A stretch of DNA of 57,318 nt, from NCBI RefSeq assembly GCF_018977255.1, contig NW_024705274.1:1-57318 (forward strand), written 5' to 3'. The position numbers and the translations under genes were made by a program. Source of the DNA: Callorhinchus milii. Lineage: Eukaryota. Position 1 is the stretch's first letter; each line of letters begins with the position of its first letter. A model generated the notes under the pieces. That model saw only the letters and a program-made list of their open reading frames with translations. It was not told the origin of the DNA and did no database searches. Shown here one piece after another: positions 1-57,318 of the stretch.

Positions 1-18
1 TAGCTCAGGCAGAATGTG

Positions 19-322
19 AGGGTCAGGGTAAGAGTCGTGTTTAGGTTTGGGTTGGGTTGGGGTCCGAGTCAGTGTCGGGGTAAGGGCTGGGTCAGGATCG
101 GTGTCAGGATCAAGGTAGAGGTTGAGGTCAGGATGAGTGTTGGGGTCAGGATAAGGGTTGGGTTGGGGTCAGGATAGGTGTCAGGGTAAGGGAAAGATTT
201 GGGGTCAGGATTGGTGTCATGGTCAGGGAAAGGATTGGGGTCAGGATCGGTGATAGGGTAAGGAATCAGTGTCTCGATACGGAAAAAGGTTGGAGTCAGG
301 GTACAGGTTGGGGTCAGGGTTA
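19..322. repeat. Degenerate hexamer tandem array (GGGTCA/GGGTTA/GGATCA-like), resembling telomere variant repeats
   Basis: Clear 6-nt periodicity: gggtca gggtaa ... ggggtc aggata ggtgtc agggta ... gggtca gggtta. Confidence 0.8.
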
Positions 323-350
323 CAGCACGAGCGCGAGCGAGCGGCGATAC

Positions 351-470
351 CTCCTCGTTGTCGGCGGAAGCTGCAGCCGGCCGTCCCTGCTGCGCCAAGT
401 TCCCGTACTCCGTGGTGAGCTGGCTGGCCAGCGATCCCAGATCCTCTGGCCGGCTCGAGGACTTGCTCAC
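351..470 (-). CDS. TLN2: talin exon (R10) VSKSSSRPEDLGSLASQLTTEYGNLAQQGRPAAASADNEE
   Basis: cag| ... |gtatcg; 120 nt. Confidence 0.92.
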
Positions 471-3400
471 CTGGTGGAGAGCAGCAGGAATGTGTCACAA
501 TGATGGCGAGCGCAACAAACCACCCCACACCCACAGGCCGGTAAAGTCAACCGTGTCAGTTTCTCAAACGCTGCGTCGGGTTTTGATATGTTGCACGTCA
601 GTTTTTTTTAGATACCCACAAAGTTTAGACATCGTCATTGTACATTTTTTCATGTTCCAAGTACATTTTGAGATTGCGTAAAATTTTAAGAAAAGCCCTT
701 TTAAAATGTTTCGGTATACTGCGTGGTTTTACTTTTTTTTATTATAAAAGTATCGATGTTTCAGATTAAATACCATCAAACATGATAATATTTGTGTACA
801 TTTTTGAGAAAACTCGTGTGTGAATCTGCGTGCATTTCCCACCATCTCCTGCGCCGTGACGGCAATGGCCTTGGCCGTCTTCACCATGGTCGTTTGGTAA
901 TCCACAAACGAGTACTGGGCGCCGGGGGCGTCCCTCGTCCATCTACAAGCGCCACCGGAGACAACCCCAACCCGCACATCACATCCGCATCATACAGGAC
1001 CAATCAACAACACGAGATTTCCCATAAAGCCCTCGTCTACATTGGCGGAAAGAAACCTTGCATGCCCCGGCTTCCTCTGGCATCGAGCAAGTGGAAGGCG
1101 CGAGTGTCGGGTGGAAGAGGGCGGCGCTCACCTTGCCGATGGCCTGTGAGATGGCATCCACCATCCCGCTGACATGCCCAGCTCGCTCGCCGTCTCGTTC
1201 AGCGTGGCCGTCAGGTCGTCCACGGCCTCGCGCATCATCTGGCTCGCCTCCTGGATCGCCTCGTGGGCATTCAACGCCTGTGCCAGCCGGGCGGATGATT
1301 AAAGACGGAGACAATCGATGACGCATTGCCGTGACCTGGTTTACCAATCCGAGTGTAAGCCACACGCCCCTAACTGACCCGAGTCTTCAAGTGTAGCAGG
1401 TTGGTTAATAGCCCAAGTCTAGTCCAGTGACAACTGCACATTCATCTCAGGGATGCTAAAAATGGGAATGTACTTGGGGTTCCTCCAGCCTCCTTGGCTG
1501 CATAGAGCAGCTGCAGCGCTGACTCCGCCAGGGTCTTCGTCTGGTCCAGGAGGTTCATCTGCTGCTGGTGGCTCAAGGACTTGGAGGCCATGCCCACCGG
1601 GCGAAAACCAACGGGTCAAAGTAGCTCGCCATCTGGGACACCTGCGCGGCATCCGACGACGATGAAGGGGGAGCGGTGGGGGGGGTGTTAGGTAGTGGCA
1701 GGGGGGGGGGGGATTGGGGGTGGGGGTGGTGAGTCAGAAATCTTTGTTTAATTAACAGATGGATGTCCTGAAAAAACATGATAATCCACAAAATCTCACT
1801 GTCCAGGAAGCAGGCTTCTTTGAGAATAGGCGGATTAAGAAAGTAACAGAAGCGAATTGTTGAGTTCATTGCTTGGCCACCTGTGGGGTGATGATACGAA
1901 GCTAACACTGCTGGATTGTTTTTTCCACCTGAGGACAAACGGTTGTGTTGCGATCGAAACGTCGTGATATATTATTCTTTGTTATATTTTTTTCTACCTA
2001 CGTGACTTTACCGAAAGAACCAAAGAGTATACTAACACAGGTTGTAATAAAAAAAATATCGGTGCGGTATCAAGTTTTTTTCCAGGGTACGATTTCGAAG
2101 GGCACACAGCAAGCGGTACCTTGTGCCCGAGCTGCGAGGCCTCCCCTCGCGCCACCGTGGCCACGGGGTCGATGGTGTTGCTGATCTGCTGCACGGTCGA
2201 GATGAGCTGCTCCTGCAGGCCCTGCACGCGTCGAGACGACCGCCGACCACCGAACTCCGTCACGCACGCATCTCCCCAACGGGATAGCAAACACTCGTTG
2301 AGTGCTCAAAATAGTCCTGTCGTGCGGCACAGGAGCCGCTGCGGAACTGTCTCGCAATTAAGTCGAATCAGCTCGCCAAGCCTCTGTGCAATGCCACCCC
2401 TCTTCGTATGACAAAAGGCCACACGCAGAAACATCACTTGTGCCACTTACATGGAAAATGATGTCCAAGGGTTGGCAGTAGCACACAAATGATCTCGCCA
2501 CGTTTGTCATTAAAAACACTGCCAACGACGAACACGATGATGGGCTAACATTTTCCACAAAGGTGCACGGCAACGTTTTAAGACATAATACTTATCGCAA
2601 GTGTAACCTCATAATATGAGCTGTCAATATTTGTTGATGGGTGGGATGAGTGTACAGGATGGAGTAGCGCAGGTCACCGGAAGGGCAGTTTAGGTGGCAC
2701 CCAGCGGTTGGCGACTATGGGAAGCCAGAGGGTGGCAGCGGTGGTGGTGGTGGTGAGATGCACCATGAAGGTCCGGTATAGACTTCAAAACAACTTAAAG
2801 CTTTAGTGGAAAGCGATGATGAGGTGTGGTGGCATCAACGGCGCGTGTCATGATGACTTCTCACCTTTACCTATTAAAAAAGCAATGCTATGGTTCAAAA
2901 ATGTTTTTTTTTACGATGACGGGTGGCGTTTGCGGGATGGCTGTGCAGGACCCCACCTCAACAGAGACGCCCTCGCGCGGGGCGAGGCTCTGACTGGCGG
3001 CCGCCAGGCCGGCCTGGTCCAGCTCGCGGAGGCAGTCGTCGAGCACGGCGATGGCCTTGTCGCACTCCTTCTGCCCGGGGCGCCATCCCTGCCCGCCAAG
3101 TGACAACACAGAACGCACGGTGAGTGCCGGACACTCAGGAACGTGACGATGTGAACAGTATGGCGGTGGCGGAGATGCAAATCGAGCGCGCGGAGGGCAG
3201 CACCTGATGGAGGTGATGAGCTTCTTGATGGAGTCGGACACGGAGCGGGAATGGCCGGCCAGCTTGGACCAGGTCGGTGGGTCTTGGGGCTTACGGCAAG
3301 CGAGCGCGCCGTGCCGATCAGTGCTGACGAGCTGTCCAGCATCGTCTTGCCGGCAGCCACAATGGGTTCTTGAGCACGGCGACCCTGAGAGGTGGGGGTG

Positions 3401-6400
3401 GTGGTGTCAAGTGGTGAATGCGTGGGGGCGGCAGTCGGACATTAGCACTCCACGGCAGAAAACACTTCTCTTTATAACGTTTTGGGATTGTTACGGAGCA
3501 TCTCATTGCCAGGTCACAGAAAATATTATTTAAAATTGGTTAATTAGTTCAATGGACGTTGGGGCAAGGACTGTTAGCAAGATGCTCTTGAGGCTGGTAT
3601 GGGCCATGAGAGGTTGGGTGAGGATGGCATATAAAACACTCGGGACTCAATTTAAGGCTGAGTCGACTATTGGAGGTCCAGAACACGTTCTGATAGTAAC
3701 TGCCACTCTGCTAGATGCAAATGCAACAGAAAAAAAAAATGCTCTTTTTGTGGAGATATGCGTGGAGCTGTGTGCTAGGTTAGCTGACATGAGGTTGAAA
3801 GTTGTTTATCAATTTAAAGCTTTCGTGACTGCAGGGATTCATCTTCTTGGTTCTTTCGGTAAAGTCACGTAGAAGGAAAATAATAAAATAATAAAAATAA
3901 AACATAATAAAATAATTCTCACGACGTTTCGGCCACAACGCAAGCAGCCGTCTTCAGGTGGAGAACAGGTCTGTCGAGAAGGACAGAGTCTGTTCTCCAC
4001 CTAAGACGGCTGCTTGCGTTGTGGCCGAAACGTCGTGAGAATTATTTTATTATGTTTTATTTTATTTTTTATTATTTCCCTTCTACGTGACTTTACCGAA
4101 AGAACCAAGAAGACGCAGTAAATTATGCTATTATTTAATTTATTATTTTATCTTTAGACGTGACTTAACCGAAAGAACCAAAGAACAAGCAAGTGTTGTT
4201 GCACATCTTTTGCACCTCCGATTAGCACGGGCGTCTACGTACGGTGCGAAAGAAGTTATACATATTTTTATTATTTTATTATTTTCCTTCTACGTGACTT
4301 TACCGAAAGAACCAAGAAGACGAGTGATTCTTCACATTAGAACGCTAAAACATTTCGGTTAAATTATGCTCGGTGTCATCACACCAATTCCACATTCATA
4401 AAAGTTTGGCAAAGTATCTAAAACAGGTTTTCCAAGTTTACACAAGATGTCCGACTTGTGTAATCAACGCGAGTGATGTTTATTTTGTAACCATAAAAGG
4501 TCTCCGTTTTATCACCTTTGTGAGGAAAAAAGCCGCCTGTAAAAAATCAACCCCCCCACCCCCAACTCACACCCCAGTGATTGAATGATTCGGCCTTACG
4601 ATTCTATTGGTCTTGTTTTTTCTGTCTCGTGTCTATTTTTCATTTGTACAGTTTTGTTTACTCCATTCATCTATGTGTAATATTACCAAATCGTTTGGAC
4701 GACTCTTAAATAATAGATTCTCGCTCGCACGACTTGACACTGGTATTATAACCATGAGAATACATTTTAAATGCTGAACCGATGTATTGTTACAAGCCCA
4801 AGTGACAACCCTTCGCTCTGTGTGCCCATCAAACACGCGACATTCTTTAAAGCACTCCCATCCCACGCCTGTGAATTCCAACACCTGTATATCATCGGCA
4901 CCGTCTTGTCAGCGGCAAAGTCGATGCTGCTTCCGGGAGGGCACCGAGCGCCGCTTTAAAACCGCGGTGCCGCGTTTCGCAGACGCAGAAGGCCGGGGGG
5001 GAGAAAGCGTTCACCTCTTCGCTGATGGACGCGGGATGCTGGAGAACTCGGGGTTGGAGGCGAACGTCGTCAAGTTCTCCACGGCCTCGATGAGCGGCAC
5101 CGTGGAGGCACGGCACTTCTCCCGGTTCCCGTCCGAGAAATCTCCGTCCAGTGCCTGCGAGGTTACGAGAGGTCGATTCAGAGCCCTGGCCTCTCGAGTC
5201 ATGGCGCCGAGGCGGCAGACGAGTGTGGAAGGCAGGCGGCCCGCAGCAGGTCGCACCGCACACACGCACCTTGATGGTCTTGACGAGGTTGGCAGTGCTG
5301 TTGGCCACCTCCTTTGCCGACTGCACAAAGTGCCGCTTGGCCACGGGGTTGGAGGTCTTGGACGATGCCAGGCGGCAGGCGTTGCACAGCGCCGACGTGT
5401 GTTTCGCCACGATGGTAGCCGCCGACAGCACCTGCACGCGTGCGGCCATGGTCAACGTGTGTGGCCACGATTAGCTTAGGCCCGTGTCTACCAAGCCTAA
5501 CGTGACCGTGGGCACTGGCCAGAAACGTCACAACCAACGGCGTGTTTTGCTTTGTGTACAAAACGACGCAGAAATAGGTGATGGCCTAAGAATGTCATTA
5601 GTTCAATTGATTACGTAATGTACTTTATCTAAAGTAAAAGTCCTTTAAACTAGTCATCTCTTTTTCTATGGAGACGTGGGTGAAACATATCAACCAAGTA
5701 ACCATGTAATATATAATTAACGGTACCATTAAATTCAAACCTTGCACACAAAAAACAGACAACAAGTTGTACCCATCACACCACACTTGCTTCCCAACAA
5801 ATGTTGGCACACAGCTTTGACACATGTTGGTGGGTGGCACTGTGTTATTGTGTTAAATACATTACTGTACATTGTGTTTAATTTATTTATTATTCTCACT
5901 GTGGTTGGTGATTGAGCAGCAGCTGGGCTGGAGGGTGGCTGTGGTGGTTAAATCAAAGATCCCCCTTTTAGCCTGAAATAATTTAGGGGGGGCAAGTGCT
6001 GTTAACGAGCACCGATGAAGGATGGCACGAAACACGAGGCTGTGGGGTGGTCAGCACCACACCTGACCACCTTTGACTTCCTCGTGGCAATTTTGACACA
6101 CTACACCAGGTACTCATTTGAGGCTGAGTAACCTAGGGGAGGCCAAGAACGGTTCAGATAATCGTCACTGATATTGACCACAAGCGGGAATCGAACTCGG
6201 GTCGCCAGGTTCGTAGAACAGCAAGCTAACCACTACACTACCGCTCCTCACAAAAGAGAAAGATCCCCTGGACAGCCTTTACAGACTGTAGGGGCATTGC
6301 TGCTGGTGATCACTTATGAAGGCCAACACGGCACATGCGGGGTGTGTCGCCAGCGCCATCCCTGGCCGCCTTGTCTCACTAGTGGCAACGTAATCACACC

Positions 6401-9400
6401 ACTCCAGGTACTAATTTGGGGCTGAGTCTACCTAGGGGAGGCCCGGACCAGTTCAGATACTCGTCACTTGTTTTGACCGTAAGTAGGAATCGAACCCGGG
6501 TCGCCTGCTACGAACCGCTACACTACCGCTCCTCACACCACACACACACGCGCACAAACACAATGGCGGGCCACTTACCTGAGACTGGTTGCTGGCGGGG
6601 TCCACCAGGTTCTGGCAGGCCATCTGGATGGCCTGGTTGGCGCGGGCAAACTGGCCCGGGTCCACAAGGCCCGGTTGTCCCGCCTGGCTGTTGGGGTCGG
6701 ACACGCCGACGAGGTACGCGGACTGCGGAGCAGAAGCAACATTCACTCAGCGATCGGGGGTAGGATGAATGGGTGGGGGGGAGATGGTTTGTGGCTTCTG
6801 GTAGACTTCACGAGTAGAAAATGGCAAATAGTTGAGAAAAAGTATTTAGACGTGTTCAAAATGAAGTTTAATGTCACAGTGAAATCTGAAGATGCAATGG
6901 CAAGTATACGAGATATTGGACAAAGTAGACCTCACTTATCCTCAAGACTTTTAAAGTTGGTTCTGCTTGCCACCTACAAACAAATTCCTTTTTGCATGTT
7001 TCTAATCTAGAGGAAATAAAATACCTCAGAGAAAACCCATCGTATATACGAAAATATAACACAAACTCAGGTGCAGAGATGAATTGCCAGAAGCAGCGGT
7101 GATGATAATGATAATTATGATAGTTATATTGTTGATTCAATATTCGTAGTGGTGCAAGCTTCACGGAGGAGTCACCTGTGAAGCGGCCTCTGTGAGCCCA
7201 CAGAGGGCCTTGGAGGCCGAGCTGATGGCCTCCCAAATGCAGGCAGGTTGCTCGTCTTAGCGTTCTGAGAGACTCCCTGCATGGCCTCACCCAGAACCTG
7301 CCGTGGGACGAGCAGCCGCAGACACCACCACCACCACATCAAGGATAGAACCACTTTCAAGGCATGGCTTTACCGACAGGTTAAACGAAAATGTTTTAAA
7401 CAAGTGAGACGATTCCACACCTTGGAATTTTCCATCAAACTGTCGATGCACTCGAAGTAAGAGAGGTCGTTGACAGGCTCGCTTGGGTTGTCCAGCATGC
7501 CCTTGACCGTCTGAAACACATCCATTGCGCGGTCTCTCAACGACGACGACAACAAAAACACACGTTCAAAGCTCATCGCTCGTGTCGCAAACAAAATTAT
7601 GAGTGAACTGTGTGGTGACGGGCACTGCGAGGTTGACGCACACACGCACCGTCAAGTTACAAGCCTAGGCTGCAATTCACGGTTTGCTGAGCACAGGCCC
7701 AAAGGTGCCAAATGGCAAGTGGCCAAGAAATAAAGAGCACAATTTAAGTTGTCATAGATAACAGTTAATGTACCTTGAATTGAGCAAGGTTATACGAACT
7801 CAGGAATAGAGATGATGGGAGGGTACGCCTCCCAATTCGAGGAGTGCGAGGAAAGAAGCAGATAGAGGAGTGACCAGCCGCATGGTAGTTGAACACGGTG
7901 TGTCTAAGGACGCAACAGACTCTTATAGGTGGAAATATCGGGGTGGTGGGGTGGGAGTGAACTAAATAGGAATAGCAACCACAGTAGCGGTGGTGACAGA
8001 AGATTATTTAGATTATTTGGCTGCTCTAAATTTCCATTTGATGAGCCACTTTGTTGAGCTATCATTTGTGGCAAGGTCGTTTCTGAAAAAGAAGCTAATA
8101 GCTCAGTGGGCTTTACCTGGAAATATAAAAGTAAGTTTAGTTTATTTGTATATTTGAGTGATTTGCCGCACAGGGCGGCGGTCCATACCTCGAGTTCGCG
8201 CAGGGCGTTGTCGCACTCGTTCTGGCCCGGTGCCTGCTGCGTGCACATGGTGATCAGCTGGTTGATGCTGTCCGTCACAGCACTGCGCAAAAAAACAAGG
8301 CATCGCACGGCAGCCGTTGTGAGACATATATACGTATGTAGGCATGATGACCGGAGTTTTGCGTGACGATTTACAGTCCTTGACGAGATCAGCAAGGTCA
8401 GCACTTGGTGTGTAATGAGTGCGACACGGGGGAAACCCGTACTCGCTCGTACACGGTTAAATGATGTCACCGTTTGGTGCATATTCTTGTTAACGTAGCC
8501 ATGCATTTACATATATAGTGTTGGATTTACTTTTAATTGGATGCTGCCTCTCTCTTTATTGCTGTGCTCATTCTAAGGAAGGCACTGATTAATTGAGTGC
8601 CTTCGTAGGCACTCAATAAATACACACAATCTCCAACGGTTAACTTCCATTTATGTGCCAGTTTTCCATGCCTATGTCTGGGTCAATTGGCCCTTACTTG
8701 GTTTAAATAAGTCTAGGTAACACTACTATAATTAATATGTAACGAGTGTTTGTTATACTCTGCATCCTCATATGGATATAAGGTTGGAAAGATGAATCAC
8801 CAACCTAAAGTTTAGTGTCACATCGTTACTTTTAATTTCCTCTCACATAGCTTTAAGCAGCTCTTCAAGCATTACGTTTTCATACGCTCAGTAAATTAGG
8901 CAATGTGTCTATTAGTAATAAACAAATATATAGTGCATGGACAGGCAGTCTTTTGGGTCTTCTAGCAGCATTTATTTAAACTCTAGATTGGTTTGAACGT
9001 CAGAGTCTCATCAGCATCAAATACGTTTAATTTAAACTGGAGTTATCTGCTGTCTGTTTAATACGTACATTTATTTTCCATGCACCTCAACAGCAGCGCA
9101 TTGAGAATCGTTAATTACCGTTGGGATGATTAGTCGCTGAAGTTGCTTATCGACTACTTTTTTGTGTTCGACAACTCGGGGCCCGTTAAAAAATGGCGGT
9201 CACCGCAACATCTTGCCTCTCGAAGGCAGGAAACCCCCTGCAAGTCACGGCGTGATGTGGCTGATGACGCCACTGACACTGCCCAGCCCGCCAATCACCT
9301 CCCATCAAAGCGACACGCGTGGAAACGGGGTGACATGTTTTTGCCGCAACTATTTTCTGCTATCCGATGAATCCAGTAATTGAACCGATGACAGGTAGAG

Positions 9401-12400
9401 AATTTGATTACTTAAATAATTGGATATCCCAGCTCTATTTTTAGTAACCGAGTGAAACGTGGACAGGTCACGGTAGCTGCGCACCGTGCAGCAGCTGCCA
9501 GCTGGTTCTTGGCGTTCGGGGCGTTGGGGTCGACGCAGAGGGCCTTGGCTGCCAGCAGCAGCTTGGACGACGACATGGAGATACTCTTCAGGTTGCCCAC
9601 CACCTGCACTTGGTCCTCCTTCGTCTGTGCGTCAGCATGAGAGACGAAGGCCCACACAAACCCCAATCGGCACGAGTACTTTAGCTTGCAAGCCATGTTT
9701 TACAAAGGCCGATTGTCCATTGCCACAACCACTTTCATTAACGCTATGAATGTTCCCGCAAATTTTTCCTTTTGCAAAATATATTTTGGTTAAATCACCA
9801 TCACAAGCCTTGTAAGGCCTAATAAACAACAAAAGCCTTTGACTAGTCCACTCTAGTCACACAAGCCTTGGCCTCGTGTGGGCATTTAGCATCGTCACCG
9901 AGTAAGATACAAGAACCTCACTGCATTCGCCGACAAGCAGCACGGCTATGTGGGGGCAATACGCACCTTTGCCTGCCCGGCCATGTCGATTCCGGCATCC
10001 AAGAAGCGCGAGAAGTCGTTGCCGAACTTGCGCGAGGCGGAGGAGAGCTCCTGGCTGGAGCCGCGCGAGGCCTGCACCAGCTCGCTGGCCGACAGGTTGA
10101 GCCCAGCCGCCGCGTCGTTCAGGTTGCCCTGCGCCTCCTGGAAACTGCTGCCGCTGCGCGGGATCTGGCAGCAACAACGACGACGACGACGACAACGACA
10201 CCGGTCAACGGTTAATAAAACAACGGTGCGGACGGAGGCACCATCAACGTCCAAAGGCTCGGAGAAGAGACTGCGGTCAAACAGTAAAGGGAACACCGTA
10301 ACAGGGTCCACATGCATTACGGAGCATTAATTTTACATGCATTCGCAATAAATCTCGACTCGCTGCTACGGTAATGTGTGCCCTAATAAAAAAATAAATC
10401 AATGACCGTAAATGTGAAGCACGTTACATTTTTTTGACTGTCAAACGAACCCTAGAAGATTATAGCAAATAACGTCGCAATTTGATCCAGAAGGTTGCGC
10501 GAAGGTGATTTTTGCTCACCGTGTCGGACAGCAGCTTCTTGCTCTGGTCGGCGAGGCTACGCAGAGCCGTGTCGACGTCCTGCTGCCCAGGCAGGCAGCC
10601 TACGCACTTGCCCAGCGCGCCAGACACCGCCTTGGCCACCTGTGCCCCCAGGCCCCACGGGAACACACACACAAGCCCGTTCGTCCAATAAGATTCCAGA
10701 AAGAGGCTGGAGGGGTGGAAGGAAGGACAGTGGTTGAGGAGCTACGGGCGTTGGCCCACTCCTCTGAACCAATGCTCCCTCCCACTACTCTGGGAAACGT
10801 GCCGTTTTCTCAAGCTACCCTGCTGTCAAGCTCTGCACAATTTACAGTTTACAACTCCTATGTATACGGCATTACACTAGCGTACACTTGGGGCTTCCTA
10901 ATGGTTACACGCTGACACTGGGAAATCTAAAGCATTTCCACAATGAGACAATGATTCTGTGATAGATAAGAAATCTTCCTATTTTCAATCCACTCTTTTG
11001 AATCACGCATAACACGGCCAATCTCACGCATTAGCTCTCTCGTAATGGGAGCGCTCGGACAATCAGTTGGTGTGGCGTCAATTCTTCCATGCTGCCCCCA
11101 AAGTCAAGAGAAATCTCCTCATATCGTCCACCTCCCAAATTCTTCCCTCTTTCTAAATCCAGACTACACATTTAATTTTCCTTAACTGCTAAGATACATT
11201 GTTGACTGGTGAACACATACACAACGAACACATAGCGGCAAACAAATTGTTGGAAAGATATCTCTCCCATGGACCGCATGCATACGGCTAAAAAACATTC
11301 TGGAGAAGCCTATCTAATTTGAACCATTACTGTATAAACATGCGTACACTAACACGTGCTATTTCATGTTCGTGCTCTCTCTCTCTTTGTCGAGCACTTC
11401 AAGCGTCGGACCTGGGCCAGCCTCTGCTGGTTGATGGGGTCCCCGGGCCGCACCACGGCCTTCTTCGCCTCCTGGATGAAGAGCGACGCCTTGTCCATGA
11501 GGTCGCGCGCAGACTCCAGCACGGCCTCCTGCGTCGGCTTGTCGGCCGAGTTGGCGGCCAGGCCTCGCGCCGCCGCCGCCAGCTGCTTGAGGGCCTGCGC
11601 CGTGTCGCGCGCCGCGATGCCTGCGTCGGGGATTCACACGCGTGCCGGGGACGAGGCGCTCGCGGGTGCACACGGAGCGCCGAAAGCAACGCGGCACGGC
11701 CAGGCTGCGAGCGGGTGGCGGAGCAAGAATTTTTGTTGAACCGTGTCCGACACACGCGAATCCGGGCGCGTCGCGGTCTCATCGTGCGATGGGAGCGTGC
11801 GGGTGAGGTGACCGCACCTGTGTAGTTCTCGTTGCCCTGGGAAGCTGCCGTCATCACCTGTGCCATGGAGGAGCCCACCGTCTTGGAGGTGGCTCCCAGG
11901 TCCTGCGCACACTTCTCCAGCTTTGGAGAAAAACAGAACAAATTAAGGGACGGGGAAACAAGTACACCGATGCTGTTGCACTGCTGGTGCAGAGGTGCGA
12001 GGCTTCATGGTAAAAATGTGATTAGGATGCCTTTTCCGCGAGAGATTTTTCTGCATCACCCAACCATTCTCTGCAAGGAATATATGCTAATAATCATGAA
12101 TATGAAGTTACGTTGGCACCGCCCATGACAGAGACAAACATATAAGCAAGCAATAAGAGTTAATGAATGTGATATGGTTACAATTTTTGTAAGCCTATTA
12201 CTAGTTCTCGCTTAATACTGGTAACTGTGAAAGGTAGAAATGTCTCAATTACTACTGAATGATGTTGCCCTGGTAATGGTTTTGATATTAAATTAAACTC
12301 CAGCTATGATTTGAGTTTTCTTTGGGTCTTTCGGTAAAGTCACATAGATAGGTTCAAAGAAAATAACAAAAAAACTAGTAGAATATGAATAGAATATGGA

Positions 12401-15400
12401 TTCCTGCAGTCACGAAAGCTTTAAGTCATGATTTCAGTTACTTTGCATATCAGTAAGCAACGACGAAGTGGCTCTTTCGCTGTACAAAGATAGGTCTCTC
12501 ACTTTATGGTCCCACGTCGACTCTTGCTTCTTACTCATCATCAGCCATAATCTATCCACTGCTGGATGAAGAGCACTACAAGCCACTGCCAACCCTCATG
12601 CACAGATGGCTATGTAGGTGCGAAAGAAGTTCAACATACATACATGTTCACGCAATGCAAAAATCCATACAGCTCCTGCACAAGAGATGAGCCCATTACC
12701 CTTTCTCTTCTGTGGATGTACCCTCGAGCGTTTTCCCTCCTTTGGCTGCTACGCTCGTAAATTAGCCTCGACCACCGGTCACCATCCCTTGTGGTAACGT
12801 GGACTGCCAAGCCCACTTACTTTTCTTAAAATCCAATACGACGCATTTCGAATTTTATCAGCACATTTGGTTTGCTTAATAACCACATTCGCAGGGGCAT
12901 TACACATTTACACCTCCCAGCGTCATTAAACATGTTTTGAAAAACACACATCAGACTGTGGCGGCCGTGGATACAGGCAATTGAATATTATTTCATGAGA
13001 CAGAGGCTTCTGTGGAGGAGCATGGTGATGGGATGTCCGTAAGAAGAGTGGGGACTGCCCTTGCACAACAGAAGAGGTACGGAATCAGAAGAGCATGTGG
13101 TGTGAAACGGTGTGGCACGCAGGATGATGATCAGGGTTATTCCTTCAGGAAGTGGGGATCACCCCTCTGTGACAGGGAGGACTGCGGAGTTCGGCGAGCT
13201 GCGGGGTGTGGACAGGGCACGGCACCCGTACCGTCTCGCCGGGTAGTGGGTGAAGTTTCCCGTCGGCGGCCGCCACCTTCGCCTCCTGCAGCTCGGCCTC
13301 GAGCGAGCGGACGAGGTCAAGGGCCGAGTCGATCTCCAGTGTTCCGCACGCATCCTGGGCCTGGCACAACACAAACTAAACTATTTAAAACTATTTTTTT
13401 TTTACCAGAGAAGGCCTACTGAGCTATATAGCTCTATTTCAGAAGCGACCTGACTACAAATGATAGCTCAACGAAGTGGCTTATCGGGGAAATTTATTGG
13501 AGCCAAATATTCCGAATGGATGTTTCTAAATGTGGAGGGAAAAATGAGAGGATTCGGAAAAGAATCCACAGGACCGCAGGGAGAATATGCAAACTCCAAA
13601 TATACAGGGTCGGGATCAAACTCACGAAGTCCTGCATACCTGGCGAGGTAGTTAACATCTCGCCACAGATGCATGAGGATACGGAACAAACACAGCAACA
13701 TAATACTGGCACCGATAACTCAACTTCTACTGGCACATCCAAGCATAGTCAGCGCAAGGCCGCCACGTTACAGGTGGTTTTCTACAGGTCACGTTACGTG
13801 CCGAGCCGGAACCAAACCAAGAAACTGTGGCGTCGTGAGACATCTGAATCTGACGTGGGGTCATACAGGGCCAGGGGTAGGGACAATGATAAGTTGTCTG
13901 ATACGAGTTGGCAAATTCCAAAAACATTATCACAGCGTAACCTATATGTGAACAGACTTTTGCGTTGCAAGTGATGGAGTGTAGATTTTAATTTGGTATT
14001 TCAACAATTCAATCACGAAATATCCCACAATGTGCTCGCTGTCCATTTCAATTATGTAATTATGCAAAGGGCTAATGACAATTCGCCCTCTCGCGAAGCG
14101 GTCAGTCATCACGATTGGGAGTCAAGAATTTTGTTGCTTTTTACGTTGTGGTAAAAGTAGTACCTCTGGTGGCTGTCGCAATTACTTGAACAAATTACAT
14201 CCAACATATACACATCGAAAATATTGAGCAATGAATGGAGTCTTCCACATTTCAATATCCGTATCGTGAATATAGACTCAATTGCAATGGCATCGTTACC
14301 TGCCCCATTATGGACATGGACACAAAGACAAAGATGCCCCATATAGCCTGAACACTGTTGGGGCAAGTGCTGTTCGCACATATGAAGGCCAGGCACGGTA
14401 CACGATGGTTTAGGGTGGCCAAAAGCATGCCCGGCCGTGCGCACACCACACACATGCACAGATGTGAACCCACAAACTCACACGAAACCTCTCTGTAATA
14501 AAAACCTAGCCGTAAGTAAGTACTGACAGCATTCTCTCTAAATCAGCATGGCCTCATGCCTATATATGTCACATACGAGACAACAATCAGACAGAGGGGG
14601 AGGCAGCCGGCTGCCGCATAAACAACACTAAGCGGATTCCACAGCGTCGACATCACACGCGGCCCGGGGGGGGGGGAAGAACGTCGGCGCGATCGGTAGA
14701 TTTACGATTCACGACGACGCCGCCGCCGCCACGGCCACCGCAGCGGCGTCTCCCCACCTTCTGTGCAGCTGTGCGCAGCTCGGCGAGGCAAGTGGCCAGG
14801 TTCTTGGCGCACTGGCCCAGCTGCATGGACGAGGCTTGGTCCGTCACGGTCGGAACCGACGCTTTGGCGGCTGCCACCATCTTAGTACCCGGCTGCAAAG
14901 AGAGAGAGGGGAAACGGGGTAAAAAAAACACGTCAGTGATCGAGTTGGTGTATCCGCAGTGGCCACCACGGACTTGGCCCTGTAGCGAAACCGCTCCCTT
15001 ATCCGTACCCCGATAGTCCGCTCTTCCTCTTTATCTGAGCTCCCCAATCCATCCAAGAAAGATTACAATTCAGTGCAACGTTTCATTACGATTCACACCT
15101 CCGATTAGCATGGTTGCGAAATCAATTCAACATACACACGTACATACGACTTATGGGGCACTGAGGTATAGGTGAATATGTGAAAAGGTCACAAAAGCAA
15201 AGTTTATAGGGAATAATAACCATTTTTATACTTTTTAGGCATAAGCCATTAAATAATAATATTAGTACCCAAGGAACAAAAATTGTGTTACATAGTGAAA
15301 TATATATAATGTTATACCGTGCACAAATACTGTACTGGATGGGAATGGTTAACTGGTCAGAGCGGATGTGATGGTCAAATATGCGACATTGCAAATGAAG

Positions 15401-18400
15401 CCTTCCCATTGGCCAAGCTTTAAAGTGGTCAAGGTGTCACCCAAAAGTAGTAGCAAACTCCTAATATTATTAGGATGAGTCAACTTAGAGTAGTAGCAAT
15501 TCTTTTTCTATTAACCGTGCTTATCCACGGATCGCCACATGGACAACAAGAGTGATTTTTCATGATAATAATAATAGGATCTGCTGAGAAGACCCTCCGC
15601 ATCATTATAGAAAAGAGGAGTTTGACGGCACAAGGCCATTTGGTGAAAGTGATCTCGGGCAGAGGAGAAACGTGGGTGGACAAATCTGCGTGTCCGGAAA
15701 GCCAGAGCATTCCTCAAGAGCCGTGACCGTCACCGCCCACTGGTTCAGTGGTAATGTGCTAAATTGAGTTGTTGTTGTATTTATTGGTGGGCCCGTTTAG
15801 GACTGAACATGCACTGTACACATTGGCAGCAGTGAACGTGTGATGGGAAATTCACGATGCATTGCGAATGAGTTGAATGTGATATGTTGCCTGTATTTGT
15901 ATTATGTGATATAATTCTAACACGATTGCCCTAAGTTTGTTGGTGTAATCATAAGAGGAATATGTCTGAAAAAAACCCCATTTATTATTGTTACTAATAC
16001 TTTACCAAACAACCTTAAAAATAGCTCATCTTAAAAAAATAAAACCAAAAGCAAGTCAAAAAAAGTAAAAATAACAAATGTTCTCTAATAACTAACACCG
16101 GCTATAGTTATAATAATGGACATAATTATAAATGATTATAATTGTCGAAAGTAACCAGAAGGGAAAAGTAATTGCCTCCAAGGAACAAGCGCAGACATAA
16201 ACGTTGGACATTTACAGCAGCAGCAGCATACGAACACCAACCACTAACTCTAATTGAATAAACACTGGGGACGTGTAATTGCGATGAACAATGCACGTTG
16301 CGTAAACAAACGACCGGCCAGGGGCTACGGGAGGAGGAGGAGAGTGGCCTCATTCTCCAGAAAAACCGCTTGCCCTATAAGGCTCTGAAATAACAGCACA
16401 TTCCGGATACTGCCACCTCTCCTCCTCCTCCACCTCCTGATGCTGCGATCATTGGCTTGGGCAAAATCCCAACACGGCGCCATCGTGCAAACACACATGC
16501 ATGCGCGCGCGCACACACACGCACGTCAGAAATCAGAGCGCAGACAAAATGTTAATCTCCCACTCAAATTCTTCGGTGGTGTTGGTGTTTTCACAGAACC
16601 TGTTGGAGGCATGACTCGTAATAGTAATAACATTCTTGATTCATGAGTTGTAAGAATCGTTTTCATTGAGATGTTTGACCAATTCCAATAATGGGTGTTT
16701 GGCACGGAGGAGGAAACCTGAGTATACAGAGAAAACCCACCAGCCATACAAAGGAATAACACTGAAAGCTTCAGACAGTTAGATTTAATGCACTGCTGTG
16801 CTGCCATCTCCTGGCCGCTTTGTAGCCTAAGCCTACAGTATTCCGAGGCAGTCACCCATCCGAGAACTAACCAGCCTCAAACCGAGGCCCAGTGAGATGG
16901 ATTATGGGTATTTAGGGCGAGGTGGTCGTAGCGCCGGTACCTGCAGGAAGTTGTGACTGGCAGTGATGAGGGCCAGCTGTGCGCTGGGGCTGTCGGGCTG
17001 GCTCTGGCTCCCACGCCAGCCCTGTACCAGCTGCGGGACATGGTCCGCCACGTTCTGTCCGCACGCACGCACGCACACAGCCAAAGCAGCACACACAAGC
17101 CTATATGACGATCTCTCCAAGCACACATTAGCACATGCAGTTCTTTATTGCTACGTCTCTAGAATGCTCTGCTTCCCTTGAAACTGAGAAGAGCCAACCA
17201 CTTGGCTGCTTTTAATAGGAAGCCATAATTGCTCTTTTAGAAAGGTTATGCACTACGATTGACTGCCTCTCTCTAAATAAAATAAAAAAACGCCTCCTCT
17301 CCCCATGATGATCATGTTATCTTTCTGATGCTGTTGCTGCTGATGATTGTGGTGGTAGTACCAATTATATTGCTGTTGATAATTTAGCAGTTCCTGTTGG
17401 TGCTGCTGCTGGCAATGATGGTGGTGACAGTGGTGGAAATGATCATGAGTCTGTTGCTAATGACGATGACACTGCTGCTGTTATTGCTCCTGTTGCTGCC
17501 TTAAAATTTTTAACAACGATGATAACGTTTGCAGTGCGTCAGTAAAAATAATTGTTTTAAATACCGCAGGGGCCTGCGGCAATGTCACGGCCTTCAAACC
17601 TCACCTTGCTACAGCTGACGAGCTGCTGCTGATTGGCGGGGTTCTTGTTGGAGGCGGCCGCTTGCGTGGCGGCGGCGATGGCCTGGCTGGCGGCCGCCGC
17701 AGCCTGCCTCGCAGCCACCTGGCGGGGGGAAACACCCAAACGGCGACGACTAAAGAACATGCAACAAAAACAACTTGGAGCACTCACGTCATCAAAACGT
17801 ATCTAGGCTGTGCGTCGGTCATGCTGCTGCACTGCTGTGGTGACCACCAGAGCTGATGCTGTATTATAATGTGGGCATCTTCATCGTTTCCACACTTGTG
17901 AGCACGGTTTAAATACAAGCGGCTACAACCCCGGATCTCAACACAGGATCTCAGCGGCGCAGGCCGAGTGCTCTGACCAAAAAGCCACATGGCCAACTAT
18001 CTGAAGAATTAACTTCAACAAATAAATGGATGAATCGGTACTCCTAATGAATTCTGTTGAGTTGTACGGAGTAGCAGCAGGTGACTGGCGAGGGCGCCTT
18101 GTGGTGCGCACCTCCAGCCGGTGCACCAGCTTCTTGCGGATGGCGTTCTGGGCGGCGATGTTGGTGGCGACGCGCAGCCCTTCCGCAGCCTCCTGCAGCC
18201 GCTGCTGCTGCTCCTCGCTCTCCGGGTTCGCAGCTGCGCCCTGCAGAGCGACCCCACCCACCCCCAGGAAAAAAAAACACAGGCGCACGCTGGTTATGCA
18301 ATTGGCATGTCAAATTGTCACTGCTAACAGTGGCGAAGCATGTTTGTTGGGGCATAGGCCCTGGTGCAAGGAATTAATTGGGTCGCCCCCCCCCATTTCC

Positions 18401-21400
18401 CGACCCCACCCTACCAGATTTATCTCCCTCTCTTCGTAGCTTGGCGCTTGGGTGTTTGCTGAACCAAAGGCCTGGGTTAAATTGCACTGCTTGCACGCTC
18501 GATAACGTTTGCCAACCGATTCCTAAACAAATCTCAAATGTTTTCAGAAATTTTAATGGTCTGTTCCGTTCAGGAAAGTCACACCGCTAATCAAATGTGT
18601 CAGCAGTGGAAATTCCACACTCCTATAGTGGAGCCAGTCAAGCCAGAGGTCAATGTCCCACAAAGTGGTGTGCCACATCACCATGATCATCTTTAGCAAT
18701 ATGCGCAAAGCACTCTTTGATTACTCATGCATGAACAAGTATATTGTGAAATCTCTACAGTCAATATATTATATTGTAAAAATATACAATTTAGTAATGA
18801 TTTAAAAAGTCGATTATAAAAAGGGACAGAATCTCAATCCTTAAAAAAAAAGTTTTATCTTCAGTCAATCTGTTATATGCATTATTTGTTGCTAAAATTG
18901 TATATTATATATCTAGTAATAGAAAAAAAAAAGTTTTCAAACATTTTCTGACCTTCGCAGCCTCGACCATCTTGGCGGTGGCATCAGCCAGGTACTTGGC
19001 GGCCGCGAGGAGTTTACGCGAGTTCTCCTGGTCTCCTTCGGCCTCCGCGTCCACCTTGATCGCGTTGATGAGGTCAGACGTGGCCTGGGCCAGCAGCCGG
19101 GCCTGCTTCACCATTTCACCTGCCCCCGAAAAAAACGCGACTCCCGTTCAATAAAAAAGAATGCGGGCATCCAAGCGAACACGACGTAAACACTCCAAAC
19201 GACAGCCACGAGGTCCTCTCCAGGGGCCCCTCTTATACTGTCAGCGTGGCCTGGCCCGCCCCCGGCCACGCGCCCTTCTGGAACCTACTAGCGGTTCTCC
19301 ATGTGCCCCTTCTGTGACCCTTCCCCGAGATCCCTCTTTTGTCTATCACGTGGCCCGCTGTCAGTCAGGGCTGCTGTAAGCTGCAGATCCCCTTCCCTGC
19401 CAGCAGCTAACGCTGTGCTGCTACGTGACCGATTCTATGTCACTAAACATACATACCACAAAGATAAAACAATTATCTACATGTGACTAATCATTACATT
19501 CCTAAAAGGTAACACAAACTCACTCAAACAAAACAGGAAAGCCAAGGTGGACGCTGCAACCTTTTGGAACAGCGCCACGCCCTGCCCCACCCCCCGATGG
19601 CGCTGGCTGCATTGGCAGGGCATTGCAGTGCAGAGGATAGGAAGGGTGGGTGTGTATGTGACTGATTGATTGGGTGAGTGGGTAGGTGGCTGGGTGCGTT
19701 GCAGGGTCACCTGCGTTGCCGGTTGAGCTGAAGATGCTCTCGGTGGCGGTGATGATGGTGTCGGTGGCGCAATCGTAGCGGCCCATGCCGTGCCCGCCCG
19801 ACGCCAGCAGCTTGACGTGCTGCAGCAGCGCGTCGAGCGCCTGCGTGACGGCGCCAGCAGCGCCGCCGACCTGGCGGAGCAGCTCGTCGTCCTTGGTGGC
19901 CTCCTGCGACGAGCGCACGCAGCCCTCGACGGCACGTGCCACCAGCTTCCCCGACTCCATCAGCTGCTCTTGGCACACGGGCGAGTCCATGGTGGGGCCC
20001 ACCACCTGTGCACCGCAGGACGATCGCTCTATTAGCAAAATGACCACCATCACGTGGTGACCACGCCACGTTTCGCCTGTTGGAACTTTCGCACAAATCG
20101 TCGATGCAAAAGATGTCGTCGCAAGGCACCCGGAACTCAACTCGTCGATTCCCCGGTATGAGCAGCAACTCTACAGCTTTGTAGCTGGTGAAGCAACGTG
20201 TCGTTTCATTATTGTTGAATTACCGTTTGTCGTTGCTTTAAACAATATTTATTTCCATGCCTTAAATTACAGCTGGGCTATCCGAGTATTTCAGCAACAG
20301 ATTACTGAACCATGCCATATGCTGGCTGTGTATACTCGGCGGTCATCGATTATAATTCTCACGTTCACAATACAAGCAACAAATAGTGTGTGCGAGATCA
20401 AAAACTTACAATTCATGAAAGATATGTGTTGACCAGCTGAACCTGGTGAAAGCGACAGGCAGCGAGGACTGACCAATGGCACCGGTGATGAGCACTGGCT
20501 AATACGGCTGACGCGGATTAGTCACCGAAACTGCAAATGGGGACAGGCCAATGGGACCGAAAGCAGGGACAGGTTGCAGTGACCCGTGGCAGGGACTGGC
20601 TGCAGGGACTGATGAGAGGAGCCTCTGCTAGTGACTGGCAGAAGGCGTTGGTGGAGGCACCTTGGTGCAGGCAACGAGCTGGGACGTGGACAGCGCGCAC
20701 TGCGTCGCCGCAGCGATCACTTGGTTTTGCAGGGCTTGGTCGTCCGCCTTCTGGGCAACCGTCTTGGCCTTGAGCACCAGGCCAGCGGCTGCATTGGCGA
20801 CCGCTTTGGCCAGCTGGTTCAGCACGTCCTGGAGACACGCGGAGAACGTGGGACATGTGAGGGAGACAAGGGGGCAAGGAGGATAGCGGAGGGGAGGGGA
20901 ACTTGAAACCTCTGCTGCGATGGCATAACATGTAACAGGCACACTCGAGTGAGCGTGTCACCACCTGTCTAATTCACTTCCCCCTCTTCGTAGCTTGGCG
21001 CTTCAGTGTCTGCGGCCCAAAGGCCTGGGTGAAATTGCACTGTCAGCACACTCAATGAAGCCAACCGATTCCTAAACACATCTCAAACGTTTTATGAAAA
21101 GTTATCGGTCCGTTCCGTGAAGTAAAGTCACACCCCTGATCAAATGTGTCTGTCGTGGAAATTCAACACCCCTGTAGTGGAGCCAGTCAAGCCATAGGAC
21201 AATGACTATTGATGTCCCACAAAGTGGTCTGCACATCACCATTATCATCCGTTGACAAGCGAAATAGGCCCACTCACAGCGAGTGAGCGTGTCACAATTT
21301 ATTTACCGTTTCATTTGTTTGTTGTTAGCTCAAGGCGGAATTGCGTGGGGAATTTCCCGCTGAGCTCTTCCCAATGGGATGGCAGGCGGGCAAGCAAAGT

Positions 21401-24400
21401 CAATAACAAACAGGCATGGGCAGAAAGCGTTTAATTTACATTTCAACCGCAATTTGGTGTTATGTAAGAAATATATAAAAACGGACAAAATGTTCGGCGA
21501 AAATATTCCACCGCTGTCACTGTCGTTAACACACACAGTCACATATTGCAACTGAAATATTTACTAAAATAATATATTTGTGCAATGGCCCTTATTCAGA
21601 GCACGTTGGTTTTTGTGATTTGATGATAAACAGCATTGCACTTTTCTGACTGAGGGAAACCGCACAGTGTCACGAAACTTTTTTTCAGGAAGGTGCTAAA
21701 TTGGGATGTTTGGTTATGTTTATCAATGTAGATTTATTCTAAAGTCAGGGAAAGAATTGAACAAGGTGTTGTCGGTTGGCTGGAAAAGACCATGAAGTAA
21801 AATTAAGACACCTAACATCAGAAAATTTCCTTAGATATTAAAAATAATGTAATACACTATAATTCCGTATAAAAATCGGTATATCTTTCAAATGTTTAGT
21901 TCTGCAAATTAAAAAAACACTTACATTCACGGTGTACAGTACAAAAACACAAGTCCTTGATGCAGTGCAAGTAAAATGTAAACAGTCACAGGCCCACACC
22001 ACAGCCTGGTGTAAATGATGATAACGATAGAGTCCTTTATGCAGCGAAGCCTTGCTGTGTTTCAACACTCCTTCCCACAGCCATACCCACAGTTTTTAAA
22101 TCTACACGAGCACCGAGTGCAACGCTGTACTGCCAACTCTGGGCTGAACAGCCCCAAGCCTAATATACCTGGTAATAGTTTATAGTTTAGTTTATTCTAA
22201 AGCAGTCTCCCTTCCAAGTATTCACAATAACCTGAAACTTGAAATATAGATTTTTTTTGTCGTTTGTTTTTGTTGCTATGCTAACACACCACGGATATCC
22301 TGTCCAAATAGCAGGGACCATCTGTGAAAAAATAAATAAACTCAACAATCTAAAATCATAAACTATTTTCTATTTTACCAGGTAAGGTCCACTGAGCTAC
22401 ATAGCTCTTTTTCAGAAGCAACCTGGCCACAAATGATAGCCCAATGAAGTGGCTTATCGTGTGGATATTTATAGCAGCCAAATACTCTTAACGTATCTTT
22501 CTAAATGTGAAGAGAAAAATCGAAGAACCCGGAGAAAATGAAACGCGACCACGGGAAGAACGTGCAAACTAAAAATATTCAGGCGTCAGTCGGGATTGAA
22601 CTCACGACCTCCTGCATACCAGACGAGGTTGATAAAATCTCTGAAGACAGTGATTCTGTGATTCAGCCATCGGCGGTAAATATGTAGTTTGGTCGTGGAG
22701 TGTTGTTTGTGAATCTCACGGGCGCCTAACCTGGAACTGCTGGTCCACACCTTGCTGGCCAATCTGCTTGAGGAGGTTGTTGCTCGACCGCCCAACGGTG
22801 CTGGCCGCTGTGAGCACCGCCTGGCGAGGCTGCACACACCACATGGCATGCTGATCGCTCACCATTCACTCACGATCACTCGTCAGACGTAGATCACTCA
22901 CCATGAACAGATCACTCAACATTCAAGCACCGTGTCTCGTGTGCCAAGACAAACTTGATCCTTCACCATTCGTACAAGGTATCGCGGGCCGCATGCTTAG
23001 CAATGACCCATGAATCATTCGCCTTTCGCACACAGAATTGTGCAAAACCCACCAGTCACTCACCAATGAGCCACCAACAGACAATAAAAGCATGCCGAGC
23101 AAACAATAACTTTAAAAAGATAATCAAACTGAGCTCTCCGATGCTCTCAGGCCGATATCTGGAGGGCAGAGAGATGCGTGTGTGCAATGGAAAGGAAGCC
23201 ACGGGCACCGTGGTGACGTCACCGCCGTTTAGTGGTGAATGGTGGCTGTTGCTGTTGTGAAGGAGTATTGCCAGGAGAATGGCGTGGCCTCACCTCTGTG
23301 GACGACGGCTGCACGGTCTTGAGCAGGTCGGAGATGCAGTCGATGAGGCCGCGCGCCGCTTGCAGCAGGGCCCTGCCATCGCCGCCCTCCTCCTCCGTGA
23401 GCGCCGCGAGCAGACGAACGCCGCGAGACATCTCAGTCAGGTTCGACGAGATCGTCACCACGGCGCAGCCCACCGCTGTGTAGTCCGTGTCGGCTGCGTC
23501 GCCTGAAGCCGGGAGGCGGTGGAGGTAGAGGAGGAGTGGCGGGAGGAAGAGGATAGGAGTTACCAGAAAGATAATTAATGGATAAAATTTTATTACACAG
23601 CGGGCAGCAGCAGAGGTGGAAATGAATCACGGCAGTAGCAGCGGAGGTGGCATTTGAGCGATAAAATTGCGATGAATAGATCGATTGAGGAAATGAGTAA
23701 AATATTTCAAATTGTAAAAGACCAATAACAGCGGGTCTAATTTATAAGTTGGCCAAAAGACAGCTCTGGGCCAATTTTTTACAACAAAAAAATTCAAATC
23801 TCCACTTGTGGGAGTGTTTTATACCAAGACACAAATGGCCATTCGTGTATTTTTTTTCAGTGAATGGAAAAGATGAATCCACAAGACCAGGCATAGCAAG
23901 AAAGCCAGAACAGGCGACCCAACTGCTAAGGGTCGTGCGTGGGAAGAGTAAACGCTGACCAGATGTAAGGTTGATGCAGGAGGCAGTGCTGGCATTTATA
24001 GCATCCACTTGCGAATGGATCTCATGCTTTGCCTGGTCCATCTTGTACTGACGCCAGGCCTTGGATGCCTGGAGGGATAAGGGCGGTGGGGGTGAAGATG
24101 GTGAACTTAAGGTCACGGGGCTACAACATCAAAGAAAACAAACGCATTACTCTATTTGACACTGATGTAATGCTCTAATGCTATCTACACTTCTTACAAG
24201 AATAAATAACAAACATAAGCCAAAGCCTAAAAAGACCATGCCACCTCCAGTGACATCTCTACAGCGACCCTCAAAAATCCATCCATGGTACCACGTTTTC
24301 GGGGTATCACCTGCCCCTGCCCCCCCCCCATGCCAACCAAGCAATCGGGTGACCCCTGACCTTGTCTTGCCCGAGCGGGGGCAACGCGTCCATTTCATCC

Positions 24401-24474
24401 AGGCTGCTGCCGGCCTGCTGCACGGCCTGCATGCTTGACGTGATGGTGCCCATCAACGCTTGCTGATTTGTTGA
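351..24474 (-). CDS. TLN2: Talin (TLN1/TLN2 family, on balance closer to talin-2); partial multi-exon gene, 30 exons, rod domains R1-R10; head and C-terminus lie outside the visible contig
   Basis: Spliced minus-strand exons translate to recognisable talin rod sequence in colinear order (e.g. QQALMGTITSSMQAVQQA, KHEIHSQVDAI, AATQCALSTSQLVACTK, VLSAATIVAKHTSALCNACRLASSKT, LDQTKTLAESALQ). All have AG/GT boundaries and phases join from exon to exon once the noted deletions are restored. Paralogue symbol is tentative. Confidence 0.97.
843..942 (-). CDS. TLN2: talin exon (R10) MDEG...FVDYQTTMVKTAKAIAVTAQEM; about 2 nt missing in 910-935
   Basis: tag| ... |gtggga; 100 nt rather than 102. Confidence 0.88.
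1132..1277 (-). CDS. TLN2: talin exon (R9/R10) ALNAHEAIQEASQMMREAVDDLTATLNETASELGM(V)SGMVDAISQAIGK; apparent 1-nt deletion at ~1173
   Basis: cag| ... |gtgagc; 146 nt rather than 147. Confidence 0.9.
1474..1641 (-). CDS. TLN2: talin exon (R9) VSQMASYFDPLVFA(A)VGMASKSLSHQQQMNLLDQTKTLAESALQLLYAAKEAG(G)NP(K); about three 1-nt deletions
   Basis: 168 nt rather than 171; frame breaks at ~1599, ~1482 and at the donor. Confidence 0.85.
1922..2027 (+). mobile_element. Diverged copy of the same pLTR-like repeat with a hammerhead-like core
   Basis: ccac-CTGAGGA...GAAAC-GTC-gtg at 1925-1966, followed by an AT tract and ctacgtgactttaccgaaagaaccaa. Confidence 0.65.
2120..2221 (-). CDS. TLN2: talin exon (R9) GLQEQLISTVQQISNTIDPVATVARGEASQLGHK
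   Basis: cag| ... |gtaccg; 102 nt. Confidence 0.93.
2957..3088 (-). CDS. TLN2: talin exon (R9) DGA(P)GQKECDKAIAVLDDCLRELDQAGLAAASQSLAPREGVSVE; apparent 1-nt deletion at ~3074-3080
   Basis: cag| ... |gtgggg; 132 nt rather than 133. Confidence 0.9.
3204..3384 (-). CDS. TLN2: talin exon (R7) GRRAQEPIVAAGKTML...SP(K)DPPTWSKLAGHSRSVSDSIKKLITSI(R); apparent 1-nt deletion at ~3283-3285
   Basis: cag| ... |gtgctg; 181 nt rather than 182. Confidence 0.9.
3638..3710 (-). repeat. Fragment of the same tRNA-SINE body
   Basis: gactcaatttaaggctgagtcgactattggaggtccagaacacgttctgata resembles 6110-6165. Confidence 0.5.
3813..4111 (-). mobile_element. Penelope-like retroelement remnant: one pLTR-like unit (3813-3964, minus) preceded by an inverted partial copy (~3982-4111)
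   Basis: Unit reads CTGAAGACGGC...GCCGAAACGTCG, AT-rich tract, CGTGACTTTACCGAAAGAACCAAGAAGA...CTGCAGTCACGAAAGCTTTAAA. Hammerhead-bearing pLTRs with an inverted partial copy are a known Penelope-like architecture. Family assignment is by motif, not by database search. Confidence 0.7.
3917..3964 (-). ncRNA. Minimal type I hammerhead ribozyme-like motif
   Basis: tctccac-CTGAAGA-c-ggctgc(ttgcgtt)gtggcc-GAAA-c-GTC-gtgaga: both core boxes, a 6-bp stem II with G-U pairs, palindromic ACGT as stem III, and stem I cac/gtg. Confidence 0.65.
4125..4321 (+). repeat. Two further tandem partial copies of the pLTR 3' segment
   Basis: acgtgacttaaccgaaagaaccaaagaa at ~4158 and tattttccttctacgtgactttaccgaaagaaccaagaaga at ~4280-4320. 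Confidence 0.75.
5015..5154 (-). CDS. TLN2: talin exon (R8/R7) ALDGDFSDGNREKC...NPEFSSI(P)ASISEE; apparent 1-nt deletion at ~5033-5035
   Basis: cag| ... |gtgaac; 140 nt rather than 141. Confidence 0.9.
5270..5431 (-). CDS. TLN2: talin exon (R8) VLSAATIVAKHTSALCNACRLASSKT...ANLVKTIK
   Basis: cag| ... |gtgcgt; 162 nt. Confidence 0.95.
6010..6252 (-). mobile_element. tRNA-derived SINE, copy 1
   Basis: Minus-strand head gtgaggagcggtagtgtagtggttagc...gagttcgattcccg carries Pol III A and B boxes; body shared with the neighbouring copy; 3' boundary approximate. Confidence 0.75.
6325..6537 (-). mobile_element. tRNA-derived SINE, copy 2 (small deletion in head)
   Basis: ggtactaatttggggctgagtctacctagggggaggcc...ggaatcgaacccgggtcgcc...ctacactaccgctcctcac matches copy 1. 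Confidence 0.75.
6579..6722 (-). CDS. TLN2: talin exon (R7/R8) SAYLVGVSDPNSQAGQPGLVDPGQFARANQAIQMACQNLVDPASNQSQ
   Basis: cag| ... |gtaagt; 144 nt. Confidence 0.95.
7176..7297 (-). CDS. TLN2: talin exon (R7) VLGEAMQGVSQNAKTSNLPAFG(E)AISSASKALCGLTEAASQ; apparent 1-nt deletion at ~7232-7234
   Basis: 122 nt rather than 123; adding one G to the G run restores the talin frame. Confidence 0.9.
7421..7510 (-). CDS. TLN2: talin exon (R7) TVKGMLDNPSEPVNDLSYFECIDSLMENSK
   Basis: cag| ... |gtgtgg; 90 nt. Confidence 0.94.
8015..8125 (+). mobile_element. 3' fragment of the V-SINE-like family, opposite orientation
   Basis: gagctatcatttgtggcaaggtcgtttctgaaaaag...tagctcagtgggctttacctgg is the reverse complement of ~22375-22445. 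Confidence 0.68.
8189..8282 (-). CDS. TLN2: talin exon (R6/R7) AVTDSINQLITMCTQQAPGQNECDNALRELE
   Basis: cag| ... |gtatgg; 94 nt, phase 2-0. Confidence 0.94.
9485..9624 (-). CDS. TLN2: talin exon (R6) TKEDQVQVVGNLKSISMSSSKLLLAAK...QLAAAA(R)
   Basis: cag| ... |gtgcgc; 140 nt, phase 0-2. Confidence 0.93.
9967..10164 (-). CDS. TLN2: talin exon (R6) IPRSGSSFQEAQGNLNDAAAGLN...IDMAGQAK
   Basis: cag| ... |gtgcgt; 198 nt. Confidence 0.93.
10168..10200. repeat. (CAG/CAA/CGA)n microsatellite abutting a splice acceptor
   Basis: gcagcaacaacgacgacgacgacgacaacgaca. Confidence 0.75.
10520..10639 (-). CDS. TLN2: talin exon (R5/R6) VAKAVSGALGKCVGCLPGQQDVDTALRSLADQSKKLLSDT
   Basis: cag| ... |gtgagc; 120 nt. 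Confidence 0.93.
11412..11620 (-). CDS. TLN2: talin exon (R5) GIAARDTAQALKQLAAAARG...PGDPINQQRLAQ
   Basis: cag| ... |gtccga; 209 nt, phase 1-0. Confidence 0.92.
11818..11920 (-). CDS. TLN2: talin exon (R5) LEKCAQDLGATSKTVGSSMAQVMTAASQGNENYT(G)
   Basis: aag| ... |gtgcgg; 103 nt, phase 0-1. Confidence 0.93.
12320..12425. repeat. Rearranged fragment of the same pLTR-like family
   Basis: tctttcggtaaagtcac (minus orientation), followed by cctgcagtcacgaaagctttaa (plus orientation). Confidence 0.65.
13232..13360 (-). CDS. TLN2: talin exon (R5) AQDACGTLEIDSALDLVRSLEAELQEAKVAAADGKLHPLPGET
   Basis: cag| ... |gtacgg; 129 nt. Confidence 0.93.
13385..13670 (-). mobile_element. V-SINE-like element
   Basis: Minus strand: tRNA-like head (gtggcgagatgtt...gagtttgatcccg), then ggagtttgcatattctccctgcgg..., matching the V-domain consensus GGAGTTTGCATGTTCTCCCCGTG as I recall it. 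Confidence 0.72.
14758..14892 (-). CDS. TLN2: talin exon (R4) PGTKMVAAAKASVPTVTDQASSMQLGQCAKNLATCLAELRTAAQK
   Basis: cag| ... |gtgggg; 135 nt. Confidence 0.94.
16695..16745 (-). repeat. Short SINE central-domain fragment
   Basis: ggaggaaacctgagtatacagagaaaacccac resembles the reverse complement of GTGGGTTTTCTCCGGGTACTCCGGTTTCCTCC. Confidence 0.45.
16941..17054 (-). CDS. TLN2: talin exon (R4) NVADHVPQLVQGWRGSQSQPDSPSAQLALITASHNFLQ
   Basis: cag| ... |gtaccg; 114 nt. Confidence 0.92.
17305..17500. repeat. Degenerate trinucleotide low-complexity tract (TGA/TGC/TGT/TGG)
   Basis: tgatgctgttgctgctgatgattgtggtggtag... Confidence 0.7.
17605..17718 (-). CDS. TLN2: talin exon (R4) VAARQAAAAASQAIAAATQAAASNKNPANQQQLVSCSK
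   Basis: cag| ... |gtgagg; 114 nt; SNKNPA motif is talin-2-like. Confidence 0.92.
18112..18240 (-). CDS. TLN2: talin exon (R3/R4) GAAANPESEEQQQRLQEAAEGLRVATNIAAQNAIRKKLVHRLE
   Basis: cag| ... |gtgcgc; 129 nt. Confidence 0.94.
18426..18692. repeat. ~270-bp interspersed repeat, copy A
   Basis: Direct-orientation similarity to 20981-21250 along its whole length. Confidence 0.85.
18953..19119 (-). CDS. TLN2: talin exon (R3) GEMVKQARLLAQATSDL...ATAKMVEAAK
   Basis: cag| ... |gtcaga; 167 nt, phase 1-0. Confidence 0.94.
19711..20005 (-). CDS. TLN2: talin exon (R2/R3) VVGPTMDSPVCQEQL...IFSSTGNA(G)
   Basis: cag| ... |gtgacc; 295 nt, phase 0-1. Confidence 0.94.
20661..20828 (-). CDS. TLN2: talin exon (R2) DVLNQLAKAVANAAAGLVLKAK...STSQLVACTK
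   Basis: cag| ... |gtgcct; 168 nt. Confidence 0.94.
20981..21250. repeat. ~270-bp interspersed repeat, copy B
   Basis: Shares ctcttcgtagcttggcgctt, ccaaccgattcctaaaca, tagtggagccagtcaagcca and atgtcccacaaagtggt with copy A. Confidence 0.85.
22355..22645 (-). mobile_element. V-SINE-like element, second copy
   Basis: Colinear similarity to 13385-13670 (actgagctacatagctc, cacaaatgatagc, gaagtggcttatc, tgcaaact, cctgcatacc). Confidence 0.72.
22731..22829 (-). CDS. TLN2: talin exon (R1/R2) PRQAVLTAASTVGRSSNNLLKQIGQQGVDQQFQ
   Basis: cag| ... |gttagg; 99 nt; not captured in frame by the ORF track. Confidence 0.9.
23294..23502 (-). CDS. TLN2: talin exon (R1) GDAADTDYTAVGCAVVTISSNLTEMSRGV...VQPSSTE
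   Basis: cag| ... |gtgagg; 209 nt, phase 1-0. Confidence 0.93.
23960..24068 (-). CDS. TLN2: talin exon (R1) ASKAWRQYKMDQAKHEIHSQVDAINASTASCINLTS(G)
   Basis: cag| ... |gtcagc; 109 nt, phase 0-1. Confidence 0.93.
24361..24474 (-). CDS. TLN2: talin exon (start of R1) STNQQALMGTITSSMQAVQQAGSSLDEMDALPPLGQDK
   Basis: cag| ... |gtcagg; 114 nt, phase 0-0. Confidence 0.93.
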
Positions 24475-24889
24475 CTGTGTGGAAAGGGGAAGACACATGA
24501 CACGCAGGTATAGATATAAGCAGGGTTCAGCAGCCATATCTCAAAAGTCAGAGCGCTGAGCCAGGCATTCTGTAGAATCTGGGGTCGAATTTGGGTTTCA
24601 GTCACCCGTCTTTAACCTGGGGTTTCTGAAGTGTAGCGGAGGAGATGATGGTCTCAGCCTCACTAATAATTGGAGAAAAACGTCATTCCATTGAATATGA
24701 TGTTTGTCTAATTTGTATCAATTTAAGATTTGTGAATTAAAAATATTAGTTTGGCTGATACGCAAATAAAAATATCTGTTGCAAGGCGTGTGGTTAAAAC
24801 ATATTTTTAAGAATCTCTTAAGTAGCTCTTCCATGGGCCATTCTCTCATATGGATTGATGTAGTCATCGTCAAGAGTTACAAATGCATC

Positions 24890-24919
24890 NNNNNNNNNNN
24901 NNNNNNNNNNNNNNNNNNN
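24890..24919. other. 30-N gap or junction
   Basis: Run of 30 n. Confidence 0.99.
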
Positions 24920-27900
24920 CACGCATGCTACTGCGCGACTGCTATGTGAGCTGGGATTAGTTTTCTCTCAAGTTCGCAGACCTGCACCCACCTTGGGACT
25001 CCTTTTGTAGCATACACTCGATCGAACTTCAAGATAGGTTGCGGAAATGTGACCTGCCCGTTGAGTACCGTTATAGGAGTAGGGAAGTGCTTATGAATGA
25101 TAAGATTTTCCCTGCTTGATAAATGTGCACGAGTCCATTCGTGAATTTTAGACCTGCCTCGCTGCATGGTATGCTCTAACCCGCGAAATCAAACTGAGGC
25201 CTTTGACGCAATATGTTTGTCTAGGGTTAGGATCGGGGCACTCTCAGTTATCACTTCCGGAACTTAGAGGACCCCGGTTCGGGTTACAGGGTAGGAACTG
25301 CGGTTGTCGTGTCAGACCTTGAGGACCTCGAAGAAACATGTGAGCACACATAGGATAGTCGTATTCGAAGCAAGAGGCCGACCGGGAACGTTATAAGCGG
25401 GGACTGGGTCCGGCGTCAGTGCGTGCGAGTCTTTCTGCATGATCTATCGTGGTTTCGAGCGTTAGGCGGGTAGTGGTACCTCACTGGCGACCGAATTAAG
25501 GTGTTATTAAGGCATGGAGGTCTTGATGATGCCATACACCCTCGCGCTTTGAGTGTCGCACTGATATTACGCTGCATTCCGGTACTCCTGAACTTAACTG
25601 TCGATGGCACTAACAGGTGTGAGTTAGAACGTCTTGAGCTGGGTAATGTTGCATGCTAGTGAGGGAGAGAAGGCACATAGCAATCGGAGGTGTGATATAC
25701 TGGAGAAGAGAGTCGGGCAACGGATAAGGTGAGAGTCTGCTGCTGCGTCTTCGTCAGGGACGCTGGTATCAACAAGCGGTACTACGTAGTCGCTGACTTA
25801 GCGATTCCGGTTCCAATTTATAGTGTATTCGACGAACGTTCTGTTAAAGACTGAGGCCGTCGAGCCTTTTTAGAGAGCTGTTTGTCAGCTTAAATTCCGG
25901 CGTCTTGGGCGCCCGGCCTAAGACCACAACAGAACGAGGGTGAACTTCGCCCGGAAAACAACTTGCCACGTACATACTATTGCTGATCTGGTTGTGGGAG
26001 GAGGTGCCCGTCACCCATCTCCGGATGTCCATCCTTCGACCAAAGATCTGGCGACACGGGTCTCGCTAGGGACATGGAAAGCGAGACGCGCTCCCAACAG
26101 GGTTTTTTGCAGAGGCCTTCCACTTCAGAATTAACCAAAGGCGTTATCGGGATTCGCGATAAATCTTCTGGCAACGATCTAATGGATTGGCCGTCGGTAT
26201 CTCGTAGATGGGCGCTAGTGGTTCGCCTCAGCCCCATATGGTTAACCTTTGCTTATTGACGCCTCTCCTAGATAGTAGCTACCATACACAATTCGAGTTG
26301 GTCCACCGTGGTCCAGACAGTCGGGCGTGTTTGTTAAACTATATGCGAGCGACGGGTTTGATCCTCGACCCAGGTACCGATTTCAGCGAAATAGACTTAC
26401 GCACCGAGACACTGTGACGTTCCCGCTGCTCTCGAGGGTCCACTAGTTACCTAATCTGATAGCCCTGTGCTCTCACGCTATCATTACCAGCTCGCATGGC
26501 TATCGTTTTAGAGTGAACCCGCGGCTAACAGCTATACCCCTCTCCCTTTAAGTACTTCACAGGGGACTCTATTGTGTTTTAGGTCCTTACACGCGTGGTC
26601 ATAGAGTGCTGAACTTTCTACCACATTAAGCCACTCCCGGGTATAGAATAGGAATACATTCCGTATCATGATGATCTCACAGCACCAAACCCGAGATTAC
26701 CCCCAGACAGTGACCCTCGATAAGATAGGCAGACAATCAATTAACGCCAGCTCGGAGTCTTAAGTGAATTTCGCTATGGCGCGGACGTGTGGGTCGGGTT
26801 CGCACAGGGGGTTTTGGAGTTACGTAGCGTTTCCTCTATTTGTGAACGCAGCCGCACGTTGTGTCCATCCCGACGAGTGGGCGAAGTGTCACTATGACGC
26901 TTGTGTGGGGAATGCGATTCGTTAGCGCGGGTACTGCGTTCAATAGCTTTAATCATAGCCCGTACACGGTGGGAGAGGTCACTACATTTAGTATGGAAAT
27001 CAGCCGTATATAATACTTCCAAATCACCCTAGGCTTGCCATGTCACGACGTTGTACCCGAAACGGGTAGTGTTGTCCTTGGACGCCGCCGCGTCGCTTTG
27101 CTCGGAGCAAGAACCAACTGAACGTATACTCGTCTCAATCTAGCGAGTAAGAAGAAGTGAACGCGAAATAAGGAGACAGGACAATGATCTCTGCAGTTAC
27201 AACTCTCGGGCCGCGACACACGTCTTAAGGTTGGCATCCCCACATGGTCATAGTTTAGTCCTTTACGGGTGACAAGGCGTGTCGTTCCGAAGCTTACTAA
27301 GTACACCCGATATGAAGCCTCATGGACGACTCACCCAGTGTTCCGCCGTCTCATTAATCAGGCTCACTCGTATGTACAAGAACGTCCCCTTCGATGCACC
27401 AGCACGTATCGGACCTGGTCGCTGTGTCTGCCCGTATCACTGTCGCTGGCACGACACTTTGAATCAAACGCCAAAACCCAGCAAGGCTTACTAACAACGC
27501 TGGAAAGGAGAATTTTCAGTTGGTACGATCGGATGGATATTTGCCGGTAGTGGGGTGACTAGCTATTTGCGACCACTGCCAAGTGTCCTAATTGACGTGG
27601 TGCTGTAGCCAGTTTTCTGCCGATCATCAAGATTGGATCTCTGGTGTCGTCATTGCGCGTGAGGCGTCATCGCGCCAGCGCGGAGTGAATAGTACCCAGC
27701 CGTGCGGATGGATTCGTCTCGACTTCCACGCACCGTATGTGCATATTAGAGGGTCTACCTCGCCATTAACAGGGCGTGAAGTTGCCTAGGTGGGTCATCA
27801 CTAAGCAGTGGCGAGCTGCATTAAATACGATAGGTACGACTTAGAATTCCTTATTTGATACGATAAAGAATCTTGACCATCCGTCTGAAAATGTTTCTTG

Positions 27901-30900
27901 TCAACTCGCCACTGTATAGTCAGCCAACGACAAACCGTAAGAAGATGTTTCTATCATTTTTGTCCGGGGTCTCAGACTGCGCCAGCTTCGTACTTTGGTT
28001 AAAAGTAACCATGCTTTCGAACTACCAACGGAGAAGTCGGATTTGCTGCCGTACCTTTAAATTTTAGGGCATGAGTATGAGAGAAGAAGTCATGGAACGC
28101 GGTCACTTCGGCTGGAAAGTGACCATAGTACTCCCTCTCCCAAGTGTTTTCGCACTAGTATGTACCACAGCTTATCATCTTGGTAGATTGCTAACCCCTG
28201 TTTACGATGGCGTTTTGGGTGAATGTGCTTTAGTGGGGTAATTCACATAATAAGTACACCCCAAAACTAGATCGGCCACTAATTGCCCATCACCTACGTC
28301 TATCGCAGGGGGACAGGCGCACTCCAAACGCGCGGTACTTAGTCGAAGCCGACTACGTCTGGCAGAGACGGTCTCGCCTCCTGGGCCTTGTCCCTGTGGG
28401 CCGGTGAGTTGGCGCGATGAGGTCAGTCGTAGCGCATGTTGTTTAACTCAAGAGGAAGACTTTATATTATACCTGGCGCCGCCGATGAACGTGGTCCAGG
28501 CATGGTCAGCGCATGCGGGCGAGCGCGCCCCGATCCCCACCAATGCTTTGAGGTACCATGATCAAATCCGCCTTAGCAGCCAGACCCATTTTGTCCGAGA
28601 GACTGACGCGACTCCCACAACAACTGCTTCTACATAGTGGCGCACAGCGTCAAGCAAATCCCGGCCTATGAAATAGCACGGATACATGAGGAAGGTATGG
28701 GTACTTACGCAGTACGAGCGACTACCCCCTAGCTACAGCATCCAAAGTGTGACAGCCCCCACGGTGCGATAACTAGTTAAACAGCGAGAATAGGTGCCAC
28801 TCAACTGGTGGAGGCTCTGAATTATTAAGGATAGCGTTAGTACCGAGTAGGTGGGAAGGTCCAGATACATCTACTAAAATACCGCGTCGTGCCTCGCTTG
28901 CTAAGGTATTACTTTTCGTAAATCAATTAACAGCTGCGTGTAACTACCAATAGGTTCGTTGGTAAACGTAAAGAACAACATTCAACAGTTGGCCAGGACT
29001 CCAGTGTCAGTGTGTAATAACACTGATTCGTCGTGATTAGTAACCTCATCGATTTTCGAAGTAACACTTTGCCTGGACTTAGCTCCCACACTGACTGCAA
29101 TATGTAAGTCACGCAGCAGACCCGAACGCTAACGTGACTCTCGAAGCTCTACCTCTGATCTTGCTGAGCTCTTCTTGCCCTTTTAACAGACGATTGGCTA
29201 GCGCTCACACCGCATTGCCTGTAAACCTGGTGGGGCGTCGCATTTATTCTGTTACGTAGCTCTACGTATGGGGGTGGTTTTAGTAGCTGATGCAAGTAGC
29301 CCGGTTGAGAACGTCAACCCATGCAACATATGTGACAATCGCATGGGCAAGAGTAAGCGAAGACGAACCGACTAGTGTTACATTCCATCTACGGTCAAGT
29401 GTGGGTGCTACTAAAACAAGCTTGAAGATGCTTAACTAAAATGTATTAGTCGGACAGATAACAGCCATAAGAATGTCCACGTAATGGCTTATGTATTCAG
29501 TGATTTAACAGCCTTCCCTGATGCAAATACATGGACGCATGTTTCGGCGACCCAGTTGGGAACGACGGGAGATCAGGAGTTCATACGTCGCACTTTAATT
29601 TCTGCGAGTGATGGGGTGTGGACAAGGTAGAGTAAACAGGATTTGACAAAATAAGCTGTGGGAAGGAAGTGTTACAAACGATAATGGGCGAATGAAATTC
29701 TAATGGGGGGGCTAAAAGCAGCCATGAGCGTTAGCAGGTTCCCTTTGCTAATGATCTTTCATCCACTTAAGGCCTACGGCTACTCCCCCACATCCCAATA
29801 GTGAATAGCGTTCTATTTCACACCGAAATTCTGAGCCTCGTCTTCGAGTTCAAATAACTGATAATTTAACAGTGTCCTGTGATGATGTTTAGTGCGGATT
29901 TCGCGATCGCTTAATAATGCGCCTATTAGATCTCCTCTTGCTTGAATGACCGTTAGATCTGAGTTCTGTTGGGAATTAGTTATGGTGGGTCCCACGAGGT
30001 GATAAAAAACGTGTCGTCGCAAGCAAATCGTCCGGTGAGGTACTAGGCGGCGGGAACTACAGCCGTTCAGAACCGAGTACCGGTCACTAGATAACAGGAT
30101 TGATATTGAGCCAGTACCAACGCTGAAGATTGCTTAGACTTGGTTCATCTAGATCGACCATCGCTAGGTGTCTTCCACTTTCGATTCTAAACGCAATCGT
30201 GCGGAACAAACTCAGCAGACGCATTGTTAATGAACACGTCATCACAGGGCAATAGAAAGATAAAGAACCAGTTGTCAAGTTACTCGCCCCTGTCCCCGTC
30301 GCTAGCAAATATTAAGAACCTGCGGTACCAACTCGTGGTGCCGTAAGCGTTGGGGACAATCAATGGACTCGTCTCGCTGTGCAAGCTATGTGGGAACTAT
30401 CATTATCTATAGCTCTCCCTCGGTTTGCTGTCGTACTTAGAATTACGGAATCTTAACACTCCATAGTCGCGTCACGTGAAGGTCGCACGTAGAAGGGGCA
30501 CTGCCTTATAGGTTACGGGCTGATCTGGTTGGGGACTGGGTTACCGGTAGCAAGAGATCTTCTTCATTTGGTTTAAGCGTAAAATGGTATGCTGGTAGTA
30601 CAGATTGGAGTGCGTGCGGGCGACGTTGGATCACATAGCAAGATTCGTATGCAAATGACAACTTGGGGCCACCGTTACCTGGATTGAAAAATATTACATC
30701 AGCGTTGAAGTTACCAAAGCGCCCGCCAGCTGTCTACAAAGTCTCGCTCTCGATTAAACACCTGCCTGTGGTCATTTAGGGACTAGCGTTTATACCAAGT
30801 GTGCCGCCGCATCCTTCGTTTCACGTGTCTTCGGCAAAGAAATCCGAAGAGGATACAACCTAAGTCAGGGAAAATGCTAATATGCCTTACTCCCTGGGCT

Positions 30901-33900
30901 ACGGCATTGATATGTGGCTATGGCGGTTTTGGGCGTTGACAGCCTAGAGGAAAACCTATGTCCGCTGTAGAAAGTGGATTGTCCTGTTTCCGAAGGGTAT
31001 GACACAGGACTCGTGCCTACCGGAAGCAGTCCGTAGACGGGCGAGGGACGGTACATTGAAAGAGGTACTCGGCGAAGATAGCTACATATGCATCTGCTGG
31101 TCTTTATGCAAGCTGAACGACTCACTAACTCCCCTTCCATCGATTCAATATAGGCTAGATCGTGGGCGTTAACCGATTCTAAACAGCGACTCGGAATCTC
31201 TGGTTGACGAAAGATTGGCTAACTAGACTAGGCCCATAGACCACAGAACATGAACCCCCACGGGCTCGGGTGCTTGCGCAATGCGTAAATTCCTAAGTGG
31301 TCACTGTACTTATAACTTATTTCGAGCTTCCGAATAAATGACGATAAGCATATATCGTCGACAAGTGGCCACATATTGGAAATGCGTACCCGTGGCTGTA
31401 TTTATATTGAAAGATTTGATGCAACAGGTCGGTAGGGTTGGACTTCGTCCAGCTTTGAAGATTTACCCTATGCGTCCACCACACTATATAGGGGCCGAAG
31501 GTTTGTGTGATTTGAGCCCTATGTTTAAGAAAAGTATTACAACGACGAATTACCGGGCTCTTCCTGTCTGAGTACACAGTGCAGTAGGTTTCTTAGCGCT
31601 ACTTAGAATTTGTTGCGGTGACCCTCATATGTGTGCCAACGATCAGTGTTATAGCGAGGATTGCGCATCTACGTTCAGATGCTAGGTGTTGCGCGTATAC
31701 ATGGTAGGTCTGCGACTGTGTTTGTTTTATATAATGTATACAGAATCTCGTGTAGAGAGTCTAGATAAGCGAGAGACGCTAGCTGATAAGGGACCGGCCT
31801 GATGAAATCTGTAATTTGAGGGATGTCGAAAGGGTAAAGGTCTAGGTCAAAAACTGACTCGCTGTGTCACTTGAGAATTCTCTGGCCCTCACTACCATTA
31901 GGTACGAAAAAACTAAGACATGGGTACGCAAAATAATGGGGATCATCAGCGTGACACCAAAGGTAGGGACTTATGGGGGGCTGTTTCGGTCTCCGTAAGG
32001 CAAAATTTAGGAGGAGTATTCACTTTGACAGACGCCTATGCTTACTTGAGTCGATATAACCGGCTCCACCCCTTCAGCAACCGACTGTTGATCGTAAGAT
32101 GGAACGTGCGACCGCCGACTTTATGGCAGCCGTCTCACAGTTTAGAGCACATTGACGTTCGTTTAAGAAAACGCCGAATTGATGATTGCAGCGGTTGCAA
32201 TACATGCAACTTGGTTACCATATTCAGATTCCACGCATGGGATCGTCGATAGCTACTGTCGTTAGCTACTTATGTGACGCCTCAGTGTAGCGCCGAGCGT
32301 CAATCTCTCGTACGTTTCTCGCTTAACCACTGCCGTCAGGAGAATAGTGTCCGAAGACATAAGAACGTGATTTACAGCCGTAAATAACCCACTTTACACA
32401 AGAGCGACCTGCGGTGCTAATAAGTAAGGTGGCTGTATACTAGGCGACTCTGACCACTGTTTAGTCGCCCCCGTTATTTGTCGACTACCCATCCGCAATT
32501 GGCAATTGTATTGCAAGGTTCATCGCTGATACCCTCACGTACCGAGTTTTATCTGACGCTCTAGACTCACGCAATGTCCGAATGCAAGACATAAGGTCGA
32601 ATTTGATGTATATCTTAAGCACAGTGCGACTAGCGTAGTAGGGAGAACAGTACACGTTCGCTAGTACCAGTCGCCATCCCTCTAGCATTCCACTTGAGCA
32701 TGCCAGCCGCGGATTATACACCCAATAGAAGTCTTATATGAGCCCCTCTCGCAAGTGCCAGGATATTACTCCGATGTGCGGCAGGCTGGTCTTTAAGAGT
32801 ATTTCTAGGTTAAGCACGCGGCACAGAAGTCATTGGCACCTGTCCATAATTGCCACGAACGAACAATCATAGCCATGCAGAAAACCAATATAGTGGATAG
32901 CTCAAATTGAAAACAAAATTAAACAGAATACAGATTGCACGAAAGTGTATTAGCAAGTAGATAGTGTTCCAAATCAAGTGACTTTACGAAGTACCTATTC
33001 TAGCACCTCCACACAGTAGCGGACACAAACTGACTATATAGCGGGGCCGTGCAAAACTATAAAACAAGTGAGGGACGATCCTAGCACGAAGAAATCCAAA
33101 GATACGAGTATATCATGATGAGACTGCGAAAACCTGAGACGTGGAGATGGGAATAATGGAATAAGTCGAAATGACCTGCACGATGGCGACGAATTCATGA
33201 ACCCAATACTCCGACGTTGTGAGTCGATGCAAACTGGCGACGAGAGCACCAAAGGATGACTGTAAACATGTGGAATCACGAAGGTCTGGGACATGGTAAT
33301 TTTACCCGGGGCCTAATTATACACTTGACGGGAGTACGTGGGTAGGTTTATCCAACTCCGCACGCAACTAAATAGTCACAGTAACAGTCCGCACTTCAGC
33401 CCTTGTGAGCGTTTTCAGGATTTGTTGTCCGTTGTGCCCGCGCTTCGTCCCCGGCAGGTCTTAAACACCGACCGGTCGGTGTTCCTGAGGCTAGCTTCAA
33501 GTACGAACTATGAGTTGTACTGTCAGACATAAGCCTACCCCTGAACAAAAGGAGAAGGGAGCTATGTTATACTTGGTACAACCACGGAAAGTTCGCACAT
33601 AGATCCGTAGAATCCCGCATAATGACTAATTTTCGTCTACTTCGGATACCTGAGGAGCTAGGTAAGATACAGCAGCTCCGTACTCAGGAAGAACAATACT
33701 CCATACTCCATTAGATGACTTGTATTATGTGCTTTATATCCTTTGCGAATCAGTAGCTCGGAGTTTAGTCTAGAGTATCTCCTACATACGTGTGTCTTGA
33801 CTATAATAGCACGTATTGTGGGACGTGGAACAGCAGAGGTCATATTCGCTGATTTTAACGCGGTTTGTGTTTTAGTCGCCAAGGGTCAGATGAGTAATCG

Positions 33901-36900
33901 TTACACAGAGGGCGATTTATTGGTTGGATAGTTCGGCAGACTACGGAGACAGGACCTCGTGGACCCGCTTAAGTATCCGTTGTTTACTACTTGCCAGCGG
34001 ACCAGCAGGTTTACGGGAGACCAGTGGGAGGATTAGTTTCACCCGAATGCAGGCTGCCGAGTCTAAATAGCCAGTACTTATAATTCTGATCAATCCACCG
34101 AACCAGGAGTATATGTGAATGCACCTGGATTGGCGATATATGACCACGCCCGTACTATACCCACGTGATACCTTGGACAGAAACCAGTTCATTTCTCTAA
34201 TGCAGATTCTGCTCTAATGATATAATGAGCGCACCACAACATGCTAGAAAATTCAAGTCTCGAATTACGCATACGCGGAACACGTCCAATATGAACCAAA
34301 GAAGGAGGCTTCGGCGGGGCGATAAGCGATCTCTAGTTGAAGGTGCAAGATGGTACTAAACCGGGTTTAACGATACAACAATAATGGCTTTCCGTTAGCC
34401 CCAACTCTTTCGGCAGTCCGGCTAATAGATGAGGACAGAAGGTGTACGGACGCCAGTGACAAATGGTACCCTTCCCTCGAGTTCCCCACTGGAAGTTTGG
34501 TTAGTCGTAAGTCGAGGCTGAATCGTTAATGTCTCATTGTACCTAGTGCTGCTCAAGAACCCAAGACGTAGTAGATTGTCATATAGTGACATTGAACAGC
34601 CCGTGTCGCTACGAGCAGCCTAGAATGCGTGCTAGGGGATATTTTTTCATCATTGAGAGGGGATCCGATCCACATGTATAGGGAATCTCTACGAACCGCC
34701 TGAGGACGTAGAAAAAGTAAACATTGCTTCAGTCCGTAATCCTTGCACATGATTAAAACATGACCGACCCACGTTAGTCGATTGACGGTAAATGGCACGA
34801 TTTCGGCCCTCTCCTTAAACTCATGCCGCGTTGTGCTTGTAACGAGGTACCATGGGGAGTCATTACGTATTTCCTGCTGTGGGGAATGCCTATCGACCCT
34901 CATCAGAGGCTGGTAATGACCGAGAGACATAATGAACTGCAGTGTCCGTAGATCCGCTGGGGCGTAGTTTTGCTCGTCCGGGGAGACGCGCCTCTGGATG
35001 ATCCATCAAGGAATCCGCCCTTGGAGTACACCGTCGATGTGCCGTACGACATGCTGTGAAGCATTTAGTTCTGCCCGATTTTTGTCACTCTTGGCTAGAT
35101 CTACCATGGTTATAAGCGCCGGGCATTGTTACCAAGGAGCGAAATGACTCGGGAGATGAGTCATAACCGGGCTAAAATTAATCACATGTCCGGCCTGCCC
35201 CCTGTTATTATCCTTAGTGAGGGTTAAGGGCATTGGCCTCGCTGGCGCGCGAGGACGGTCAAGGACAAGCTGCAGTGACTTCTAGGTGAAGACTGCAATG
35301 ATGAACATTGAGAGCTTGAGGCGCAGTCAGTACCCTAAGGGATGGTAGCTAGTTCCGCGGCAACTAACGCATATCTGGTAACCAGGTCGCCGGTATTACA
35401 ACAAAAATTATCTGCGTTTTTCACCAATCGTGTCACAATATGTGCATAATTCTTACTCTTGATACCACAATTACCCTTATCTAATCAAGATTACGTAACA
35501 ACTCCTTCATGCCGGCAGACAGTGACGAAGGACGGCTAGCATTACTTACCTAGTGCCTCAATGGGTCGAGGACCTGGAGGGATGGGTCGTAGAGTCGGCA
35601 ATCCTTCAAGTGAGTTTGCGCTGGCGGTAAACGTGAGAGTTTGCACCCGCCTCAATTGGGGTGTTCCGGGTAGTTATTGGAGGACGAGGGTCGGTTTCTG
35701 CGGCTGATCGTTGGTTTCCAGCGTTCCTGGCAAACGTGGATGTGACTGTTCGTTTACGGATAGATACCTAGGCTACGTCATGCCTGGAGCATCAGAGGTG
35801 AAAGTCTCCTCGTCAGATAAGCAGATAGCCTCCGACCCCCCCTAGAAACGACAAGATGAGTCGTGCAATGGATCGGAAATTTGTCAGGTTAACCTAGGGA
35901 ATTGGCTGCTGCCCTACAACAGAGAGGCTCTCCCTCCTCTCTAAGAGATAATTGGATACGTATATCCATCTTAGGTGCCAACGGCAGCTTTAGAACTGCT
36001 GCTTCGTATAGTTGCTCGACATGTTGTCCTATATCAAGGGGTCCAGTTACGAAAAGCCCTCGAGACGATAATCAACATTGACCATTCACAGGCTGTGATA
36101 AATAGTATGACGGAGAATACCGCCCGACAAGCTCGTCTAAATGCACCAACCGATGTCTACCTTCACATCACCGCCCCCCAACGAATCAAAAGCGCCGGGT
36201 GCCCGTTTGACAACCAACGGTTCGTGAGTGTCGGCGATAAGGCCACTTGTTTAGGATTACATCTCAACCTCTTCGGGGCCTACCCGCTCACCCAGAACTA
36301 GTCGAGTACCAATTGCTAAGTATGTCTACACAGTCATCTTGGTCAACACACCAAGGATAGCCCGTGTCGCACGTGTAAGGTGCCGTCTCGACTATACTGA
36401 GGAAGAGATGAGTCGGATGGCTCTAGTAAGCCATAATATGCTAAAAGTGTTTCATGTTGCTAAGATGGGATGGTTCAACATTATCAAGAATACAACGAAG
36501 AATGGTAATACTAGCGGATTGCGTCCGGCCCAAAAACTCGCGAAGAAAATGAGGATTGCTTATCTGACCGGTTTCCGCTTTTGTCCGCAATGTGTCATAG
36601 TAAGCGGAGGGGGTCAGGGACAGTAATACGTAGGACCTTACAACTCGTCCTAACACTAGAATTATCGGCTCAATTTGGTAAAGTTTTAATGTGACTCTCA
36701 TGCGCGATTGCGCTGCGATCGGCACACCGTCCGTCCCTAAGTGCAGCTTTCTAGCCCGTCGCCATTACCATCCGACTCATTCAATCGAGAGTCCGGGGGA
36801 CAATTAAAGTCGTTTTAACGTGGGCTCTTCACGTTAACCAAGCTTAGTAATTCATCAACGCAGCTTTGGTACTTGGTGCATTTACGAATCGTACATAGAG

Positions 36901-39900
36901 CCCCATGTCTAACAAGGAGGCGAAACTGTGACGAACTCAGAATGTCTTTACAAGAACCCTGAGAACAAAGTATAAAGTACTAGGCATGGGCATTTCAACC
37001 CTACGCGGGGCCGCAATAGGCACTTCCCCAGGTGAATGTCAGATTTCGAAGTTAGATACGGAGCCCTGATCTATAATAACGGCATACGACTATCCAAGCT
37101 CTTATGTTGCAAGCACTAACCTTTCGATACCTATAACTAGTTAACATATAAGCTTGGCCCTGACTCTCTCGTAGGAAATGTTGTAGCAACGTATAGACGT
37201 TATGAGCGCTCTGAGATCTTCGGTCTCCCGCAGGTTCCGAATATCTTGCTTTCGGGTAGAATGAACGTAAGAATCACAACTGCATCTAGACCACGCCATG
37301 AATATCTCGAGAACAGTAGTTCGTTCAAACAATTTTACTATATGTTGAAGCGCATTCCCTGAGTCGCAAGATTGGGATTATTCCGCTTTGAACCCGTTCG
37401 AGAATTTAGTATACAAGGCACCCATTATATTTAACGCCACACTTGAACCCATAGCGGAATATTTGCAGGAAGCAATCTGAGTATAGCAGCACCTAAAGCA
37501 CCTTGAACAGAAGAGATTAGAATCTTACTAGAAAATCCATACTCTATATTCAAGATTGACTGCTGTAATGGGAATCATGGCTCTCCCGTCCGGCATTCAA
37601 ACTATAGGAGAACATCGAATTAGGAAGGGCAATAGCTAATGAACTAACACCGCTAATAAGTGAATACGCTGACACACATAGGTCACCTTGTCAATCAGTG
37701 ACCTGGCCTGTGATCTCGTTGTACAGTATAAACCAGTGCTAATGGGACCAAACGACTTGTAAGTTACTCGAGACACATGACACTAGCGAGCAACGTTGAA
37801 ATATCTAAAGCTGGATCCGGAATACGGATGCCCGATCAGCGAACCTCTTAGACTCCAAAAGGGCCGCATGCACACGAGTTTCGTACGGTTGAAAACATTT
37901 TTGAATTCAGGTCGACACCGGATGTGACGCTATGCGATACCGAGTGTTTTCCAATGCGCGTGCAATCTCGTTACTATGGGTTGATAGGAGGTGTCGACTA
38001 AAGCCGTATCATGCCGACTCATGGTCCCACATGGCGTGGCGGGATTCAAATTTGCCCAGTCCCCATCGCGAATAACATAAACCTTCGGTGAGCTCGTCTC
38101 CGACTAATAAAGACGTGGTCCGGTGCATCTCACATACTATGGGTACTCTAATCGATAAACGTTACGTAACTAATCTCTCTCCCCGCTGTTGTCGTCGATA
38201 GGACGGCGTCGGCAGCGCTGAAGTCATAGTATGCACGCATAAATCGGGCAACCACTTTTTATGGTGCAAGACTAGCGGCCTAATAGTGAGAATATAGAGC
38301 TGGAAGCGATCAGGACGGTAAGAGGTACGGACCCTGTACGGATCCGAAATGTTCGCATACGCCCGTATGAGATGCGGTGATTCTCACCGTCTTTTGCAAT
38401 GGAGCGGGTGCGTTTTTGATTGTCGGGAATCCCTCAGTTAAAGTTTTTGGTTTCCTGCACGGCTGCGGAATAAAAAAGACGAGCACCTCAAGCCGGGACG
38501 CCTTACAGGTGACGATGTTATGCCATAGCGTATCCTAACTACTGTTACTGATCGCATACTACTAAATCCTAGGACAATTAGACTAAGTCAATGCCTAGAC
38601 CGTATGAGTTCGACCTTGTAATTTCAGGCCAGATCGAACTGACGCTTGAGAGACTCCGGCAAGTTACCTTGTCGTGCCAGTGATTATGACAGAACACAAA
38701 GGGAGATCTTGACCTATTCGCTGATAGGGGGACCGTAGTGTTTACGTTTGCGTAGCCGCACAGAGGTTAGGGATGGCATGAAGACTTGTTGTAGCATTGT
38801 AAGATTGAGGGAGGCTGCGATCCGCAACCAAGGTACGACAGCCCGCAAGGTATTTGAACTATCCGCGTCTGACGGAAACTATGCAGGTATTCCCTCCCAT
38901 CGTTGATCTATCTAAAAGGTGTTTCGAAACTTTCTAGGTGACGCTACATCAAGCTCGCGACGGTGATGGACACTATAGCTCGCATCCAGGCTAACCAACG
39001 CCCTGGCACACCACGGGATGCTCTAATACGTAGGTGCCTGGACTAAGTATACTAGTGTCTAGTGAGTGTGAAGAGAACCCTGGATGCAAGGCTCTGATCA
39101 GAGTTTAGAAGACGTTGGTGTAGATAGTGGTGTTTATTCAATGATTCATTTTAAGCCCTGAACGCCATCCACCCACAATGATTTAGCCAATTAGGCTATA
39201 ATGGGGATCGCTCCAATGGATCACTCAAACACTTGTATGCGGGGACAATTCCTCACGACAAGAATCTATACTCTAAAGCCTAGTACGAATGTAATATAGA
39301 CCGGTGACAGCGATACGGTTTCCAAATTCCATCCGAGTACCAACCGCTACAGGTTCAGGAAAATGAGTTGTCACTGCGTCGGGAGGTGTGATCCAGTACA
39401 TTTACATATTTGGGGACAAAAATCGGGGACAACATCGTTAGAAAAAGGATCAATGAAGGAGTCTGAACCACTTGCAACTAGGGCTTTTTCACGAACTTAA
39501 TTGACTGCCACGCACTACGTTGATGGACCGGTCTGTCAACTGCGTTTTATTATCCCGCATTTCATCTATTGAGGACAAGACCGAGATGCTGGCCCTTCAA
39601 CTTGACCAGCGCTTCAGGGCCCCAACGGGACTGGTAATGATTAGTTCGTTATCGACAACTAATCCGGTGGCCCGGATTGTTAGTGAGCACCGCACCCCAC
39701 TGTGGGTAACTCTATGCAGTAATTTCGTCATTGAGAAGGCTGTGCTCGTTTTCTTTGTCTATGATGGGACGACTAGGTAATTACTTGTCGTTCTGCACTA
39801 CGTGTGAGGCGCGATGGATTCCCACCGCTTCGTTGTAGCATGACCTTATCGAAATAGTGCCGAGATAATAATGTGATTTGGTTAACCCTCCAGATATACT

Positions 39901-42900
39901 ATCATGTTCCGAAACGGGAAAGAGGATGAGAGAGTGAGCCTTGCCACCCAAAGCGTACAAACCGCAGCCAAGCACCCGCTTGCGCGGATCATCCACAGTT
40001 GAGGGTGGTTAACCCTCAGAAGGATCCTCTCAATACGGCATTCTTCGCAGGACTGGGCTGACAAGGCGTCTGCTCACGGTTGATCATAGGAATTAATTAA
40101 ACCACTCACTTTACATCGGTTCATGAACTGGTTGAGAGGGGCTCCTGTAAAGAGTATCAGAGCACTGAACAATCAAAAATGGCGATGACGAAGGCGGAGT
40201 GATAATGAAGCACCCCTGGGTGACGGCCGGTTCATATATATACCCCGCTCTGGTACAGCCAGCGAGCCATTGGTACGAATAAAAGATCCATCTTCGTCCA
40301 GAGTGACTGCTAGTGCTCCGTCAGTTGACACACTCATTTGGACCAGATTGACGTACTGGAGGAATCTTTCTGTATGGCTAATCCCGTCGGCTTATAGGAT
40401 AAAACCAGTGTCCGCTATCGACGACGCAACGGGAGGCTTCAAGACTTGTTTCGATGAGTGAAAACAGGGGGATTGCTTCAAGGGTATGTCGATGTACCTT
40501 TGATACCGAATTGCTGTCCATACGATAATCCAGAAGCTAAAATTTTTGACAACCTCTATCTGATGCGCTACATCGTAAGCTAGCGGTCGTGGACTCTTTG
40601 AGCATAAATTAGGCTGTCCCAAATACTGCTCGACGCAGCAGAACACGCCGCCCAACACGCTCGAGCTTTACATTATCACCATTGTGACCGGACGACAACG
40701 TAGTACCTAATCGAGTCGTTGCACTGTTGCGGGTGTGTGTATAACCTCGTAGAGCGACTTGGCCCTTGCCGGACTACTCTAGCGATAGACCCGGTGGAAA
40801 ACATTGCGAGGTCACGAGAGGTAGTCAAAATTTCTAGGCTCTGCATTACCGTCTGCTGGCTTTAAACGATGTCGGAATATTCGCATACGCGTTGCGAGGT
40901 TTCACTTGTTAGTGTATACAAATAGTGAAAGTCTCGAGTGGTCGGCAATTGCCTAAGCTTCTTTACCTATTCAGGCCACGCTGCTTGCGGCTTACACGGG
41001 ATGATGTGGGCTCACGGGTCGCGATAGCATGCTCTGTGTCATCTATTGTCCGGCTAAGTAACCGTTGCCAGCGAACTTATATTATGCAGTTGACCGATTC
41101 AACCTTCATCAGGACTGGCCGGTAAATGGACTAAATGGATGCTATCTGGCAACATATTAAAATAAGAGCCCCGTTCACAACATGACTTCTAGGCTACTAA
41201 GGTTGACACCTTTCAGTTTCATATAATACATAAGGTAGGTCTCTCGGCTCCATGCACGTTAGCTTGTAGACTATGCTAGCGTAGTCATTACCGGACGGCG
41301 CCGGCGTAGTGTCATTCGATACTAATCCGGAACGTTATCTGGCTGGGAAAGCTACTTACCACGCTTAGGCTACCGGCATATAGGGTGAGTACACGGCGAG
41401 GCGAATTCAAATTATATAGGCACAGGTGCAAATTGTCTTGAAACCTTATATTAACGTTCACTGAACTAGGGACCCAACACCCTAGAGTTCATACTATGCA
41501 TGTTACTCACTTAACCCCGTGCGTTTGGGCTCCCTGTGTTAGCTGGACGCTGTGGTGTAAGTCTCAGCATGAGTGCCTGAAAAATATTTTCATTCACTAG
41601 GACCAGAGAATCAATCCTGGTAAAGACGATCCAGCCGCCTCTACTCAGATACGTGGATAAATGGGACCTGAGCCGATGCGGCACTATCGTGAAGCAGATG
41701 CAACCGGCGTACTTATCGCGTTCGAACACTGACACACTCATAATGACACCCATTCAGCGCGCCTGAGCGTCTGTGCTTGGAATGGCAATGTCGAGCTCGA
41801 ATGGAACATGTTATCTTATTCCTAGCGTTCGAATTCTTTGCTCAACGACTCCGACCTAACATTCCAAGTTGTTGCGTATTATACGATATATCGCCACCAA
41901 TTCGCAGGTAAATGTTTATTAATGTAGCGTATGATAATGGAATACCGCCATCCCAGGCTTCGGACTGCAGGTTTAATTCACTCAAAATTTAGCCGATTCA
42001 CTACGTTAATCGGGAGGTTAAACAGAGACTGCTGTTCACTATCTCGACCTGCATACTCGTGAATCCGCATAGTCCCGGACTCTTCACTAGGCTCGGGTTA
42101 GTTCCAGTCAAAAACTGCCAAACTTAACTCACCTCTAGGGAGCGACTGGCGACAGCACGCATGGATGTTCAGGAGGGAGGACGCAAGCACGACCCCCACT
42201 CGAGGAAGTGGGGGGAGGGAAAAACGACAGTTTGACACGGTGGTCGTAGTTGGGCTTATCAATACTAGGTGTGTTGATTCCTTCAGTCTGGACCTCGCGT
42301 CCATTGCGAAGCTGACGCAGGATTAAGGGGATTGCTAGCGCGATGGAGCCAGTACGTTAAGGCTGATGGAACGTGTTTCTCGCGTGGGTCGGTGTTTCCG
42401 GAGCGGGTTGACGATACAACAAATAACCCCTAGCCCGATAAACGTCCTATGTCAGGGTCGATCGGTGTAATACGGAATGCTCGTCCATTACTTCTATTGT
42501 AGTTATAACTTTCCACTAATACATATCTTAGCCGCGACAATATGACGAAGATGGTAATCCCCACTGAGCTGAAACCGATCAGAGCTAGAGGTGAGTCATC
42601 GCGCGCCGTCTTGTTTGGCACCAGTACTCTCTCTCACACACCGATACTATGATGGTGACACGCTGCCCTTGCGCAATTAACACGCTGCTCGCGTACTTTC
42701 AATCATGGCGTGGTCGTTGTATTGGTCAAGGCAATTGGCCATCCGACCTGGAGAACTGACAATGAGTTAACGGATGACGTATTTGTCCGCGCCTATGACT
42801 TGGGGGAGCCAAACCTAAGCGATCCTTGTTGGAAGTGGGAATTCATACTAGTCCAACCCTCAGTAGTATGACATCTTCCCCAGGCTGCCTGGTTAGAGTT

Positions 42901-45900
42901 ATGGGGAAGGATCCAACCAAGTGCCACTCGGACCCCTGCATGGAGGGACGGCGGGATTCAAACAGAAAGGGTCATTCTGACTGACGACCTACGCGTGATC
43001 TAAGCCGAACGGTCTCCAGTACTGAAGATCGTCCCCACTGGTTGCCCTAGCCTCTAGGTGCCGAGGCCTCCGGCATGACTAAATGTTCAGAGCCTTCCTG
43101 ACTGGTGACCCGTAGGTTTAATTTGTAAGGAAGGCGTGCCAACAATGCAGATGGTCCAAATTGGCAAAACCGTCCATACAGCAAAAGGATGCTCTGTGGT
43201 GCCCTTTCGCGGTCTGTGGCGGTGAAACCGATAGAGAGGGGGTCTGCCCGGCCGGTTCTCTAGTGTAATAGATGCTCCGCCGAAGATCGGGCGAAAGTCG
43301 CTCCTGGTACGGTAGTCCTCTTGAGATTCGACGGAAGACGGGCCGACCATTTGTCCAAACCCTGCACCATGTGGGGCGAGCACTTCAATTCCGCGGAAAT
43401 ATCGATGCAAGCACATATGCTGTTCTTGGCGTACAAAAACTAGCACAAACATTGCTGGATGCTGACGGTTACCTTGGTTGGGTTTCACTGGTGCATCGGA
43501 GGTAAACTACGGAAACACTCGGCAAGATAAATGTCCTCGGGTGCCTCGTATTATATGAAAAGGACACGGGTTCCTTGCAATGTCAGAGCGAATGTCTCTT
43601 GCCGACAGTTCTATTTTCAGCTACCATGTAGGCCTTCTTTGCTGAGAGCGGCTGTTTTTGCTTTAAACTTGTGGGGAGTGCTACCAGGGCGGTAAAGTGA
43701 GAAGTCCGTTGACCAGTGATAATCAGCATAATCCCATATATATAGAGACAAGAGATCTGGGGCGCAACCAAAGTGATCATAGAAGAGTACGGGGCTGGAA
43801 TTGCTACCTTGGGGGACCGTGACGACTTACAGCTTAAGCGTATACTGGATAAACCGTCTCGAGAAAGTCAGCTTTGACAATATGAGGCTCAGACCCGCAA
43901 ACAAGCTATGGTTGATTTGCTAAAACTCGATTCCCACACTCTAGATGGCAGCAGCGCTGCAGGAGTCGGGTATACTTCGGTCTTGATGAAGGATACCCAA
44001 GGAAGGTCCCAATGTTTCGTCACGTAGGCAGTTGGCATGAATTCCGTCAAGTGGACTTGTAAATTGCTGCTGACCGGATCCCCGAGAATCTTAAGTTGTA
44101 CACAAGCTGTTATGTTGCATGTGGATTGCTACCGGGGATTTCTAGGGCTTATTACCCAATGTACGCTCTCAAACGCTGTGATTGCGTGATTCTAGACTCT
44201 AGCATGAAGTAATAAGCTAATTTGGACACCCGGAGGACCCCCATAATATGCTGACACATCTACATTCTGGTTAACTCCGCGCGCACTTCTTTTGATTCCT
44301 TTCGGGCCCATATGAATCTATAACTGCGGACCGTGAGAGCAAAATTTAGTGAACGCCCTATTCCGGTAGACATGAAAACTTCCACATAAGAGTGCGCCTC
44401 CACGGCACATTGGTATTCCTGCCCCCCTACATTGAAAAGCACGGGTGCGAGCCACGTTGATACGATCTTGAACATCAGTGCAACACCCTGTGGTACTGAT
44501 TTAGACCCACTATGAGCGGTAATTGGGTAACATAGAGCTATACAGTTACCCTATTACACTGGTCTTATGTCAACCAGAAGTCCTCGAACTCGTAAGAGAG
44601 TCATACTGATTGACTTGTTCGTACGACTCGGGCCCTTCGGCCAGTTAAAGTCACTCTTGTAGTTGAAACCCCCGAATCAGCTGGGACTGCGCCGTAATTG
44701 TTCATCAGCTTTCTGTGGGAGTATAGAGAATAAATTAGCCAACGCAGGATGTTACCAACACGCAGCACAGAGAGTGCCGGACGCAGACCCCGGTGTCCCT
44801 TACGAGTTAGGTCGAACCTGTTCTCATGCACTCTTGAATAGCGCCCCTCAACTGTCTTGATGGCTCCCGATGGGATGGGTTATTGGCGACATGAGAAGCA
44901 AGAAAATTCAACCCTTCGGTGGTTAATTAAGTGCCACCGGTGCTCCCACACGGTCGGAGTCCGCGCCGGGATCTGGTCTCCTTCCTGTCATTATTTAGGG
45001 ACCTGTGGTCTCAGTAACAAAGGAGTTTGAGGTCCAAAGGAGACTGTAGTAATCGTCTCGTACGGCGGCTTAATCTGCGAACCCGGGATTTAACCAAGTC
45101 TCACAACATTAGCCACAGAAACGAAGAGGCTCAAGGGGCTACTTCCCGGGCCAACGACTGAGAGGACCCAGGCTTTAGGTAGCTAGAAAAATCAAAATAC
45201 CTTGGGTTGAAACAACGAGGAGTCAGAAATGCATGCGTCTGAATAACGGTGATGACCTTGGGCACCCAACGAAGGCCTAAATCGGCATGTACCAGTCGTG
45301 GATCCTGGGCCTAAGCCTGCGATGCACCCCCCATAGGTTATAACCCGGATTCAGGCCCCTACGATATTCAACGGATAACACCAGTAGATTGAGTCAACTG
45401 CAAACCCTGGTTGCGATTCTCCAACCCAACGGGCCGTGTATAGTAAGACAAGCGGTCTCACTGGGGTCTGATCTTATATGAAACACAATGCCCACAAGTC
45501 CATAGTACTCAGTCGATGCTCTGGAGGTTGTTCTCGCAGCGGGCGGTCGTCGAACGACTGGAGACTCCCGACGGTCACGATGTTTCCCGCTAAATTGGCG
45601 GCAGGATCATAATTGAATGCAGGGTAACCCCCGTGTTTTAAAGCCGAAAGAACAAGGGAGGACGCTAGCAGCACTGATTCCAAAAAGCTATTATCGCCGT
45701 ACTAAGACTAGCAGGGTAGAGCGAACCTGCTGAATGTTAGCAGACATAATATCCTCCGTGTTTCTGAGACTTTACGAAATCTACTACACTCGCACCTGAT
45801 ACTCTACTACATCTCAATAGTAGACACGGAGGGCTCCGCTTTTCCTGATGGCGACTACGACCGCCTTACAACTCAGCAAAATTCACCGAAAATGATTAAT

Positions 45901-48900
45901 TAACTCATCAGGGCGGTCTCTGGGACATGTGTTAGGCGACGTGCGCAGTCCGGTTAGAACGAGATTTCTGCTAGTTATACAGACGCTGAAACAGTAAAGG
46001 AACTTAGCTCGCTGAAGATGATAGCACGGATTCGTGAGCCATCCCACTAACGCCAGCGAATAGTCCCCGCAGGCGGGTGTAATAGTGCAGCTCCGTCGTG
46101 CGTGATATAGGGTTTCTCGCATTTCTATGCCCGGAGTCACGCTGGCAATGAGCAAGGTACCTCTCTGCCACAACGGAAGTACGAAACCACTATACGGGCG
46201 TATGGAAAGGCATTACGCCAGCAGAGAGGGCTTCGCTCCGGTTAACATGGTGAGAGGCCGCTCACAAGCTTAATTAAAACAGCTAACTAAACCGTCGGTA
46301 CAACTCTAAGACCTTTCGAAGTACTTGAGGTTAGAATAGAAGCCCACGAGGTTCTCCCTAAGTCCTACTACTGCGCCTCACCGCATTGTCTAGAATTTTG
46401 TTCCCTTACGATCATGATCTGAACCCCGACATAGGGAATTAGTTGGAAAGGAACAAGTAGTACTTTTCAATGATTTCACTTATTACATGCTAATGGCCAG
46501 CCGAGTTGCAATACGGGTGCGACTTTCACATTGGTTTGGCGCTAGAGTAAAGAATGGGGGGGAACTCCGTACGGGGCCTGAACTTTGCGATGACGCGTTT
46601 CCCGGTAACTGTCATACTTCTTTATGTGGGCGCACGCCGACAGTGTAGATAAGGAGGGATCCGTGCAGTCCTTAACAACGTGATGTTTGTAGCTACATTT
46701 GATCCTACTATGAACTACACGGTTCCCTACTATTTGCTATGGCCTTGCAGGAGTTTTTGTCTGTCGCTTATATCTGTAACGCCAAACCGCCTGGGCGAGA
46801 ACCCAACTTGTAGGGCCGTGTGTATGATAACTAGCCATGAGTCTGCCACGTAGGCGAATGCGTCCAGAAACCGGATACGCGAACATATTCTTATGACAAA
46901 ATCCACAAGATAGAAGATTTATCCGTACCGTCCCGGCAGATCGAAGCTCTAGCAATCGCTAAGAATCCGATCTAACCAGGTGAATAAAAGCATCTGTAGC
47001 CTCACTGGGAACACTATTCCCAGCCCTTAAATCACAGCTCAGATCGTATCTTCTGAATAAAATAGGTCCTACAATTCCACGTACTCCATTATAGCTGATT
47101 CTCCCGGTCTCCTATGCACGCCTACGAGCCGGACATAGTCTTATAAGCGCACAGTAATTCAAGCATCTACGGTGTTTCAGAACGAAAGGTAGCAACCTCC
47201 TCGGCCACATTGATCTCTCCGTGTCCGGGGTAGCACTAAAATATGTACAGTTTCTCACGGACAAAATTCATAGATACAACGCGAAATATGGGACTCGGCA
47301 CGCCAACGATCTGATACCCGTGTGGCTTTTTCCAATACCCGTTCAGTACAACATTGATATCCAGTCCACATGCTCCCGTGTTAGTTCGGCAGATCTGCTG
47401 TCATTCATAACCCCAGCAGCTTGTTGTCACTGCGCATACGTTAAGTCACTGGGCTTCCTATGGATATGGGCATACATGTAACACCCCTTCTCCTGTGATC
47501 ATAGGTCTCCGTCCGATACTCCATCAGACACCCGTTAGCACCTCTCCTCACGGCGGTGAGTCAATCGCACCGCCCTTTATGAGACTGAACGGGGCAGAGG
47601 GCAGGGAGGCGTTACGACGATGACTACGATAATTGGTCGGCTCGGAGCGATTCGTTTAGTCACATCAGCAGCTTTAGCTAATAATAATTACAGTGACTTC
47701 GCGGTGCAGAAATAGTTAGATGTCACTTTGGGTAGAGGCCCTACAGTATAGGTCGTTTAAAGACTAGCTGGCGGGCAAGTTCCGACGTCGGAAGCTACCT
47801 GCCGTCGAATCTGCAGCGGTAGCCAGAAAGCGGAGTAAAGGGCACTTCATCTTCGTGGGTCGGGCTTTTTCAATGGATGTAGTGTGCGTCATTTAGGGCG
47901 CAGCGATATGTAGGCCCTATTGGGACAGAACAGTGATATACTATGATGAGCAACTGTTTGCTGGCGTGTTCTGACAGGACTTGAAAAAGTCACAGACCTA
48001 ATCCGTACATGGCCTAAGATTGGTCCAGTAGATGCCTGATTTCCCCATATGAGCCCTAGCGTAAAACCAGTGCCAACGATTGCTTAACTAGAGATAGATC
48101 TGGCATTGAGGCTCACCTTATCATACTGGTCATGAATCACCTGGATATAGTACTCTAAGCTTCCCGATGAAGATACCTTTTGCGAACCTCAGTGATCTAT
48201 GTAGCCTTCCAGACACTAAACGCTCCTGCCATCTTGGACGAAAATGAGCGAATGGACCCTTGATTCACTCATTAGGCAACGCGGATAGTCATCTCACTGA
48301 AAAGTTACACAAATCGGCAACTTCTAGTGTTCAAGTCTAAAGGTAACGGCTACTGGGCAGAGAAGTCTCTAGTAGAAAATGTGAGCGTAAAGCGTGGCAA
48401 AACGGTGAGCTAAGCCACTAGTGGCGGCGGACGTAGTGCCACCATCCTAGGCCGTAGTTACTACGCGGTATTGGACTTCAAGCCTAAAGCGGCTTCTAAT
48501 AATATCGTACTCAATCTGAATTATAATTCTGACTGAGTATATCGTGATATATCCACTCCCTAATTTACAGTATGATCTGGTCTTTCAGCTTTTAGAGGGT
48601 GGGCTCATTCACGACCTCGTCCCCACGCATATCGTAAGTCGAGCCGGTGATTTATTGGGATGAGAGGGGCCGTCCCGACCACCTTAGATGGTCGTGCGGG
48701 AAGGGTTACCCGATATCCTAGCGCAGGCCCGCAGGGGGATGATCAGATGTAGCGAGGATTGATCACCAGTGTTCGATACACAGCGGCTAGGAAGGGCAGT
48801 GGATTCCATACCGGGGAGAAGTGGGTAGACGCCCTGTGAGCCCCTGGTAACTAGGACATTGTTATGACTTTCACAGGAAATTTCCGGCGGAAGATATCGA

Positions 48901-51900
48901 GCGCGAACTTCAAACTCCTTTTGGTCAGTAGATTGTAGGCATCATGATAACAACTGTGTTACTGTGAATGAGTTAGGAGCCAATTATAGTAACTGGCTCA
49001 GGACAACGAAAGCCCTTCACACCTTGTCCCCATAGGCTGTTAAGCGAATTCTCACTATGAGCACATGAAGCTAATCGACAATTATTCTAAACGAGTACTG
49101 GATTAGGTTTACTCGTTTCAATCAGCCGATACTTTATCTATGTTCGAATTATATGCTCCCTCCGAATTCATGCGCACAAATGAAGCCTAACCAGAAGTGG
49201 GCAACTTCGAGGGAGATACCTCTCCGAATACCAATATGTGCAATAGGAGCTCGATACAAGGTTATTAAGTCGACATCGTAGGAAAGTAGCGTTATTCCAA
49301 AGAGTTGGGCCGAGACCCGGTATTCCCCTAGTGGGGAGCGGGTTACTTTGTCGCTGTGAGACAGTGACTTTCACTATGTGCAGGACAAGGAGCTCCAACT
49401 CATAGGAAAAAAGACACTTCCGCCCACCTTTGTTAGGAGAACAGCTTCCCAAATATCCTCATAGTTGAGCTCCATACGTAGTAGCCGGTGTATACTGTCG
49501 GATGAGCCTGGGCTAAATCGGGGGAGCCAGCGAGAGTAACTCTACACCCGCCTTCTACGCCACTTCAGGCAGCAGCGCACGTGTCGCGGATTACTTTTCC
49601 GATGCTGTTCCAGAGTTTTAGTTCGCCTCGAACCGGCACCGCGACTGGCGATCAGTGTTCATTTACCTAGTTCCGTCATCATAGCTCTACGCTAGTATTT
49701 CGTTGCTGATACGTCTCGTCGTTGCATATGTTCTCCGAATTTAACCCGGGCTGACACGCTATTGGAGAAGCCCTTCAAAATTCTAGCGATTCGCTACTTG
49801 TGACTCTGTTTAATCTGGCCAGCCCTAAGGGGTGGCTCTTATACACGACAACGAAATGCGGAGGCGCGGCCCCCCTCCAGGCATCTCTTCGACCATTTGT
49901 GCGCATCTCACAATAAGCAGTCAGCATTCAAGGTCTATTCTGCACGCCTCCAAGTCGAACGGTAACGGCCTTGTTCCCAGCTATGATTCCTGACTTACTT
50001 ATAGAGCTAGCAGACATGTAGCCCCTCCCCCCTAATGCAGTGGGTCGGTAACATGACTGAGCCGTCTGTTAGCTGAGCTCTGGCGAGGCTCGGTTATTCG
50101 CAATTGGACCTGGTGCGCCATAACTGATAGTTGAGTATCCATTCCCGTTAAAATCTTAAAAACTCGTGAACGCAATAATACATGGCCGCGTGCGAAAGAC
50201 ATGGAGGATACGGTCCCTGGCTCCTGCTGGGCAGCCAGCAGTGGTAGAACTGATGAAACCTGTGAGTAATTGTTGCTGCACTCAAAATCACCGGCGCGCG
50301 ACACCTTCACGGGGGCTGGATGCCTGCTAATATATGCGTTACGCGATTTCCCTCATGACACGGTACTCGCCGATTGTATGCATTGCGGACTGAAAGACAT
50401 ACTGAGTACTCGTAATGCGTATAGTGTTGACTTAGTGTTTGCGGACCATCATCCAATCACGCTAGAGTAGTTTTGTCTGCCGCCGGAATTTCTTGCGAGC
50501 GCAGAGGTAAACTTAGGACTCGTTTCGAAAGACACCTATCCCTGTGGTGGCTCTGTACGCCCAGGGCCGCGTCGCCCACAGGACGCCAGACCTCGCTTGC
50601 GCTCCTAGCTTTCCGTATCCCGTAAAACAGTTCTGCTGGTGTGCATTCAGGAACCTTCTACCGACGCTTTTACTATTCTAGCTATTAGATACTGTGAGGA
50701 GGCAGAGTAGAAGCATGGGTCGGAGCTATATATCAACCCAGTCCGGGCCGTGTCCATGCAGGCATCGGGACTACGTGATGGGGCTATTACCACCAATCCA
50801 GCAGAAGTCTTGTGCCGGCTTTCTTGTAGGATATCAGGCCATCCGTTGGGAGCCCCAGGGGGTGAAAAGCCTGGCGCATATCATAGTTATAAACCTACGG
50901 CTCGTCAGTATGGAGTATTCTTAACAGACTATTTGATCCGGTTATCCCGTTTGAGCCGGATTCTCTGCTTGTGGCCGCCAGAGCTTTCACGTTCGGGAAA
51001 GTCGCGATCCTGGGGACTAAACCATCTAAGTCAATACCGTTGCCACTCGATAGCGTGGTCTTAGACAACGCTCGAGAAACAGACTGGACAGAACGCTAAA
51101 ATCCGTTGGTCGATGACAACCCTGCTCAAGAACCCGCAACGCCCCAACATCGTGACACTAAAGCGAGTAACCCACTAAATAGCTGAGTCGACCAAGTCTC
51201 TGGTGCTCCCGTGGAAGCGCTGTCGCTTAGAAAGCGAATATGAGGCGAGATTACTTCTTCTGCGCAGTGCTCAAGTAGGGGTTTCGGCAGTTATCTGTGG
51301 TACATGACGGAAAACGCAAGTGGCATAACCATACTTGACACGTGTTGACGACGGTATAAAGCCAGGTTGCTAGTTTAGAGAGGGTGTGTTCCTATTTGAA
51401 GCACACCCGCCTAGCCAACTCGAAACTGATGAACCTCCTTTCGACTGGATTAACCGACTGAGGGGAAGTGATGTGACACACGAGTAATACGAGTCACCGC
51501 GGCTCCTAAATCTTTATTCAAGCATGAATAGGCGCCATATCGGAACACGGTCACAGGCGTGAACGTCAGTAAGACCGCGAGCTCCCGTCCCGTATATACA
51601 GCATTTATGGCATCTTCATATCCTGTTATTCGGTAATCGGCAGGGTTATTCCTGTCTGGAAATGGGTGCGCCGGTGTCACTACACGCGGTCCGAAAGCGA
51701 TCAGACATCACGCGGACCTAGCGTTTCGCTATGAGTCAGGCCGCTGTTTCCGTAAGCGTCAGCACTGGACAATTTGTATCGGGGGTTTGGTCAAAACTCG
51801 TGCGCTTCCTGACTAAAATCGAGCCCATCATACTCCGGTGGAACGAGTTAGGGTGGCCCCTTGAAGCAATCACCGCGTATTGTAGATGCTGAGTGTAGGC

Positions 51901-54900
51901 TCTTACACTTACTTGCGACCGGAACACTGTATTATTTGGAATGCTCGAGGTTGACAACAAGTGCGCTTAACTAGCGCAATTTGTCGCGATGAATGTCGAC
52001 AAGGGGGTTCGGGCAGGGATATCATATACGCAAGGGTGGATTGATCCGCAAAGCACTCGGCCGGCGCGGGGTCCATACCAGGGCCCAGTTGCTCGTCTCA
52101 CCACTGTTACAGGGATGCTAGAATTCGCTGGGCCTCCCCAGCCATAGGGGTTCCTCCGGAAGATATTGGGATCTGACAACTGTCCAAGCCCCGAAATCCC
52201 GTAGGCTGTGGAGGCCTGCCTCACTACGGACATCACGTTAAGAGTAAGATGGCCCTTAGTTCTAGAGCTAAAGTAGTAAGTCCGTATAGGATTGGCGAAA
52301 GGCGCTTCACCTTTGAACAGGCAACGCTAAGCGTGTGACGGGATCCGGTTAGAGAACGCTTTACGCGTTTCCTGGAGTGGGAAGTACCCCAAGGAGCCGC
52401 GATCCGCCGTTAGTCTTGCAGCTGCCTGCCCAAGGAAGGTAATTGGTACACAGGGCTCGTAACTCCGACGTTATAACTGTCTGCTGCCTGGTATCATCGT
52501 ATCAGGGCTCCCAGATAAACTGAGGAATGCCTCACCCACAGCCTTTGCAGCAGTCGCTGCGTGAGATATATACAACCTAGAGAACTACCGGGCGAGAACA
52601 CGGACGCTATTTAGCTTGTTTTATTTTTCTAAATGAGTTCTCGGCTACCCCTTGGAACAGGAGCTGTCGACCCGGCCAAGCGTTAGTCTACTTGGCAAAG
52701 TCTAATCCACGATCATTTAGTAGTAGAAAAGCGAAGAATTTTGCAGCCGGAACTTTATCGAAATCAACACAAGCGGCACATAAATGCGGACCCCCTGAGT
52801 GTTTTCACGTCCTGAGGCGCAAGTCAGATTGAAGGCATGCGTCAGGCTCCCTGCAGTACAGACCCGCTCTAAGACAAGAGGAGATTAGTAGAGATGCAGA
52901 GCATCGATGCGGGATCTACTATAGATCCATCGAGGCGTAGTGCACACGGTTTTGACAGTAAATTCGGCGTCTAATCTGGCTGGCACCATCCCTTTCGGTG
53001 CGGATGATCTCACTTTAAGGCGACATTCATTTGTATGCACCGTCACTATCGCACTTCACACAGCCACCTGCCCAGGTTGTGCTTTTGAGTGAAGTACCTA
53101 AGTTTCCTGAGAAAACACTTGAGAATTGTGCGATTCTGCCACGTATCACTGGAATCAAACTGCGTATGGATGTTGGAGTTTACACAGCTAGAGTGCTTCC
53201 TGTTACTAGTGCTCACCGTGATGACGTCCAGTAGCTAACTCTGTCAGCCATTCATTTAACATAAGAGTCCCTTAATGTAGAGGACTACGTACATGCCAGC
53301 GCAAGACTCGAGCTGCGGGTGGGGCCTTTCGGCGTATCGCTGGTACTGGGGTCATGTGGTCCAAACGGGGTGCCAGCCGCTTGATTCCCGGGATGAAGAC
53401 CTTGGGGTCACAGCAATGGCCCAGTTGATCGGTACAAAACGCAACGCCGCTGAAGATGGAGAGAATCAGTTCATATACGGGGACATGCTAGATAACCGCC
53501 AACATGGGAACTAGGTGCTAACAAGCGCGCAGAGGGCTCGCACTCAGATCGCTGGTCTTTGAACCATGGCGTGAGCGATTATTGTTTCTCAAGTTTGGGC
53601 CCATAATTCTGACTCAGCGCTCCCATTCAGTTCCCCACAGCGCTGGGGATCAACCAGTGTGGTCAAGTCAATAACGGCCCAGCATAAGCAATAGCTTCGC
53701 GAGGATATAAGCGATTCGTAGTCGGGGCTGTTTGGCATCAAAGAGAGTACACAGGTGTGACACGCGGTGGCTCATATTACATACCGCTCGGACTCGCTGG
53801 AACCCGGCGCGTTGCATGCGTGCATCCTCACTGCGGTGCGGAGAGAGCCTTCCACTTACAAGTTCCGAACTGACCCGCACAGCCGTTACCCAAGGGGGTA
53901 TGGACCCGTAGGGGCAGATGGCTCTGGCCCTAATCTATGCAGTGTATGAGTTAGAATCTTGCACTAGTTTACAACACTGGCGGAAACACTGTGGAAGAAG
54001 CGGCTTGCTTCCTTTTGTAAGCCGACTCGGCGTTGTGAGCTATGAAGAGATCTGCGGGGGTCTGTAACCCACGGAGGCATGAATTGCCTGTACCGAATAG
54101 CTGGTATCAGATGGTGAATGTCCCCAGAAGGTGCTACACATTGTTCTTACATTAACACTCCACGTTGTAACGTCACCCCTGGCGGGCGGATTCTGTTCTC
54201 CTCGTGCACTCGTCGACGGGAGTGGCTCCTAACCGCGATAGACCAACCCAAACCATTCTCCCCGTGCAGTATGACAGGGGAGCAACGAGAGCTCTAGAAG
54301 GAACTATGCCGGGTTTAGTACCTGTGGCCGTAACAGACAACCGCTGACCGCGATGCGGTACGACCACACAACCAAGGGATATTGTACGCTGTGGGGTGGA
54401 GAACGACACATATGCCGGCCACGACTTTTGATCTAACTTCCCCGCAGCTCATGAAAGTGGTTACGTGTGACAGGTTCGTCTGAGCAGGCTGATTTGAGAT
54501 ACGTCAAGCGAAAAAAACAGACATACGGGGCACAATACACGACTGCAGTGCACATATGAATGCCTCCGAAACGGTTACGCAGTGGTGGGGGACGCTTGCA
54601 GACTAGCCAAATGTGCAGCGATCAGCATACAACGGGGATATGTTCCGAGCGTAGTGGGATAGACTAAGGGTCCCCCGGGCTTTAGGCCACTTTTTGAAGG
54701 TGGAAGAAACGCGCCGTTGAGGACGAATCAGGCTATATGTGCGTGCGATTCATAGGGTTTTGCGGATTCGAGTTGCGTGGAAGTAGGCGCTACTGCGTTG
54801 TTTATGGGATCATCACAGTGCACGGGAACCCGAAACTAAGCTAGGAACGGGATGAGAACGGGATTCGTAGCAGTGTAAAGATCGGGATTCAGCTGCAGGG

Positions 54901-57318
54901 GTTACGTGTTTGAGAACTGTGTCAAGCAACAGAGATATGAATGATAAATTTGTGGTCTCGCTTCCTTACGACAGAAAGGTCTAGTGGGACCGGCGAAGAG
55001 CTCCAGTAATCAGGAGACGGCTTCCGTTAGAAGCGCCCTAGTGCTTCCCTCGGATGTACTTTACAATTCGTTGCTTATCGGATTACACCCGTTGAATAAA
55101 CTAGCGGCGGAGAATTGGAGGTCGAGACAGAGACTACTGACCAAATGGCGTAGACGAGCTCCTCTTTTTAAAATAGATCCACCATGACTAACTGCCAATC
55201 AGGTAGATTCAGGTGTTACTTGACATGTTGAGTCTTTGGTCGGACATGATTTCATTGTGTTAAGACCAGGCGCTTAAGCCGGTCTGCCTCCAGTTGAGGT
55301 CACCTAGTTGCGCAGAATAGCGCATATACTGTAGCCCCGTGGTCTAGTACATAGGCAAGGAATGGGTGACCTTGTCCACAATTAAGCCAGTATATCGAGT
55401 TTATCCTGACTCATCATTCCAGTAAGAGGATGAAGGCCACAAGGCTAATTCCCAGTACCACCGCAGGTATTTAGACTGTTGCGGCCGGGCGGATATGGTC
55501 ATAAGCAATCGCGTTCGTCCGAACTTGCGAAACTTGCACACTCACGTGGGCATGGCCTATAAAATAATTGGGATGCGATTTGCCTAGAGTGGTAGCAATG
55601 AGTCCATATGCAGGGGAAGCCAGGGTAACATCTTTTCTCGCGCACTCACGGGTCCATCTACGTATCACTACTAACCATCGGGAAAGCTCTTCCGGCGTGT
55701 CGGTGCGCTCACTGCCGGCCTGGATGCCAGCTGAGGATAACTTACGAACCTTGTTAATCAATCTTAGTCTTCTCCGTCTATTTGATCTGCGCCTCGAGCA
55801 GTTAAGCCTGCGTGTTTCATGTTTTGGTCAACACCGAATGATCTTACACTGACATGACCCACAGGTCGTTAAAGGTGCCGGTCTGATAGTAGTACGCATG
55901 TTATATGTTACCAACAAGCTTGAGGCCAGTCTATAAAGTCTTGAAATTGGAATTGGCAAGGTGTCCAAGTCCCTTCGGGGGTCCACTCCTAGCCTCGTGC
56001 ACGTCACGCTTCCGGCCCTACACGCGGCTTACTAGGCGGCTAGACTCGGTAAATAATCCCCGCTGGATCCCTTCGCACATGCCCAAGTGTAACTGAAGTT
56101 ACAAGAATTTCATTAAATTACCCGCCACGACGGACCAATACCCGTGGATCATGAATGTGCGCCACCGTCTAAGACTCTGGTGCTTTACAGGGTGAAAATG
56201 TTGGCTGTGTGCATAATATTCAGATCGTAAGAGTATAGGGCAGGGACCCCAAAAATGTGCTTTACTGCAGGAGACTGTTATTATATGTCGACACATTTCC
56301 ACCCAAAGATGTTTTGCAAAAATTAGCCTTGCCAATGAAGCTCCCCTGGATGACTTGTGATCTGGGGAACTGAAATAGGTTCTTTTGCAAAGATGCGTTG
56401 CAACACTAAGAAATCGCGCTTCTCCAAGGGAGGAGAGCCGTAGCCCGCGCTGTCGGTTTGGGTAAGATTGGCGGTGAACCCATGTTCAGTAAGGTGCCTT
56501 TCAAGTCCTCTGTGAATTCATTGGCCGAAACTACCATTCTGAGGGTTGGCCTCGCACCCCGAATTACGTACGTAGGCACGATCTGGGTGGGTGGGTGGAA
56601 CTAGTCCATTGGTCTTAGAACCGGTAATGTTTAAAACTGCAGGACTTCAGCCGGCCATATAGTGTGGTCCTGTGGAGATAAGCCTGCTTGCGAGTGTGAG
56701 GGCTTGGCTTGAAGTTGTCATACTCCAGGTTGGGTTAGCTTGGCAGGCAGCTTTAGGAGTGGACGTTGGGTAGTATAAAGTGGTCTGCGAAATCGAGGAA
56801 CTATCAGTGTAACCACGTTGTCCGACCGTTCATCCTGGTCCTACTCTTACACTGAGGGGCCTAACCAGTGGATTAATGGCGAATCGGGAGCTAATCAACT
56901 TTTGATCCACATAGAGTTTAGTCATCGGTACGTTCATGAGGAAGTCCCTTTGCGACACCGTTCTAGTATTCCTCCGAGGAGACCTCCGATGACAGTTAGT
57001 ATATGTTTAGTACTGAGGTTGTTTCCTGGTATCATTAGCTTTCGGTCCGGAGCCCCCACGAGTAAGCTTGGCAACTGACTGGCCCTCCTATATGTCGGGG
57101 CGTCTTGGTCATGCGGTGCGATTACTCTTCTAACGTCATGGTCCCTAATGTGTTATCACTACACGACGCCCTCTGGCTATTCCTCTACCTATTAGAAGTG
57201 GTGTAGGTAGAAGCACGAACGAAAGCAGTGGCCCGAAAGTATATCTCACGATGGCTACCCCCCTGGGACTATCCTCGGGGCGCGATGCCTCCCACATAGG
57301 GGCTTCCTAATATTTCAA
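24920..57318. other. Featureless, random-like sequence (probably synthetic or shuffled)
   Basis: Longest ORF in the track is 133 aa, with no recognisable protein. No microsatellites, SINEs or AT-rich tracts. Base use looks even, and CG/TA dinucleotides are abundant by eye. Confidence 0.85.

What the first reader, a model, noticed from the sequence alone, without database searches (positions are those of the whole stretch)
3842..4111. ~270-bp near-perfect palindrome in a talin intron pairing a hammerhead-like motif with its own antisense copy
Seen: 3842-3975 and 3982-4111 are reverse complements around a ~6-nt loop (gagaag), with only a few indels. Each arm contains the hammerhead-like motif. 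Known: Penelope-like elements often carry an inverted partial pLTR, and their pLTRs contain minimal hammerheads. Inference: in the talin pre-mRNA (minus strand) the antisense arm is transcribed first. The ribozyme motif would then be locked in a ~130-bp duplex, which could prevent cleavage of the host transcript. The duplex would also be a candidate ADAR or Dicer substrate and a possible DNA cruciform. Near identity of the arms implies a recent insertion or ongoing gene conversion.
Basis: partly seen in the sequence, partly recalled or inferred. Interest (0 to 1): 0.7.

Follow-up and report, generated by a model that had tools for sequence, protein, structure and literature searches.

The report
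Penelope fold-back insertion in talin intron
The 270-base palindrome is in the sequence, but it is two head-to-head stubs of a very abundant Penelope-like jumping gene, a well-described kind of insertion, and nothing found here shows that its hairpin protects or regulates the talin message.

Summary
The palindrome is in the assembly: arms 3842-3975 and 3982-4113 differ by 2 substitutions and 4 one-base gaps, inside a 1,630-nt talin intron. It is a head-to-head pair of 5'-truncated pLTR ends of a Penelope-like element (PLE), most likely a lamprey Poseidon family. The left arm's minimal hammerhead matches the published Petromyzon marinus Poseidon motif at 36 of 43 positions and keeps all six helix II pairs. 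The family is very abundant in three public DNA runs, and shorter head-to-head joints recur there. The right arm's core lacks one G, possibly an assembly error. The pre-mRNA should fold into the hairpin, but protection is probably unneeded: metazoan minimal hammerheads are reported inactive alone, and no sense partner lies in the window. Arm divergence equals ordinary flank divergence, so gene conversion is not required. Family-wide RNA reads show an A>G/T>C excess suggesting ADAR editing, as reported for Penelope in lizard and frog; none can be assigned to this locus. No listed record spans the palindrome centre. Ordinary.

The parts
5015..5154 (-). Talin exon upstream of the intron in the pre-mRNA; 140 nt, one base short of a whole number of codons in this assembly
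   Evidence: Match to talin-1 chains, Talin_IBS2B below curated cut-off; frames and donor site; exon start read by hand
3385..5014 (-). Talin intron (1,630 nt, GT...AG) that hosts the insertion; the tail end is 427 nt from the acceptor, the right arm about 900 nt from the donor
3204..3384 (-). Talin exon downstream of the intron; changes frame once in this assembly
   Evidence: Two frames each match successive parts of talin-1
3812..3841 (-). 30-bp PLE 'tail', attached to the left arm only
   Evidence: Family matches end at 3812 with low-agreement AT-rich letters beyond; other copies continue into this tail behind 2030 and 4113 (loose ends); second tail copy at 12391-12424
3842..3981 (-). Left arm: 5'-truncated pLTR end, element sense on the minus strand (same strand as talin); the 6-nt loop is probably this copy's own 5' sequence
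   Evidence: the RNA loose-end consensus before 4005 matches the loop at 5 of 6 letters (compared by eye)
3916..3965 (-). Minimal type I hammerhead motif: helix I 3965-3958 with 3922-3916, core CUGAAGA 3957-3951, helix II 3949-3944 with 3936-3931, GAAA 3930-3927, predicted cut after GUC between 3923 and 3922; no helix III
   Evidence: 36 of 43 positions identical to the P. marinus Poseidon row in the supplement of PMC4209133 (by eye)
3970..3987 (.). Junction: 6-bp inverted repeat around a 6-nt loop, set off from the main arms by the only central mismatch and gap
3982..4113 (+). Right arm: 5'-truncated pLTR end without tail, element sense on the plus strand (antisense in talin pre-mRNA); core lacks the G of CUGA at 4002/4003 in this assembly
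4122..4191 (+). Older, decayed 3' fragment of the same family (about 80% identical)
4263..4323 (+). 61-bp 3' fragment of the same family, 60 of 61 identical to the left arm; possibly from the same event (two direct plus one inverted copy)
   Evidence: its right junction is in single-copy-depth contigs of X1, X2 and X16
1921..2026 (+). Separate copy in another talin intron, antisense to talin; core letters intact but 3 of 6 helix II pairs broken
   Evidence: pairs read by eye
12319..12424 (.). Separate miniature head-to-head insertion: 3' fragment on minus (12319-12385) and tail fragment on plus (12391-12424)

Best explanation
An inert product of one retrotransposition event of a Penelope-like element, most likely a lamprey Poseidon family. 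Inferred from published Poseidon biochemistry: the element's protein nicked the AT-rich intron and began reverse transcription at the family's two start sites about 30 nt apart, which explains one arm with a tail (end 3812) and one without (end 4113). Copying stopped just upstream of the hammerhead, and the two short copies were joined head to head through the 6-bp inverted repeat at the centre, either by annealing of two cDNA ends or by fold-back self-priming; I cannot tell these apart. Both arms run through the predicted cut site, so the template RNA was uncut there. If the intron is transcribed it should fold into a 130-bp hairpin that may be A-to-I edited like other copies, but this is a by-product: the lone motif has no helix III and no sense partner, so it is not expected to cut the talin message with or without the duplex. 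Shown: anatomy, family identity by motif, one-sided tail, abundance, shared left junction. Inferred: insertion mechanism, neutrality, editing at this locus, lamprey host.
For: Hammerhead 36 of 43 identical to the P. marinus Poseidon motif, with two compensatory changes and one wobble change keeping all 6 helix II pairs (by eye). One-sided 30-bp tail and head-to-head orientation as described in PMC3846280 and PMC8557442. Tail shares 11 of 14 letters with the lizard Poseidon sequence printed in the supplement of PMC11167929 (by eye, window chosen after looking, modest support). 111,940, 92,848 and 68,246 contigs laid in three DNA runs, with depth piled on the repeat bins. 5 of the 15 listed joints (of 2,024) are shorter head-to-head junctions, 3 of them in all three DNA runs. 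A second miniature example at 12319-12424. Single minimal motifs gave no detectable cleavage; the lizard Poseidon motif cut only with its protein and left no RNA-seq ends at the cut site. Only one sense-strand motif in 57 kb.
Against: No PLE reading frame is attached: none can fit at the insertion, and 0 of 49 ORFs scanned (45 beyond 23 kb plus 4 near the locus, of 130 ORFs of 85 aa or more) hit an RT or GIY-YIG family. No target-site duplication was found; best candidates had 2 mismatches in 8 or 3 in 11. No listed record spans the centre or the junction after 4113. The head-to-head joints rest on sides of only 20-27 letters in contigs. The clade call rests on one published row, not on a consensus library. 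No RNA read could be tied to this locus, so neutrality is untested.
Confidence: 0.87

Rival explanations
1. Functional lock: the antisense arm is kept by selection because it stops a sense-strand ribozyme from cutting the talin pre-mRNA.
For: The antisense arm is transcribed first and the duplex (-219 kcal/mol) far outweighs the hammerhead fold (-12.5 to -16). Of the two motif copies with intact core letters in the window, the sense one is paired and the unpaired one is antisense. Helix II is conserved with compensatory changes against the published row.
Against: n = 2 copies. Monomeric minimal motifs are reported inactive or dependent on the element's protein. Inverted arms are the normal PLE insertion product. 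The compensatory changes reflect the active element's history, not this copy. Arm divergence is no lower than neutral flank divergence. Unchecked notes on the same genome report intact sense-strand motifs in other introns.
Confidence: 0.05
2. Fold-back artefact of sequencing or assembly.
For: No listed piece spans the centre. The window has one-base losses in both flanking exons and is shorter than the contigs that cover it (621 vs 627, 428 vs 432, 251 vs 255, 904 vs 905), so it is not a polished sequence.
Against: Unique flanks on both sides continue in talin exon order. The arms differ by 2-3 substitutions and by the tail, and the right arm stops where many family copies stop. Single-copy-depth contigs join the left flank to the tail (X1 record 6 to 3833; an X2 contig ending at about 3834) and the 4263-4323 fragment to the right flank (X1, X2, X16).
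Confidence: 0.04
3. A MITE or other palindromic DNA transposon, a non-LTR retrozyme, or a microRNA gene.
For: Long inverted arms; Rfam gives MIR6136 at E 3.7e-9 on both strands; retrozymes carry type I hammerheads.
Against: The Rfam score (61.7) is far below the gathering score (99) and equal on both strands, as any long hairpin gives; no Rfam hammerhead family was among the 5 hits. Family copies are mostly single 3' ends with variable 5' truncation, not fixed two-ended units; the ends are asymmetric; no tandem array of motif-bearing units.
Confidence: 0.04

Closest known systems
Minimal hammerhead (min-HHR) of the Petromyzon marinus Poseidon PLE, AEFG01030262 (Cervera and De la Pena 2014, PMC4209133; main text parts 1-2 of 4 and supplement file 2 parts 1-2 of 3 read)
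   Same: 36 of 43 positions, same helix and loop lengths, no helix III, extra base after the core, palindromic GAAAC-GUC junction. The paper also reports dual motifs on opposite strands 100-700 bp apart in Schistosoma and an opposite-strand second motif in a truncated Cotesia element.
   Different: Seven substitutions, five of them in helix II; no RT frame attached here; the two copies are directly joined as a palindrome.
Head-to-head inverted pLTR insertions with a one-sided 30-40-bp tail in endonuclease-positive PLEs (PMC3846280 and PMC8557442, passages read)
   Same: Head-to-head orientation, short palindrome at the junction, tail on one end only, possible two-direct-plus-one-inverted layout with unrelated DNA between direct copies.
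   Different: Both arms are pLTR-only stubs of nearly equal length; no target-site duplication found (the Adineta paper also describes copies without one).
PAc, Poseidon of Anolis carolinensis (Frangieh et al. 2024, PMC11167929; main text parts 1-2 of 4 and text of supplement 1 read)
   Same: Two 3' ends about 30 nt apart, AT-rich target, hammerhead upstream of the tail, similar tail core (11 of 14 letters), template apparently uncut.
   Different: PAc's frame starts at helix II; no start codon lies there in this copy, and an AT-rich stretch follows the motif. No biochemistry exists for this family in what I read.
A-to-I editing of Penelope repeats in lizard and Xenopus tropicalis (PMC5625713, PMC10636886, passages read)
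   Same: Family-wide A>G/T>C excess in RNA; short 3' stubs and palindromes make tight dsRNA.
   Different: Here only a change spectrum from one RNA run against other individuals' DNA contigs; no site-level calls; lamprey is not mentioned in PMC5625713's main text.

Membership tests
Metazoan PLE minimal hammerhead (min-HHR) | Core CUGANGA, extra base, helix II closed by G-C, GAAA, then N-UH | tested here: met
   Left arm 3957-3923 against the consensus; 0 of 100 shuffles gave a match to the pattern. Right arm fails (missing G), possibly an assembly error.
Metazoan PLE minimal hammerhead (min-HHR) | Short helix I, no helix III, palindromic junction for dimer formation | tested here: met
   Constrained fold -12.5 kcal/mol; a cofold of two monomers pairs them through the junction region; monomer fold z = -1.85, 13 of 200 shuffles as stable
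Metazoan PLE minimal hammerhead (min-HHR) | Self-cleavage as dimer or with protein | not testable with these tools
   Needs an assay; the polyA run showed no pile of ends but cannot show such ends reliably
Endonuclease-positive Penelope-like element insertion | 5'-truncated copies, inverted partial pLTR, head-to-head | tested here: met
   recurring joints
Endonuclease-positive Penelope-like element insertion | 30-40-bp tail on one end only | tested here: met
   3812-3841 on the left arm only; two family end points
Endonuclease-positive Penelope-like element insertion | RT plus GIY-YIG frame in an autonomous partner | tested here: inconclusive
   None at the locus; 0 of 49 scanned ORFs; no whole genome held. 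The link rests on the published P. marinus partial Poseidon.
Endonuclease-positive Penelope-like element insertion | Target-site duplication (optional in PLEs) | tested here: not met
   No convincing duplication at three candidate right ends; PMC3846280 describes copies without one, so this is not disqualifying
Poseidon clade | Placement by RT phylogeny | not testable with these tools
   No RT sequence available; assignment by motif and tail similarity only
Non-LTR retrozyme | Tandem units each with a type I hammerhead | tested here: not met
   No such tandem array; definition
MITE / palindromic DNA transposon | Fixed two-ended unit with symmetric terminal inverted repeats and a duplication (recalled definition) | tested here: not met
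   Asymmetric ends, variable truncation, solo 3' fragments
MIR6136 (Rfam RF03987) | Gathering score 99 bits | tested here: not met
   61.7 and 60.3 bits on the two strands

The most novel reading that the evidence does not exclude
Head-to-head integration works as a built-in safety catch: sense-strand hammerheads that could cut with the element's protein or a second copy are tolerated in host introns mainly when the same event supplies an antisense arm that is transcribed first, and these self-folding stubs form the main ADAR substrate of lampreys, an Alu-like role for a ribozyme-bearing repeat. The editing half has family-level support here (A>G plus T>C at 88 of 187 places in RNA against 29 of 121, 27 of 121 and 43 of 149 in DNA) and I put it alone at about 0.6, but it repeats what is reported for lizard and frog. 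The safety-catch half has only two copies behind it.
Probability: 0.06. Interest if true: 0.55.

Novelty: new member of a known kind. Interest (0 to 1): 0.14.

Why it matters
As it stands, little: one of a very large number of stubs of a described element type, whose lamprey hammerhead was printed in 2014. It is a tidy example for the mechanism of PLE integration (both ends, the tail and the junction microhomology are readable). If the family-wide editing signal holds, it names a likely major ADAR substrate in a jawless vertebrate; my searches listed no lamprey editome paper, which does not show that none exists. If paired sense copies were enriched in introns genome-wide, it would be the first sign that these minimal ribozymes threaten host transcripts in vivo.

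Tried and rejected
Own genome: none held, so no genome-wide copy count, orientation test or search for the autonomous element. Two protein searches with single talin exons to name the organism found nothing at E 0.001 (full-length talin exceeds the searched length range); the lamprey call is therefore an inference from the P. marinus motif match and vertebrate-type talin. A 24-nt family motif found 0 matches in metagenome contigs. Rfam returned 5 hits, all below gathering, none a hammerhead family. No RNA holder was listed on record among the 20 holders; this says nothing on expression. In RNA run X21 the talin exons and unique intron had essentially no depth; the tool drops human-like reads, so I draw nothing from it. 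X1 record 7 (single-copy depth, matches 3840-3931, then 226 unlisted letters) could not be assigned to this locus. An 11-bp direct repeat at 4119 and 4360 was considered as a target duplication of a nested insert and left unresolved. Gene conversion rejected as unnecessary. Searches of earlier findings by sequence and by seven words returned nothing. Paper searches for lamprey plus hammerhead ribozyme (9 papers, listing only) and lamprey plus hyper-editing (0 papers) gave nothing relevant. Supplements I could not see may bear on family identity: file 1 of PMC4209133, the GenBank file of PMC11167929, and those of the retrozyme preprint 10.64898/2026.07.22.740005 (part 1 of 5 and passages read; no mention of lamprey in its main text). 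PMC4350176 passages added nothing specific.

Full report
Observation. The palindrome is in the window. The arms are 3842-3975 and 3982-4113; aligned as reverse complements they give 135 columns with 2 substitutions and 4 one-base gaps, and a third substitution just beyond the right end. The minus-strand RNA folds at -219 kcal/mol, against -59.5 +/- 4.7 for 200 shuffles. The host is a talin gene on the minus strand: the exons on either side match talin-1 chains, and the intron runs from 5014 to 3385. The insertion is deep in the intron, 427 nt from the acceptor and about 900 nt from the donor.

The motif. A strict minimal-hammerhead pattern has 2 matches in the window and none in 100 shuffles: 3923-3958 on minus (left arm) and 1928-1963 on plus. 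The right arm lacks the G of CUGA. The left-arm motif has a short helix I, a six-pair helix II and no helix III. The supplement of PMC4209133 prints a motif from a partial Poseidon element of the sea lamprey Petromyzon marinus. By eye, the left arm matches it at 36 of 43 positions without gaps; five of the seven differences are in helix II, where two pairs change on both sides, one becomes a wobble, and all six still pair. That is the main ground for calling the family Poseidon and the host a lamprey; two protein searches meant to name the host found nothing, so the host is inferred.

The unit is larger than reported. The left arm continues for 30 bp (3841 to 3812) that the right arm lacks. 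In reads and contigs of four public runs (4 of 24 listed), family matches end at 3812 with low-agreement AT-rich letters beyond, while copies laid at 2030 and 4113 continue into this same 30-bp sequence (24 of 2,485 loose-end rows shown). This is the one-sided 30-40-bp tail described for Penelope-like elements (PMC3846280, PMC8557442; passages). In the lizard Poseidon PAc the tail lies between two reverse-transcription start sites (PMC11167929), and the sequence printed in its supplement shares 11 of 14 letters with the tail core here (by eye, chosen after looking, so modest). Further family fragments lie at 4122-4191, 4263-4323 (60 of 61 identical to the left arm), 1921-2026 and 12319-12424; the last is a miniature head-to-head pair with a tail. 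No target-site duplication was found, and no RT or GIY-YIG family hit among 49 of 130 ORFs scanned.

Abundance and recurrence. 111,940, 92,848 and 68,246 contigs from three DNA runs were laid on 1800-5200, with summed depth of millions on the repeat bins against about 70, 20 and 17 on unique flanks (the tool warns this is no copy number, but it indicates a very large family). Of 15 joints listed (of 2,024), 5 read along the left arm and continue on the right arm after skipping the centre, as shorter head-to-head palindromes at other loci would; 3 of them appear in all three DNA runs. Their shorter sides are only 20-27 letters in the contigs, so this is supporting, not decisive.

Is it real, and how old? 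No listed piece (24 of 235,699) spans the centre or the junction after 4113. But single-copy-depth contigs join the left flank to the tail in X1 (to 3833) and X2 (to about 3834), and join the 4263-4323 fragment to the right flank in X1, X2 and X16, runs labelled as three organisms. A fold-back artefact would not be expected to give a tail on one arm or exon-ordered unique flanks on both sides. The window does look error-prone: both flanking exons shift frame by one base, and covering contigs are longer than the window (627 vs 621, 432 vs 428, 255 vs 251, 905 vs 904). The arms' one-base gaps, including the missing core G, may therefore be assembly errors. Substitutions between the window and unique flanks were 47 of 2,888 (X1; 4 of 8 listed pieces, repeat pieces dropped), 23 of 2,486 (X2; 7 of 8, one duplicate interval dropped) and 69 of 2,360 (X16; 8 of 8), predicting 1.2-3.9 differences in 133 nt; 2-3 are seen. 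The arms have aged normally since an insertion at least as old as the split between these samples' lineages. Gene conversion is not needed.

How it most likely arose. Inferred from PAc biochemistry: the element's protein cuts both strands of AT-rich DNA and starts copying at two sites about 30 nt apart, which gives one arm with and one without the tail. Both copies stop just upstream of the hammerhead and meet at a 6-bp inverted repeat around a 6-nt loop; the loop resembles the family's own upstream sequence. Joining by annealing of two cDNA ends, or by fold-back self-priming as proposed in PMC3846280, both fit. Both arms run through the predicted cut site, so the template was uncut, as reported for PAc.

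What it does now. But a single Schistosoma minimal motif gave no detectable cleavage and dimers only low activity; the PAc motif cut only with its protein and left no RNA-seq ends at the site; and this pre-mRNA has no second sense motif in 57 kb. There is probably nothing to protect against. Unchecked notes on the same genome report intact sense-strand motifs in other introns and several similar fold-back stubs; these are leads, not evidence.

Editing. In the polyA RNA run X21, 71,397 reads were laid, 0.89 of them running on into unrelated sequence, so they come from other copies. Places with A>G or T>C numbered 88 of 187, against 29 of 121, 27 of 121 and 43 of 149 in the DNA runs, while G>A plus C>T stayed at 35, 35, 33 and 35; Fisher p = 0.0007, 0.0006 and 0.02 for the ratio of the two classes. 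Caveats: reads against contigs, different individuals, incomplete counts in the DNA runs, non-independent places. It suggests family-wide ADAR editing, which is already reported for Penelope in lizard (over 40,000 sites, PMC5625713) and Xenopus tropicalis (PMC10636886). Nothing ties it to this locus: unique intron and exons had essentially no depth in X21.

Verdict. A correct catch of an ordinary object: a fold-back stub of a Poseidon-type Penelope-like element with a published type of minimal hammerhead. New member of a known kind; interest 0.14. The boldest reading left open, a selected antisense lock on sense ribozymes plus an Alu-like editing role, I put at 0.06.

Noticed in passing
window 5015-5154 and 3204-3384: Both talin exons flanking the intron shift frame by one base, and contigs from other runs are a few letters longer over the same stretches; most likely assembly errors rather than a pseudogene.
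   Followed up: partly
window 1800-5200, run X21: A>G and T>C changes are about two to three times as many in RNA reads of this repeat family as in DNA contigs, while G>A and C>T are not; a hint of family-wide A-to-I editing.
   Followed up: partly
window 4212-4257 and 12610-12643: A second high-copy repeat end (continues into ACAT-like repeats in reads) sits between the two extra PLE fragments; not identified.
   Followed up: no
window 4119-4129 and 4360-4370: An exact 11-bp direct repeat brackets the two extra PLE fragments and the second repeat; a possible target duplication of a nested insert, or chance.
   Followed up: partly
window 2026-2031 to 3812, joints: 7 to 38 contigs per DNA run read a family 3' end followed by a reversed tail end (tail-to-tail order, letters between unknown); unexplained.
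   Followed up: no
window 3843-3811 (minus): The pLTR end and tail read as a short frame from an ATG (11 codons translated); PMC3846280 notes that pLTR plus tail encode the first residues of the element's protein.
   Followed up: no
window 8007-8139, 13371-13661, 22345-22641; 18425-18691, 20979-21249; 6052-6252, 6351-6537: Three other dispersed repeat families (74-81% identity between copies) in talin introns, probably SINE-like; one has copies in both orientations.
   Followed up: no
window 21-325: G-rich degenerate tandem array (periods 12, 18, 36) in a talin intron.
   Followed up: no
window 24890-24919: A 30-N gap; beyond about 24.1 kb none of the ORFs of 85 aa or more hit Pfam.
   Followed up: partly
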